From the NCBI RefSeq assembly GCF_006345805.1, contig NC_043000.1, positions 92,194,001 through 92,258,000 on the forward strand: a DNA stretch of 64,000 nucleotides. Direction: 5' to 3'. A program made the translations under genes and the position numbers. The stretch is from Octopus sinensis. Lineage: Eukaryota. Below the pieces are notes generated by a model, which worked only from the letters and a program-made list of their open reading frames with translations, was not told the origin of the DNA and made no database searches. Within the stretch, counting starts at the first letter, position 1, and each line of letters opens with the position of its first letter. This document shows positions 1-64,000 of this stretch, in pieces.

Positions 1-769
1 GTCTGTCTATCAATCCATTTATCCATCTATCTATTTATCTGTCTGTCTGCCTTTCTTATATTCATTCTTTCTGTGTACCTACTTGTCAACTTACCTAATA
101 AGTTCTATCATTACATTTTCATCTACATATACACATACATATATATTTGTGAGTGTTTGTATATATGTATATATATATGTGTGTGTATATATATATATAT
201 AGATAGATAGATAAATATTCATTGAAGATAATGAAGTAACTTGGAGTAAGTTATGAAACAGCTGTAACCCCTATTGAAATATTATAATTCTTTGTGTCTC
301 ACACCTCCTTGGAATTTTGCTTATCATATACTCAATGATTTTCGTTTATCATATGCTCCACAATATTATATACTCTACAATGTTTATGTTTGTGTATTTC
401 AGATTTTCAGTTACATCATCCTGTTACATTATGTTGGAATTTAAGCACCTTCATGACATGATAACCATGTTATCAGCTGGAGAACTTACTGTGGGCACTA
501 ACTGATTTTTAAAAAAATCCAAATTTCTAACTATATAACCAAACTCACACTACAGATTGGCTAATAAAGCAATGCTATCCTGTGCATGCAAAGCAATGTT
601 TCAAATTCACACACACCAAAAACAGAGAAGCCAGCTCACAACACCATTTCTTCCAAGATTTCCTGAAGAAGAAGCTCTAATATTGCTATATAAGATAAAA
701 GTGCAAATCATCAGCTTGCACTGTTTCTTATAACTTGCATTGTTTTGGCTAATAAAATGTACAACCATT

Positions 770-786
770 TATATATATATATATAT

Positions 787-841
<55 letters not shown>

Positions 842-1010
842 ATATATATATATATGTATATATGTATGTGTGTATATATATATATATATGTATATGTGTG
901 TGTGTGTATATATATATATAATATGTATATAAATATATATATATGTATGTATGTATATGTGTGTGTGTGTGTGTATATATATAATAATATATATATATAT
1001 ATATATATAT
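770..1010. repeat. (TA)n/(TG)n compound microsatellite, representative of dozens in the window
   Basis: Dinucleotide runs are directly visible and produce the YIYI/HTHT ORFs. Confidence 0.95.
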
Positions 1011-1286
1011 GTAGAGGCACAATGGCCCAGTAGTTAGGGCAGCAGACTCACAGTAATAGGATCACGGTTTCGATTCCCAGTCCGGGTGTAGTGAGTGTTT
1101 ATTGAGCGAAAACACCTAAAGCTCCACGAGACTCTTTTGCCACAAATTTCTCTCACTCTTTTTTCTGTTGGCCTGCTCACTTAGCCAGTGAGGTGATGTC
1201 ATTTCAAGACTAAAACAATGCAAAGTGCATTGTGACCAGCGATGTGTAGCAAACATCTGATAGCCTGGTCAGTCACAGTGATCATG

Positions 1287-1290
<4 letters not shown>
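1011..1290 (+). mobile_element. tRNA-derived SINE, family A
   Basis: tRNA-like head GGCACAATGGCCCAGTAGTTAGGGC...GGTTTCGATTCC with A- and B-box-like motifs; homologous heads at 13282-13669 and 17441-17750 on the minus strand. Confidence 0.8.
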
Positions 1291-1344
<54 letters not shown>

Positions 1345-1534
1345 CATAGATACATACATGCATATGCATATTTTTAATTAATTGGCTAATTTAAAAAATT
1401 TTTCAACAAGCTAAGTAATTCTGGCACCAGCATCTTTGCTGGCATTGTCAATCAATATATCACTGATGTGGAGGTGAATCACTGCTGTTTCTAGCAGTTG
1501 TGTGTTCATCATTGATAAGACAAAACAAGTTTGA

Positions 1535-1712
1535 TATCATATGATCTGGTGGTCTCAGCATGTGATATAAATGAGAGCACATTTTGCACCAAATGCCAAT
1601 ATAAGAGCTTCTCCCATGACAACTACTACAGTATAGTTTGTACTAATAGAACATCCACGTTTAAGTGGGGATAAATATTAACTCTCGATATTAATATTAC
1701 CACTGTTGCTAA
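1535..1712. repeat. Unclassified interspersed repeat (second copy at ~30133-30326)
   Basis: Both copies share ATGATCTGGTGGT...ACATTTTGCAC...ACAGTATAGTTTGT...GATAAATATTA...CTGTTGCTAA. Confidence 0.7.
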
Positions 1713-1751
1713 CACACACACGCATGTGTGCACATGCATGCACGCACGTGC

Positions 1752-1790
<39 letters not shown>

Positions 1791-1928
1791 TATATGGCTT
1801 GATTTTTGTATCTAGGTCCAAGTTTATATTTCCATCCTGCAACTTAATAGTTTGACAAGCAGAGGTTGATAAAATAATACCAGATTATTAAATAAGGATT
1901 GGGGTTGATGTGTATATACATAAATACA

Positions 1929-1999
<71 letters not shown>

Positions 2000-3311
2000 T
2001 TGTCTATCTGTGGAATAATTAATCTATCTATTTCTCTCTCTGTCTACCTATATAGCAATCTATCTATCTGTCTGAATCTCTAGTTGTTCATCATCTATCT
2101 ACTTGTACACAGAAAACGTGCAACTATGCTCTTTTTTAATATAAACAAATCCACACAAATGGATTTATGATTTATATTTTCCCTTATTCTTTCAGTCTAC
2201 AATCATGGATTTTTTTCTTATTGCATTTTTTAAATCTACGTATATTTTTTCCCCAATTTAATTTTTCTTGTTTATCCTTGAAATATAACTTACATAAAAG
2301 CATCAATACATCTTTAAATAAATTTACCTTCCATTTAAGAAGGTCGTTCATAAAAATGGTGTAAGACTTGGCAACATGGTTAAGAATTTAGATTTGCAAT
2401 CACATATATTATTGGTTTGTAGGAACCCAGTATACAGCAACTCATGCAACTGTCTTTAGCCACAGACTCAGGCCAACTCAAGCTTTACTAAATTTAGTTG
2501 TTCCATGGCACAAATACACATACACATACCACACACACACACACGCACACACACACACACATACACACACGCACACACACACACACATACATATATATAC
2601 AGCATGCTTCTTTCAGTATCTTTTACTAAATCCACTCACAATGCTTGGATTGGTTGAAGATACTTGCTCAAGGTGTCATGCAGTGATTCTGAACTTGAAA
2701 CCATTGGTTGGTAGACAAACATCTTCACGATGCAGCCATAACTCAGTGTGTGTGTGTGTGTGTGTGCACGCGTGCATATGTGTGTATGTTTGAATGCATA
2801 TGCATGATAGTAATCAACGTGTATCACTGTCATACAAACATTGTCATTAACTTCCAATGTTCACTGTAAACATGCCTGGACATGGGGAAATATTAACTTT
2901 CTTGGAAACAGGTGATGGTTAGCAACAGGAAGAGCATCCACTCAGAAAATCTGCCCCAATAAATTCTGTCTGATCCATGCAAGCATGAAAAAGTGGATGT
3001 TAAAACGATGATAATGGTAGTGATGACAATTACGACATTGACAGTTACCATAATGAATGTGGCGATGGCAAGGGCAACAGAGGTGGCGATGGTGACAGAG
3101 GTGGTGACAGGGAGAATGTTGATGACAATGAATATATAATAAAGTATCTTTAAAAGAATCTTAGACATTAATTAACTGTTTACTTTACGGATCATTACCA
3201 TTAAATGTTATTTGTTTCTTAACAACTGCTGCAGATTCTCGCAGAAGTTGCTAGTCTGAAGGAAATGGAGGAAGCACAAAGATCATATACAAGCTTCTTA
3301 TTCTTTACAGT

Positions 3312-3705
3312 GAAAGAGAGAGTGAGAGAGAGAGGGAAAGGGAGAGAGGGAGAGAAAGGGAGAGAGGAGAGGGAGAGCTAGATAGAAGCAGAGAGGGAGA
3401 GAGACAGACACAGAGAATGAGAGTTGAGAGGGAGAGAGAGAAGGAGAGAAAGAGAGAGAAGGAGAGAAAGAGAGATAAGGGAGACAGAGAGAAGGGGAGA
3501 GAGAGAGGGAGAGAAAAGGAGAGAGCAGGAAAGAGGGAGGAGAGAAGGGGAGAAAGAAGGAGAGAGAGGGGAAGAGGGAGAGAAAGAGAGAAAGGGAGAG
3601 AGAAGGAGAGAGAGGGAGAAAGAGAGAGATGGAGAGAGAGAGAATCAGACAAGACAGAGACAAAGTTACAGAAAGTGACAGAGAGAGAGAGACAGAAAGA
3701 TGTGA
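3312..3705. repeat. GA-rich polypurine low-complexity tract
   Basis: Degenerate (GA)n seen directly. Confidence 0.9.
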
Positions 3706-3997
3706 GATAAAGTTGACAAAGACCTGCTGAATCTGTTTTATCAGACGTTTTAAATCAGCAGTCTTTGGTAATTCCATTGCTTATCTGATCTGGCAGGTAA
3801 AAGACTGGACAATAAAATAATTGGAATCATGCTGATTTGAAGAGAGAAGGAAAACTGTTGCAGTATCTGATTATTCTGAAGTTGGTAATTTAGTTTAAAT
3901 TTAGATTTATTTCAAATATATTTTCATTAACTGCTCTCTAAAGGTTTCATGCTAAATAAAAGAACTTATCATTATCATTATTATTATTAACATATTA

Positions 3998-4354
3998 CTA
4001 GCAGTATCGCCCAGTGTTGCTTGGGTTTGTTTTGACCCTTTAAAATTGGAATTTTTGAAAAGTAAAAATTTTGCATTTTGTAGCTTGCTATTCTCTTTAA
4101 GTGAACATTTTTCTGGTTGAAATACACCAAAAAATGGCGACACAGCAGTAAGAAAATCGTAAAAAATAGGGATTTTCATCGAAAATAAGCACCTTTTTGA
4201 TGTAAATAATTTTTGGTCTTAACATGGTCCAATTTGAATTTTATCATACTCTCAATTTTGGTCAACTAGTGCCGCAGGGTCTCAGAGGAGATAGTGTTAG
4301 TTGAAGGTTACCAAACCTGCTGCACACAGACTACTTCAGCTTAATATATATAGA
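3998..4354 (-). mobile_element. Non-autonomous Helitron
   Basis: On the minus strand: A|TCTATATATATT 5' end, subterminal hairpin CCCAAGCAACACTGGG and CTAG|T 3' end, no TSD. Confidence 0.75.
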
Positions 4355-4372
4355 TTAATAATCTTATTTGTA

Positions 4373-5020
4373 AGGTGGTGAGCTATAAGAAACTTTAGCG
4401 CGCTGGGTGAAATGCTTAGCGGTATTTTGTCTCTCTTTACATTCTGAGTCCAAATTTCGCTGAGGTCGAAACTGCCTTTCATCCTTGCGGGGTGGAGGGG
4501 GTCGATAAATTAAGTTGCCTACTGGGATCGATCTAGTCGACTGGCCTCCTCCCCAAACATTTCAGGCCTTGTGCCTAGAGTAGAAAAGATTATTATTATT
4601 AGTGGCAATCTGGCACAATCAGTAGCATGCCTGACAACATGCTTAGCAATATATTGTCTCCTTTTACATTCTGAGTTCAAATTCTGTTAAGGCCAACTTG
4701 GTCTTTTAATTCTTTTGAGGTCAATAAAATAAGTATCAATCAAGTACTGGGGTCAATGCAATCAAGTTGTCTCCTCCCTCAAAATTTCAGACCTTGTGCC
4801 TATAGTAGAAGCACTTACTATCATTATTAAAATGCTGGAGTAGCAGAATTGTGAGCGAGTAGGTGACATTTCTTCTGGCTCTTTATGCTCTGATTTTGAG
4901 TCCTGCTGAGGTCAACTTAATCATTCTGTGGCCTATAAAATAAAGTAAAAGACTGGGGCCAACAGTAACCCTTAAACCTTTCTCTTAATGTTGCTGGCTT
5001 TGTGCCTAAATTTGAAACTA
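4373..5020 (+). mobile_element. Three head-to-tail copies of SINE family B separated by ATT-rich tails
   Basis: Repeated TTCTGAGT(T/C)CAAATT...GAGGTC...CCTTTCATCC...CTTGTGCCTA modules starting at ~4373, ~4600 and ~4835. Confidence 0.75.
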
Positions 5021-5076
5021 TTATTATTACACTAGTGTATGTCTCCTCAAATCTCAAGAATTTTTCTTAAGATTCT

Positions 5077-5372
5077 AGGAGTGGTGGTGTGGTAAGTAAC
5101 TTACTTACCAAACACATAGTTCTGGGTTCAGTCTTCTGCATAGCACTATACTATAACCTCGGGCTGACCAAAGCTTTGTGTGTGTCTGTGTTTGTTCCCC
5201 CCAAAATCACTTGACAAACGATGCTGGTGTGTTTACGTCCCCATAACTTAGTGGTTCGGCAAAAAGAGTACTAGGCTTACAAAGAATAAGTCCTGGGGTT
5301 GATTTCCTCGATGAAAGGCGGTGCTCCAGCATGGCAACAGTCAAATGACTGAAACAAGTAAAAGAGTAAAAA
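5077..5372 (+). mobile_element. SINE family C, internally deleted copy
   Basis: Matches the full copy at 58138-58563 (head AGGAGTGG.TGTGTGGTAAG; tail CAGTCAAATGACTGAAACAAGTAAAAGAG). Confidence 0.85.
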
Positions 5373-5444
5373 GTATAGGATGTACTTTTCTGGAGGTTGA
5401 CAATGTGTTTCGATCCCACTTTCTTTCAGTCTTTTAGATAGCAC

Positions 5445-5950
5445 TTAGGGTGTTGTGCCTAGTGTACCTATTACTACAGGAATAATCATTGTCTTGATCT
5501 TCCACAGGCTCATCAACTCTCTGGCTAGTTCCTGGTATTTCTCAGGTTTTTCAATTCCTTTGGTATCAACTCTGCCATCATATTGGATTGCAGCATCTTT
5601 GAACATACACTGTTTGTTTATTTTGTCCTCTATAATCATGTTTGATATCCTTGCCACAACAGTATGGGCTGTCTTTATGGTGATGTCCCACAAAATCCAG
5701 TAATTCCCTTTTTCTGTCACAACCTCTGGTTGGTGATCATATCACTTTTCTGTTGTTTTGAAGCCACATACTTGACTAACATCCAATTACACTCTTTTGC
5801 GTACACAGTCATGTCTGCACTTATACTCCTTTTGTGCTAGTGTACTGCAATCATTCAAAATGTGATTGATGCTTTTGTCTCCTTTCCTGCAAATTCTACA
5901 TTCGTTGTTTGACTAAGTTTTGTCAATCTTTGCCTTTAGCAGATTTGTTC
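5445..5950 (-). mobile_element. R4/Dong-type non-LTR retrotransposon remnant (CCHC finger and restriction-like endonuclease)
   Basis: Minus-strand translation with stops and frameshifts: CRICRK..SINHILNDC..LAQKEYK.RHD, ILWD, KYQELAREL..LW..IIPVVIGTLG. Confidence 0.85.
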
Positions 5951-5964
5951 CTGAGCAGCAAGTG

Positions 5965-6220
5965 CCACCTGACTTGCTCCCATGCTGGTGGCACATAAAA
6001 AGCACCATTCAAGCATGGTCAATGCCAGTACCACCAGACCGGCCCTCGTACCAGTCACACATAAAATCACCCACTACACTCTGAGTGATTGGTGTCAGAA
6101 AGGGCATCCAGCAGTAGAAACCTTGCCAGCTCAGATTGGAGCCTGGTGCAGCCTTCTGGCTTGCCAGTCCTCAGTCAAACCATCCAGTATGGAAAGCAGA
6201 CATTAAACGATAATGATGAT
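5965..6220 (+). mobile_element. RTE 3'-UTR-like repeat (family D)
   Basis: GGTGGCACATAAAAAGCACC unit, AAGGGCATCCAGC motif and (GAT)n tail; same sequence as the 3' end of the RTE at 54057-55625. Confidence 0.75.
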
Positions 6221-7486
6221 GTTTCCCATTTCAAGCTCCCATCTATTGACCAAAGTCAGTGGGCTTCACTTCCAACATTTTTCATTTGTTTCATGAATTG
6301 GCCATGCAGTTTTATTTCTTTCCATTTGTTCATTCTGTTGTTTTACCTTTTCTCTTTGAATTCTTCTACTGTTTTAGTCATCTTTTGAGTATCTCGTTTC
6401 TTTTTTGTTTTTTTTTTGTATCTCTGGCTGCCAAAAACATTCTATTTTTACTCTGTAAATATTCTGCTCAGTACCACATATTTGCTTGTCTATTGCTTGA
6501 CCGTAACCAGTTGAGCATGTCCCTAAAAGGATAATGATATGTGCATTACTGACTATGAGCAGAAGTGGTAGATAAATTCAGAAAGAACTGAGGTAGAATT
6601 TAACAAAGAACAAAGAAAGCTGTAAAAGAATGCTGCAAGGAATCTGATCTGAGCATCTTACATCATTGTTCTAGCATCCATTTTCCCTAGCACACATGGG
6701 TCAAACAGAGTTTATTGAAGCTGATTTTTGCTATGGCTGGATTTCAATTATGTTTCCTTACCTCTTACCTGTTTCCAAGTAAGGTTATATTTCCCCATGG
6801 CCAGACATGTTTTTGCAGTACAATGGAAATGAACAACACTGATTGCATGATGGTGATAATCATTTTCAACTTCCACATGATGCTACAAAAGACAAACAGA
6901 AACACATACACTCACATACAAGCACATATGAATACACATATACACACATATGCACATATATATTTGATGGACTCCTTTCAGTTCTCATTTAACAAATCCA
7001 CTCACAATGCTTTGGTTGGTTCAGGGCTCCTGTAAAAGACGCTTGCTCAAAGTACCACACACTAGGACTGAACCCCAAACCACACAGTCATCATATAAAC
7101 AAATTAGACACATCAAATGTTAAATATATTAAATAAATCACATACAAAATATGTATATATGTATATATGCAGAACGAGAGAAAGCAAAAGGTGGAAACTT
7201 TCATATCTCTTTTACTCTTTTACTTGTTTCAGTCATTTGACTTTGGCCATGCTGGAGCACCGCTATTGAAGAGGTAGCAAAACAATGAAAATTTTAGAAA
7301 AAAATTGATAAGTAAATGAGTGGAAATCAAACCAGTGTTAAGTAATAAGGCACAATCAAACCAGTGTTAAGTAATAAGGCACAAAAAGAGAATGACTCCC
7401 CAGACACAATAATATATGTATATATATATATATATGTATATCAAAAATTCTATTATCAGTTAGCAAAATTCATATATATATATATA

Positions 7487-8521
7487 TCTTTATATATATA
7501 AAACTGAGAATGTGTGTCTGTCTGTCTGTCTGTCTGTGTGTTTCTCTAAAACTTGAGAACTACACAACCAATTTCATTCAAATTTTACACATGCCTTGCT
7601 TGGGGTCCAAGTAGTTTCATGGGCAAAAAAAATGTTCAACTTCTTGCCTAGAGCGAGCCCATAGCAATATCATATCTTCTCCACTATTTCAGTATTACAT
7701 GTTAAAAGTGAAACAAAAACATTTCTCTATTTTATGTCAGATACTTTCACTTTAACAATAAAAATAATAATAACAATTGAATTATATGTAGTAAGTAATA
7801 ATTAAAATCAAACTAAAGTATAATATAATCGTAACATAACAAAAGTAAAAATAGCAATTGGTATAAAATTGCATCAATGACTTGAACTTGAATAAGTGGT
7901 TTCACATGAATGGGAATAAATTAAAAATAAAATTAGCGTGCAGAAATGGAATAGTCCAGATGGATAATAAAAAATTAAATTAAAGAAAAGACTATTGTCT
8001 ATAAAGTATACAATGTAGAGAAAAAATAAGATTTGAACGCATGGAGGAAAGCACCATCGAAAAGTGTCTTGGTGCAACTATGAAAGATATCTAATCAGAG
8101 GCGGTAAATTCGCCACAATAGAAGCAAGGTTCGAGTCAACGGAGCGTGCAAGGGAGTACTCGACTCGAACTTGCAAAGTGGAAATATTTTATTTTTACCT
8201 TTATATCTGGAACGTAGGACGTCCCGGAAAAAAATTTTAAATGCCCCCCACCCCCAGAAGTAGAGTTAGGCTGGATTGTAGCCATACTTCTATACAAGAA
8301 GGAGGATAAGATACAATTGATCGAAATTACAAGAGACGGGCTAACAATTCCAGTCTGTTATATATTTTGAGTATTGTTATCACTAGCGATATCAAGATGT
8401 AACTTTGTATTTTATGTGTAGATGTATATATATAGATGTACATGTAATATGTACACATATATATACACATATATACATGCACTAGCACTATGACCCGGCA
8501 ACGATGGGTCTTTAATGCTAG
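7487..8521 (+). mobile_element. Non-autonomous Helitron, ~1.03 kb
   Basis: A|TCTTTATATATATAAAA start followed by (CTGT)n; 3' hairpin GACCCGGCAACGATGGGTC then CTAG|T. Confidence 0.8.
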
Positions 8522-8648
8522 TATATATATATATATATATCTATATAGCTCTTCATCAGAAATATAGAAAAAGTCCAAAGAAGGGAAGACGGAGAAAGAA
8601 AATCACCAACGATATATGTATATATATATATATATGTGTGTGTGTATG

Positions 8649-8679
<31 letters not shown>

Positions 8680-10288
8680 GTGTATGTATATATACATACG
8701 TACATACACACATATATATATGTATGTATGTATATGTATATATACATACGTACATACACATATATATATGTATGTATGTATATATGTATGTGCAAGTGTG
8801 TGCGTGTGTATACACGACAGGCTTCTTTCAGTTTCTACCTAATAGCAAATTCACTCACAAGGCTTTGGTGGCCTAGAGCTATAGTAGAAGACACATGCTC
8901 AAGGTGTCACACAGTGGGATTGTACATGGAACCATGAAGCTGCGAAGCAAAATTCTGAGCTACACAACCACTCAACAGGTTCAGTAACAATTTAACCGAC
9001 TCAAAAAGATGAAAGGCAAAGTTGACCCTTGTAGGATTTGAGCTCAGTGCACAGATATTCAGAGCAAATAGTACAAGGCATTCAATATGCTGCTCTAACA
9101 ACTATGCCAATTCATGTTTGGGTTGTATTAGACCTTGAAGCTGACCCCAAGTGGAATTTGATCTTAGGATCAAAGTGGCACGAGACTTAAATACTATAAT
9201 ATATTTATCACCCAGCACTTGGCTCTATACGCCGTTTTTAAAACTGCCCTTTCACTGTTACAATACATTAACAAAAACAAAAGGAATCAATCCACAGTCT
9301 CAAGAAAGTCGTTCGATGCCAAATTCTTCAATATAACCATTTTCAATGAAAATCATTAACAACAAGACAAAAAGAAAAATGGAAAAAACCCCACAAAAAA
9401 CTAAACTGTAAGTGAGAAAATGTGTGTGCATGGATGTATTTGTGTGTGTTTGTGCATGCACATGAAGGTTTCTTCTCTTTTTTTTACTTTCGTAAAGTTA
9501 TCCTTCATTTATATTTGTTGTTGTCAGCAAATAACAAACACAGATTTTTTTCATTTTTTTTTTTGGAATTTAAAAAATTTTTTCTATTTTTTTTCTTTTT
9601 ACCTTATTCAAAATTTTTTTTTATTATTTATTTATTTGTTTATTTTTTACCCTTTCTTATTTGGAATTTGGCCAGAGGTTTAATTACAAACACCGTTATG
9701 TCTGTGTATCTGCAGTGTGCTTATGGGAGTTTTGGTTTGTGTACGTCTATCTATGTTGTGTGTTAGTCATCTATGTATGTATTTGGGATTTGGGAGAAAT
9801 ACGTGTGTGTGTGTGTGTTTGCTGTGTGTTTGCTGTGTGCATGTGTATGTCTTTGTGCTTTTATGTATGTATCCAAATTCAGAGTAGCATATATGTGTAT
9901 GTGTGTATGTGTAAGGTGTTCAGTCTGGATATACACAGACAGAGAAACAGCAAGAAAGAGAGAGACAGACAGTCAGACACAGACAGAGAAGGAGAATGAG
10001 AAAGAAGGGATAGAATGCAAGATATGGATAAATTGGCCTCTTCAAGCAATGGAATAGATTCCAATAAAATAAAGTAGAAATGCATTGATTTTCATTTATT
10101 TCTGTCGTTTTTTCCCTCCATTTTTCAATTACAAAAATAAGCTTAAATAACGAATATATTCACAAAATAAAAAAACTTACTAAAGATCAAAATTACAAAT
10201 ACTAGTGAAACACAGATACTAGCATGCACACATTCATGTATACACATACCTATACACACACACACACACACCTATACATATACCTATG

Positions 10289-10338
<50 letters not shown>

Positions 10339-10675
10339 AATATCTATATCTATCTATTTACATTCACACACATAGACAGATAGATATATGCAATCTTTTA
10401 TTTGTTTGCCATTTGACTGCGGCCATGCTGGAGCACTGCTTTTTAGTCAAAGAAACCGCCCCCAGGACTTATTATTTGTAAGCTTAGAACTTATTCTATT
10501 GTTCTCCTTTGCTGAACCACTAAGTTACAGGGATGGGATGTAAACATACCAGCATCAGTTGTCAAGCAATGGTGGGAGGACAAACACAGACACACAAACA
10601 TAAACATATATATACATGATTGACTGCTGGCCACTAAAGCTTTTTTATTCTCTCTCTGTTTATTTTCTCATGATC

Positions 10676-10711
10676 CTTTCTGTTGAAGAGCTTAGGCTTG
10701 AAGCATAAAAG
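10676..10711 (+). ncRNA. Degenerate minimal hammerhead ribozyme motif
   Basis: cttt-CTGTTGA-a-GAGC-ttag-GCTT-GAAG-ca-TA-aaag: stems I and II are present, but the core has substitutions. Confidence 0.35.
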
Positions 10712-10899
10712 ACTTTCTCACCTTCCCAAGCATTAAACTAATACACCTGTTTGTTGTGTACACATGTGTATTCATCTTGTTTTCTGTAAATTCTAACTAT
10801 ATATATATATATATAATGATATATTATGTTAGTAAATTAATATATTATGATATATTAAATACATTATAATATAGGTGGCTATAGCAATTCAAACCAAAA

Positions 10900-11870
10900 A
10901 GTCAAAATTCATAAAGAAAAGTGCAAAATAGCACCTGCAGCTTTTAGAAATGGGAGCATATACATATAACAAAAAAGTCTCTCATACAATACAAAATCCA
11001 GGAAATATTGCACATCTGCAACAGAAGTTGGATACAATACACAGGTCGGCTGAGGACAACAACATGTAGTTTAATGCAGGAAAATTCCAAGCCCTGCACT
11101 ACCAGTACACAAAGCTCAACGACATGCAAACAGGATACGCTGGCATAGGAGGAACTGCAATCGCTGAACCAAAATCAGTGCATGACTTGGGCATTGGCAT
11201 GCGCAATGATGCATCTTTCCAGATGCATATTAATTTGATAATAAAATGCATACAGCTAGCTGGATGGATTCTCCAAACTTTCAAAGTGAGAGAAAATGAG
11301 ACAATGATGGTCCTTTGGATGGCATATATCCTCAGCCACTTGGACTACTGGTCCCAACTATGGTCACCACACAATACAAAATTAATGGCAGAACTCGAAG
11401 TGATCCAATGAAGCTACACAAAGAAAATCATCTCAATACAACATACCAGCTACTGGAAAAGACTGAAAGAGTTAAAACTCTTCTCCCTAGAAAAAAGGGA
11501 GGAAAATATGCAGTGATATACATTGGGAAAATCTTGGAAGGCCTTGTACCAAATTTTGGCACTGAAAGTTACGCAAACAGCAGAACAGGGCACCATTGCA
11601 TAACGCCAAAGATCACAGCATCACCATCAAAATACAGGACTAGATACTACAACACCTTTGGTTTCAGGGTCCCACAGCTCTTCAATATCCTTCCAAAATG
11701 CCTGAGAGACCTGCATGGTGTTGATGTAAGTGTCTTCAAAACAAAACTGGATCTCCTCCTGTCAAGGATTGCAGCTGAGCCTACTTCATAGGAAACATAG
11801 ATGAGGGCAGTAACATCAAACTCCCTCATTCATAAAATGCTACATATCAGAGGAGGTTTCAAATAATAGC
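10900..11870 (+). mobile_element. Decayed 3' part of a CR1-group LINE ORF2
   Basis: FNAGKFQAL, KSVHDLGI, AGWILQTF, LDYWSQLWSP, FKTKLDLLL motifs across frameshifts. Confidence 0.85.
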
Positions 11871-12742
11871 ATAGTACAGCCAATATGTGTGTGTGTGTGT
11901 GTGATATGTTCCAAGTGTCAAGCTGGCAGAATTGTTAGCAGAAAATGTGAACCATCATTTCGTCCATCTTTATGTTCTGAGTTCAAATTCTGCTGTGGTC
12001 TACTTTGCCTTTCATCCTTTAGGGTTGATAGATATGTACCAGTCAATGTAATAACCAACTAGCCCTTTCCTTAGCAAATTTCAGACATTATGTGTCTTGT
12101 AGAAAAAAAGAATGGTAACTAATATATTCCATACAGACCTGCGATGCACATCATATGAGCCAAGGAATGTGTTATTTAAAGGAGTCTTTGGCTTGCTAGA
12201 AATAACAGCTAATTCTTTATTGTAATGTCTTCAGACAGGACATTACATAATTTTGTCCCAAGTACAATATTTCCAAAAACAAAAAAGTCAACAAAAATAA
12301 TAATAAAAATAAAAAAATGTACATGATATAACTGTCTTTAGCAAGCTCAATAAACGTTGACTTGGGGTTAAATAATATGAACAAATGATATTAAAGTTGT
12401 CATTCTCATTCATTATGGGCTGGCTTGCTTCGTTGATTTATTTTTTTAAAAAATCTCAACAAGTACTTGTTATTCTGTGAATTATAAATCTTTGCTTCAT
12501 CAGTCAATCATATCAGTCATGTATAAAACAGGTTAATCTATTGTGTCATCACAATGCTAATCTCTAACCTTTGCGACATTATGTAACTATAATGTTTTTA
12601 TAAGTAGTATTTTCTATTCAATTATTCATGCATTGAATACATACATCCAAACATAAATCCATCAATACACACACAGGGGAGAGAGAGGAGGAGAGAGAGA
12701 AAGAGAAGGAGTGGGAGATAGACAGTGAGATAGATATGTACA

Positions 12743-12888
12743 TTCATCATCATCATCATTTAACGTCCATTATCCATGCTAGCACGGGTTGGACGGTTTG
12801 ACCAGGGTCTGGGAAGCCAGGGGGCTGCACCAGGCTCCAGTCTGATCTGGCAGTGTTTCTACAGCTGGATGCCCTTCCTAACGCCAAC
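12743..12888 (-). mobile_element. Family D (RTE tail) fragment
   Basis: (CAT)n then TTAACGTCC...CCATGCTAGC...GGATGCCCTTCCTAACGCCAAC. Confidence 0.8.
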
Positions 12889-12889
12889 A

Positions 12890-12938
<49 letters not shown>

Positions 12939-13281
12939 GTGGGGTGGCTGTGTAGTAAGAAGCTTGGTTCCCAACAACTTCGTTCTAAGTTCAGTCCTTG
13001 GACAAGTGTCTTCTACTACAGCCCCAAGCTGGCTAACCAGGTGTGGGTTCTACACCTCCCTTTTCTATTTGTCTGCTGGAATTCTATATCTTTGAGTAGT
13101 CTAGCTGACCAATCAAGTTTTGATGTGCTTTTAACTATTCATATTTCAATATTTTTGTGAAAACTTTTGTTCATACATTTTCATGTTGCTTCCAGATACA
13201 CACATTTGAGCATTTGGAATGTTAGAATTCAGAATTTCGATTCAAGATTCTTCAGATGTTAATGAAATGTGTGCATGTACA

Positions 13282-13669
13282 TTGTTGTTGGCATTCCATC
13301 GCTTACGACGACAAGGGTTCCAGTTGATCTGATCAACAGAACAACCTGCTCATGAAATTAACATGCAAGTGGCTGAGTACTCCACAGAGTCATGTACCCT
13401 TAACGTAGTTCTCGGGGATATTCAGCGTGACAGAGAGTGTGACAAGGCTAGCCCTTTGAATTACAGGCTCAACAGAAACAGGAATAAAGAGTGAGAGAAA
13501 GTTGTGGTGAAAGAGTACAGCAGGGTTTGCCACCATCCCCTGCCAGAGCCTCATGGAACTTCAGGTGTTTTCACTCAATAAGCACTCACAACACCCGGTC
13601 TGGGAATTGAAACCGCGCTCCTATGACTGCAAGTCCGCTGCCCTAACCTCTGGGCCATTGCGCCTCCAC
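13282..13669 (-). mobile_element. SINE family A, long copy with (CAA)n tail
   Basis: Reverse complement of the tRNA head GGAGGCGCAATGGCCCAG..GGTTAGGGCAGCGGAC...GGTTTCAATTCCC. Confidence 0.8.
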
Positions 13670-13694
13670 ATGTATATATATATATACATGTGTA

Positions 13695-13740
<46 letters not shown>

Positions 13741-14640
13741 GTGTATGTATATATATATATATACATATATATATATACATATATATATATACATACATAT
13801 AAACATATGTGTACATATTTACATATATGTGTGTTAGGGAGTTTGCTTGTGTGTGAATGTATTCATGTATAAATGTATTCATATATATATTATATATGCC
13901 TACATATGTATGTGTGTGTGTTACAGTATATGCACATACATACAAGCATAAATATATACATATGTACGTTCATACCTATTTATTACTTATTTGCTTATTG
14001 CTTATATGTGTGCTTATTGATAAACCAATGAATAAGATTTTCTATGAGAAGGCATCTTCTTAGCAAACTGGTGACATTTTTCCTGATATTCTAGACACTT
14101 CCGATTTACATTGTTAAATGCCATCAACAACTGCACTAATACTTGCTTAAGTGCACTCCAATATCTGCAGGCTTATTAAATATATATAATTTTTATCAAG
14201 ATGTTTTTTTCTACTTCATTTTTGAATTTTATTTTTGCAACTAATTAAAAATGTATGGATCTTCAGTTCAACGACATCTTCACTGAATGACCTTCAACTC
14301 ATCAGAATTTTTGGGTAGTTGCGCAACTCACTCTTCTCATCTAATGTGATGTATAAATAATTTGAGAATGAATATTGAATTTCTTCCTAGGAATCAATGT
14401 CTTTGATTTATAATTCCACCTATAGTCATATGGAGGTGTATTAGTGTTAGGTAAATTAACTTGCTTGCTATTTGTTAATGAAAAATTAGACAAAACCTAG
14501 AGCTGATACAATGAGTATATTAGATACCTGATGAGTGTTTTTCATTATCAAGTAATGTGACTTTAAAGGAAAAGTAATGCCTTACTGTGTCTATAATTTG
14601 ATCAGATATCCATATGAAAACAAGGTTATCCATAGTATAC

Positions 14641-14849
14641 TCTTTACTCTTTTACTTGTTTCAATCATTTGACTGTGGCCATGCTGGAGCACCGCCTTTA
14701 GTCAAGCAAATCAACCCCAGGACTTATTCCTTGTAAGCCTAGCACTTATTCTATCAGTCTCTTTTGCCAAACTGCTAAGTTACGGGGATGTAAGCACACC
14801 AGCATCAGTTGTTAAGCGATGTTAGGGGGACAAACACAGACACACACAC

Positions 14850-14880
<31 letters not shown>

Positions 14881-14921
14881 ATATATATATATATACATAT
14901 ATATGACGAGCTTCTTTCAGT
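14641..14921 (-). mobile_element. SINE family C, 3' portion
   Basis: CTTTTACTTGTTTCAATCATTTGACTG...GGAGCACCGCCTTTAGTC. Confidence 0.85.
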
Positions 14922-15313
14922 TTTTCTTCAACAGCTTATGGTTCAGCAAGTCATAGAATGTTTTAAGAAAGTTTATACAATCCATCTAATCAGGGTTAAT
15001 TTTGAAGTGACTTTGTTTAGTGATTTGATGTTAAAAGAGTTTTGGAGTAATCACTCCACAACTACAGATGCTAAATATAATATTTAATGCTGAAATCAAA
15101 GTGGTCTAGATGTAAAGTGAGGCTTGCCGTTTTCTTGAAGAGTATTGTCACCTAATCTTGTCTCTTCAATGGATTTTGAAATGTTTTGCATCAAGAGCTT
15201 ATTCTTGAGGAAATTGTATGTTTGTATATTTCTATGGACCAGGAGATGAATGAAGAAGACAACAAAACAAATGACTTAGTTAAAAAGCAAAGATTTTTTG
15301 CAAACAACTTGCA

Positions 15314-15732
15314 GAGGCATAGGAGTGGCTGTGTGGTAAGTAGCTTGCTTATGAACCACATGGTTCCGGGTTCAGTCCCACTGCATGGAACCTTGGGCAA
15401 GTGTCTTCTACTATAGCCTCAGGCTGACCAAAGCTTTCTGAATGGATTTGGTAGATGGAAACTGAAAGAGGCCTGTCGTATATATGTACATATGTATATG
15501 TGTATATATATATATATATATGTTTGTGTGTCTATATTTGTTTCCCCAACATCACTTGACAACTGATGTTGGTGTGTTTAAGTCCCTGTAACTTAGCTGT
15601 TCGGCAAAAGAGACCGATAGAATAAGTACTAGGCTTACAAAGAATAAGTCCTGGGGTCAATTTGCTCGACTAAAGGTGGTACTCCAGCATGGCCACAGTC
15701 AAATGACACTAACAACTAAAAGAGTAAAGAGT
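15314..15732 (+). mobile_element. SINE family C, full length
   Basis: Head, CCTTGGGCAAGT core, internal TA/TG microsatellite and AAAGAGT tail; TGCA occurs on both flanks (possible short TSD). Confidence 0.9.
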
Positions 15733-16264
15733 ATGCAAGTGCTACTAGTTGAAATCTCCGCTTACCAGATGCTAGCAAGTTTATTGGGTCATCAGGAGAG
15801 AATGCAAACAATGTAAATGGGAAAATGAACCATATCAGAGAAGCGCTGATTGAGTTTTTCCATGAGCTGAAAGACATTGTAAGCATGTATCAGCTTATTC
15901 TAAAGGATGCTGAACCATTTTAAAGGGGTGAACCATTACCTTTTTACAAGTGTTGTAATATTTTGTGAACTGTTCAAAAGAACAGGCTGCAACAATCTGG
16001 ATTATTTCTTTAAATCCTTCTACTTCTGTTATTATTTTCTTTGATACCAAATGATTCAGATGATTTTCTTGCTGCAGAAAGTAATTCTCATCAGAGATTT
16101 AGAAAAGATGGCCTGTCTTTCTGCACAATAATTTTCCTCTTCTTTAGCACAGTGCTGCCCTTCACTTTAGTTAAGCAGCTTGCCAAACTCAAGTCTTCTT
16201 TTATAGGATTTTCAATTGCTAATTTTTAATTTTTCATTCTTTGAATTTTTAATATGCTTTTTAA

Positions 16265-16781
16265 CCCCTTTGATACCATTTTTCTTTTGAGATACATTGC
16301 CTCTATTTCAATTAATTTTGATAATAATAATAAATTTAGTAAAATAACTTAGTTATTGTTAAGGTCATAAGAATTTATAAACTTCAAGAGAATATGCAAT
16401 AATTCTTTCTGGAATGTTGGATCTTGAAGCAGATAAGCTATAAATAAATAGCATGTAAATATTTGGTTTGAAGATGCTTTTGGATAAAAAATGTAGTAGG
16501 CTTCCCATGGTGCACAAGCCTATACCTCTTGTCAAAATAACTGGCTTCACAAACTGCCTTTGAATTTTTCTATATAAAAGGGATTTTAACCCAATATTGA
16601 CATTTTATTATTTATAGCTTTATCTACTTTGAGGTAAAATATCTTGGTTATTATTAAGCTTGTGATTGGAATATTAATTAATATGGAATTTTGGTGGCAG
16701 GTTTTCATAGAGATCAGCTTAAAACATAAGGTTTGTATCATAGAACCAACAGCAGCCTTAGGTGCGTTGATATCAGAAGGG
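16265..16781. mobile_element. piggyBac-like MITE carrying a 283-bp insertion
   Basis: TTAA|CCCCTTTGATAC...GATATCAGAAGGG|TTAA; related copies at ~33160-33340 and ~59870-60087. Confidence 0.7.
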
Positions 16782-17440
16782 TTAAAATATAATTATGTGT
16801 CCATAAGTATATGTGTAGTTACATGAAGACTAAATGTCATGTAGAATTACTTCCCTTTAAAGATATGTATCCAACTGAATGTTGAAACTAGCCATTAGTT
16901 TTATTAAATGACTGATTATTATTAAGTTTATGTATTTGTTTTGCTAGATTCTTGATGGGAAATTGTGTGTTGAAACAGGTTTTGTTTATTTATCAGAGTT
17001 CTTTCATCACACTCTGTTCTTCTCCATGTCTCCTCATGTCTTCTCTATTTCATTTTATCTTTTTGTGGAATGTATCTCTATCTGTTCATGCAGATATATA
17101 ACAATGTTATATACAAATTTATACATATGCATGCAAGATACACATATATAGATGCTAAACATATAGACACACACAGAGACACAGAAGCAAATGCATGTGA
17201 AAATAGAGATACATACCAAAGAAAGATAAGATGGAATGAACAGAACAAGGCCTAAGAGAAAAGGAGACACAGAGAAGAAGAACAGATAGTCATTGAAGGT
17301 TTCATAGAATGTGTGACAAAAGAACCCTGACATATAAACAATAGTTAATAATAATAAAGGTAAAGTGAAAAATCAAATAAATAGTGCATGTGTTTATTGG
17401 CAAAATGACCGTTCCTGAATATAACATTATTAATAACGAT

Positions 17441-17750
17441 AAACGTCGCTCTTTTCAAGACTAGCCAGGCTCATGGGCCAGGTTTCCCAGTTTCTGTGGT
17501 GTATGTGTTCCCCCCTGCTGGACGGGGTGCCAGTCCATCGCAGCGTTACTCAAGAAACAGGAAGAGAAAGTAAGAGAAAGTTGTGATGGAAGAGTACAAC
17601 AGGGGTCGCCACCACCCCCTGCTGGAGCCTCATGGGGCTTTTAGGTGTTTTCGCTCAATAAACACACACAACACCTGGTCTGGGAATCAAAACTACGATC
17701 CTCCGACTGTGAGTCCGCTGCCCTAACCACTGGGCCATTGCGCCTCCACA
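17441..17750 (-). mobile_element. SINE with family A head and V-domain-like segment
   Basis: Minus strand GCTGCGATGGACTGGCACCCCGTCCAG resembles the V-SINE central domain. Confidence 0.7.
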
Positions 17751-18199
17751 ACATTATTAATTATTATGATTATAATGTGTTGTTCAATATTTGCATATGA
17801 GGCTGTTTGGATGTGTGGTTCTGGAAATTGGGTTCAGCTCCACTGTATGGCACCTAGGACATATGTCATTTACTGTAGCCCCAGTTGACCAAAGTGCTGA
17901 GACTGAATTTAGTAGATGAGAACTGATATCATGTGATAGTTTTAAATGAGTGTCAGCATTATATAAGGCAAACAGAATCCTTCATTTCCCATCTTCTGTG
18001 AAAACATGTCTGGCCATGGGAAAATATTACCTTACTCAGAAACAAGTTAGGGTTGGTAACAGGAAGGGCATCCAGCCATACAAAATCTGCCTAAGCCATG
18101 TGAGCATGGCAATGTGGAGGTTAAAATGACAATGATAATGACAATAACGATGATGATGATTCATTAATATCATTTTAATGAATTACTTTCTTCAATTTG

Positions 18200-18600
18200 G
18201 ATCGTAGGGCAATCTGCTGTGTTTAAGGGGACCTATTGAGCCAAGTACATCAACATCAAAATAAAAATCAAATGAAAATTATAGTTGTGACACCTGTGCC
18301 AGTGGCACGTAAAATGCACCATCCAAACGTGGCCAATGCTAGTCCCACCTTGACTGGATTCCATGCCTGTGGCACGTAAAAAGCACCAACTGATCGTGAC
18401 CACTACTAGCATCCCCTGGCACCTGTGCCGGTGGCATGTAAAAAGCACCCACTACAATCATGCAGTGGTTGGCGTTAGGAAGGGCATCCAGCTGTAGAAA
18501 TACTGCCAGATCAGGTTGGAGACTGGTGCAGCCACCTGGCTTCCCAGACCCCAGCCGAGCTGTCCAACCCATGCTAGCATGGAAAACGGGATGATGATGA
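18200..18600 (+). mobile_element. Family D (RTE tail) copy
   Basis: Three GTGGCA(C/T)GTAAAA.GCACC units, GGAAGGGCATCCAGC motif and (GAT)n tail. Confidence 0.85.
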
Positions 18601-19399
18601 ATTTATACATATTATTTTGGATATTTACTATTTAGTACCACATATCTATATATTATATAAATGTTTATTCTAATATCTGTTAGCTTTTAAATTTTGCATC
18701 TTCATAGGAAGGAGATCACTTAGTTGACATGTAGATTATCCATTTATTAATGTAGTCTCTCTGTTCATTTATGTTCCTAATTTATTATCTTATTAAACAG
18801 CTACAAAATAGCTTTTATTACATAGGTTTAAGTATTTATTGATAATTTGCATTATATTCATTTTTAAAAACACATTTGGGATGCAAGTCATTATGCCTTG
18901 ATTGTAATTTTGGAACCAATTATCCTTAAATTTGTGTATGTATGAGTGTACGGGCATGCGTGTGTGTATTTGTTATATGTACATATGTGTGTGTATGTAC
19001 ATACACACACCCAACTATAAATAGGCATATATATAATGTATATGTATGTAGGTATGTATATGTATATATATATATATATATATATACTAAAATAATGAGG
19101 GTAGAAATTGATATCATTCAATTAACATCAATTTAAACCTGTAGTCTAGCATATTAAAAAAAAAATCCAAAGATTTAAAAATTTGAAGATTCCCAAATTG
19201 TAATATAATTTTAAAATTGTAATTGTAATATATATATATATATATATATATAAATTGATGTAGTAATAAATGAGATTCTGGAAAATCTTGGTTTGTTAAT
19301 GAATTGAATATGTACGTGTGTACTGTATACATGTGCGAGCCTAAAAATATGAAGGTATATGTGTACAGAAGTACACACACACATATATATATATATATA

Positions 19400-19574
19400 C
19401 TTTATTGAAAAGCAGCAAAAATTATATCACAAAAACTGTTACTCAGAGTTTCACGTTCCCGTTCATTGGATAGTTTTGTTTAGAATGGCCCATTCGAAAC
19501 AAAACTCTCTAATGAACGGGAGCGTGAAACTCTAACAGTTTTTGTGATAAAGTTTTTGCTGCTTTTCAATAAAG
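19400..19574. repeat. 175-bp near-perfect palindrome; each arm holds a decayed hammerhead motif (PLE-like inverted terminus)
   Basis: Arms CTTTATTGAAAAGCAGC... and ...GCTGCTTTTCAATAAAG meet at a GCC loop; arm motif is C(C/T)AATGA-ACG-GGAR-CGT-GAAA-CTC(TGAG)-TA. Confidence 0.8.
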
Positions 19575-19605
19575 CATATTACTCTACCTCTGGTATTCAA
19601 GTATT

Positions 19606-21157
19606 CTCTATTCTTCCAATTCTGTCTTGACAATGGTGTTACTCCAGAACAGTGGAAAACTGTCAGTGTCATCCCTCTGTTCAAAAAAGGCGACCACACA
19701 TCGCCTGTCAACTATCGCCCCGTCAGTCTTACTAGCTGCATCGCCAAACTGATGGAATCCTGTATCAGAGAAACCCTCTGGAACTTCTGGAAGTCTCACA
19801 GCCTCATCCAGCCGTCACAATTCGGATTTATTCCTAACTCCAGCTGCTGTAATCAACTCATCGAGTTTCTTGAGGACGTTACCCAAATCACTGATCGCGG
19901 ATCCTGGGTGGATGTTGTTTACCTGGACTTTGCTAAGGCTTTTAACTCTGTTCCACACAAAAGACTTATGGTGAAGCTTTCTGCGTTGGGTGTAAGAGAC
20001 GAACTCTATAACTGATTGAAGTCCTTTATTTTCAGCCAAAAAGAGGTTGTCACAGTTCTAGGACAGCACTCTTCGCCCTATGAGATGACATCTGGTGTAC
20101 CACAGGGATCTGTTCTTGGCCCCCTTTTATTTGTTGCATATGTTAATGATATAGATGCCAACTTAAAGAATGCCACAGTGCTGAAATATGCAGATGACAT
20201 CAAGCTGTACCTCGAAATAAAGAGGTCAAATCCTGTACACTATAGATCTCTATTGCAAGCAGACCTGGACACATTGCAGCAGTGGATCATGGACTGGCAA
20301 CTCAAGCTGGCTGTGGACAAATGTACCACCATGCATTTTGGGAGGAGAAACCCAGCGTCCACCTACTCCCTCCACAACACTAGTCTCAAAAAGTCTTCAT
20401 GTGAATGTGACCTGGGTGTTATTGTCGACAGTGATTTGCGTTGGACAAAACACATCGCTAAAATTGTCAAGAAGGCTGAGGGTGTCTTGGCATCACTCAC
20501 CAAATCCTTTGTGAGCCGCTCTCCAGCTATCTATCTGCGGCTTTATATAGCTATGGTAAGACCTCACCTGGAATTTGCATCACCGGTCTGGAACCCCTAT
20601 CTTGCCCAGGATATCAATCATCTGGAAGCCGTTCAGTGACGTGCAACCAAAAGAATACCCCCATCAGGCATTTGCCATATCCTGAATGCCTTACTTCCCT
20701 GGGCATGGACACATTGAAACTCCGACGTCTGGCAGCTGACTTGGCAGACACCCATAAAATTATCAACCATCGTACAAACAATAACTCTGAGCACCTTTTC
20801 AAACTCCACCCATCTAACACCCGTGGACATATTTACAAAGTAAGAAAACAGCACAGCTCCCATGACTTCAGGAAACATTTTTTCACGCTGAGAGTTGCTG
20901 AAGCATGGAACAAACTGCCGGCATCAGTTGTTAGTTGTCGGAGCACTGCATCCTTCAAAACTTCCATGCTTCCCAAGATTCGCCAACACTACACTTGATT
21001 TTCTCCCCTCCATACACACACAAGCATGTATCTGACTCATACATTGTTCGCTTTCCAGACATTTCTACATTACTGCATGTACTTTATATGCACTTTCTGA
21101 CAAGTTGTGGTGCACCTGAGCACTGTATACAATAATTTCATTATTTATTTATTATTT
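19606..21157 (+). mobile_element. 5'-truncated CR1-group LINE with a nearly intact RT domain
   Basis: NYRPVSLTS, QFGF, YLDFAKAFNSVPH, SGVPQGSVLGPLLF and YADDIKLY lie in one frame with two TGA stops (~20013, ~20637); ATT-rich tail; imperfect TSD AAGTA(T/C)T at 19599 and 21158. Confidence 0.95.
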
Positions 21158-21203
21158 AAGTACTATTTTCTCCACTTTGGTTCGCCTTTATGTGCTTACT
21201 CCA

Positions 21204-21253
<50 letters not shown>

Positions 21254-21355
21254 TCGGGGTGAGTACTTGATAATTATAAGCACCTGTGTATACCGTTTGG
21301 TGGTGTAGGTGGTGGAGTAAATTGATCAAAATAAAAACATGATGCCAAGGATTCA

Positions 21356-21433
21356 GCGGTACATATGTTTCGGGCCTTTATTAGACAGATTTATAACAAT
21401 GCATAATGTTTGTCTGTGGCCTTCTTCAGCCGC
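21356..21433 (-). ncRNA. Type I hammerhead ribozyme motif
   Basis: GCGG-CTGAAGA-a-GGCC...GGCC-c-GAAA-C-ATAT-G-TA-CCGC: intact core, GUA cleavage triplet, palindromic ATAT loop in a minimal stem III. Confidence 0.7.
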
Positions 21434-23232
21434 GCACAACAGCTTCCACAAGGACATGTGTTACATCAAAAATTCTTGGTTGGGGATGCAAATCCTCTCA
21501 TTCGCGTACGACATAATGCGGCAACAGCATAGAATTGAAGCGTCCATCTCTTTCTTCTCTCAATGTAGAATGAGGAAATTTGGATGTTGAAGTAATGTAA
21601 ATAAATAAATACATATATAGACGTGAAGATGGAGGGGCGAGAATTCAGGACGAGGGATAAAAAATGTATGTATAAAAAGTGTAAGTATAGAAAAATATAA
21701 AAATGTAGAGTATAAAGATATAAAGGGATATAAGGAGATGTAAAGGGGGTATAAAGAATATAAAGAAATATAAATGAATGTAAAGGCATAAGGTTATAAA
21801 GTAAAGATAGAAATAGAAATAAAAGTAAAAAGTAAAAAAATAAAAATAGGAATAAACATGATAAAAATGTAAAAATATATAAAAAAATATAAAGATAAGG
21901 GATGTATAGAGGTTACGGACCAAACATGGTGGTCAGGAGATTGATAAAGTTTAGTTGTAGAAGTTGTCTGGGGACTTAGTGTGTTGTAAGTCAGAGCTGT
22001 TGAGCGTTTAATCTAGTTCTTTGAATTAATTGGTCATCTTGTACATACATACCATCATGGATACATACGCCCATATACACGCGCACATATATGCGCGCAT
22101 ACACGGCTCCAAGCCTATAAGCATACACACGCACTCACGTGTAAACATGTACATAAACACACATACACCCACACGCACGTACATATACATACATACAACA
22201 GAATATCCGCATGTATACACGGACATTATACGTGTACACACCCACATATACATACGTGCGTCCATCCTTACATACACATACACATATGCCCACGCTTCCA
22301 GGTTTAGATATAGGATATTAAAGGATGTATATAAGAACGTATGTAAAGAATCATGCACTCACGTCCACACGTGCACGCACACATGGCTGTGTGTCCATAT
22401 GTGCGTGCACATATACACTTGCATACACACACAGAGACATACGCGCATATGGGTATAGCTATAAGATATTAAAAGATGTATACAAATAGGTGTAAACATA
22501 TGAGTATAAGAAAACATGTAAAAAAATGTAAAGAAATACGGGGTATGCACATACAGACGTAGATGTTTACTCGTACATATGTACACATATGTATACGTAT
22601 ACATACGTACACGGACGCTCGTATAATCATAAAGCGGATCCATAGGTAAGTAAATAAGGGATAAGCAAAAAAAATAGACATATATAGAGGTATAAAGCGA
22701 TAAGTTAGGGGTAAGAATGAGGGTAAGAGTAAAAATTAGAAGTAAAAGTAAGAAATACAATATAAAATAAGAAATACAATGTAAAAGTTAGAAATGAAAT
22801 ATAAAAATTATAAAAATTATAAGAATTAAGATAAGGGATGAAAATAAAAATGAGAATAAAGGTAAAGCGAAGTAGAATAGGATAAAGCAAAATAAAAGTA
22901 AAAATAAAAATAGAATAAAATAAAAATATAATCTGGTAAAGTTTAACATGAGATGAAGGTGGTTGAAAGTTAGAGGTGTGTGTTAAAGGTTCCCACGTAG
23001 GGGCGGGCGGGGGGAACTGAAAATTGGAAGGGTGGGAAGTGGAGTTTGGCGGTGTGCATTCAACATCTGAGTTAGAAATGTGAAAGGGTGTAGATATAGG
23101 GAAATAAAGAGACTATATAGGAAGGATATGGGTGTAGGAGAAGAAATATGTAGGGAAAAAAGACATATATGGGAGACAAAATGTGCATATATAGGAGGAA
23201 AATGCAGGGAAACATATATGCACATACACACG

Positions 23233-23288
<56 letters not shown>

Positions 23289-23485
23289 CATATACATACA
23301 CACACATGCACATACATATATATATACGCACACATATACGCATATACACGCACATATAGAGAAGAAAGAGATGGACGCTTCAATTCTATGCTGTTGCCGC
23401 ATTATGTCGTACGCGAATGAGAGGATTTGCATCCCCAACCAAGAATTTTTGATGTAACACATGTCCTTGTGGAAGCTGTTGCGCA

Positions 23486-23561
23486 CGGCTGAAGAAGGCC
23501 ACAGACATACATTATGCATTGTTATAAATCTGTCTAATAAAGGCCCGAAACATATGTACCG
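23486..23561 (+). ncRNA. Type I hammerhead ribozyme motif (inverted twin)
   Basis: CGG-CTGAAGA-a-GGCC...GGCC-c-GAAA-C-ATAT-G-TA-CCG; predicted cleavage after 23558. Confidence 0.7.
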
Positions 23562-23595
23562 CTGAATCCTTGGCATCATGTTTTTATTTTGATCA

Positions 23596-23629
<34 letters not shown>

Positions 23630-23699
23630 TATACACACATATATATACATATATATATATATATATACCTTCATACACATCCAATCCATTAACAAACCA

Positions 23700-24050
23700 A
23701 GATTTTCGAGGAAAACACTTGATAAAGTAAATCTACAGATTAAAGTAGTAGAAAGGCTAGGAACCCCCATAAAATCCCTAATCTGTAGAAGAAAGCCATT
23801 CAAAAGGACCCTGTGTATGAAGAACAATTGTATAGCATGTAGGATGAGCCCAAAGATTAACTGTAATATTAGAAATGTTGTCTATAGTATGCAGTGTACT
23901 GAGGGATGGTACAGAAACAAAAACAACACAACAAATTACATTGAGGAGACAGCACATAGCATAGGAGAAAAGCTTGTCAGTGCTCTACCAACATGCTCAA
24001 TTAATAGAGGCTCAGTTAATAACAAAGAACAGGCACAACACTAAGATTGA
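23700..24050 (+). mobile_element. Penelope-like GIY-YIG endonuclease remnant
   Basis: KVVERLG...C..NNCIAC...NCNIRNVVYSMQC...NYIEETAHSIGE matches the VVY/YIGET pattern with a Cys-rich linker. Confidence 0.8.
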
Positions 24051-24795
24051 TTGCAAAGGCCATACATATAGTAATAGACAGATCGAGCCTCAACAGAAAA
24101 TACAAATGGAACAATAGCTGCCCGCCTAAACATTACACAACATAATGACTAGAGACAGAATGAGAGAAGCAAGGACACATGTACAAACAGTATAATGCGT
24201 AAACACGTATACACACACACAAAAGGCACACATACACACTCCTGAGATGTAATGAGGGATAACAGATAAGTACATAAATGAAAAAAAAAACTGAAGGACA
24301 TAGAACATGCACTATAGTAAGCAAACCCATACACACAGAATACACATGCAAAACACAAGATATAGACATGTGTGCACACACACACAGATACAGCTGCAAG
24401 CACACGTACAGATTACGATATGCACCATAGAAAGCCGAATGGACTAAACAGAGCAGTTGCCATGTAGAATGCAAAGTTGCTAAAGAAGGATACGATGTAT
24501 GATGAAAGATTTTGAGACAATGGACAATAAAGTAAGGAAAATAAAGTATCTGAAGTGATGAACAAATATAGTGTGTTTATTCGGAAAAACAATAATGACC
24601 ATTCTGAAATATAACAATATCTATCTATCTATCTATCTTATTTCTTTACTGCCCACAAGGGGCTACACACAGAGGGGACAAACAAGGACAGACAAACAGA
24701 TTAAGTCGATTATATTGACCTCAGTGCATAATTGGTACTTATTTAATTGATCCCGAAAGGATGAAACGCAAAGTCACTATCTATCAATCTATATG

Positions 24796-24834
<39 letters not shown>

Positions 24835-24895
24835 AGATATCCATGTATATATGTATGAATGTTTGTATATGTGTGTATATATATACATACATATA

Positions 24896-25770
24896 CGTGG
24901 TTTGATCAATAAGTATCCGGACTGTTGTTATAGTAACGAAGCTAAAGCATGCAGAATAAAGCTGCTTGGCATAGAACTGACCATGAACTCTGTTGTGCAT
25001 GTGCAGTAAGATTTAACATTCTACCTCACTTCTGCTGCTTACAGCAGTGCTTGGAAGGAAGGTGTGTAGCATGTGACCGTTGCATTAACAATGACAGAGA
25101 AAGATGAGCAGAGAATTTGCATCAAATTTTGCCAAAAGCTTGGCAATAACTGCTCAGAGGCCTACAAAATGTTTTCAAAGAGTTTTCCTTGTTCTCAACA
25201 CAATCAAGGAGATCTTATGAAACTGAAACCTGAGTGTCTGTTTGGTGACCTGAAGGCAGTTTTGGCACAAACTTGGCAGACATGTCTCTCGTATACAAAT
25301 CTTCAGTGATAATGGGTTGAACTAAACTGTAACTAATCTACACATCCTGTGATAACTCACAGATGGGGATTCAACGATTTCCCCACACAGCTACATGCAC
25401 ATCTGCGATGTTTTTCTAAGTTCTGCTGGTTTCGTGTCTCCCAGAACATTCGTCAATATCAAAATTTTTCTGCCATCTTGGAAACGTCTGAACCACTTGT
25501 ACATTTGTGTGTGGCTCATACACTCCACTCTATACACTTTCTGCAGCTTTGCATAGGCTTCTAAGCAGGTATCACCATAACAACTTTCTGTGTCATGGTC
25601 AATGCGATGATCACATGCTACACACCTTCCTTCCAAGCACTGCTGTAAACAGCAGAATTGAGCTAGAACATTAAAACTTAATGTGCATGCACAGCAAAGT
25701 GAAGCCACTTGGCAAAGATTGACCTTGAACTCTGCTGTACATACACACTAAGTTTTAATGTTCTAGCTTG
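24896..25770. mobile_element. Rearranged mariner derivative with two inverted 5' ends
   Basis: Plus strand MTEKDEQRICIKFCQKLG; minus strand EAYAKLQKVY..MSHTQMYKWFRRFQDGR and SAKFVPKL; TA|CGTGGTTTGATCAATAAGT terminus. Confidence 0.8.
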
Positions 25771-26779
25771 AGTTTTGAAGCTACAATATTCCTCTGGCCC
25801 AATGAATCTTGTCAAAGTGTCCAACCAATGCCAGCTTAGAAAGTGGATGATGATGATAATGATGATGATGATGAACATGATAATGATGATAATGATTGTA
25901 GTTGTAAAGGCAGTGATGGTGAGAGTGGTGGTGGTAGTGGAGGAAAAGGGATAAGTCATGCATCAAGATATTGAATTGCCAGCAGTCCGAAGACCTGTTC
26001 TGTATATATATGTTCAAAGCAGAATCACATTATTCTGAGGATAGTCAAAGAATCCTGGGGATTTTTGCATAGTTAAGTGACAGTTTAACCAAACCAAAGT
26101 ACTTGTATGGATCTCCAGACATTACTTTGAAACCATTATGTAGTTTAATCTAAGGATTGTAGAGCAATTTACTTTCGACATACATTTGTCTGCATGAATG
26201 TGGGTGTATGTTTGCATGTATATATAACATATGTATGCGTGTGTATTGATTTGAAATAAAATTCATATTTATTGATTTATATCATATCATCTTCATTTCT
26301 GATTTGTCTTTTGTATCCCTTTACATGTATATAGATTTTTTTTCATATAGAGTAGATATATGCATTTCATTTCTGCATGTATGTTTGTATATACGTACTT
26401 ACACATGTGTATATACACACACATATACACACACACACACATAGCCACACATACGTACCCACACATATGTAAGTATATATGTGTGCGTGTATAAATATAT
26501 CTTATATGTATGTGTAAATGTATACACACATATATACATATGTATGTATAATTGCATGCATACATATACGCTTATGTATATACACACAGCAGCATATATA
26601 TGAAACATATATAGGCATATATATGTATATATATACACAAACATGCATATATACATATAAATTCATATGCACACACACACACAGACACCTGCACACACAT
26701 ATGGATTTACATGAGCATATACCTACTTACATATTCCTGAAAACACGTGCATATGTATGTGTATGTATGTGTGTTTGCG

Positions 26780-26812
<33 letters not shown>

Positions 26813-27700
26813 GTACGTATGTGTGTGTATATATGTATGTGCAGATATTTATATATATATTAAAAATCTAATCCATTTAGCTATAGACTTCGCACACACA
26901 TACACATACATAGACATATGCATTCTTGCACTCATGCACACACACACGCACATTAAAAAGATGCAAAAATTATTACTTCTTTGTCAATGAATGCACATAT
27001 GCAACCACAAACATTAATGCATGACATATGAGATGCACGCATACACACACTCATAATACATACACACATATACACACATGTCTGAAACACTTTTCATACG
27101 ATGCCGGCCAGATGCACACATACACACGCACACATATGTATACCTGCTAAATACTTATTAACACAGACGAATCCACTGGGGGAGAGACAGATATATGTAT
27201 TCACAAATGCACATAGAAAATCATAAAAATGCATCTATGCAATGCAGGAGATATATGCTGGCTAACTTATCTTTAATTTCCTATGAATTCTTTATTTTTA
27301 ACAGGAACAATTTACTCTTTCTAAAAATATTTCCAATTCTTTGGTAATATCAAGAGAATACACATGCAGTCCACCATATAATAAATATAAAAAAAATAAT
27401 TATGTGTGTGTATGCATGTATATATAAATATATATATATGTGTGTGTATGTGTTTGTGTGTGTGTGTGCATGTGTGTGTGTATATACAGAGACGCACATA
27501 AATACACACATATACCTTATGTATGTGTATACATATATATATATGTATACATATGTATATATATGCATAAATATATATATGCATATATATGCATAAATAT
27601 ATATATACATATATTTATATATATATATACACATATATATGTATGTGTCTGTATTAGTGTGACTGTGTGTGTATATGTATGCAAAAAGTGTATTCATGTC

Positions 27701-27751
<51 letters not shown>

Positions 27752-27789
27752 CACACACACATATTTAAATGCACACATCTTTTATGTGC

Positions 27790-28985
27790 AACAGAAGCAA
27801 TATTAGATTAAAATGCCCATTTATGTATCATATTCAATGTAAATACATTACGTTAGGCAAATTTACTGCTATATTTGTCCAAGGATAATATCTCTTATGG
27901 ACCTACTGGTTTTAACAATCTCAAATGCATCAGTAGGATATGAAAATCATCTGATGGTATTGTAGCAGAGCATTTCTATCATGTTGAGCTTTGTCAGTAA
28001 TATGTACATAGAGCCAACTGTATTCTAAGACAAAATCCATTGATAATAACAAAAAAGAAAGCAGTGATTAAAATGTCACTGAAGTTGCAATTAGCTTAAT
28101 TAAAATTCCTCATGTGCAACAGGAGCAGAATTAGATTAAAATAGCTATTTATGTTTCATAATATATACATATATATATATATATATATACATTGCAGTCG
28201 GTATAATTTACTGTGTATTCACAGACGGAAAATTTAGGCTATTGTCATTGTATTAATGATGCCTCACATGACAGCATGAACATGAATAATATGTGTACAA
28301 CTACATGCATTATAAATAATCGTAGGAAAAATATGACTGGTGATATTCTAACATTGTATGTACATAGGCATAAACTCTTCAGGGACATTGCAACATAGAA
28401 ACTAAGGTAGACTCTAATTGTTAAGTCAATAATCTATAGATAGGTAAAGAAAAGGAAAAAGCAAAAGAATATTACATGGTATAATCCACCTTTCTGTTAA
28501 GAGGCGAAACCTGTATAGGCAAAATCTTTCAAATACTTAGAAAATTAATGAGCACAAGTATATAATATGAGAGTGAAGTTGATGATAATAGTAGTAGTGC
28601 TGATTATTTAGTATATATACTTGTGTATTACATACACACATTTCAGCTAAACAAAGTCTATATTTATTCAATCCATTAACATAGGGTATGGATTTCCCAA
28701 TTATTTTCCAATTAATCACGTGGTGTTTTGTTTTCTTTCAATCTTCATACGTAGCTAGCCAACTTAGTAGCTTTGTTTTTGTCCTTATGTTAGAAGGAGG
28801 CTATGTGATAGTGCTTTTTTAAATTCTCCTTCACAAAATCCAATACAGGTCTTCTTATCTCTTGTATTATTATTTAGTATTGCAGTAACTTCTGCCTTAT
28901 ATACAATAGATTTAATGATATGTTCAATACTTAAAAATACATAATATAAATAATTTAAACATATATATAAAGCCCCTATGTTAGA
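27790..28985. mobile_element. Penelope-like element remnant in two converging pieces
   Basis: Plus strand KNITWYNPPF...IGKIF (~28460-28535); minus strand SIVYKAEV..KTCIGFCEGEFKK..TKLASYV..INWKII..RLCLAE (GIY-YIG); ~40-bp direct repeat at ~27790 and ~28117. Confidence 0.8.
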
Positions 28986-29029
28986 TAACACACACATATA
29001 AATATATATTATCTCTCTTCCTCTCTTTC

Positions 29030-29110
<81 letters not shown>

Positions 29111-29168
29111 ATATGTATGTATGTATATATATATGTTATATGTATGTATATATATATATGTGTGTATG

Positions 29169-29204
<36 letters not shown>

Positions 29205-29243
29205 GCGGCATTAGCCCCAAAAAGTTATTAGCAATAATGCAGT

Positions 29244-29455
29244 TCAGGTTAGTTAATATATGTGTGACATATTTTAACTTCTAAAGGCAAATTCATGCAG
29301 TTACCTAGGAATCTGATGTAGAGAAGCACTGGGCAGAATTAGTGTTTTTACATCTTATACCATAAGAGACAATTTTTCCTGAATGGTAACTACACTGAAT
29401 TTGCCTTTAGAAAATAAAATATGTCGCAAACATATTTTACCTAATCTAAAGTTCA
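29244..29455. repeat. Imperfect inverted repeat, MITE-like
   Basis: GACATATTTTA..TTCTAAAGGCAAATTCA..AGTTACC versus GGTAACT..TGAATTTGCCTTTAGAA..TAAAATATGTC. Confidence 0.6.
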
Positions 29456-29697
29456 TATATGACAGGCTGGTGATATTAATAAAGTGTTAAACACACTATG
29501 GTATGGAAATTAGAAGCTTCAGCTCTCTTTATAATTACTGAATTTGTTGACTATAGAAACATATTGGCTACCTGCTTCTATGGGAACATCTTAAATTGAT
29601 GTAGATACTTCAAATGGGAACCCGACAAGGTTTGGAAAATGATCGAGCCTGTTCGTCATTTTTCCTTTCTATGCAGAGATAGGTTGATTTGCCATGT

Positions 29698-29785
<88 letters not shown>

Positions 29786-29786
29786 T

Positions 29787-30050
29787 CATTGCCAGTGCCG
29801 CTGGACTGGCTCCTGTGCAGGTGACACATAAAAAGTACTATTTGAGAGTGGCCACTGCCAGTACCGCTTGACTGGCCCTTGTGCCAGTGGTACATAAACG
29901 CTTGGAGTGGTTGGCATTAGGAGGGGCATCCAGCTGTAGAAACTCTGCCAGATCAGATTGGAGTCTGGTGCAGACATCTGGTTTGCCAGACCTCAGTCAA
30001 ATCGTCCAACCCATGCTAGCATGGAAAGCAGATGTTAAACGATGATGATG
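29787..30050 (+). mobile_element. Family D (RTE tail) copy
   Basis: GGGGCATCCAGCTGTAGAAAC...CCATGCTAGCATGG...(GAT)n. Confidence 0.8.
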
Positions 30051-30350
30051 ATATATATGTATCTTTTTTTTATTTAGCAATTTACTATGTCCAGCATTTA
30101 AGCATCCATCATTTACAAAGCCAAGGAAGGTTGAAATCACATGATCTGGTGGTGTTGGCACAGAGGATGACTGTAGTGATATAAACATGTGTACATTTTG
30201 CACTAAAAGCCAATATGAGAGTTTCTCTCATGTTATTTACCACAGTATAGTTTGTTCTAACAGAACGTCCACATTTTAAGTGGAGATAAATATTACCTCT
30301 ATTATTAATACTGCCTCTGTTGCTAATATGTGTGTGTGTACACATGCATA

Positions 30351-30865
30351 CCATAAACCCTCGAGTATAGTCCGCCCTTGAGTATAATTTGCAGGGGATT
30401 TTTAGGGGGCTGTACTCCTGAAAAACCTAAACCTTGTGTATAATACACACCCCTTCTCTAACTTGAGTCAAGGAGGTCTATATAACGTCTTTGGTTTGTA
30501 AAACTGTATACGGTAACGTCCTTTATTATTATTATTGTATATATAACATAATGCAAATGTGTAGCTTTTTTGTGCATTTTGTTTGCAGAAAATAAAGAAA
30601 TAACAGTAATAACGTTTAATAAATGTTGCTTATTGCAAGTTATGGATGATTCTTTTATGATTTCATTGCTTTCAGGCTTAGCTTAAGGTATTTTTGCACT
30701 CTACATCACAAAATGCATCGGAATAAACATTGCCGGACAACAAATAGAGACTCGGACATTGCTTGGAAAATAACTTTCATTTTTAACCTCATATATAGTA
30801 CACACCAGGGATTTTGACCTTTAAATTTTGGGAAAAAAATGCGGATTATACTCGAGGATTTTTGG
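30351..30865. mobile_element. pogo/Tigger-like non-autonomous DNA transposon
   Basis: TA|CCATAAACCCTCGAGTATAGTCCGC ... GCGGATTATACTCGAGGATTTTTGG|TA terminal inverted repeats. Confidence 0.8.
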
Positions 30866-32184
30866 TATATATAGCCCCAAAAAGATGAAAGGCAAAGTCA
30901 ACCTCAGTGGAATTTGAACTCACAACATAGCGAGGGGTGAAATACTGCTAAGCATGTCGTTCATTATGCTAATGATTCTGCCAGCTCGTCAATAATGATG
31001 ATGATGATGATGATGATGATAATATAAAAATAATAATGAAATAAGGGTAAGTGTAGAGAATATATTGATAGTTTTACCTCCTTTCTTTAAAAAAAAACAA
31101 AATTGTTTGGATAAGGAGGAAGTACCTGAGAATTCTAAAATTACAAATAAATAGAAATGAAAATAACAGCAGCAGCAACAACAACAATGATAATAATTTG
31201 CAGCTTGATGTAAAATATGAAACTTAGATTCCAGCAAACCATTTCCAATTTAATATTTAATTTTTTCTTTTTTTTCTTTTTTATTCTTTCAGCATTTGAA
31301 AAATAATGTTGATAATGTAGGGATTCCATAACTGAATTGGTGATGGGTGGCAGAAACGGTGTTGTATTTCAGTGGAAGCCTTAAATTATAAGACAGTCAG
31401 TGAATTCCTAATTTGAAAAGGCAGCCGGTTTATCTAATGCTGAATTTGAAATTGGTAAGAAAATTATGTTTAGAAATACATTTCCTTTTTGGAATTGCTA
31501 ATAATCAAAATTAAGTTGTCTCTTGAGAAGTTACAGTATGCAGATCTAAGAGTTTTATTACAAATGCTTGATGGCATTAAGTACGATCTTTTGGGGAATG
31601 TTTACATCTCAATGTTGGCACTGAAACTGGAGGAAATACAAAAAATACACAACCACATGGCTATACATATAAGAAAATTGCTGTTGTCACAGTTGTTGTT
31701 AAACTTCAGGTCAGCTCTGATCAAGTAGTTCAGTGATCAAAGGCATTCCACCCGTGACTATCCTGTCTTTTGGTGAGGATATTTACAGCTCAAGGTTTAC
31801 ATTGTTGTTGAACAAAGTACACATCTACTCATTATATGTGTTTATGCATGTAAAAAGGTTACTGTTGTTGTTAAGCTCTCCAGACCAGCCTTTTTCATGT
31901 TCAGGAATCGAAGGCAATCAAAGCAGGACTATCTTGTCTTTTGTTGGGAATACTTACATCTCAAAACATTCATTAACGCTGGAGGAAATATATGCCCATT
32001 CGTTATACATTTGTTTGAAGAGAACATCATATACTAACGGATACAATGCTTTCTCTTATATATAGGTTTCATAGCGGGCAAGATAAGTGGTGTGGTAAAA
32101 GTGACGGTAGCGAAGATATGAATGGATTCAATTCCACTTCTTTTTACATGAGCAGATCATTGTGATGAATAAAAGAGTTGATGT

Positions 32185-32220
<36 letters not shown>

Positions 32221-32326
32221 TTGCGAAATTTGATTTAGTATTTCTAAATTAAATTTTTCCCTGTAAGTTTGGAATAATATTCTCTCATATTATTATTATA
32301 TTTATTTATATATATATATATATATA

Positions 32327-33150
32327 CAGAGATCAGTGAATAAACTGTCGTCTAAATTATGCAAAAATGAAAATAACACTGACATTTTAACATATATATT
32401 AACCAAAATTACATAAAATTATCTTGAAATACTAAAGAGTAAAATTATTCCATGATGGCTTCAAACATGGCTTTCAAGCGTCTTTCCTGTAACTCTTCTG
32501 AACAGTCTCAGTCTCCTTGTTTAAGTTGGTCAAGGTTGCCATAATCCTTGCCTTCAGTTCATCTTTAGTGTTACAAGGAGTTTTGTTGGTCTCTCACTCA
32601 ACTGTACCCCACACAATAATCAAGGGGTTTGCAGTGTGGGGAGTTAGGTGGCCAGATGTTAGGAGTGATACGGTCACAGAAATTGTCTGACAGCCATGAC
32701 TGGGTTCTCCCGCTTGTGTGACATGGTGCAGAGTCCTGTTGCCAGATATAGGGTCTTCCAGTAGCTAACCTCTTGGCCCAGGGCAGCGCTATTTCCTCCA
32801 GGCACTTAATGTAGACATCCGTGTTGAGTGGGAGATTGTGTGGGAAGATGAATGGAGGCATAACGTTACCATCACTAGTGTTCACTTCAAGCACCATAAT
32901 GTTGACTGGATGTTTGATTTTTATCACTATTGGTACATGTCTGCAAATTGACACCCAAACACTTTGAAATGTTCATATTAGTGCTTCTGGCATGAATGTC
33001 AATCAGTACAGCATGTTGTTTCCAAATTTCTGGCAGAGTGAATTGTATCACAGAGCTGTTTTCCTCATAGACAGTGCCCAACTGATCTACTATCCTGTGT
33101 AGTCAACAAAATCAAAAAAATGAGAAAAACAATGTACATGCATGAAATTA
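32327..33150 (-). mobile_element. maT-family (DD37D) transposase remnant, internally deleted
   Basis: WQQDSAPCH...WPPNSPHCKPLDY; I count 37 residues between the second and third Asp. Confidence 0.85.
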
Positions 33151-33421
33151 AAAATATAAAATATTTTGAAAATAATGAAGTATTTTGATAACATAAATTT
33201 TTCATTATTAAACTGGAGTTTGGAATTGAAATTAATGTGAAATTGAGATGGAAGGTTTTAATTTAGATCATTTAGAAACAGTAAGTTTGTGTTGTGTCAT
33301 AGGACCAGTATTCGTGTGGGCAGGTTAATATCAAAAGAGATATGTGTGTGTGTGTGCCTATGTATGTATATGTGTGTATATATATATATATATGTATATA
33401 TATGCATATGTATATGTATGT

Positions 33422-33455
<34 letters not shown>

Positions 33456-33531
33456 ATGCATATGTATATATATGTATATGCATATATATATATATATACA
33501 TTGTGTATATATATATATGTATATGTATATA

Positions 33532-33563
<32 letters not shown>

Positions 33564-33661
33564 AATTATATGTATATGTACATGTATATATATATGTATA
33601 TGTATATACATACATACATACATTATATGTATATATATATGTATATGTATACATACATACA

Positions 33662-33706
<45 letters not shown>

Positions 33707-34070
33707 ATGTCTACCAAATCTACTCATAAGGCTTTTGAGGCTATAGTAGAAGATATTTGCCCAAGATGTCATATAGTGGGACTGATCCCAGAGCCATGTG
33801 GTTTAGGAAGAAAACTTCATACCACTCAGTCACAACTGGGCTTAATCAAACATACACATGCACAGCATACATACATATATATATTTACATATGTTAATAC
33901 ATATGTATATTGAATATATAGGCATAATGTATATCTATCTATATATATATGTAGGTATGTATTGATGTATGTATGTATCTATGTGTGTATGTGTGTGTGA
34001 GTTTGTGTGCATAGATTTACACACACAAGTACGTACACACACATTATATATATATATATATATACACACA

Positions 34071-34120
<50 letters not shown>

Positions 34121-34809
34121 TATATAATATATATACATATATATATATAATGCATATATATATAATATATATATGCATATATAATATATATATATATTGC
34201 ATATATATATATATATATTTAAACAGGCATCTATGATTTCATTTTCCCTCTAAATTCTAAATTTGTCAACCCTCAGAAAACGTTGCTTTTGTTCCTTTTT
34301 TTTTATTTTTCTAACTCATTTTTCACTCATTTGAGGAGACTGTCTAATATCTCATTGTCTCATGAATATAATTCTTAAGACATGAATCCCTGCCCAACCC
34401 CTCCAAAAAAAAAAAACGAAAAAAAAAGCAACAACAACAACAAAAAAACAAATTATTTACTCATTCTCTCAATCTGACACACATCTCTTAACGCTGCATA
34501 CTCTATCAGCTATAAAGTTGCACATTTAACTGAATCGAATACTTTAATGGCAATTCCAAGATATTAATTATCACACTTGAATCACTCTAGCTTTCTTACA
34601 TGTGTTTATTCATTGATGTTGCTGGTGGTGGTGGTGGTGGTAGTGGTGGTGGTGACAGAAGTGGTTGTGGTGATGATGGTGATGGTGGCAGTGTGGGTGA
34701 TAGATTTCTGTCTTTTTATTTCATTTCCTGCTGACTTCTATATTTATTTTTTAAGATTTTTATAGTAGTTTTGTTTTGATTTTTTTTATTACCTATCATT
34801 ATTATTATT

Positions 34810-34841
<32 letters not shown>

Positions 34842-35162
34842 TATCATCCTCATTATCACCACAACGACCACTACCATCAACAGTTTCATCATCATTATTA
34901 TCATTATCATTATCAGCATCATAACGATGATGATAATGATGATTATTATTATTATTATTATGATTATTATGATTATTATTGAATGACAGAGCAACGCATA
35001 CCATCAAATTGACACTGGGGTACAAATATGCGAAGCCCAGTATACCCATCATGACTACCAGTCTGATAAGGGTATACCAGGCACATGCATCACAACCATA
35101 TGTGCATGGCATGGTGATTTCATATCAAGATAAACAGCGCATGACCTTGCAGGTGAGGCCCA

Positions 35163-35204
<42 letters not shown>

Positions 35205-35449
35205 GATTATCATCATCATCAAGTCAGTTAGCATGACGGGCGAAATGCTTAATGGTATTTTGTCTGTCGCTATGTTCTGAGTTCCGATTCTTACAAGGTC
35301 AACTTTGCCTTTCATCCTTTCAGGGTCAATAAAATAAATACCAGTCAAGTGCTGGGGGTATGTGATCACTTGTCCCCTGTCCCCTCAAATCCTAGTCTCT
35401 GTGCCTATAGTAGAAATGATTATTATTATTATTAATATCATCATCATCA

Positions 35450-35492
<43 letters not shown>

Positions 35493-36672
35493 CTTATGGT
35501 TATCTTACATATTAAAATGTTGATCGCGTTTTTGTCTTTTCCTTTGCAAGCACCATCTTTTGCCGACATGAACTACAGCAAGAACAAGAGCAGCAACAGC
35601 AGCGATATTATCAACAACAACACCTCCAACAACAACAACATTAGTAATTAATTCAGTCTCAATAATTTGATCTGTTCTTTGTCTACAGTATCTACCTGGT
35701 TGCTTGGTTGCCTATCTTTCTGTCTGTCTCTCTCTCTCTCTCTTCCTCCTTAGCTCTTTCTCTCCCCCAACAACCCTTTCTCCTTCTGCCCATATTTCTT
35801 CTGTATATCGCCATTTCTATTATCAACTTCAGTTTACTTTTCATGTCTATGTCTTTTGTTGTTGTCATCGTTGTCATCGTCCTCCTCCTCTCCTCCCTCT
35901 CCTTCCCCTCCTCCTCCTCCTCCCCCACCTCCACCTCTTCTCTTCCTCACCTCCTCGTCCTCATTCCCCTCTCCTCTTCCTTCCCTCCTTCATCATTGCC
36001 GTCTTTGTCATCGTCATCATCATCTTCATCATCAGCAACTTCCTCACTACCACCATCACCACCATCATCATCATCAATACCATCACCATTATCACCCTCG
36101 CTGTCATCATCCTCCTCGTTATTTCACATCTGCCTTGTATGCCGACATGGGTTTGATGGTTTGACAGTATCCAAAAAGCCGGATTTTCCGTTGGATCTGA
36201 AATGCCAACCACTCTACAGAGTGTACTGGGTGCTTCTTTTCTGGTGTATGTACGTGTGTGTGTGGGGGGGGAGTGTCATTGTCACTAGTGAGGTCAGCAA
36301 GTAGCTCACAACACAAGAGGAAACAACCTCAATCAACTCAGGTTGTAACAGAGAGAGAGAGAGAGAGGTAGCTTAAACCAAGTGGTGAGTGGCTAATGCA
36401 TGTGTGTGTGTGTGTGTGTGTGTAAATATGGACCCATATATATGAAAGGGAATCAAAGATGCTTCTTCATCAGCCTCTTATATGTTTTACTCACCTTTCT
36501 TTTACTCGTCCCTTGTGTTGCACATCATCCCTATATCATTCATCTGTCTGTAAATCAAGACATTCAGAAACAGGTCAGGGTTGAGTAACAGGGAGAACAT
36601 TCAACTGAAGAAGACGAACGGCCTCCAACACCATTTAGTGCATGCAAGCGTGGAAAAACGGACATTAACTGG

Positions 36673-36703
<31 letters not shown>

Positions 36704-37460
36704 GGTGATGATGATGATGATGATGATGACCACGATCATGTTCAAGATGACAAAGATGATGATGATGACTATGTTGGTCATGGTGACAATGATGACGATG
36801 ATAGTGATGTTGATGATGATGATGATGATGAAGCTGATGGTGATGGTGACGATGATGATAATGATCATGATGATGTCAGTGATGATGACGAACAACGACA
36901 ACAAAGACAACGATAATAATGATGATGATGTTTTATTCACCCTTGGCATTCATCTCAACCTCTTCCCATGTATCATGAACTCAGCCATTTCCTCTCAACT
37001 ACTGTCAGGTTTGCAAATGTTCATTTAGTCTTGTCAAAAATTTAACCATCTCTCTAGTATTTGTGCCTTGCAAAAATACACACTAGGTACCCTCTGTAAA
37101 GTAATTGGTGATAGAGAAAGAGTGTCCAGCAATAGAAAAAAAACCCCAAAATGATACAAATAAAAGGTGGTTCTGGGACCCATGAAAGACAGCAGCAAAA
37201 AAAAACCCTGTTCAATCCAAATCAGATCAAAACACTGTGTCTGGCAATCATCCCCTGTTCTGAGCAAAGCCTTTTGGTTTTTATAGAGAAGACTTTTGGG
37301 GGAGATTCTTTGTGATAAAATATTATAGGTAGCTCCGTTTTACTTTTGTATACAGAATGTAAATGCTATACACAGTGGTATTTTCATCTAAGGTTAGTTC
37401 AAGTATATAAATAAATACATACATACATACATTCATACATATATATATTATATATATATA

Positions 37461-37500
<40 letters not shown>

Positions 37501-37502
37501 AT

Positions 37503-37893
37503 AGTCTCGCTGGCCCCCATGCCGGTGGCACGTAAAAAGCACCATCCGTTCGTGGCCGTTGCCAGCGCTGCCCCGACTGGCCTCCGTGCCGGTGGCACGT
37601 AAAAGCACCATCCATTCGTGTTCGTTGCCAGCCTTGCCTGGCCCCCGTGCCAGTGGCACGTAAAAAGCACCATCTGTTCATGGCCGTTTGCCAGCTCCGT
37701 CTGGCACCTGTGTGGGTGGCATGTAAAAAGCACCCACTACACTCGCGGAGTGGTTGGCGTTAGGAAGGGCATCCAGCCGTAGAAACACTGCCAGATCAGA
37801 CTGGGCCTGATGCAGCCTTCTGGCTTCACAGACCCCAATTGAACCGTCCAACCCATACTAGCATGGAAAACGGATGCTAAATGATGATGATGA
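37503..37893 (+). mobile_element. Family D (RTE tail) copy with four ~65-nt tandem units
   Basis: GTGCCGGTGGCACGTAAAAAGCACC-like unit x4, then the GGAAGGGCATCC motif and (GAT)n. Confidence 0.85.
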
Positions 37894-38229
37894 TATATAT
37901 ATATATATATGTAGATATTATGTATGCATATACATATGTGTGTGCATATGTTTATGCCTACATGTACACCTATGTATATATACGTACACACATACATACA
38001 TGAATATGTACAAACATATATATATATACACATATAGTGGGTTACTTTCATAACCCCTATCTTACTTTGTACTATATATATATGTATAGATGATTAGATT
38101 GAAGCCTGGTGCAGCCAACCCATGCCAGCATGGAGAACGGACGTTAAACGATGATGATAATGTATATGTATACTCACTCATGCACACATACACATATGGA
38201 GTGAGAGAGAGCGAGATGAATGTATATAA

Positions 38230-38260
<31 letters not shown>

Positions 38261-39521
38261 CATACATATATATGTATATATGTATGTATGTATGTATGTA
38301 TATGTATATGTATATATTTGTGTGTGTGTGTGTATGTGTTTGTGTGTGTGTGAGTTTGTGTGAAAAAAAAGCACTATCCTGCTTTCTCTTCTCCAAGGCT
38401 ATAATTTTCCCCCAACTAACTAACCCACCCTTATATTAAACTGTTCCCTAATGTCTTAATTGCCTCTTATGCCACCTTTTTGAATTATTTTTTCAATTTA
38501 GCTTTGCACATCTAAATCTGTATTAAGCAGAGAATACTTTTCTGTCTGTCTGTTTCTTTTTCCTGTCACTACCTTTCTTCATCTTGTTTATGACTTAAAC
38601 ACATTATCCTTTTCTTTTATGCAATTTATATTGCCACCCCAGCATTTTTATCGTATTTTTGCCCCTCTTATATTTCCTTCTACTCCTCTTCTTTAATCAT
38701 ATCACGTTGAATCTTTCTGTTCCATGGTTTCTAACTCTATTCTGTTTATTTATACATCTTCTACATCTTCTACCCCACCTTTTCAAAGTGGTGCTTCCAT
38801 TTTCTACTTCAAGTTTTGGATCTCAAAACACTTTAAATATCTCCTCAACTGAAATCTATTTCATCCTCTCTTTTCTTGTTTTCTCTTCAACTTTCTCTTT
38901 GTGTCTCTTTAACTTTCTCTCCCTGTTAACAATTTCCTAACTTTCCCCAAATATATATATAATGTTGATCTCAAATTATTTTATTCTCTCTATCCCATAG
39001 TCTTTAACCACACTTATAATTTAGGCTAATATTTCTATATTGGCCCCTATCTCAATTCCTTCCTCAAACCTCAACTGAACAGTCTCTGAAAATGCAAATA
39101 AAAAAGGACATGTTTGATAATGTAGTTTGGGGTACATAATACTTGAAAGAAGATGGGATGGTCATGGTTTGAATGTCTTTGATTATAGACCAACTTAAAT
39201 AGGAATTCCTTAAGGTTAAACAACTGCCACCAAATATCTCTATACATTTCTACCCCTTTCCCTGTTTTTAGATGTTCCTTAATTTCTACCAAAACCTTTG
39301 TCATTAATCTCTAACTATCTTACTCTCCCTATTTTTTAGTCTTGAACTTTATTCTCTAGGATCCTCTATAGCTCACTCACTCCTCTTTCAAACTATCTCA
39401 TTTTCCTTCTCCTTCTTTATATTACAAAATCTCCCCTCTCTTTCTCATGGTCTCTGCCTTATTTTTCTCTTCATTTCTTTCTCTCTAACCCTGTCTTTCT
39501 CCCCCTTCTCTCTATATATAT

Positions 39522-39561
<40 letters not shown>

Positions 39562-39605
39562 GTGTGTGTGTATATACATACATACATATATATATAATAT
39601 AGTTA

Positions 39606-39945
39606 CTAGTGTGTTACCCTTCATATAAGTGGTAACTTTGATAGCATACTTTTACTGCCCTGTGTAATTTTGAGAAATATGGCATGCACATAATTATTAG
39701 AATTTAATGATTATCAAATTTGTCAATGATTATACAAGATGATAAAATAAATGTTAATTTTCAAAACAATATTTATTACCATAAAATACGATTAAATAAA
39801 ACAAATTTCTCATTTGTAAATTTGCAATAAATAAATGCTACTATTTTTTGAAAATTTTATCCACATAATTGCAGTCCACCCTATCAAAAGAAATCTATCT
39901 TTGCAAAATTCAAACCCTACCCATAATTACTCTGTCATTTAAGCT
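39606..39945 (-). mobile_element. Possible Helitron 3' end
   Basis: Minus strand GTTACC...GGTAAC hairpin then ACACTAG|T; the 5' end was not found. Confidence 0.4.
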
Positions 39946-39982
39946 CTCCTCCTCCTCCTCGTCGTCGTCATCATCATCATCA

Positions 39983-40878
39983 GGAATACTGGCAGAGCAT
40001 TCTCATCAAAACATCTGTCAAAAGTAAACATAACAGACCAAATATTGTTGTTTGAGACAGACAATAAAAAGAAGGTGATGAGCTGGCAGAAACGTTAGCA
40101 CGTGGGGCAAAATGCTTAGCAGCATTTCGTCTGTTGTTATGTTCTGAGTTCAAATTCCACTGAGATCGACTTTGCCTTTCATTCTTTCAGGGTCAATAAA
40201 TTAAGTACCTATTTCTTTATTACCCACAGGGGGCTAAACAGTGGGAACAAACAAGGACAGACATAGGTATTAAGTCGATTACATTGACCCCAGTGCATAA
40301 CTGGTACTTAATTTATCGACCCTGAAAGGATGAAAGGCAAAGTTGACCTCGGCGGAATTTGAACTCACAACGTAATGGCACACAAAATACCACTAAGCAT
40401 TTCGGCCGGCGTGCTAACGCTTCTGCCAGCTCGCTGCCTTGGTAGTCAATAAATTAAGTACCAGTTAGGCACTGGGGTCGATGTAATCGACTTAATCCGT
40501 TTACCTGTCCTTGTTTGTCCCCTCTATGTTTAGCCCCTTGTGGGCAATAAAGAAATAAGAAAAATCATGTACTGTCATAGAGGCCAGCTGTCCTGCTGAT
40601 GTCAATATCTCTGTAAAAATCAAGGAGAAAGAGGATGATAACTATGGACAACTACTTCGTAACCTCCAGCTTCTATGTCCAGATTATAAATTCACATTTA
40701 TACCAATAATAATTTGTGCACTTGGTTTTTGTAAGTAAATTCCTAAGTAACATTGTGGATAAGCTAAGGTTTTCAGAAAGGAAGAAAAAAAAAATTAATC
40801 AACTTACACATTACAAATACAATTTTTAAGTGGAATGGTAAAATTGTGTAAGACTTTTCTCAAGTTTGAAATGTGATA
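39983..40878 (+). mobile_element. Restriction-like-endonuclease (R4/NeSL-type) LINE remnant split by nested SINEs
   Basis: KHNRPNIVV*DR [SINE] SCTVIEASCPADVNI..KEKEDDNYGQLLRNL..FIPIIICALG. Confidence 0.8.
40073..40558. mobile_element. SINE B (+) containing an antisense SINE B (40210-40444)
   Basis: 18-bp TSD GTCAATAAATTAAGTACC at 40192-40209 and 40445-40462. Confidence 0.9.
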
Positions 40879-41114
40879 TTGTTTTTGTTACCCACATTCT
40901 AATGACAGAGCATTGTATCTTTGTCACAAACTAGCTGCCACCTTACATGAAGACTTTCAATAAATGTACATGTATATCGCGCTTTAATTCCAACTTCAGT
41001 CCTTTTTACATAGAATTTCCTTCTATCTGTTCCAATTACATATTTCTCTTCTCATCCACCCTCACTCAAGCTGTCTGTATCCATTCTTTATCTAACTCTC
41101 TTTACCATTCAATC

Positions 41115-41176
<62 letters not shown>

Positions 41177-41629
41177 CCTTCGTTTTCCCATTCCGTGTTT
41201 TGTTTTCTTTTATGATTTCTTATCTATTTTCACATTTCTTATATTGTAAATATTCTTTCTTTTTGCCGAAATTTTTTCAGTGTTCCTCTGCCTTTAAATT
41301 CTCCATAAATAATTACTCACTTTGTCACACAATCATACCTCCACTCTCTCTCACTCTCTCTCTCTTTCCTTCAATCTCTCTCTCAATTTCTCTGTTTCTC
41401 TCTCAGTTTCTCTCTTTCTCAATTTCTTTCTCCCAATCTCTCTCCCACATTCTCTCTCGCTCTCTCTCATTCTCTTTCTCTCACAATCTCTTTCTTTCAC
41501 AGTCTCTTTCTTTCACAGTCTCTTTCTATGCCTATCTCTCTCTATCCCAATCTCTCTCACTAAATCTCTCTCTTAACGTCTCTTTCACTCCCAGTCTCTC
41601 TCTGTCTCTCCCAGTGTCTCTCTCTCCCA

Positions 41630-41918
41630 ATTCTTCCTCTAACTCTCTCTCTCTCTCTCATTTTTATCTTTTTCACAATTCTTCCCCTACCTCTCTCTCT
41701 CTCAATTTTTATCCTTTTCACAATTCCACACCCCTCTCTCTCTCTCTCAATTTTTATCCTTTTCACAATTCTTCCTCTAACTCTCTCTCTCTCTCTCTCA
41801 ATTCTTATCTTTTTCACAATCCCCCCCCCTTGCTCTCTCAATTTTATCCTTTCCATAATTCCTCCCCTATCTCGCTTTCTCTCTCAATTTTTATCCTTTT
41901 CACAATTCCTCTGCTAAT

Positions 41919-41954
<36 letters not shown>

Positions 41955-42030
41955 AATTTCAATCCTTTTCACAATTCCTCGGCTCACTCTCTCTCAATTT
42001 TTATCTTTTTCGCAATTTCTCGCCCCCCCT
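41630..42030. repeat. ~40-bp CT-rich minisatellite
   Basis: Unit (TC)nAATTTTTATCCTTTTCACAATTC repeated roughly ten times. Confidence 0.85.
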
Positions 42031-42635
42031 CTCTCTCTGGCACTCTCTAATAATTCCTGTAATTTTCTATCAAGGTCTCAAAACTCAGCTCTCTTCCTTT
42101 CCAAACAGGACCTTCTTTAGCTCTTTCCAACTTTACTCTCCTTCTGCCTTCCCCTACCCCCTCTCTCTCTCTCTCATCCTAACTTCTTTGTCCCCTTTTC
42201 TCTTTCTCTCCCTAAATTCTCCTTCACATTCTCCAATCTCCTTACCTCCAACACACACATACACACACACACACACACTCTTACACACATACACACGCTT
42301 AGCTATCCATCTCTAGCTCTCCACTGTAAAAACCAACCAAGTTATCCCTCTACCATTTTATAATCCCAGCTTGCTGTTCCCTCATCTTTTTCCCCTTCCC
42401 ATCTCCCGGATGCTTACATTGCATTCTTTGTCCCCCCCTCCTACTGCACCATAATGCTCTGTCTCTCCCCCATTCCCAGTCACACACTAATTAGCCAGCA
42501 TTGATACATCAATGCAATTTACAAACCAAATAAGTAAAGTTAGACGCATCTTTTTTTAGAGGTAATATTACATGGGAAGTTTCATTCTTCAGCTTAAGTT
42601 TTTTTTAATTCTTTTTTTTTATATCCTTTTTGCCT

Positions 42636-43302
42636 ACGGCACCACCACCACCGCCGTCGCCGCTGCAACCATCACCACCACCATCACCACCACCACCACC
42701 ATCACCACCACCATCATCATCACCACCACCACCATCACCACCGCCATCGTCATCATAGCCACCACCACCACCAATGCCACCACCACCGACATCACCACCA
42801 CCACCATCACCACCATCGCCACCACCACAGCCATTATCATCATAGCCAGCACCACCTTCGCCAGCACCATCATCGCCAGCACCATCACCACCACCACTAT
42901 CGCCACCACCATCATTGCCACCACCACCCCCATCATCTTCATAGCCAGCACCACCTTCGCCATAGTCTTCATCATCACGAGAACTACCACCTCTACCACA
43001 GACCTCCCTACCACCACCATCGTCAGCACCACCACATCACCACATCACCACCATCACCACAACAACAACAGCAACAACAAACACCATAACTGTCACCATC
43101 ACAACTGCCTGCGACATCACCATCACCACCACTATCATCACAGCCACTACCACCAAAGCCCTGACCACCACCTCCACCACTCCTCTACCCCTAACCCTAC
43201 CCCCACCACTATCACCTTCACTACCACCACTTTTATAGCTTATACACCTCTCTGCAATTACTACTACTACTACTATTGCTTCTACTACTACTACTACTAC
43301 TA

Positions 43303-43333
<31 letters not shown>

Positions 43334-43352
43334 ATGCTACTGCTACTACTAC
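42636..43352. repeat. Compound trinucleotide tract (CAC/CAT/CAA/TAC/TGC)
   Basis: Seen directly. Confidence 0.9.
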
Positions 43353-43732
43353 AAAACAACTAAAATCATAGACATAGGTATTAATTGCCCTCACTTCTAT
43401 TACAACCAGTGTCACATGTACCATTACACTACCTACCCACATACCACCACCACTACTACTACTATAAGCCAACAAAGGATCATCCATTTCATGGTTGTTC
43501 AGTCTCCTAGAAATAGCAGCCAAATTTTCTTCGAATCACACCTTGTCATTTTTGGTGGGGTTTCTTTTTAAAAATTATTTTGGATAATGTAATTAGAAAT
43601 ATATTCTAAGTCCACCTTCAGATTGATCCACAATATGGCCTCTTTGAAATTCGCACAGTTCCAAGGTATCTTTTGTATGTGGCATGGTTAAGCAGTCACA
43701 TATAGAACCTGAAATATAAAAATGTCAATTAA

Positions 43733-44130
43733 TCATCATCATCATCATCATCATTTAACATCTGTTTTCCATGCTAGCATAGGTTGGACGGTTCGACTGG
43801 GGTTTGGGAAGTCAGGAGGCTGCACCAGGCTCCAGTCTGATCTGGCAGTGGTTCTACAGCTGGATGCCCTTCCTAATGCCAACCACTCCGTGAGTGTAGT
43901 GGGTGGTTTTTACGTGCCACCGGCACAGAGCCCAGAGGAGGCTGGCAAATGGCCACGATCGGTTGGTGCTTTTACGTGTGTCACTGATACGAGTGCCAGT
44001 CAGGAGGTGCTGTCATCTGTCACGTTCATACGGTGATTTTTATGTGAGACTGGCACGGGTATCTTAACTACAATTTCCATTTGATTTTTATTTTGATGTT
44101 GGTGTTGACGTACTTGACTCAATAGGTCAC
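43733..44130 (-). mobile_element. Family D (RTE tail) copy
   Basis: (CAT)n, GGATGCCCTTCCTAA and TTTTACGTG units; it extends as far as the 18200 copy does (ACTTG.CTCAATAGGTC). Confidence 0.85.
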
Positions 44131-44457
44131 TTAATAAGAAAATATAAAACCTTTTTAAGTTAAAATAAACTTAAAACGATGTTTTATGGAATGTCTGCTT
44201 ACTTCTCTCATGTCTGAGCATATATGTGTGTTTGTCCTCTACCACCACGTGACAATTGGTGTTGGTTTGTTTACATCCCCAAACTTAGCAATTCAGCAAA
44301 AGAGACCAGTACAATATGTACCAGGCTTTAAGAAAATAAGTACTGAGATCAATTCAGTTGGTTAAAATTCTTCTGGGCTGTGTGTTCTAGCCTGGTCACA
44401 GTCCAATGACTGAAACAAATAAAACCTTACAGATAAAAGATAGTGGTCTCAAATTCT

Positions 44458-44866
44458 TATTTCTTTGCTGCCTACAAGGGGTTAAACATAGAGGGGACAA
44501 ACAAGGACAGACAAAGGGATTAAGTCGATTACATCGACCCCAGTGCATAACTGGTACTTAATTTATCAATCCCGAAAGGATGAAATGCTAAGTCAACCTT
44601 GGCGGAATTTGAACTCAGAATGTAGCAGCAGACGAAATACCTATTTCTTTATTGCCTACAAGAGGCTAAACATAGAGGGGACAAACAAGGACAGACAAAG
44701 GGATTAAGTCGATTACATCGACCCCAGGGCAAAACTGGTACTTAATTTATCAACCCCGAAAGGATGAAAGGCTAAGTCGACCTTGGCGGAATTTAAACTC
44801 AGAATGTAGCAGCAGACAAAATACCACTAAGCATTTCACCTGGCGTGCTAACACTTCTGCAATCCC
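44458..44866 (-). mobile_element. SINE B tandem dimer enclosed by one TSD
   Basis: Two ~183-bp units; GTGGTCTCAAATTCT at 44443-44457 and 44867-44881. Confidence 0.9.
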
Positions 44867-45325
44867 GTGGTCTCAAATTCTATCAGACAGGTGATCTTGT
44901 GTAATTAACTGTGCCCTGGGAGGAACACATGAAAGAAGTTCATCATGTGTGCATATGTATATGAATATTCTTTTACTTGTTTCAGCCATTTGACTGAGGC
45001 CATGCTGGAGCACCACCTTTTTTAGTTAAACAAATCAACCCCAGGACTTATTCTTTGTAAGCCTACTACTTATTTTATCAGTCTCTTTTTGCTGAACTGC
45101 TAAGTTACAGGGGACATATATGTGTGTATGTATGTATGTATGATGTATGTATGATGTATGTACATACTGAAACTTTTAAAAGTCAAGAGGCTTACAAAAA
45201 TATCTATCTAGCTAGCTATGTATATGTACATATCTATATATGTGTATGGATTTATATGTGAACGTATTATTATCTATGTGTTCACACACACACACAAACA
45301 CACACACACACACCAACACACACAC

Positions 45326-45364
<39 letters not shown>

Positions 45365-46139
45365 ACACACATGTATATAATGACTGAAAGATTCTTTTAC
45401 TTATTTCCTTTACTCAGGGTTTAGGTTGAATTAACATAATTCACCAAACCCTAAGGGAAAGAGGAGTGAGAAACACCTACACATTTCATATTTTCCAATG
45501 CAATCAAGCATAAGTGACTAGCCATAATCCAAAATTTATTTTTCCTTATTTGGGAATTACAATTAAGTTAAGTGCCACCCAGGGTAAAGCAATCAAAAAT
45601 AGATTAACTAAAGCAGGGTTTCTCAACCATTATTTTTTTGCCTATGGACTCTTTTGATTCATCTTCTTTTTGGATGGACCCTTCTTGCCATTAGATTATT
45701 TTTTAAAAATCACTTTATATTTCTACAGTTAAATGTTATAATGAATTGTTTCCGCCATCAGACTGTGGCCATGCTGGGGCACCACCTTGAAGAATTTCTA
45801 GTTGAATGAACTGACCTCAGTACTTTTTTTTTTGTTAAGTCTGGTACTTAGTTTATTGGTTTCTTTTGCCAAACTGCTATGTTATGGGGATGTGAACCCA
45901 CCAATTCTCAAGTAGTGGTAGGGGACAAACATACACATAAAGACGCATACACACACAGACATGCACACACATACACACACACACAAACACACCACACACA
46001 CACTATATATATATAAATAGCAGTGTACGTACACTTTGGTCTCTCTATATATTTACCTACATATATCGATAGATAGATTGATAGATAGATAAATACAGAT
46101 ATAACTGTTTTTCTGTCTCTCTCTCTCTCTCTTTCTTAT

Positions 46140-46192
46140 ATGTATGTATGTATATAAATATATATAATATATATTGTATGTATGTATATAAA

Positions 46193-46268
<76 letters not shown>

Positions 46269-46271
46269 ATA

Positions 46272-46313
<42 letters not shown>

Positions 46314-46358
46314 ATAAATATATATATATGTATGTATGTATGTATGTATATAAATATT

Positions 46359-46391
<33 letters not shown>

Positions 46392-46432
46392 ATAAATATA
46401 TATATATGTATGTATGTATGTATGTATATAAA

Positions 46433-46474
<42 letters not shown>

Positions 46475-46481
46475 ATAAATA

Positions 46482-46514
<33 letters not shown>

Positions 46515-46623
46515 ATATGTATGTATGTATATAAATATATATATAGATGTATGTATGTATGTATGTATATAAATATATATATATATATGTATGTATGTAT
46601 GATGTATATATGTATGTATATAA

Positions 46624-46664
<41 letters not shown>

Positions 46665-46874
46665 ATATGTATGTATATAAATATATATATATATATATGT
46701 ATGTATGTATGTATATATGTATGTATATAAATATATATATATATATTATGTAGTGTAGTATGTATATATGTATGTATATAAATATATATATATATATATC
46801 TATGTATGTATGTATATATGTATGTATATAATATATATATATATATGTATGTATGTATATATGTATGTATATAA

Positions 46875-46906
<32 letters not shown>

Positions 46907-46929
46907 GTATATATGTATGTATATAAATA

Positions 46930-46968
<39 letters not shown>

Positions 46969-47307
46969 TATATGTGTATATAAATATATATATAATAATA
47001 TATAATATATATATATGTATGAATGTATGTAGTATGTAAATAAATATATATATATAGTATGTATGTATGTATGTATATAACTATATATAATATATATATA
47101 TAATATATATTGTATGAATGTATGTATGTATGTAAATAAATATATATATTATGTATGTATGAAGTATGTAGTATGTAAATAAATATATATTAATGTATGT
47201 ATGAATGTATGTATGTATGTAAATAAATATATATATATATATATGTATGTATGTATGTATAACATATATGTATGGTATGTATATACATATATAATATAAT
47301 ATATATA

Positions 47308-47340
<33 letters not shown>
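46140..47340. repeat. (TATG)n-TATAAA-(TA)n higher-order microsatellite array
   Basis: Seen directly. Confidence 0.9.
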
Positions 47341-47645
47341 CTGTGTGTGCATATATATCAATGTTACTATTTATCTATATCAGTATCTTTATCGATGTAT
47401 CTCTCTATGTGTATACATGTCTGTGTATGTATGGTTGTGGTTGTGTGTATGGGGGTTTTATGTCAATATTTCATTTCATCTCCTTTATTCATTCTTTCAT
47501 ACTTTTATGCATTTTTTTACCTAAATTAGTAGCAAGAAAGGTCAAAGTTTAGATATATTATATCTATCGATAGACACGGGTGTAATGAAGCAAATGTGTT
47601 TAAGTATGTGATTGAGTGTGTATGTGTGTGTGGTTGCTCTCTCTT

Positions 47646-47678
<33 letters not shown>

Positions 47679-47960
47679 GTATAAATGTATATGAGTGTGC
47701 GTGTGTATATACATATGTATATTATGTTATTCTGTTATATATATATATATATATACACATATATATGTATAGAAGTATATATATATGTATATAAGTAAGT
47801 GTCTTTACATTGTTGATAGGCAGATGACTATCTGTATATGAAAGCATCTACATGCAGTGTGTATGTGCATGTGTGCGTGTGTGTCTGTGTATATTTGTAC
47901 GAGTTGGTCTTTACATGCAATACATCTTGAAATTAAAAAAATATGTTATCAACATTTATA

Positions 47961-48170
47961 CAGGGTGCGGCAGAAACACCTCCCACATTTTAAGTTTTCA
48001 CCTATGTGTTGCTAACGAACTCCTGCAAGTGCCATGATGTTTTTATTTAGCTAACAAGCAAAAACTGTAACCTTTTGTTTAAACAACAGTAAAATTAATT
48101 TTTCATAAACGTTGTTTCTTTTTCCTTTTGTCAACCTTTTAAATGTGGAAGGTATTTCTGTCGCCCACTG
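47961..48170. mobile_element. Tc1/mariner-type MITE, 210 bp
   Basis: TA|CAGGGTGCGGCAGAAACACCTCCCACATTT ... AAATGTGGAAGGTATTTCTGTCGCCCACTG|TA. Confidence 0.8.
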
Positions 48171-48199
48171 TATCTCATAACTTAGTGGTACATTATATA

Positions 48200-48763
48200 C
48201 ACAGACAAGCAGGAAGTAAATAGACACCTTTAATTTTCAAAATTTCTGATCTGAGCATCTTAATATGTTTTCAGCTGTGTAGAATTTACGAGGTAATTAT
48301 TCTTTTTGCCATTATATTAAACCTTTGTGAAGAGTAACCATGCCACACAAAAAATTCAGAACTGTCAGATCTTCAAAGAGGTCGTATCGTTGGGCAATCT
48401 GAGGCTGATCTTAGCCAGTGAAAAATTGCTGAAAAACTTCAAATTTCTCTTGTTACTGTTTATAGAATTACAGTGCAATTCAAAAGCCAAGGAAAAGAAT
48501 CATCAGATTCTCATCCCAGCCAACTTGGGCCCTTAGAATTGAAGCTTTGCTGTTTGAAGAGAATTGTAGAAAATGAACCCCGTTCGAAAGCTTCTGACAT
48601 TGCAAAACAGCTTGAAGTTAGTCAAAAACGTGTGTTACATATCTGCATAAGCCTGGGTATTATGGATGAACAGCTAGAAGAAAACCTCTCCTTCAATCAA
48701 TTAATATCAAATAAAAGATTTTGAAAAAATTACAGGTGTCTATTTACTTCCTACATGTCTGTC
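48200..48763 (+). mobile_element. Internally deleted Tc1 element retaining the HTH region
   Basis: TIR CACAGACAAGCAGGAAGTAAATAGACACCT with TA flanks; ELSDLQRGRIVG..IAEKLQIS..TVYRI..ARRKPLL. Confidence 0.85.
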
Positions 48764-49254
48764 TATATGTCAGCAAAGTAGGAAGCAGACTTAAAGAGTA
48801 GATAAGCACTGGTTCCGATTTATGTCTTAAACTTGCAAAGATAGGTACTCCAGCATAGCCACATTCAATTGATTAAAATGACTTAAAGAACAAAAGAGAT
48901 AATATTCTTAGATAGAGTAATCATGATTCAACTTAAAAAAGTTTATTCTTTATTTTTAAATATAACCAGAATAAATGATTTGATGTTTTAAATTTATTTG
49001 TATTTTGCAATTAAAATGTAACTGAAATAAAGGATCTGGTTTTATAAATTCTTTTTTAGAACTTACCAAAGTTCTAATTATTCTTTTAAGCCGAGGGGTG
49101 TTGGTGTGAAAAATCAATTGTCTTTTTAAACACATACATACACATGCGTGCCCACACACATACATGCACACACACCACACACATACATGCACACACGCAA
49201 ACACACACTTACACATGATGATGATGAGGTGTATTGTATAGAGATATATATAAA

Positions 49255-50500
<1,246 letters not shown>

Positions 50501-50531
50501 CATTATATATATGTATGATGTTGATGATGTG

Positions 50532-50587
<56 letters not shown>

Positions 50588-50920
50588 AATATATATATGT
50601 GAGTGTGTGTATGAATGTATATATGTGTGTGTATGTGTATGTGTGTGTGTATATATGTGCATGAGTGTGCTGCATGTGTGCACATAAAATAAAAATAAAA
50701 GTGATTAAACAGAAAACGCAGGTAAAAATATATATGCACTACATCACACATGCACACACACATATTCACACGCAACATATACACACGCACATACATTCAC
50801 ATACACACATTCATTGCATGCGTATATATTTATATATATATACACATACACACCACAACGCACACACATATAATTGTATAATATATACATATGACATTAT
50901 AATTATATATATTTATATAT

Positions 50921-50974
<54 letters not shown>

Positions 50975-51200
50975 TCCAAAAGATCAATTGGAAGATGTAC
51001 AAATTTAATCAACTACATACATGTTAAGCATGAACATACACACGCAAAATCATGTACACACATTTTTATACAAAGCACACACATACACTCACAACTACCC
51101 ACGCTTATACACACAAACTGTAGATTATTCATACACACACACACACACAATCTAATATATATAATATATATATAATATATATATACACACACACCCACAC

Positions 51201-51249
<49 letters not shown>

Positions 51250-51974
51250 TCACACACACATACACACATAAGTATATGCTTACCTATATGACACAGTTAA
51301 TCCACACTCCAAGACCTCACATTTCTCTCTTAATGAATATCTCTCAGATCTTATTTCCTACTTATATATCCTGTAAGTAGAGATATGAATCTAAGAACTA
51401 CCAATTTCTTATAGCAGCAAGAATTACAAGCTACCCAAACCCACTATACCATTTAATTAGTCTTCAGGATGTAAAACATAGATAAAGATTTCAATTTTGA
51501 TTGACAGTGTGGTAGGGATTCCACATGTGTGTGTGTGTGTGTTTTGGGTGTATATGTGTGCATATACATGCTTGCATGTATGTATGCATGTATGTATGTA
51601 TATATGTATGTATGTATGTGTGCATGTATGTATATCTGTATGTATATATGTATCTATCAATCTATATGTGTATGTGTGTGCATACATTTATGCATATATA
51701 TTTGTATAAAGAGATACATATCTATATAATATATATGTATATCATATATTATATTATATTATATTATATTATATTATATTATATATATTATATTATATTA
51801 TATTTAATTATATTATATATATATATATATATATCAATGTTTTTTTTATGTTCAGTTAGCTGGTCGAAATTTCGAAGTCACTATTAACAACTTTCTTGTA
51901 TAAAAATAGCAATATTATACACACACACACACATGTGTGTGTGTGTGTGTGTGTTGTGCACATTTATCTGTCAG

Positions 51975-52265
51975 TCTCTCTTTATTCTTTTACTTGTTTC
52001 AGTCATTTGACTGCGGCCATGCTGGAGCACCGCCTTTAGTCGAGCAAATCGACCCCGGGACTTATTCTTTGTAAGCCCAGTACTTATTCTAGCAGACTCT
52101 TTTGCCGAACCGCTAAGTGACGGGGACGTAAACACACCAGCATCGGTTGTCAAGCAATGCTAGGGGGACAAACACACACACACAAACACATACACACATA
52201 TATATATATAGATATATATATATGGCGTTGCCCCAGTATGGCCAAACACACACACACAAACACAT

Positions 52266-52308
<43 letters not shown>

Positions 52309-52535
52309 GGTGCCCCAGCATGGCCACAGTTCATGAGCTGAAACTGGAATCAATCAATCAATCATATACACACACGATGAGATTCTTTCAGTTTCCTTTT
52401 ACCAAATTCACTCACAAGGCTTTGGGCAACCCGAAGCTATAGTAGAAGACACCTGCCCAAGGTACCATGCAGTGGAACTGAACCCAGAACCATGTGGTTG
52501 GTAAGCAACCTACTTACCACACAGCTACTCCTGCC
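51975..52535 (-). mobile_element. SINE family C copy with an expanded or interrupted middle
   Basis: Tail at 51975-52180 and head at 52375-52535; extra CCCCAG(C/T)ATGGCC pieces lie between. Confidence 0.8.
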
Positions 52536-52584
52536 ACCTGTATGTATACACGCACATGCAAATATATATATATATATATATATA

Positions 52585-52832
52585 ATCATCATCATCATCA
52601 TTTAGCGTCCGCTTTCCATGCTAGCATGGGTTGGACGGTTCAACTGGGGTCTGTGAAGCCAGAAGGCTGCATCAAGCCCAGTCTGATCTGGCAGTGTTTC
52701 TACGGCTGGATGCCCTTCCTAACGCCATCCACTCCTTGAGTGTAGTGGGTGCTTTTTACGTGCCACCCGCACAGGTGCCAGATGGAGCAGGCAAACAGCC
52801 ACGGACGGATGGTGCTTTTTACGTGCCACTGG
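52585..52832 (-). mobile_element. Family D (RTE tail) copy
   Basis: Closely matches 53181-53570 and 37503-37893. Confidence 0.85.
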
Positions 52833-53180
52833 ACATTTATATATATACATATATATACATATATATATATATATACACATATATATAGCATATATATATG
52901 TGTGTGTGCATATACATATATATATATATATACATACATGCACACACACATGTTCAAATTAAAATACAAATTAAAATTAAAATTGGAAACTCAACTTCTC
53001 CATTTTCCAGGTTTTAATTTGAATATTTATAAACAAAGTTTTATACTTAAATCTATTATTGTAGGAATATAACTATTCACAATAAACTAGTAGGTAACAA
53101 ACCAATAATTCATTGGATATTTTCTATCCTTTAAGGTGGTTATTTTAACCTTCATTTAAACTTGCATATATATATATATA

Positions 53181-53570
53181 TCATCATCATCATCATCATC
53201 ATCATCGTTTAGCGTCCGTTTTCCATGCTAGCATGGGTTGGACGGTTCTACTGGGGTCTGTGAAGCCAGAAGGCTTCATCAGGCCCAGTCAAATCTGGCA
53301 GTGTTTCTACGGCTGGATGCTCTTCCTAACGCCAACCACTCCGAGAGTGTAGTGGGTGCTTTTTACGTGCCACCCGCACAGGTGCCAGACAGAGCTGGCA
53401 AACGGCCACGAACGGATGGTGCTCTTTATGTGCCACCGGCACGAGGGCCAGGCGAGGCTGGCAATGGACACGAAACGTGGCGGTGCTGGCAACGGTCGCG
53501 AAACGGAAGGTTCTCTTACATGTCACTGGCACTGGTAACACATCTGCAATTTCCATTGATCGATTTCACA
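53181..53570 (-). mobile_element. Family D (RTE tail) copy, inverted relative to 55240-55625
   Basis: Reverse complement of the RTE 3' UTR, including GGAAATTGCAGATGTGTT. Confidence 0.85.
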
Positions 53571-53815
53571 AGCATGGCCACAGCTCATAAGCTGAAACTA
53601 GAATCAATCAATCATATATATATGAAACAAAATTTTATACAGAGATACCCAAGGTTTCACACCCACAAAGCCAATGCCTTGTGGACAGCTCTGTCTACAA
53701 GGTTTTGGCTTTGTGGGTGCGAAACCTTGGTTAACTATGCAAAATTTTGTTGTAATAATTACAAATTACAGCTCTATGTTTTAGAGTGTGCTTCTTTCTG
53801 TTTTTTATTAACTGA

Positions 53816-53870
<55 letters not shown>

Positions 53871-54056
53871 TGTATGTGTATATATGTATGTGTATATATA
53901 TATACACATACATATATTGTATGTGTATAATGTATTGTGTATCTATATATATGTATATATAAGTATATATATATAATGTATATATCTGTATATATATGTA
54001 TGTATATATGTATTATGTATATATATATACCATACATATATGTATGTGTATATATA

Positions 54057-55625
54057 TGGGAGCTCCTCTATGCTGATGACCTTGCTCTAATTTGCTGGGG
54101 TCGCTATCAGAACTGGGGAGAAGTTTCCTGTGTGGAAACAAGGATTAGAATCGAAGGGCCTCAGAGTCAATTCTAGCTAAAACAAAGTCTAATCAGTAGG
54201 AAGGTACAAATCACAAACCCTTCAGGTAGATTGGCCCTGCTCGATCTGTAGAAAAGGGGTAGGTAGAAACTCTATAAGATGCACAAGTGTAAGCTATGGA
54301 CACATAAGAGATGCAGCAATGTCAAAGGAAGGCTAACTAGGGAAGATGGTTTTTGTATGTGGCAGATGCTCAGGAACATAAACACTGAAAATTCCTGAGA
54401 ACCAACTTCCGTCACTTTCCAGGGAGAAAAACTAGAAATAGTTGATAGTTTTGCGTTACCTAGGTGACCAAGTCAGCAGCGGGGGTGGGTGTGCTGAAAG
54501 TGTAACTGCAGAGTAGATAGCTTGGGCAAAGTTCAGAGATCTCTTACCTCTGCTGGTGACAAAAGGCCTTCGCACAGAGTGAAAGGCAGACTGTATGTAT
54601 GCGTGTGTACGAACAGCCATGCACATGGCAGTGAAACATGGGCGTGACTGCTGAGGATATGCGTCAGCTCGCTAGAAATGAAGCCAGTATGCTCCGATGG
54701 ATGTGTATGCCGGTACTCACACTCGGCAGAGTTGTAGTACCCCTTGAGAGAAAGCTGGACCTAAGAAGCATCAGTTGTGGTGTGCAAGAGAGACGTTTGC
54801 GCTGGTATGGTCAATGTGGCGAGAATGGATGAAGATAGTTGTGGTGAAAAAGTGCCACACCTAGCGGTTGAGGGAACCCTGTGGAAGAGGCAGACCCAGG
54901 AAACCTGGACGAGGTGGTGAAGCACGACCTTCGAACTTTAAGGTCTCACTGAGGAAATGACTAGCGACCGAGACCTCTGGAAGTGTGCTGTGCCCCAGAA
55001 GACCCCGGCAGGACAAGTGAGTCCACAACCCTGGGCCTTCTACATGGGATGGAGCCAGCCTACGTTCATACCTTCCCTTCTTGGACACGAAACTCTACTT
55101 GTGAAGACGTGTTGAGGCAAGTGAGGATCAGAATCGAAATCGATCAATGGAAATTGCGGATGTGGCTACCAGTGCCGGTGGCATGTCGAAACTCTGCTTG
55201 TGAAGACCCATTGAGGCAAGTGAGGATCAGAATCGAAATCGATCAATGGAAATCGATCAATGGAAATTGCAGATGTGTTCCCATGCCGGTGGCCATGTAC
55301 GAGAAACTTTCCGTTTCGCGACCGTTGCCAGCACCGCCCCGTTTTCGTGTCCGTTGCAGCCTCGCCTGCCCCTCGTGCCGTTGGCACATAAAAAGCACAC
55401 ATCCTTCGTGGCCGTTTGCAGCTCTTGCTGGCACCAGTGCGGGTGGCATCTTAAAAACACCCACTACACTCACGGAGTGGTTTGGCGTTAGGAAGGGATC
55501 CAGCCATAGAAACCCTGCCATATTTGACTGGGCCTGATGAAGCCTTCTGCTTCACAGACCCCATTATAACCGCCAACCCATGCTAGCATGGCATAAACGG
55601 ACGCTAATTATGATGATGATGATGA
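54057..55625 (+). mobile_element. 5'-truncated RTE-clade LINE (RT C-terminal half plus 3' UTR)
   Basis: [43 protein letters not shown] and RGRPRK motifs across many indels; UTR ends in (GAT)n. Confidence 0.92.
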
Positions 55626-55895
55626 TATACATGTAATATATATACATATACATATATATACAATTATATATATACATATATAATATGTATATATATGATA
55701 TATAATATAACCATACATATATATATATTTATACATATGTGTATATATATATATATTATATATATATACATATACATATATATATATATTTATACATATG
55801 TGTATATATATATATAATATATCTATATATATATATGTATATATATATATATGTATATATTAATATAATATATATATATGTATATATATATATGT

Positions 55896-55931
<36 letters not shown>

Positions 55932-57759
55932 CATATATATACATTGTTAATTGTCCTGAAGCCTCTCTCTTTCTCTCTGTTCCCTCTTCTTTGCTTTTCT
56001 TTCTCTTTTCCCCTTTTTCCAGAAAAACAGAAGCAATATTCTCCTCTTCTAAACAAAGCAAAAAATCATCTGATTCATATAAATAAACAATGAAATGTTC
56101 TGTCTTTACCATTTTGATTTTGATTTTGTCTGAATGAGTTTGAAAAATGCACGAAAGTGCTAATAAAGAATTATGCATCTAAAATTCTGACTGCCTCCTT
56201 TTTCTCAATTTATATACTTATATATGTATCTATGAATCTATCTCTACATCCTACCAAGCTCACAATCTTCTGCTCTTAGCATTTCTGTCTGTTGTCATTA
56301 TCATAACACCCTCTCCATTTCCCCATTCTCATCACTCCTCATCTGCTTGATTCTCTTACCTTTCATAGTTTATGTATAAGTGACTGTGTGGGATCACTCT
56401 GATCCCTCTTCTCAATATACTATAAAGTCATTCTTATGTACTATTAAACAGCTGCTATTGTCGCATCTCTCTAAATGGCTACCTAAAGGTATCGCTCAGA
56501 CGTGAAGTTCTCAAAATCTGTTGCAGGTATATTCACATACATTTTGATGATGAAATTCCAGTCTGGCCAATATATGTTTATTGTCAGTTCATTTACTTTA
56601 TGTAGTGTGGTAGATTTCTGCTTTTAACACTCTTTCCTTTTATGATCACTTCTGTTGCCACTCATCACCCACCTAACCTTTTATCTCATCACACTTTCTT
56701 ATCCTTGATCCCCTCGGTTATTGTCAATCACACATCTCCTCACTACTCCTCAAAGAACCCTGCTTCTTACATCATATTCCCTCTTCTCTCACTCACTCAT
56801 TCTGGTTCATCTGATGTGATTGTGCTTTCCCTCCCAATCCCCATTTTGATTATATGAACAAATGTACGTGCTACTCTTACACTCATCTCTCTTTCACCCA
56901 TTTCAGGCCATGTTGCTGTCAAGATACTCTCTCATTTAACCTCCTACATCTTGGTCCACTTTTTGGATTACTTAGTACTCTCTGCATCTCCTGATCCAAA
57001 GCAACTTTCCTCCTTTTTTCTGTACTGGTGTGGAAACAGAAAACCATCAAACTGAACCACGTTTAAAGGGACAAATGAGCATGAGTATGACAACGTCTTT
57101 ATAGTGATGGTTCCATGGAAAACCACATCCTGTACACACTTGAAGTGGTTGACAAATGTGGAAAGAAAGTATAGGACAGTGAGGTATCTTGCCTTATGAA
57201 GGACCATTCAATCTGTCTAATGTAGATTCCATGAGAAAATGTAGCCAGTACATGTGTGAAGTGGTTGGTGATAGGAAGGGCATCCAGCGATATAAAATAG
57301 GCCAGAGGACATATACTAGCGCCGGTATATGGGAACAGTGGCTCTCAATAACTAATGGGTTTGATCATGATGGCCCATCCAACCCAAACCAATATGGAAA
57401 GTGTAGATAAATAGAATAATGATGCTGCTGCTTATGATGGTGTTGATGATGACGATGATGATGATGATTATGATATATATATATTATCATATCTTTTACC
57501 ATTTTTACTCTTTACTTTTTCTTCTCTTTTTTTGTTTTTCGCCTCCATATTTTATGCATATTCTTCCTTCTTAACATATGAAACTTTTTGTTGCACATAA
57601 AAACATGTATTGTGTCTATTAAGTAATATTTATCTCTCACCAGATGGACAACATTTTTTGTTGATCTTACATTATACCATCACAGAACAGTGCATTATAT
57701 ATTTATATATATATACACACACGTGTGTGTTTGTGCATGCATGTAGATATTTGTGTATG

Positions 57760-58124
57760 TGTGTGGTAAGAAACTTCCCAAGCTCATGGTTCTGGCTTTA
57801 GTCCCACTGTGAAGCACCTTGAGCAAGTATCTTCTACTGTATTCTCAGGCTGACCAAAGCCTTGTGAGTGGATTTGGTTAGATGGAAACTGAAAGAAACC
57901 TGTCATATATATTTGCATATATGTATGTGAGTGTGTCTTTGGTTTGTCCACCTATCACTGCATGCCAACGAGTGCTGGTGTCTTTATCGGCTCATCGCCT
58001 AGCAGTTTAGAAAAATAGATTAAAGTGCTACGATAAAAAAATAAGTCCTGGTGTTGATTTGTTTGACTAAAAGCCTTGAAAGTGGTGCTCTAGCATGGCC
58101 ACAGTCAAATGCCTGAAACAAATA
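57760..58124 (+). mobile_element. SINE family C, older diverged copy
   Basis: Same layout as the adjacent copy, with more substitutions. Confidence 0.8.
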
Positions 58125-58137
58125 ATATTTATATATA

Positions 58138-58563
58138 GCGCAGGAGTGGCTGTGTGGTAAGTAGCTTGCTTACCAACCACATGGTTCCGGGTTCAGTCCC
58201 ACTGCGTGGCATCTTAGGCAAGTGTCTTCTACTATAGCCTCGGGCCAACCAATGCCTTGTGAGTGGATTTGGTAGACGGAAACTGAAAGAAGCCTGTCGT
58301 ATATATGTATATATATATATATATATATATGAATGTGTGTGTATGTTTGTGTGTCTGTGTTTGTCCCCATAGCATTGCTTGACAACCGATGCTGGTGTGT
58401 TTGCATCCCCGTAACTTAGTGGTTCGGTAAAAGAGACCGATAGAATAAGTACTGGGCTTACAAAGAATAAGTCCCGGGGTTGAGTTGCTCGATTAAAGGC
58501 GGTGCTCCAGCATGGCCCCAGTCAAATGACTGAAACAAGTAAAAGAGTAAAAGAGTAAAGAGT
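58138..58563 (+). mobile_element. SINE family C, full-length copy
   Basis: tRNA-like head (TGGCTGTGTGG, GGTTCAGTCCC), CORE-like CTTAGGCAAGT, internal microsatellite, (AAAAGAGT)n tail. Confidence 0.9.
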
Positions 58564-58564
58564 A

Positions 58565-58601
<37 letters not shown>

Positions 58602-58780
58602 TATATGTATATATATATATGTATGTATATACAATAAAGGGGTAAATAATTTTTCGTGGTTTTTCGTACATATGTATATATATATGAATATATATATGTA
58701 TATATATATATTTATGTATTTATATATAAATATATTATATACATATATATATATATACATGATATATACATATATATATT

Positions 58781-58816
<36 letters not shown>

Positions 58817-58981
58817 TATACATATATGTACATATGTATATATGTTTATATATATATATACACATATACATATTAATGTTACTGGTGATCCCTCTTGGAG
58901 TCTACAGAGTGGTATTGTATACAAATAAAATGTTTATAACTCTCTATACATCTATAGATATATTGTGTAGTATGGTGCATT

Positions 58982-59012
<31 letters not shown>

Positions 59013-60289
59013 GTGTTTATGTATATACTTTCAGTCTTAAATCTGTAGAAACTACTCTTTCTCTATCCCAATGACACTCACACACATAAGCATGCATACA
59101 CACACATACACATCCACAAACACAGACATGCATACACATACACTCACAAAATTATGACATCTTTCCATTAATATTAATTAAAAAGTCTTGTCAGAATAGC
59201 TTCTCTTTGTAAATTTCATTTCATTGTTTACAAAGGTTATTTCAAAACCATTTTTCATTTTCTCTAAATACATGCAATTCTTTTCCAGTTAAGCATTCCA
59301 AGAGATTACCAAAATTCCATAACTCATAAAAAATAAAGCCTGAATTAACCATTATTTTCTCTTATTTTTTGAGAATGTTGTCAGAACTATGAATTTAAAG
59401 TAAAGATTTTCTTTAAAAAAGACCAGTAAAAATATGACTACCATATGTATCATATGTCTGCTGTTATTCAAGTTTTTTTTCTTTTCAATATTAAAAAAAT
59501 TATTTTGTGTTGCCTTGATTGTGGGTTATAATTTATAAAAATATTTATTTTTAGAATTGGTAAATGGCCAATATTTTTTGTGGAGTGTATGTATGTAGAT
59601 TGAGTCCACTCAGTGTATAACTGGTATCCATTAATCTTTCAAGAATGGGACATGCATGATGTTACTGAAACTCCAAGAAGTAAAATTTCCTTTATGTCAC
59701 ATCCTTTTATTTGTTTCAGTCATTAGACTGTGGCCATGCTGGGGCATCAAAAAAAAAAGAAAGAAAGAATGGGATGGCTATGACTGGAATGTCTTTGACC
59801 ATTAGGACTTAACAAAATGTAAAACAACAACTCATTTCTTTCTTTCAGATGGTAGGAATTGACTTTGCTTTTTTGTCACCACACTTCTGTTGAAATACTG
59901 CTTTTGTGTATATTAATTATTGAAAATAATGAAGAATTTAGTAAAATAACTTTGTCGTTATTAAGCTGGTGCTTGAAACATAAACTGACATAGAATTTTG
60001 ATAAGTTGCAATTTAGATCACTTTAAATGAGGTTTGTGTCATAGAACCAGAGGCAGTCTTAGGTGGGTTTTGTATTTAAAGGGTTAAGAGAAATTTGGCT
60101 ACTGTTTCTAGCAAGTACATTGACCACACAAATGACACTTTTTTTTATTTATCATTCAGGTATCATCATCGTCGTCGTCATCATCATCATTATCATCATT
60201 TTAAAGCCTTCTTTTCCATAATATCTGATAGGAAAAAAAATATGAAAGCCTCTGGTTATAAATTTACTGGCTTAGATTTTACCTGGCAT

Positions 60290-60600
60290 TAAAAACATGG
60301 AATAACTGCAATGAAACCTCACAGCTTATTTTGCTGGGTATGATGGAAAGTGTCAGCGGTCCATAGCCAGCAGACTAAGGTGACACTTGTTTACAAGTCA
60401 TGCTTCATGAACCCAGCGAAGAATTCTTGCAGTTCCAAGCAATGCTAATTTTTGTAGGTGTCCTACTTCACACTGGCACCAGTCTTTTCCAGTCATGTTG
60501 GTAGTTAAGTGCTGATACTTCCAAGTGCACCAGTTACTATTGGTATCATCTCAACTCTTCTCATTGACCACAACCTTTGTATTTCCACTTCAAATCATCA
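60290..60600 (-). mobile_element. R4/Dong-type LINE 3' remnant
   Basis: EIQRLWSMRRVEMIPIVTGALG...LQKLALLGTARILR. Confidence 0.8.
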
Positions 60601-61478
60601 CAGTTAATTATTTTTCTTCTTCTTTCAGCATGAAAAAACCTCAAAAGGGAAAAATTTATAATCATTCCTTTTGAAAATATTCATTTATATTAAGGGCATT
60701 ACTAATTGATAAATTCTTATAAAGATTTTATTCTATTTTAAAATTTTAACTTTAACTGGAATATATTCAGTGCTGAATTATTCTGAATAAATACGTGTAC
60801 CGAGATGCAATTTTAAAAGCACGTCTCTTACATAGAATGAACAATTCTATATACTATGCTGGATACATTTGGTGGTGATCTGGTATGTTGATCTTTTGCT
60901 CATTTTTATGTCTTGATTATGCCTTCACTGACAATTAGAAAGTGCATTTTGTGCACTAACTATGAAATCATATGATTTGCAGCTGAATCTGTTTTTAGGA
61001 GCTCGCTTCAAGAGTTGCATTTCCTTGTGTTCGGTACACTGTATTTATTATGATAGTTTTGACTTTAAGAGTCCCTCATATTGTGAGGTATTAACGTGTA
61101 GCAATACCCTCAATACGAATATATTTAAAGGGAATAATGATAAATGTTTCCCTTATGAGGTTTTTTCACACTGACTACTTGATAAATTCTTATAAATATT
61201 TTATCCTATTTTAAAATTTTATATATATATATGTATATGGTTAAAAAAAATGATGATCCCAAAATAGTACAATATATACATATATATATAGTTATATATA
61301 AATAAGAAAATGGAGAGGAAAATATATAGTGGATACTTATTTTCTTATGTAAATATAACTATAAATTAGACTGTTTATCTCTATATATTGTGAAAATTCT
61401 CTCAATATATCATTGATAACACCAGTTGATCTCAGGATTTTATAATTCCTAAAGAGAAAATTACATCCTCAAATTGAC

Positions 61479-61512
<34 letters not shown>

Positions 61513-61646
61513 ATATATATAATATATATATATATACACACTCAATATACCTATGTTTCAGAACAAATTCTTAGATGAGGTAGAATGGTAATAAGAAAAG
61601 AAGTGAGATGACAAAAGAATAGACACTTATCATATGAACTTAATTA

Positions 61647-61725
61647 TCTTACAGTTGTTTCTGCTCTATAATGCAGTGGTGTCAGAGTTAAATGCCTGAG
61701 TAACACCTTATATCTTCATCAGAGT
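61647..61725 (-). ncRNA. Degenerate hammerhead motif with extended stem II
   Basis: ct-CTGATGA-ag...GGTGTTA/TGACACC...GAAAC-AACT-GTA-ag; stem I is only 2 bp and the stem II base is imperfect. Confidence 0.4.
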
Positions 61726-61794
61726 TTCAGATATGGCTAGATAGATAGATACATACACACATGTAAAAGAATAAAGCTCCATCCTCAGTCACAT

Positions 61795-62020
61795 AGACTC
61801 ATGTGGCTGTTTTCCCTGTTTTGTGAGATGTATATTCCCCACCGGGACAGGATGCCAGTCTGTTGCAGAATTCCTTATTTTTGACAGGTGAGTGGACTGG
61901 AGTGATGTGAAATGAAGTGTTTTGCTCAAGAACACAAAGCATCACCTGGTCCAGGAATCTGATCCACAATCTTAGGATCATGAGTCTGACACCCTATCCA
62001 CAAAGCCATCGGCCTCCATT
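61795..62020 (-). mobile_element. tRNA-derived SINE with a degenerate V-like domain
   Basis: GGAGGCCGATGGCTTTGTGGATAGGG...TCTTGAGCAAAACAC...GACTGGCATCCTGTCC. Confidence 0.7.
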
Positions 62021-62089
62021 TATTAACACACACATAAATGTTTATACATATGTATATTTATGTATATATGCATGCGCATACACACACAC

Positions 62090-62131
<42 letters not shown>

Positions 62132-62278
62132 TTACACATATATATATATATATATATACTTACATATATATATATATAATATATATATATATATGTGTAC
62201 ATACTTATATATATATATATTAGAAATATTGAATTTCTAAATGTCTCAAAGAGACATGAGCGGTGGTGGAGCGATAGA

Positions 62279-62399
62279 GTGGTTATATACTGTCAACATA
62301 ACATGACAGTCCCGTAAGGGAATTACACCACTAGGGCTAAACAGCGGTGGTGTAATTCCTTTACGGGACTGTCACGTTATGTTGACAGTATACAACCAC
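62279..62399. repeat. Hairpin with 53-bp arms and a 15-nt loop
   Basis: 62279-62331 versus 62347-62399, 3 mismatches. Confidence 0.9.
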
Positions 62400-62502
62400 A
62401 CTCTCTCACTTTCTCCCTCTCTCTCTCTCTCTCTCCATATATATATATATATATGGCAAAAAAGAATTTCATTTGTATATATTCACAGACGCAAACATAC
62501 AT

Positions 62503-62537
<35 letters not shown>

Positions 62538-62750
62538 AAAAGAATTTCACTGTATACACTCACACACACTTACGTATATACATGTGTGTGTACATATATA
62601 TGTATATATATATATATACTTACACACACACACACACATACACAAAAGATACATTATATTTACTTGAAAATAAACTTATCAATTCTTAAGTACTTGCTTA
62701 ATTTATTTCATCAAGAGATTTCAAAATCCATTTACGAAGGGTGGTGTGAC

Positions 62751-62783
<33 letters not shown>

Positions 62784-63092
62784 GAAAGAAAAAGAGAAGG
62801 GAGTGAAAGTGTTCTGTCTTTAATTGCAATAAAATGAACAAATATAAAAAAAAAAGTAAAATAAATATAGAACTCAGAAAGACTAACCAAAATATGATCC
62901 CAGATGTCTAAGATTGCTTACAAGTAATAATTGGCAGCAAGTACTTAAGTAATAATTCTCGTATTACTGCCGAGATATCTTTAGTGTCATTATAGTATTG
63001 ATATATTCGTTATCATCATCATCATAATCATTATTAGTATTGTTATTGTTTTTGTGGTTGTTTTTGTTGTTACTGTTGTTGTTGTTATTATT

Positions 63093-63305
63093 AAGGTGGC
63101 AAACTGGCAGAATTGTTAGCACACCGGGCAAAATGCTTAGTAGTATTTCAACATTCCTTACATCTTGAGTTCAAATTCCACTGAGGTCACTTCGCCTTTT
63201 GTCCTTATGAGAATCAATGAAATAAGTACTAGTTACATACTGGGGTTGATGTAATTGACTATCGCCCTCTCCCAAATTTCAGACCTTGTGCCTGTAGCAG
63301 AAAGG
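63093..63305 (+). mobile_element. SINE family B followed by a long (ATT)n tail
   Basis: GGTGGCAAACTGGCAGAA...GAGTTCAAATTCC...CTTGTGCCTGTAGCAGAAAGG. Confidence 0.85.
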
Positions 63306-63347
<42 letters not shown>

Positions 63348-63438
63348 GTTATTGTTATTACTATTATTATTATTGTTATTGTTATTACTATTATTATTAT
63401 TGTTATTGTTATTATTATTATTATTATTATTATTGTTG

Positions 63439-63478
<40 letters not shown>

Positions 63479-63499
63479 CATTATTATTATTATTATTAT

Positions 63500-63936
63500 T
63501 ACTTTTTTTTTCTTCTTTCAAATTTGCTTCCATTTCTTGCTGAGTGTCTTCCCGACTCCTAGGGCAAAGAAACTCATAGTATACATTGGTAGGCCATTAA
63601 ACCAAACTCAATAATTCGTTCATTTTTTTTTTTATTTTTTTTTTTAAGTTAAATTAAAATACATGAGCAGCAACAGTTCTCACATCGACAATGCTCTTCT
63701 CAATACGTGTGATGTACCAGTTAAGACAATCTTTTGCACTTCTTGCAGGGATGGTAAGCCAGGGATCATTCTCATATAATTTTCGGTTCCCTTCTTGATC
63801 ATTCCTAGTGCTCCTACGATCACTGGTATTGTAACCGCCTTGAGATGCCACATTTTCTCAATTTCAATGAGTAGGTCTTTATATTTTCTGAGCTTGTCAA
63901 ACTCTTTCGCTGAGATATTATGATCACAGGGGATGC

Positions 63937-63940
<4 letters not shown>
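63500..63940 (-). mobile_element. R4/Dong-type LINE 3' end inserted in (TAA)n
   Basis: Open frame IPCDHNI..KLRKYKDLLIEIEKMW..IPVIVGALG..QKIVLTGTSHVLRRALSM*, then a UTR; (AAT)n on both sides. Confidence 0.88.
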
Positions 63941-63967
<27 letters not shown>

Positions 63968-64000
63968 CATTATTATTATTATTATCATTATTATTATTAT

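What the first reader, a model, noticed from the sequence alone, without database searches (positions are those of the whole stretch)
21321..23597. 2.3-kb non-coding element capped by inverted twin hammerhead ribozymes
Seen: near-identical 240-bp inverted arms. Each has an intact CUGAAGA/GAAA core, a GUA triplet, a minimal stem III with a palindromic AUAU loop, and a long stem II insertion (~40 nt between the GGCC arms). Established: Penelope-like elements and retrozymes carry minimal type I hammerheads in their pseudo-LTRs, palindromic stem III loops allow dimeric cleavage, and inverted pLTRs occur. Inference: this is a young non-autonomous PLE or retrozyme-like element in which a transcript from either strand meets a ribozyme near its 3' end. 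The arms could also fold back into long dsRNA.
Basis: partly seen in the sequence, partly recalled or inferred. Interest (0 to 1): 0.75.

Follow-up and report, generated by a model that had tools for sequence, protein, structure and literature searches.

The report
Hydra-clade Penelope retroelement, head-to-head stub
The two mirror-image ribozyme motifs are real, but they are the two ends of one truncated copy of a protein-coding Penelope-like jumping gene, a layout already described in many animals; its many copies here likely record two copying enzymes starting on the same RNA, and self-cutting is untested.

Summary
The inverted arms and both type I hammerhead motifs are present as described. 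The element is not a non-autonomous retrozyme. It is a 5'-truncated insertion of an autonomous Penelope-like element (PLE) with Hydra-clade motifs. A full copy elsewhere has an 836-aa telomerase-like RT plus GIY-YIG ORF in a 4.8-kb unit. A tailless inverted pseudo-LTR completes it, inside (TA)n. This layout is published for PLEs, and this scan noted it before on other DNA.

Family-wide data add three things:
- 29 of 29 ribozyme-anchored inverted pairs carry the tail on exactly one arm.
- The two arms stop within 35 nt of each other in 27 of 63 pairs (6 expected).
- Ends pile up at a conserved Inr/DPE-like motif.

This fits two target-primed cDNAs, likely often made from one RNA. The ribozyme has a 36-69-nt stem II region conserved by pairing across subfamilies (2,228 pattern matches). 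Rfam misses it, and cleavage is untested.

The parts
21205..21249 (.). (TA)22 target microsatellite, left flank
21250..21320 (-). PLE 'tail' (~70 nt) between the two fixed 3' end sites; in full copies it continues into the 5' UTR and ORF
   Evidence: 472 exact matches of a 36-nt piece genome-wide, control 0
21321..21573 (-). complete pseudo-LTR (left arm), sense on minus strand
21356..21433 (-). type I hammerhead motif, 4-bp stem I intact, predicted cut 21360/21359
21541..21573 (-). Inr-like TCATTC (A+1 = 21571) and DPE-like GGACG (+27); inferred internal promoter and RNA 5' end
   Evidence: conserved in diverged subfamilies at +27/+28; 24 of 126 arm ends fall in this 30-nt bin
21574..23359 (-). 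pyrimidine-rich, low-complexity 3' UTR of the element, truncated 75 nt downstream of the ORF stop
   Evidence: 92% identical to the UTR of full copy L059; 1,084 first-look candidates; T 43%, C 21%
23358..23359 (.). inversion junction, 2-nt microhomology AG
23358..23597 (+). inverted, tailless, 5'-truncated pseudo-LTR (right arm); starts at +12, so it lacks the Inr-like motif
23485..23562 (+). type I hammerhead motif, predicted cut 23558/23559; stem I pair 4 broken by G>A at 23485
23598..23667 (.). (TA)n target microsatellite, right flank

Best explanation
This is a 5'-truncated, head-to-head insertion of an autonomous Penelope-like retroelement with Hydra-clade motifs, likely made when the element's RT-endonuclease primed both strands of a nicked (TA)n target. 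Shown: family ORF, 4.8-kb unit, two fixed 3' end sites ~70 nt apart (39 and ~110 nt downstream of the ribozyme cut site), one tailed and one tailless arm, (TA)n flanks, AG microhomology at the junction. Inferred: (1) an Inr/DPE-like promoter at the start of the pseudo-LTR makes the RNA; (2) the GIY-YIG domain nicks both target strands; (3) one 3'-OH primes reverse transcription at the tail-end site and the other at the internal site; (4) the two cDNAs stop and are joined head to head, often having copied the same RNA molecule; (5) the template was uncut at this ribozyme, because both inserted ends lie 3' of the cut site. The ribozyme would act, if at all, on tandem transcripts as a dimer through its palindromic stem III, or with help from the element's protein. 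In this copy it is a passenger.
For: Full copy L059: pLTR-tail-ORF-UTR-pLTR-tail-(TA)n with an inverted tailless arm. Fold model pLDDT 78, top PDB matches are TERTs. Hydra motifs in the alignment against the definition in PMC8557442. Tail on exactly one arm in 28 of 28 pairs, plus L205; 6 of these pairs belong to diverged subfamilies. Of 60 consecutive tail-anchored loci, 45 have an inverted tailless far end and none has two tails on one pair. Arm ends within 35 nt in 27 of 63 pairs, permutation mean 6.2; 15 of 47 vs 2.9 with the hot spot removed. Arms of one insertion differ by 1.0% vs 2.8% between insertions, 46 pairs, with variants private to one insertion on both arms. Either arm can be the longer one: tailless 19, tailed 17. 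PMC11167929 shows in vitro that a PLE protein nicks and extends both strands, starts at two internal RNA sites that delimit the tail, and does not need ribozyme cleavage.
Against: One-armed insertions exist: 12 of 60 tail-anchored loci have no inverted arm, and 10 of 17 fetched single ribozyme hits are tailless with no partner found. In this very copy the arms end far apart (unit positions 4459 and 2667), so 'same RNA' is not shown for it; 36 of 63 pairs are like that. Shared variants could also come from two RNAs of one source locus or from gene conversion between arms. The DPE-like motif is at +27 in this subfamily, one base off the recalled canonical +28. No RNA 5' end or cleavage was measured. 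Pfam finds no RT or GIY-YIG in this protein itself, and each in only 2 of 14 aligned homologues.
Confidence: 0.9

Rival explanations
1. Same element, but the inverted arm arises by self-priming or fold-back of a single strand (the model proposed for rotifer PLEs in PMC3846280, on an antisense template), not by two target-primed cDNAs.
For: Many junctions are near-perfect palindromes with a short off-centre spacer: tailless arm further in 16, tailed in 4, equal in 7 of 27; 13, 2 and 3 of the 18 re-mapped exactly. Arms share private variants. PMC3846280 Discussion reports such palindromes.
Against: A fold-back copy of a tailed cDNA cannot reach further 5' than its template, and a copy of a tailless cDNA cannot gain a tail. 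Yet the tailless arm is the longer by >35 nt in 19 pairs and the tailed arm in 17, for example L184 (4.5 kb tailless, 0.36 kb tailed).
Confidence: 0.15
2. A non-autonomous retrozyme-like element whose twin ribozymes cut out a unit RNA that circularises.
For: No ORF in the window copy; hammerheads conserved; ~320-nt pLTR-plus-tail stubs are very common.
Against: Ribozymes face outwards on opposite strands, so no transcript is cut twice. There is no tandem 150-450-bp monomer as defined in PMC7229834. The interior is the UTR of an ORF-bearing family, and interior length varies from 0 to >4 kb. Inserted ends do not coincide with the cut site. In L059 the two direct pLTRs differ at 2 sites, one a variant seen in other copies; this fits a linear tandem template better than one circle (one case only).
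Confidence: 0.04
3. The locus has been kept by the host as a bidirectional ribozyme terminator or a source of long dsRNA.
For: The arms would form a very stable duplex if transcribed through (about -447 kcal/mol).
Against: One of many similar young insertions; flanks are other transposon remnants; the right ribozyme has a stem I-breaking mutation. No gene context was found or sought beyond ORFs at 15000-30000.
Confidence: 0.03

Closest known systems
Hydra clade of C-terminal EN+ Penelope-like elements, e.g. Hydra-1_Obim (Craig et al. 2021, PMC8557442; section 11, passages and supplement parts 1-2 plus a search read)
   Same: Single ORF with RT then GIY-YIG; DKT, CxCx5C linker, no CCHH, CxxC and CxH around the conserved E/N; (TA)n targets; hammerhead in the 3' end; 5'-truncated inverted copy (noted for Penelope-13_HM); non-canonical 10.1-11.1 pair common in their listed Hydra ribozymes.
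   Different: Unit 4.8 kb vs 1.1-3.0 kb listed; 1.85-kb low-complexity 3' UTR before the pLTR; 36-69 nt between CUGANGA and GAAA vs 4-7-bp stems with 3-10-nt loops listed for Hydra; RWA for RWK; tail ~70 nt vs 30-40. The protein is visibly a different family from Hydra-1_Obim (compared by eye).
Poseidon_Ac (PAc) from Anolis (Frangieh et al. 2024, PMC11167929; main text parts 1-2 of 4 read)
   Same: Two internal RT start sites that delimit the tail; AT-rich targets; AC-rich sequence at the start sites; inserted copies include the uncut ribozyme.
   Different: Other clade. Their data are in vitro and do not address one-tail-per-insertion or shared arm ends. Here the ORF starts downstream of the tail, not inside the ribozyme.
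Adineta vaga Penelope insertions (Arkhipova et al. 2013, PMC3846280; passages and Discussion read)
   Same: Inverted pLTR, tail at one of the inverted pLTRs, palindromic junctions, Inr-like motif in the pLTR, low-complexity inserts in the ORF.
   Different: They propose self-priming on an antisense template from few copies; the counts here favour two target-primed cDNAs.
Minimal PLE hammerheads (Cervera and de la Pena 2014, PMC4209133; parts 1-2 of 4 read)
   Same: Type I, short helix I (4 bp), small palindromic helix III, opposite-strand pairs 100-700 bp apart already reported.
   Different: Helix II region far longer; A.C or A.A at its base in 68 of 80 distinct copies.
Metazoan non-LTR retrozymes (PMC7229834 passages; bioRxiv 10.64898/2026.07.22.740005 part 1 of 5)
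   Same: Type I hammerhead, no ORF in this copy, PLE kinship.
   Different: Not a tandem short repeat; belongs to a coding family.

Membership tests
EN+ Penelope-like element | Single ORF with telomerase-like RT | tested here: met
   836-aa ORF in L059; YRDD motif conserved; best fold matches are TERTs, E 4.8e-9. Absent from the window copy by truncation.
EN+ Penelope-like element | GIY-YIG endonuclease | tested here: met
   VIY...YIG...R motif at the C-terminus; Pfam GIY-YIG hits 2 of 14 aligned homologues but not this protein.
EN+ Penelope-like element | pLTR in partial tandem or inverted arrangement, with tail at one end | tested here: met
Hydra clade | DKT motif, CxCx5C linker, no CCHH, CxxC and CxH motifs, C-terminal EN | tested here: met
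   IPADKTG, CNCRCASEC, CQLC, CIH; definition
Hydra clade | RWK motif | tested here: inconclusive
   RWA here; RW or closely similar in homologues, K in most
Hydra clade | Insertion into (TA)n | tested here: met
   57 of 60 tails followed by a simple repeat, mostly TA
Hydra clade | Generally short (<3 kb) | tested here: not met
   Unit 4,769 bp. A tendency in the paper ('generally'), not a diagnostic; recorded as a variant trait.
Hydra clade | Phylogenetic placement with named Hydra proteins | not tested
   Named reference proteins were seen only as paper text; compared by eye.
Type I hammerhead ribozyme | Core CUGANGA, GAAA, NUH with helices I-III | tested here: met
   93.4% of cells paired, covariation score reached by 2 of 500 shuffles (not a probability). 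Core letters were used to select the copies.
Type I hammerhead ribozyme | G10.1-C11.1 pair | tested here: not met
   A.C in the window; paired in only 12 of 80 distinct copies. U.U and U.C occur here in published Hydra ribozymes.
Type I hammerhead ribozyme | Self-cleavage | not testable with these tools
   No assay; contigs cannot show RNA ends.
Non-LTR retrozyme | Short (150-450 bp) tandem non-coding monomers, each with a ribozyme on one strand | tested here: not met
   No such period; ribozymes on opposite strands; coding family
Non-LTR retrozyme | Abundant circular RNA | not testable with these tools
   No raw RNA reads offered

The most novel reading that the evidence does not exclude
The insertions are fossils of twin priming on one RNA. 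Two RTs of a dimer start 70 nt apart at a duplicated AC-rich signal, each from one nicked target strand, and travel in convoy. The trailing (tail) RT displaces the leader's cDNA and stops a footprint (about 5-30 nt) behind it, or both run off the RNA 5' end at the pLTR promoter; when displacement fails, the tailed arm is tail only. This would explain PLE inverted pLTRs, one-sided tails and palindromic junctions by one mechanism. It also implies that full-length copies need tandem or ribozyme-processed templates.
Probability: 0.4. Interest if true: 0.55.

Novelty: new member of a known kind. Interest (0 to 1): 0.33.

Why it matters
The locus itself is ordinary transposon debris. The family is useful because it is young, numerous and has intact ORFs. 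Its insertion footprints put numbers on an open question, how PLEs make inverted pLTRs and tails, and they discriminate between the published self-priming idea and a two-primer model that matches the only in vitro PLE study found. It also gives a long-stem-II hammerhead with over 2,000 genomic matches that Rfam misses, so ribozyme surveys with short stem II limits undercount.

Tried and rejected
- Rfam scan: no hammerhead among 72 matches.
- Single-strand folding: no stability above shuffles.
- Pfam on the ORF: no RT or EN hit. PDB sequence search: one RT at E 0.93.
- Hot spot of 5' truncation at the ribozyme cut site: not found among 30 loci around the ORF start (one junction 3 nt upstream, L069). 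Two arm ends fall exactly on the cut (L244 tailless, L245 tailed), too few to count as evidence.
- Sequencing runs: no RNA holder listed. Contigs of 4 runs guessed to be RNA cover the pLTR (4 of 4) and most of the ORF (3 of 4), show (TA)n loose ends at both end sites and no joints; this cannot show expression.
- One search used a mis-registered structure string and is void; one search is the corrected count.
- One search stopped after 18 of 27 pairs.
- The GIY-YIG-like fragment at 23676-24041 is not part of this element.
- The Lunse et al. dimer paper (PMC5785218) was not held; I know it only through a review passage (PMC6765202) and its title.
- Paper searches for a prior same-RNA or twin-priming account of PLEs: 1 paper, PMC11167929; 2 unrelated, listing only; 0; 1. 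Subscription papers and bioRxiv supplements were not searchable, and Repbase was not available, so the family may already have an entry.
- PMC13282606 (Octopus vulgaris repeats; passages only) has no mention of ribozymes.
- Scan look-up by sequence: nothing.

Full report
1. Observation. The window has 249-nt inverted arms at 21318-21566 and 23352-23600, 98% complementary. The genuinely shared part is 240 nt with three mismatches. Each arm reads, outward, as a type I hammerhead: stem I (G)CGG/CCG(C), CUGAAGA, 51 nt, GAAAC-AUAU-GUA, with predicted cuts at 23558/23559 and 21360/21359. The right arm has G>A at 23485, which breaks stem I pair 4; forcing the hammerhead fold costs 3.2 kcal/mol there and 0.7 in the left arm. 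Rfam has no hammerhead hit, and free folding is no better than shuffles.

2. The family. The genome is 2.72 Gb. An octopus host is my inference from size and microsatellite content, from a homologous Octopus family in PMC8557442 and from earlier scan notes; no call names it. The arm has 1,653 first-look candidates and the interior 1,084. In other copies the interior always continues from the arm as it does on the window's minus strand. Extending copies gave L059: pLTR 3208-3456, tail, ORF 3606-6116 (836 aa), 1.85-kb UTR, pLTR, tail, (TA)n, with an inverted tailless arm upstream. The unit is 4,769 bp. Three of 150 scored endonuclease matches lie in 842-codon open frames. The protein has 374 relatives at E<=1e-30. 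Its model (pLDDT 78) matches telomerase RTs best. It carries DKT, CxCx5C, YIG, CxxC and CxH and lacks CCHH, as defined for Hydra. It differs from the listed Hydra families in length and ribozyme stem II.

3. The window copy. Minus strand 23359 to 21250 is unit positions 2667-4769 (92% to L059): UTR from 75 nt after the stop, pLTR and tail. Plus strand 23358-23597 is positions 4459-4698. The junction is an AG microhomology, and both flanks are (TA)n.

4. The ribozyme. A degenerate pattern matches 2,228 places, control 0. Subfamilies whose endonucleases are 62-78% identical carry the same architecture. Among 80 distinct copies, stem I pairs 1-4 hold in 75-80 and stem II pairs 2-5 in 76-79, with C-G/U-A and G-C/A-U/G-U swaps. 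Position 10.1-11.1 is paired in only 12; stem III is ACAUAUGU, ACAUGUGU or ACACGUGU in 79; the stem II region is 36-69 nt and folds as an extended hairpin. Part of these letters were fixed by the selecting pattern. On a 17-row alignment 93.4% of cells pair, four pairs change on both sides, and slid controls give 17-45%. This supports selection on the fold in active lineages; it does not show cleavage. Low activity and dimer dependence of such motifs are reported.

5. Ends. Of the first 100 listed pattern hits, 47 lie in 23 outward-facing clusters. I fetched all 23 and 17 of the other 53. Six of the 17 proved to be pairs. All 29 pairs have the tail on exactly one arm (a duplicated pair in L178 counted once). 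Of the other 11, ten are tailless and one is tailed. In a second sample of 60 consecutive tail matches, 45 have an inverted tailless far end, none has two tails on one pair, 12 are one-directional, 1 is unresolved and 2 are internal tails of tandem junctions. By design this sample cannot show tailless-only insertions. Both end sites lie 3' of the cut, so templates were uncut there. Each end site is followed in the unit by a similar AC-rich motif with only weak hairpins (-6.6 and -7.3 kcal/mol).

6. Junctions. I used 63 pairs: 41 of 45 from the second sample (4 dropped for unresolved junctions) and 22 of 29 from the first (6 diverged-subfamily pairs and one rearranged pair dropped). A few long-arm ends are approximate. 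The arms stop within 35 nt in 27 pairs (permutation mean 6.2, none of 20,000 as high); with the hot spot removed, 15 of 47 vs 2.9. In those 27 the tailless arm reaches further in 16, the tailed in 4, and 7 are equal. In the other 36 the longer arm is tailless in 19 and tailed in 17. Exact re-mapping of 18 gave 13, 2 and 3. Arms of one insertion differ by 1.0% against 2.8% between insertions (46 pairs). 24 of 126 ends fall in one 30-nt bin (neighbours 4 and 8) that holds TCATTC; GGACG follows at +27, and at +27 or +28 in diverged subfamilies. PMC2377424 reports Inr and an RGACG-type downstream element in Penelope (passages). I read this as the RNA 5' end (inference). The window's right arm stops 11 nt short of it.

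7. Mechanism. Best reading: both target strands are primed at two fixed internal sites, the cDNAs are joined head to head, and they often come from one RNA. This agrees with PAc biochemistry. Fold-back of one strand explains the palindromes but not long tailless arms paired with short tailed ones. A retrozyme reading fails its defining features. Confidence is 0.9 for the identity, about 0.7 for two-primer insertion and about 0.4 for the same-RNA convoy. Gene conversion and two RNAs from one source are not excluded, and this copy's own arms end far apart.

8. Known and new. Inverted pLTR, one-sided tail, palindromic junctions, (TA)n bias and opposite-strand ribozyme pairs are all in print. Earlier notes of this scan describe the same layout on other DNA; these are unchecked and not independent support. 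I did not find this long-UTR family, its long-stem-II ribozyme or the junction statistics in searches. Repbase and subscription papers were not seen. Verdict: new member of a known kind, interest 0.33.

Noticed in passing
window 23676-24044 (+): Decayed GIY-YIG-like fragment with an upstream CxxC of another high-copy family (2,882 candidates, others 53-67% identical); unrelated to the Hydra ORF; Naiad- or Neptune-like by my recollection of motifs. A similar short stretch lies on the minus strand near 19250-19370.
   Followed up: partly
window 19551-21000 (+): Broken non-LTR RT remnant (Pfam RVT_1), CR1/L2-like by recalled motifs; the left arm's putative promoter points into it.
   Followed up: partly
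window 24987-25747: Mariner-like remnant: 120-bp inverted repeats and a Mos1 HTH match.
   Followed up: no
window 19395-19579: Small fold-back element with 47-bp arms and an inner hairpin.
   Followed up: no
L059 ORF aa 485-550 and 630-694: Two low-complexity N/T/R-rich stretches, disordered in the model and mostly missing in homologues; reminiscent of N-rich inserts in rotifer PLEs.
   Followed up: partly
L125:6288, L127:5103/5137, L129:6457, L131:7479, L136:325, L137:372 and 3547: Other hammerhead-like motifs of different families, including a directly overlapping inverted pair and two more long-stem-II types.
   Followed up: no
L244, L245: One arm in each ends exactly at the predicted ribozyme cut site; a weak hint of cleavage in vivo.
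   Followed up: partly
L067/L068 and L069/L071: Tandem near-full units 5.3 and 4.4 kb apart; possible read-through sources of long copies.
   Followed up: no
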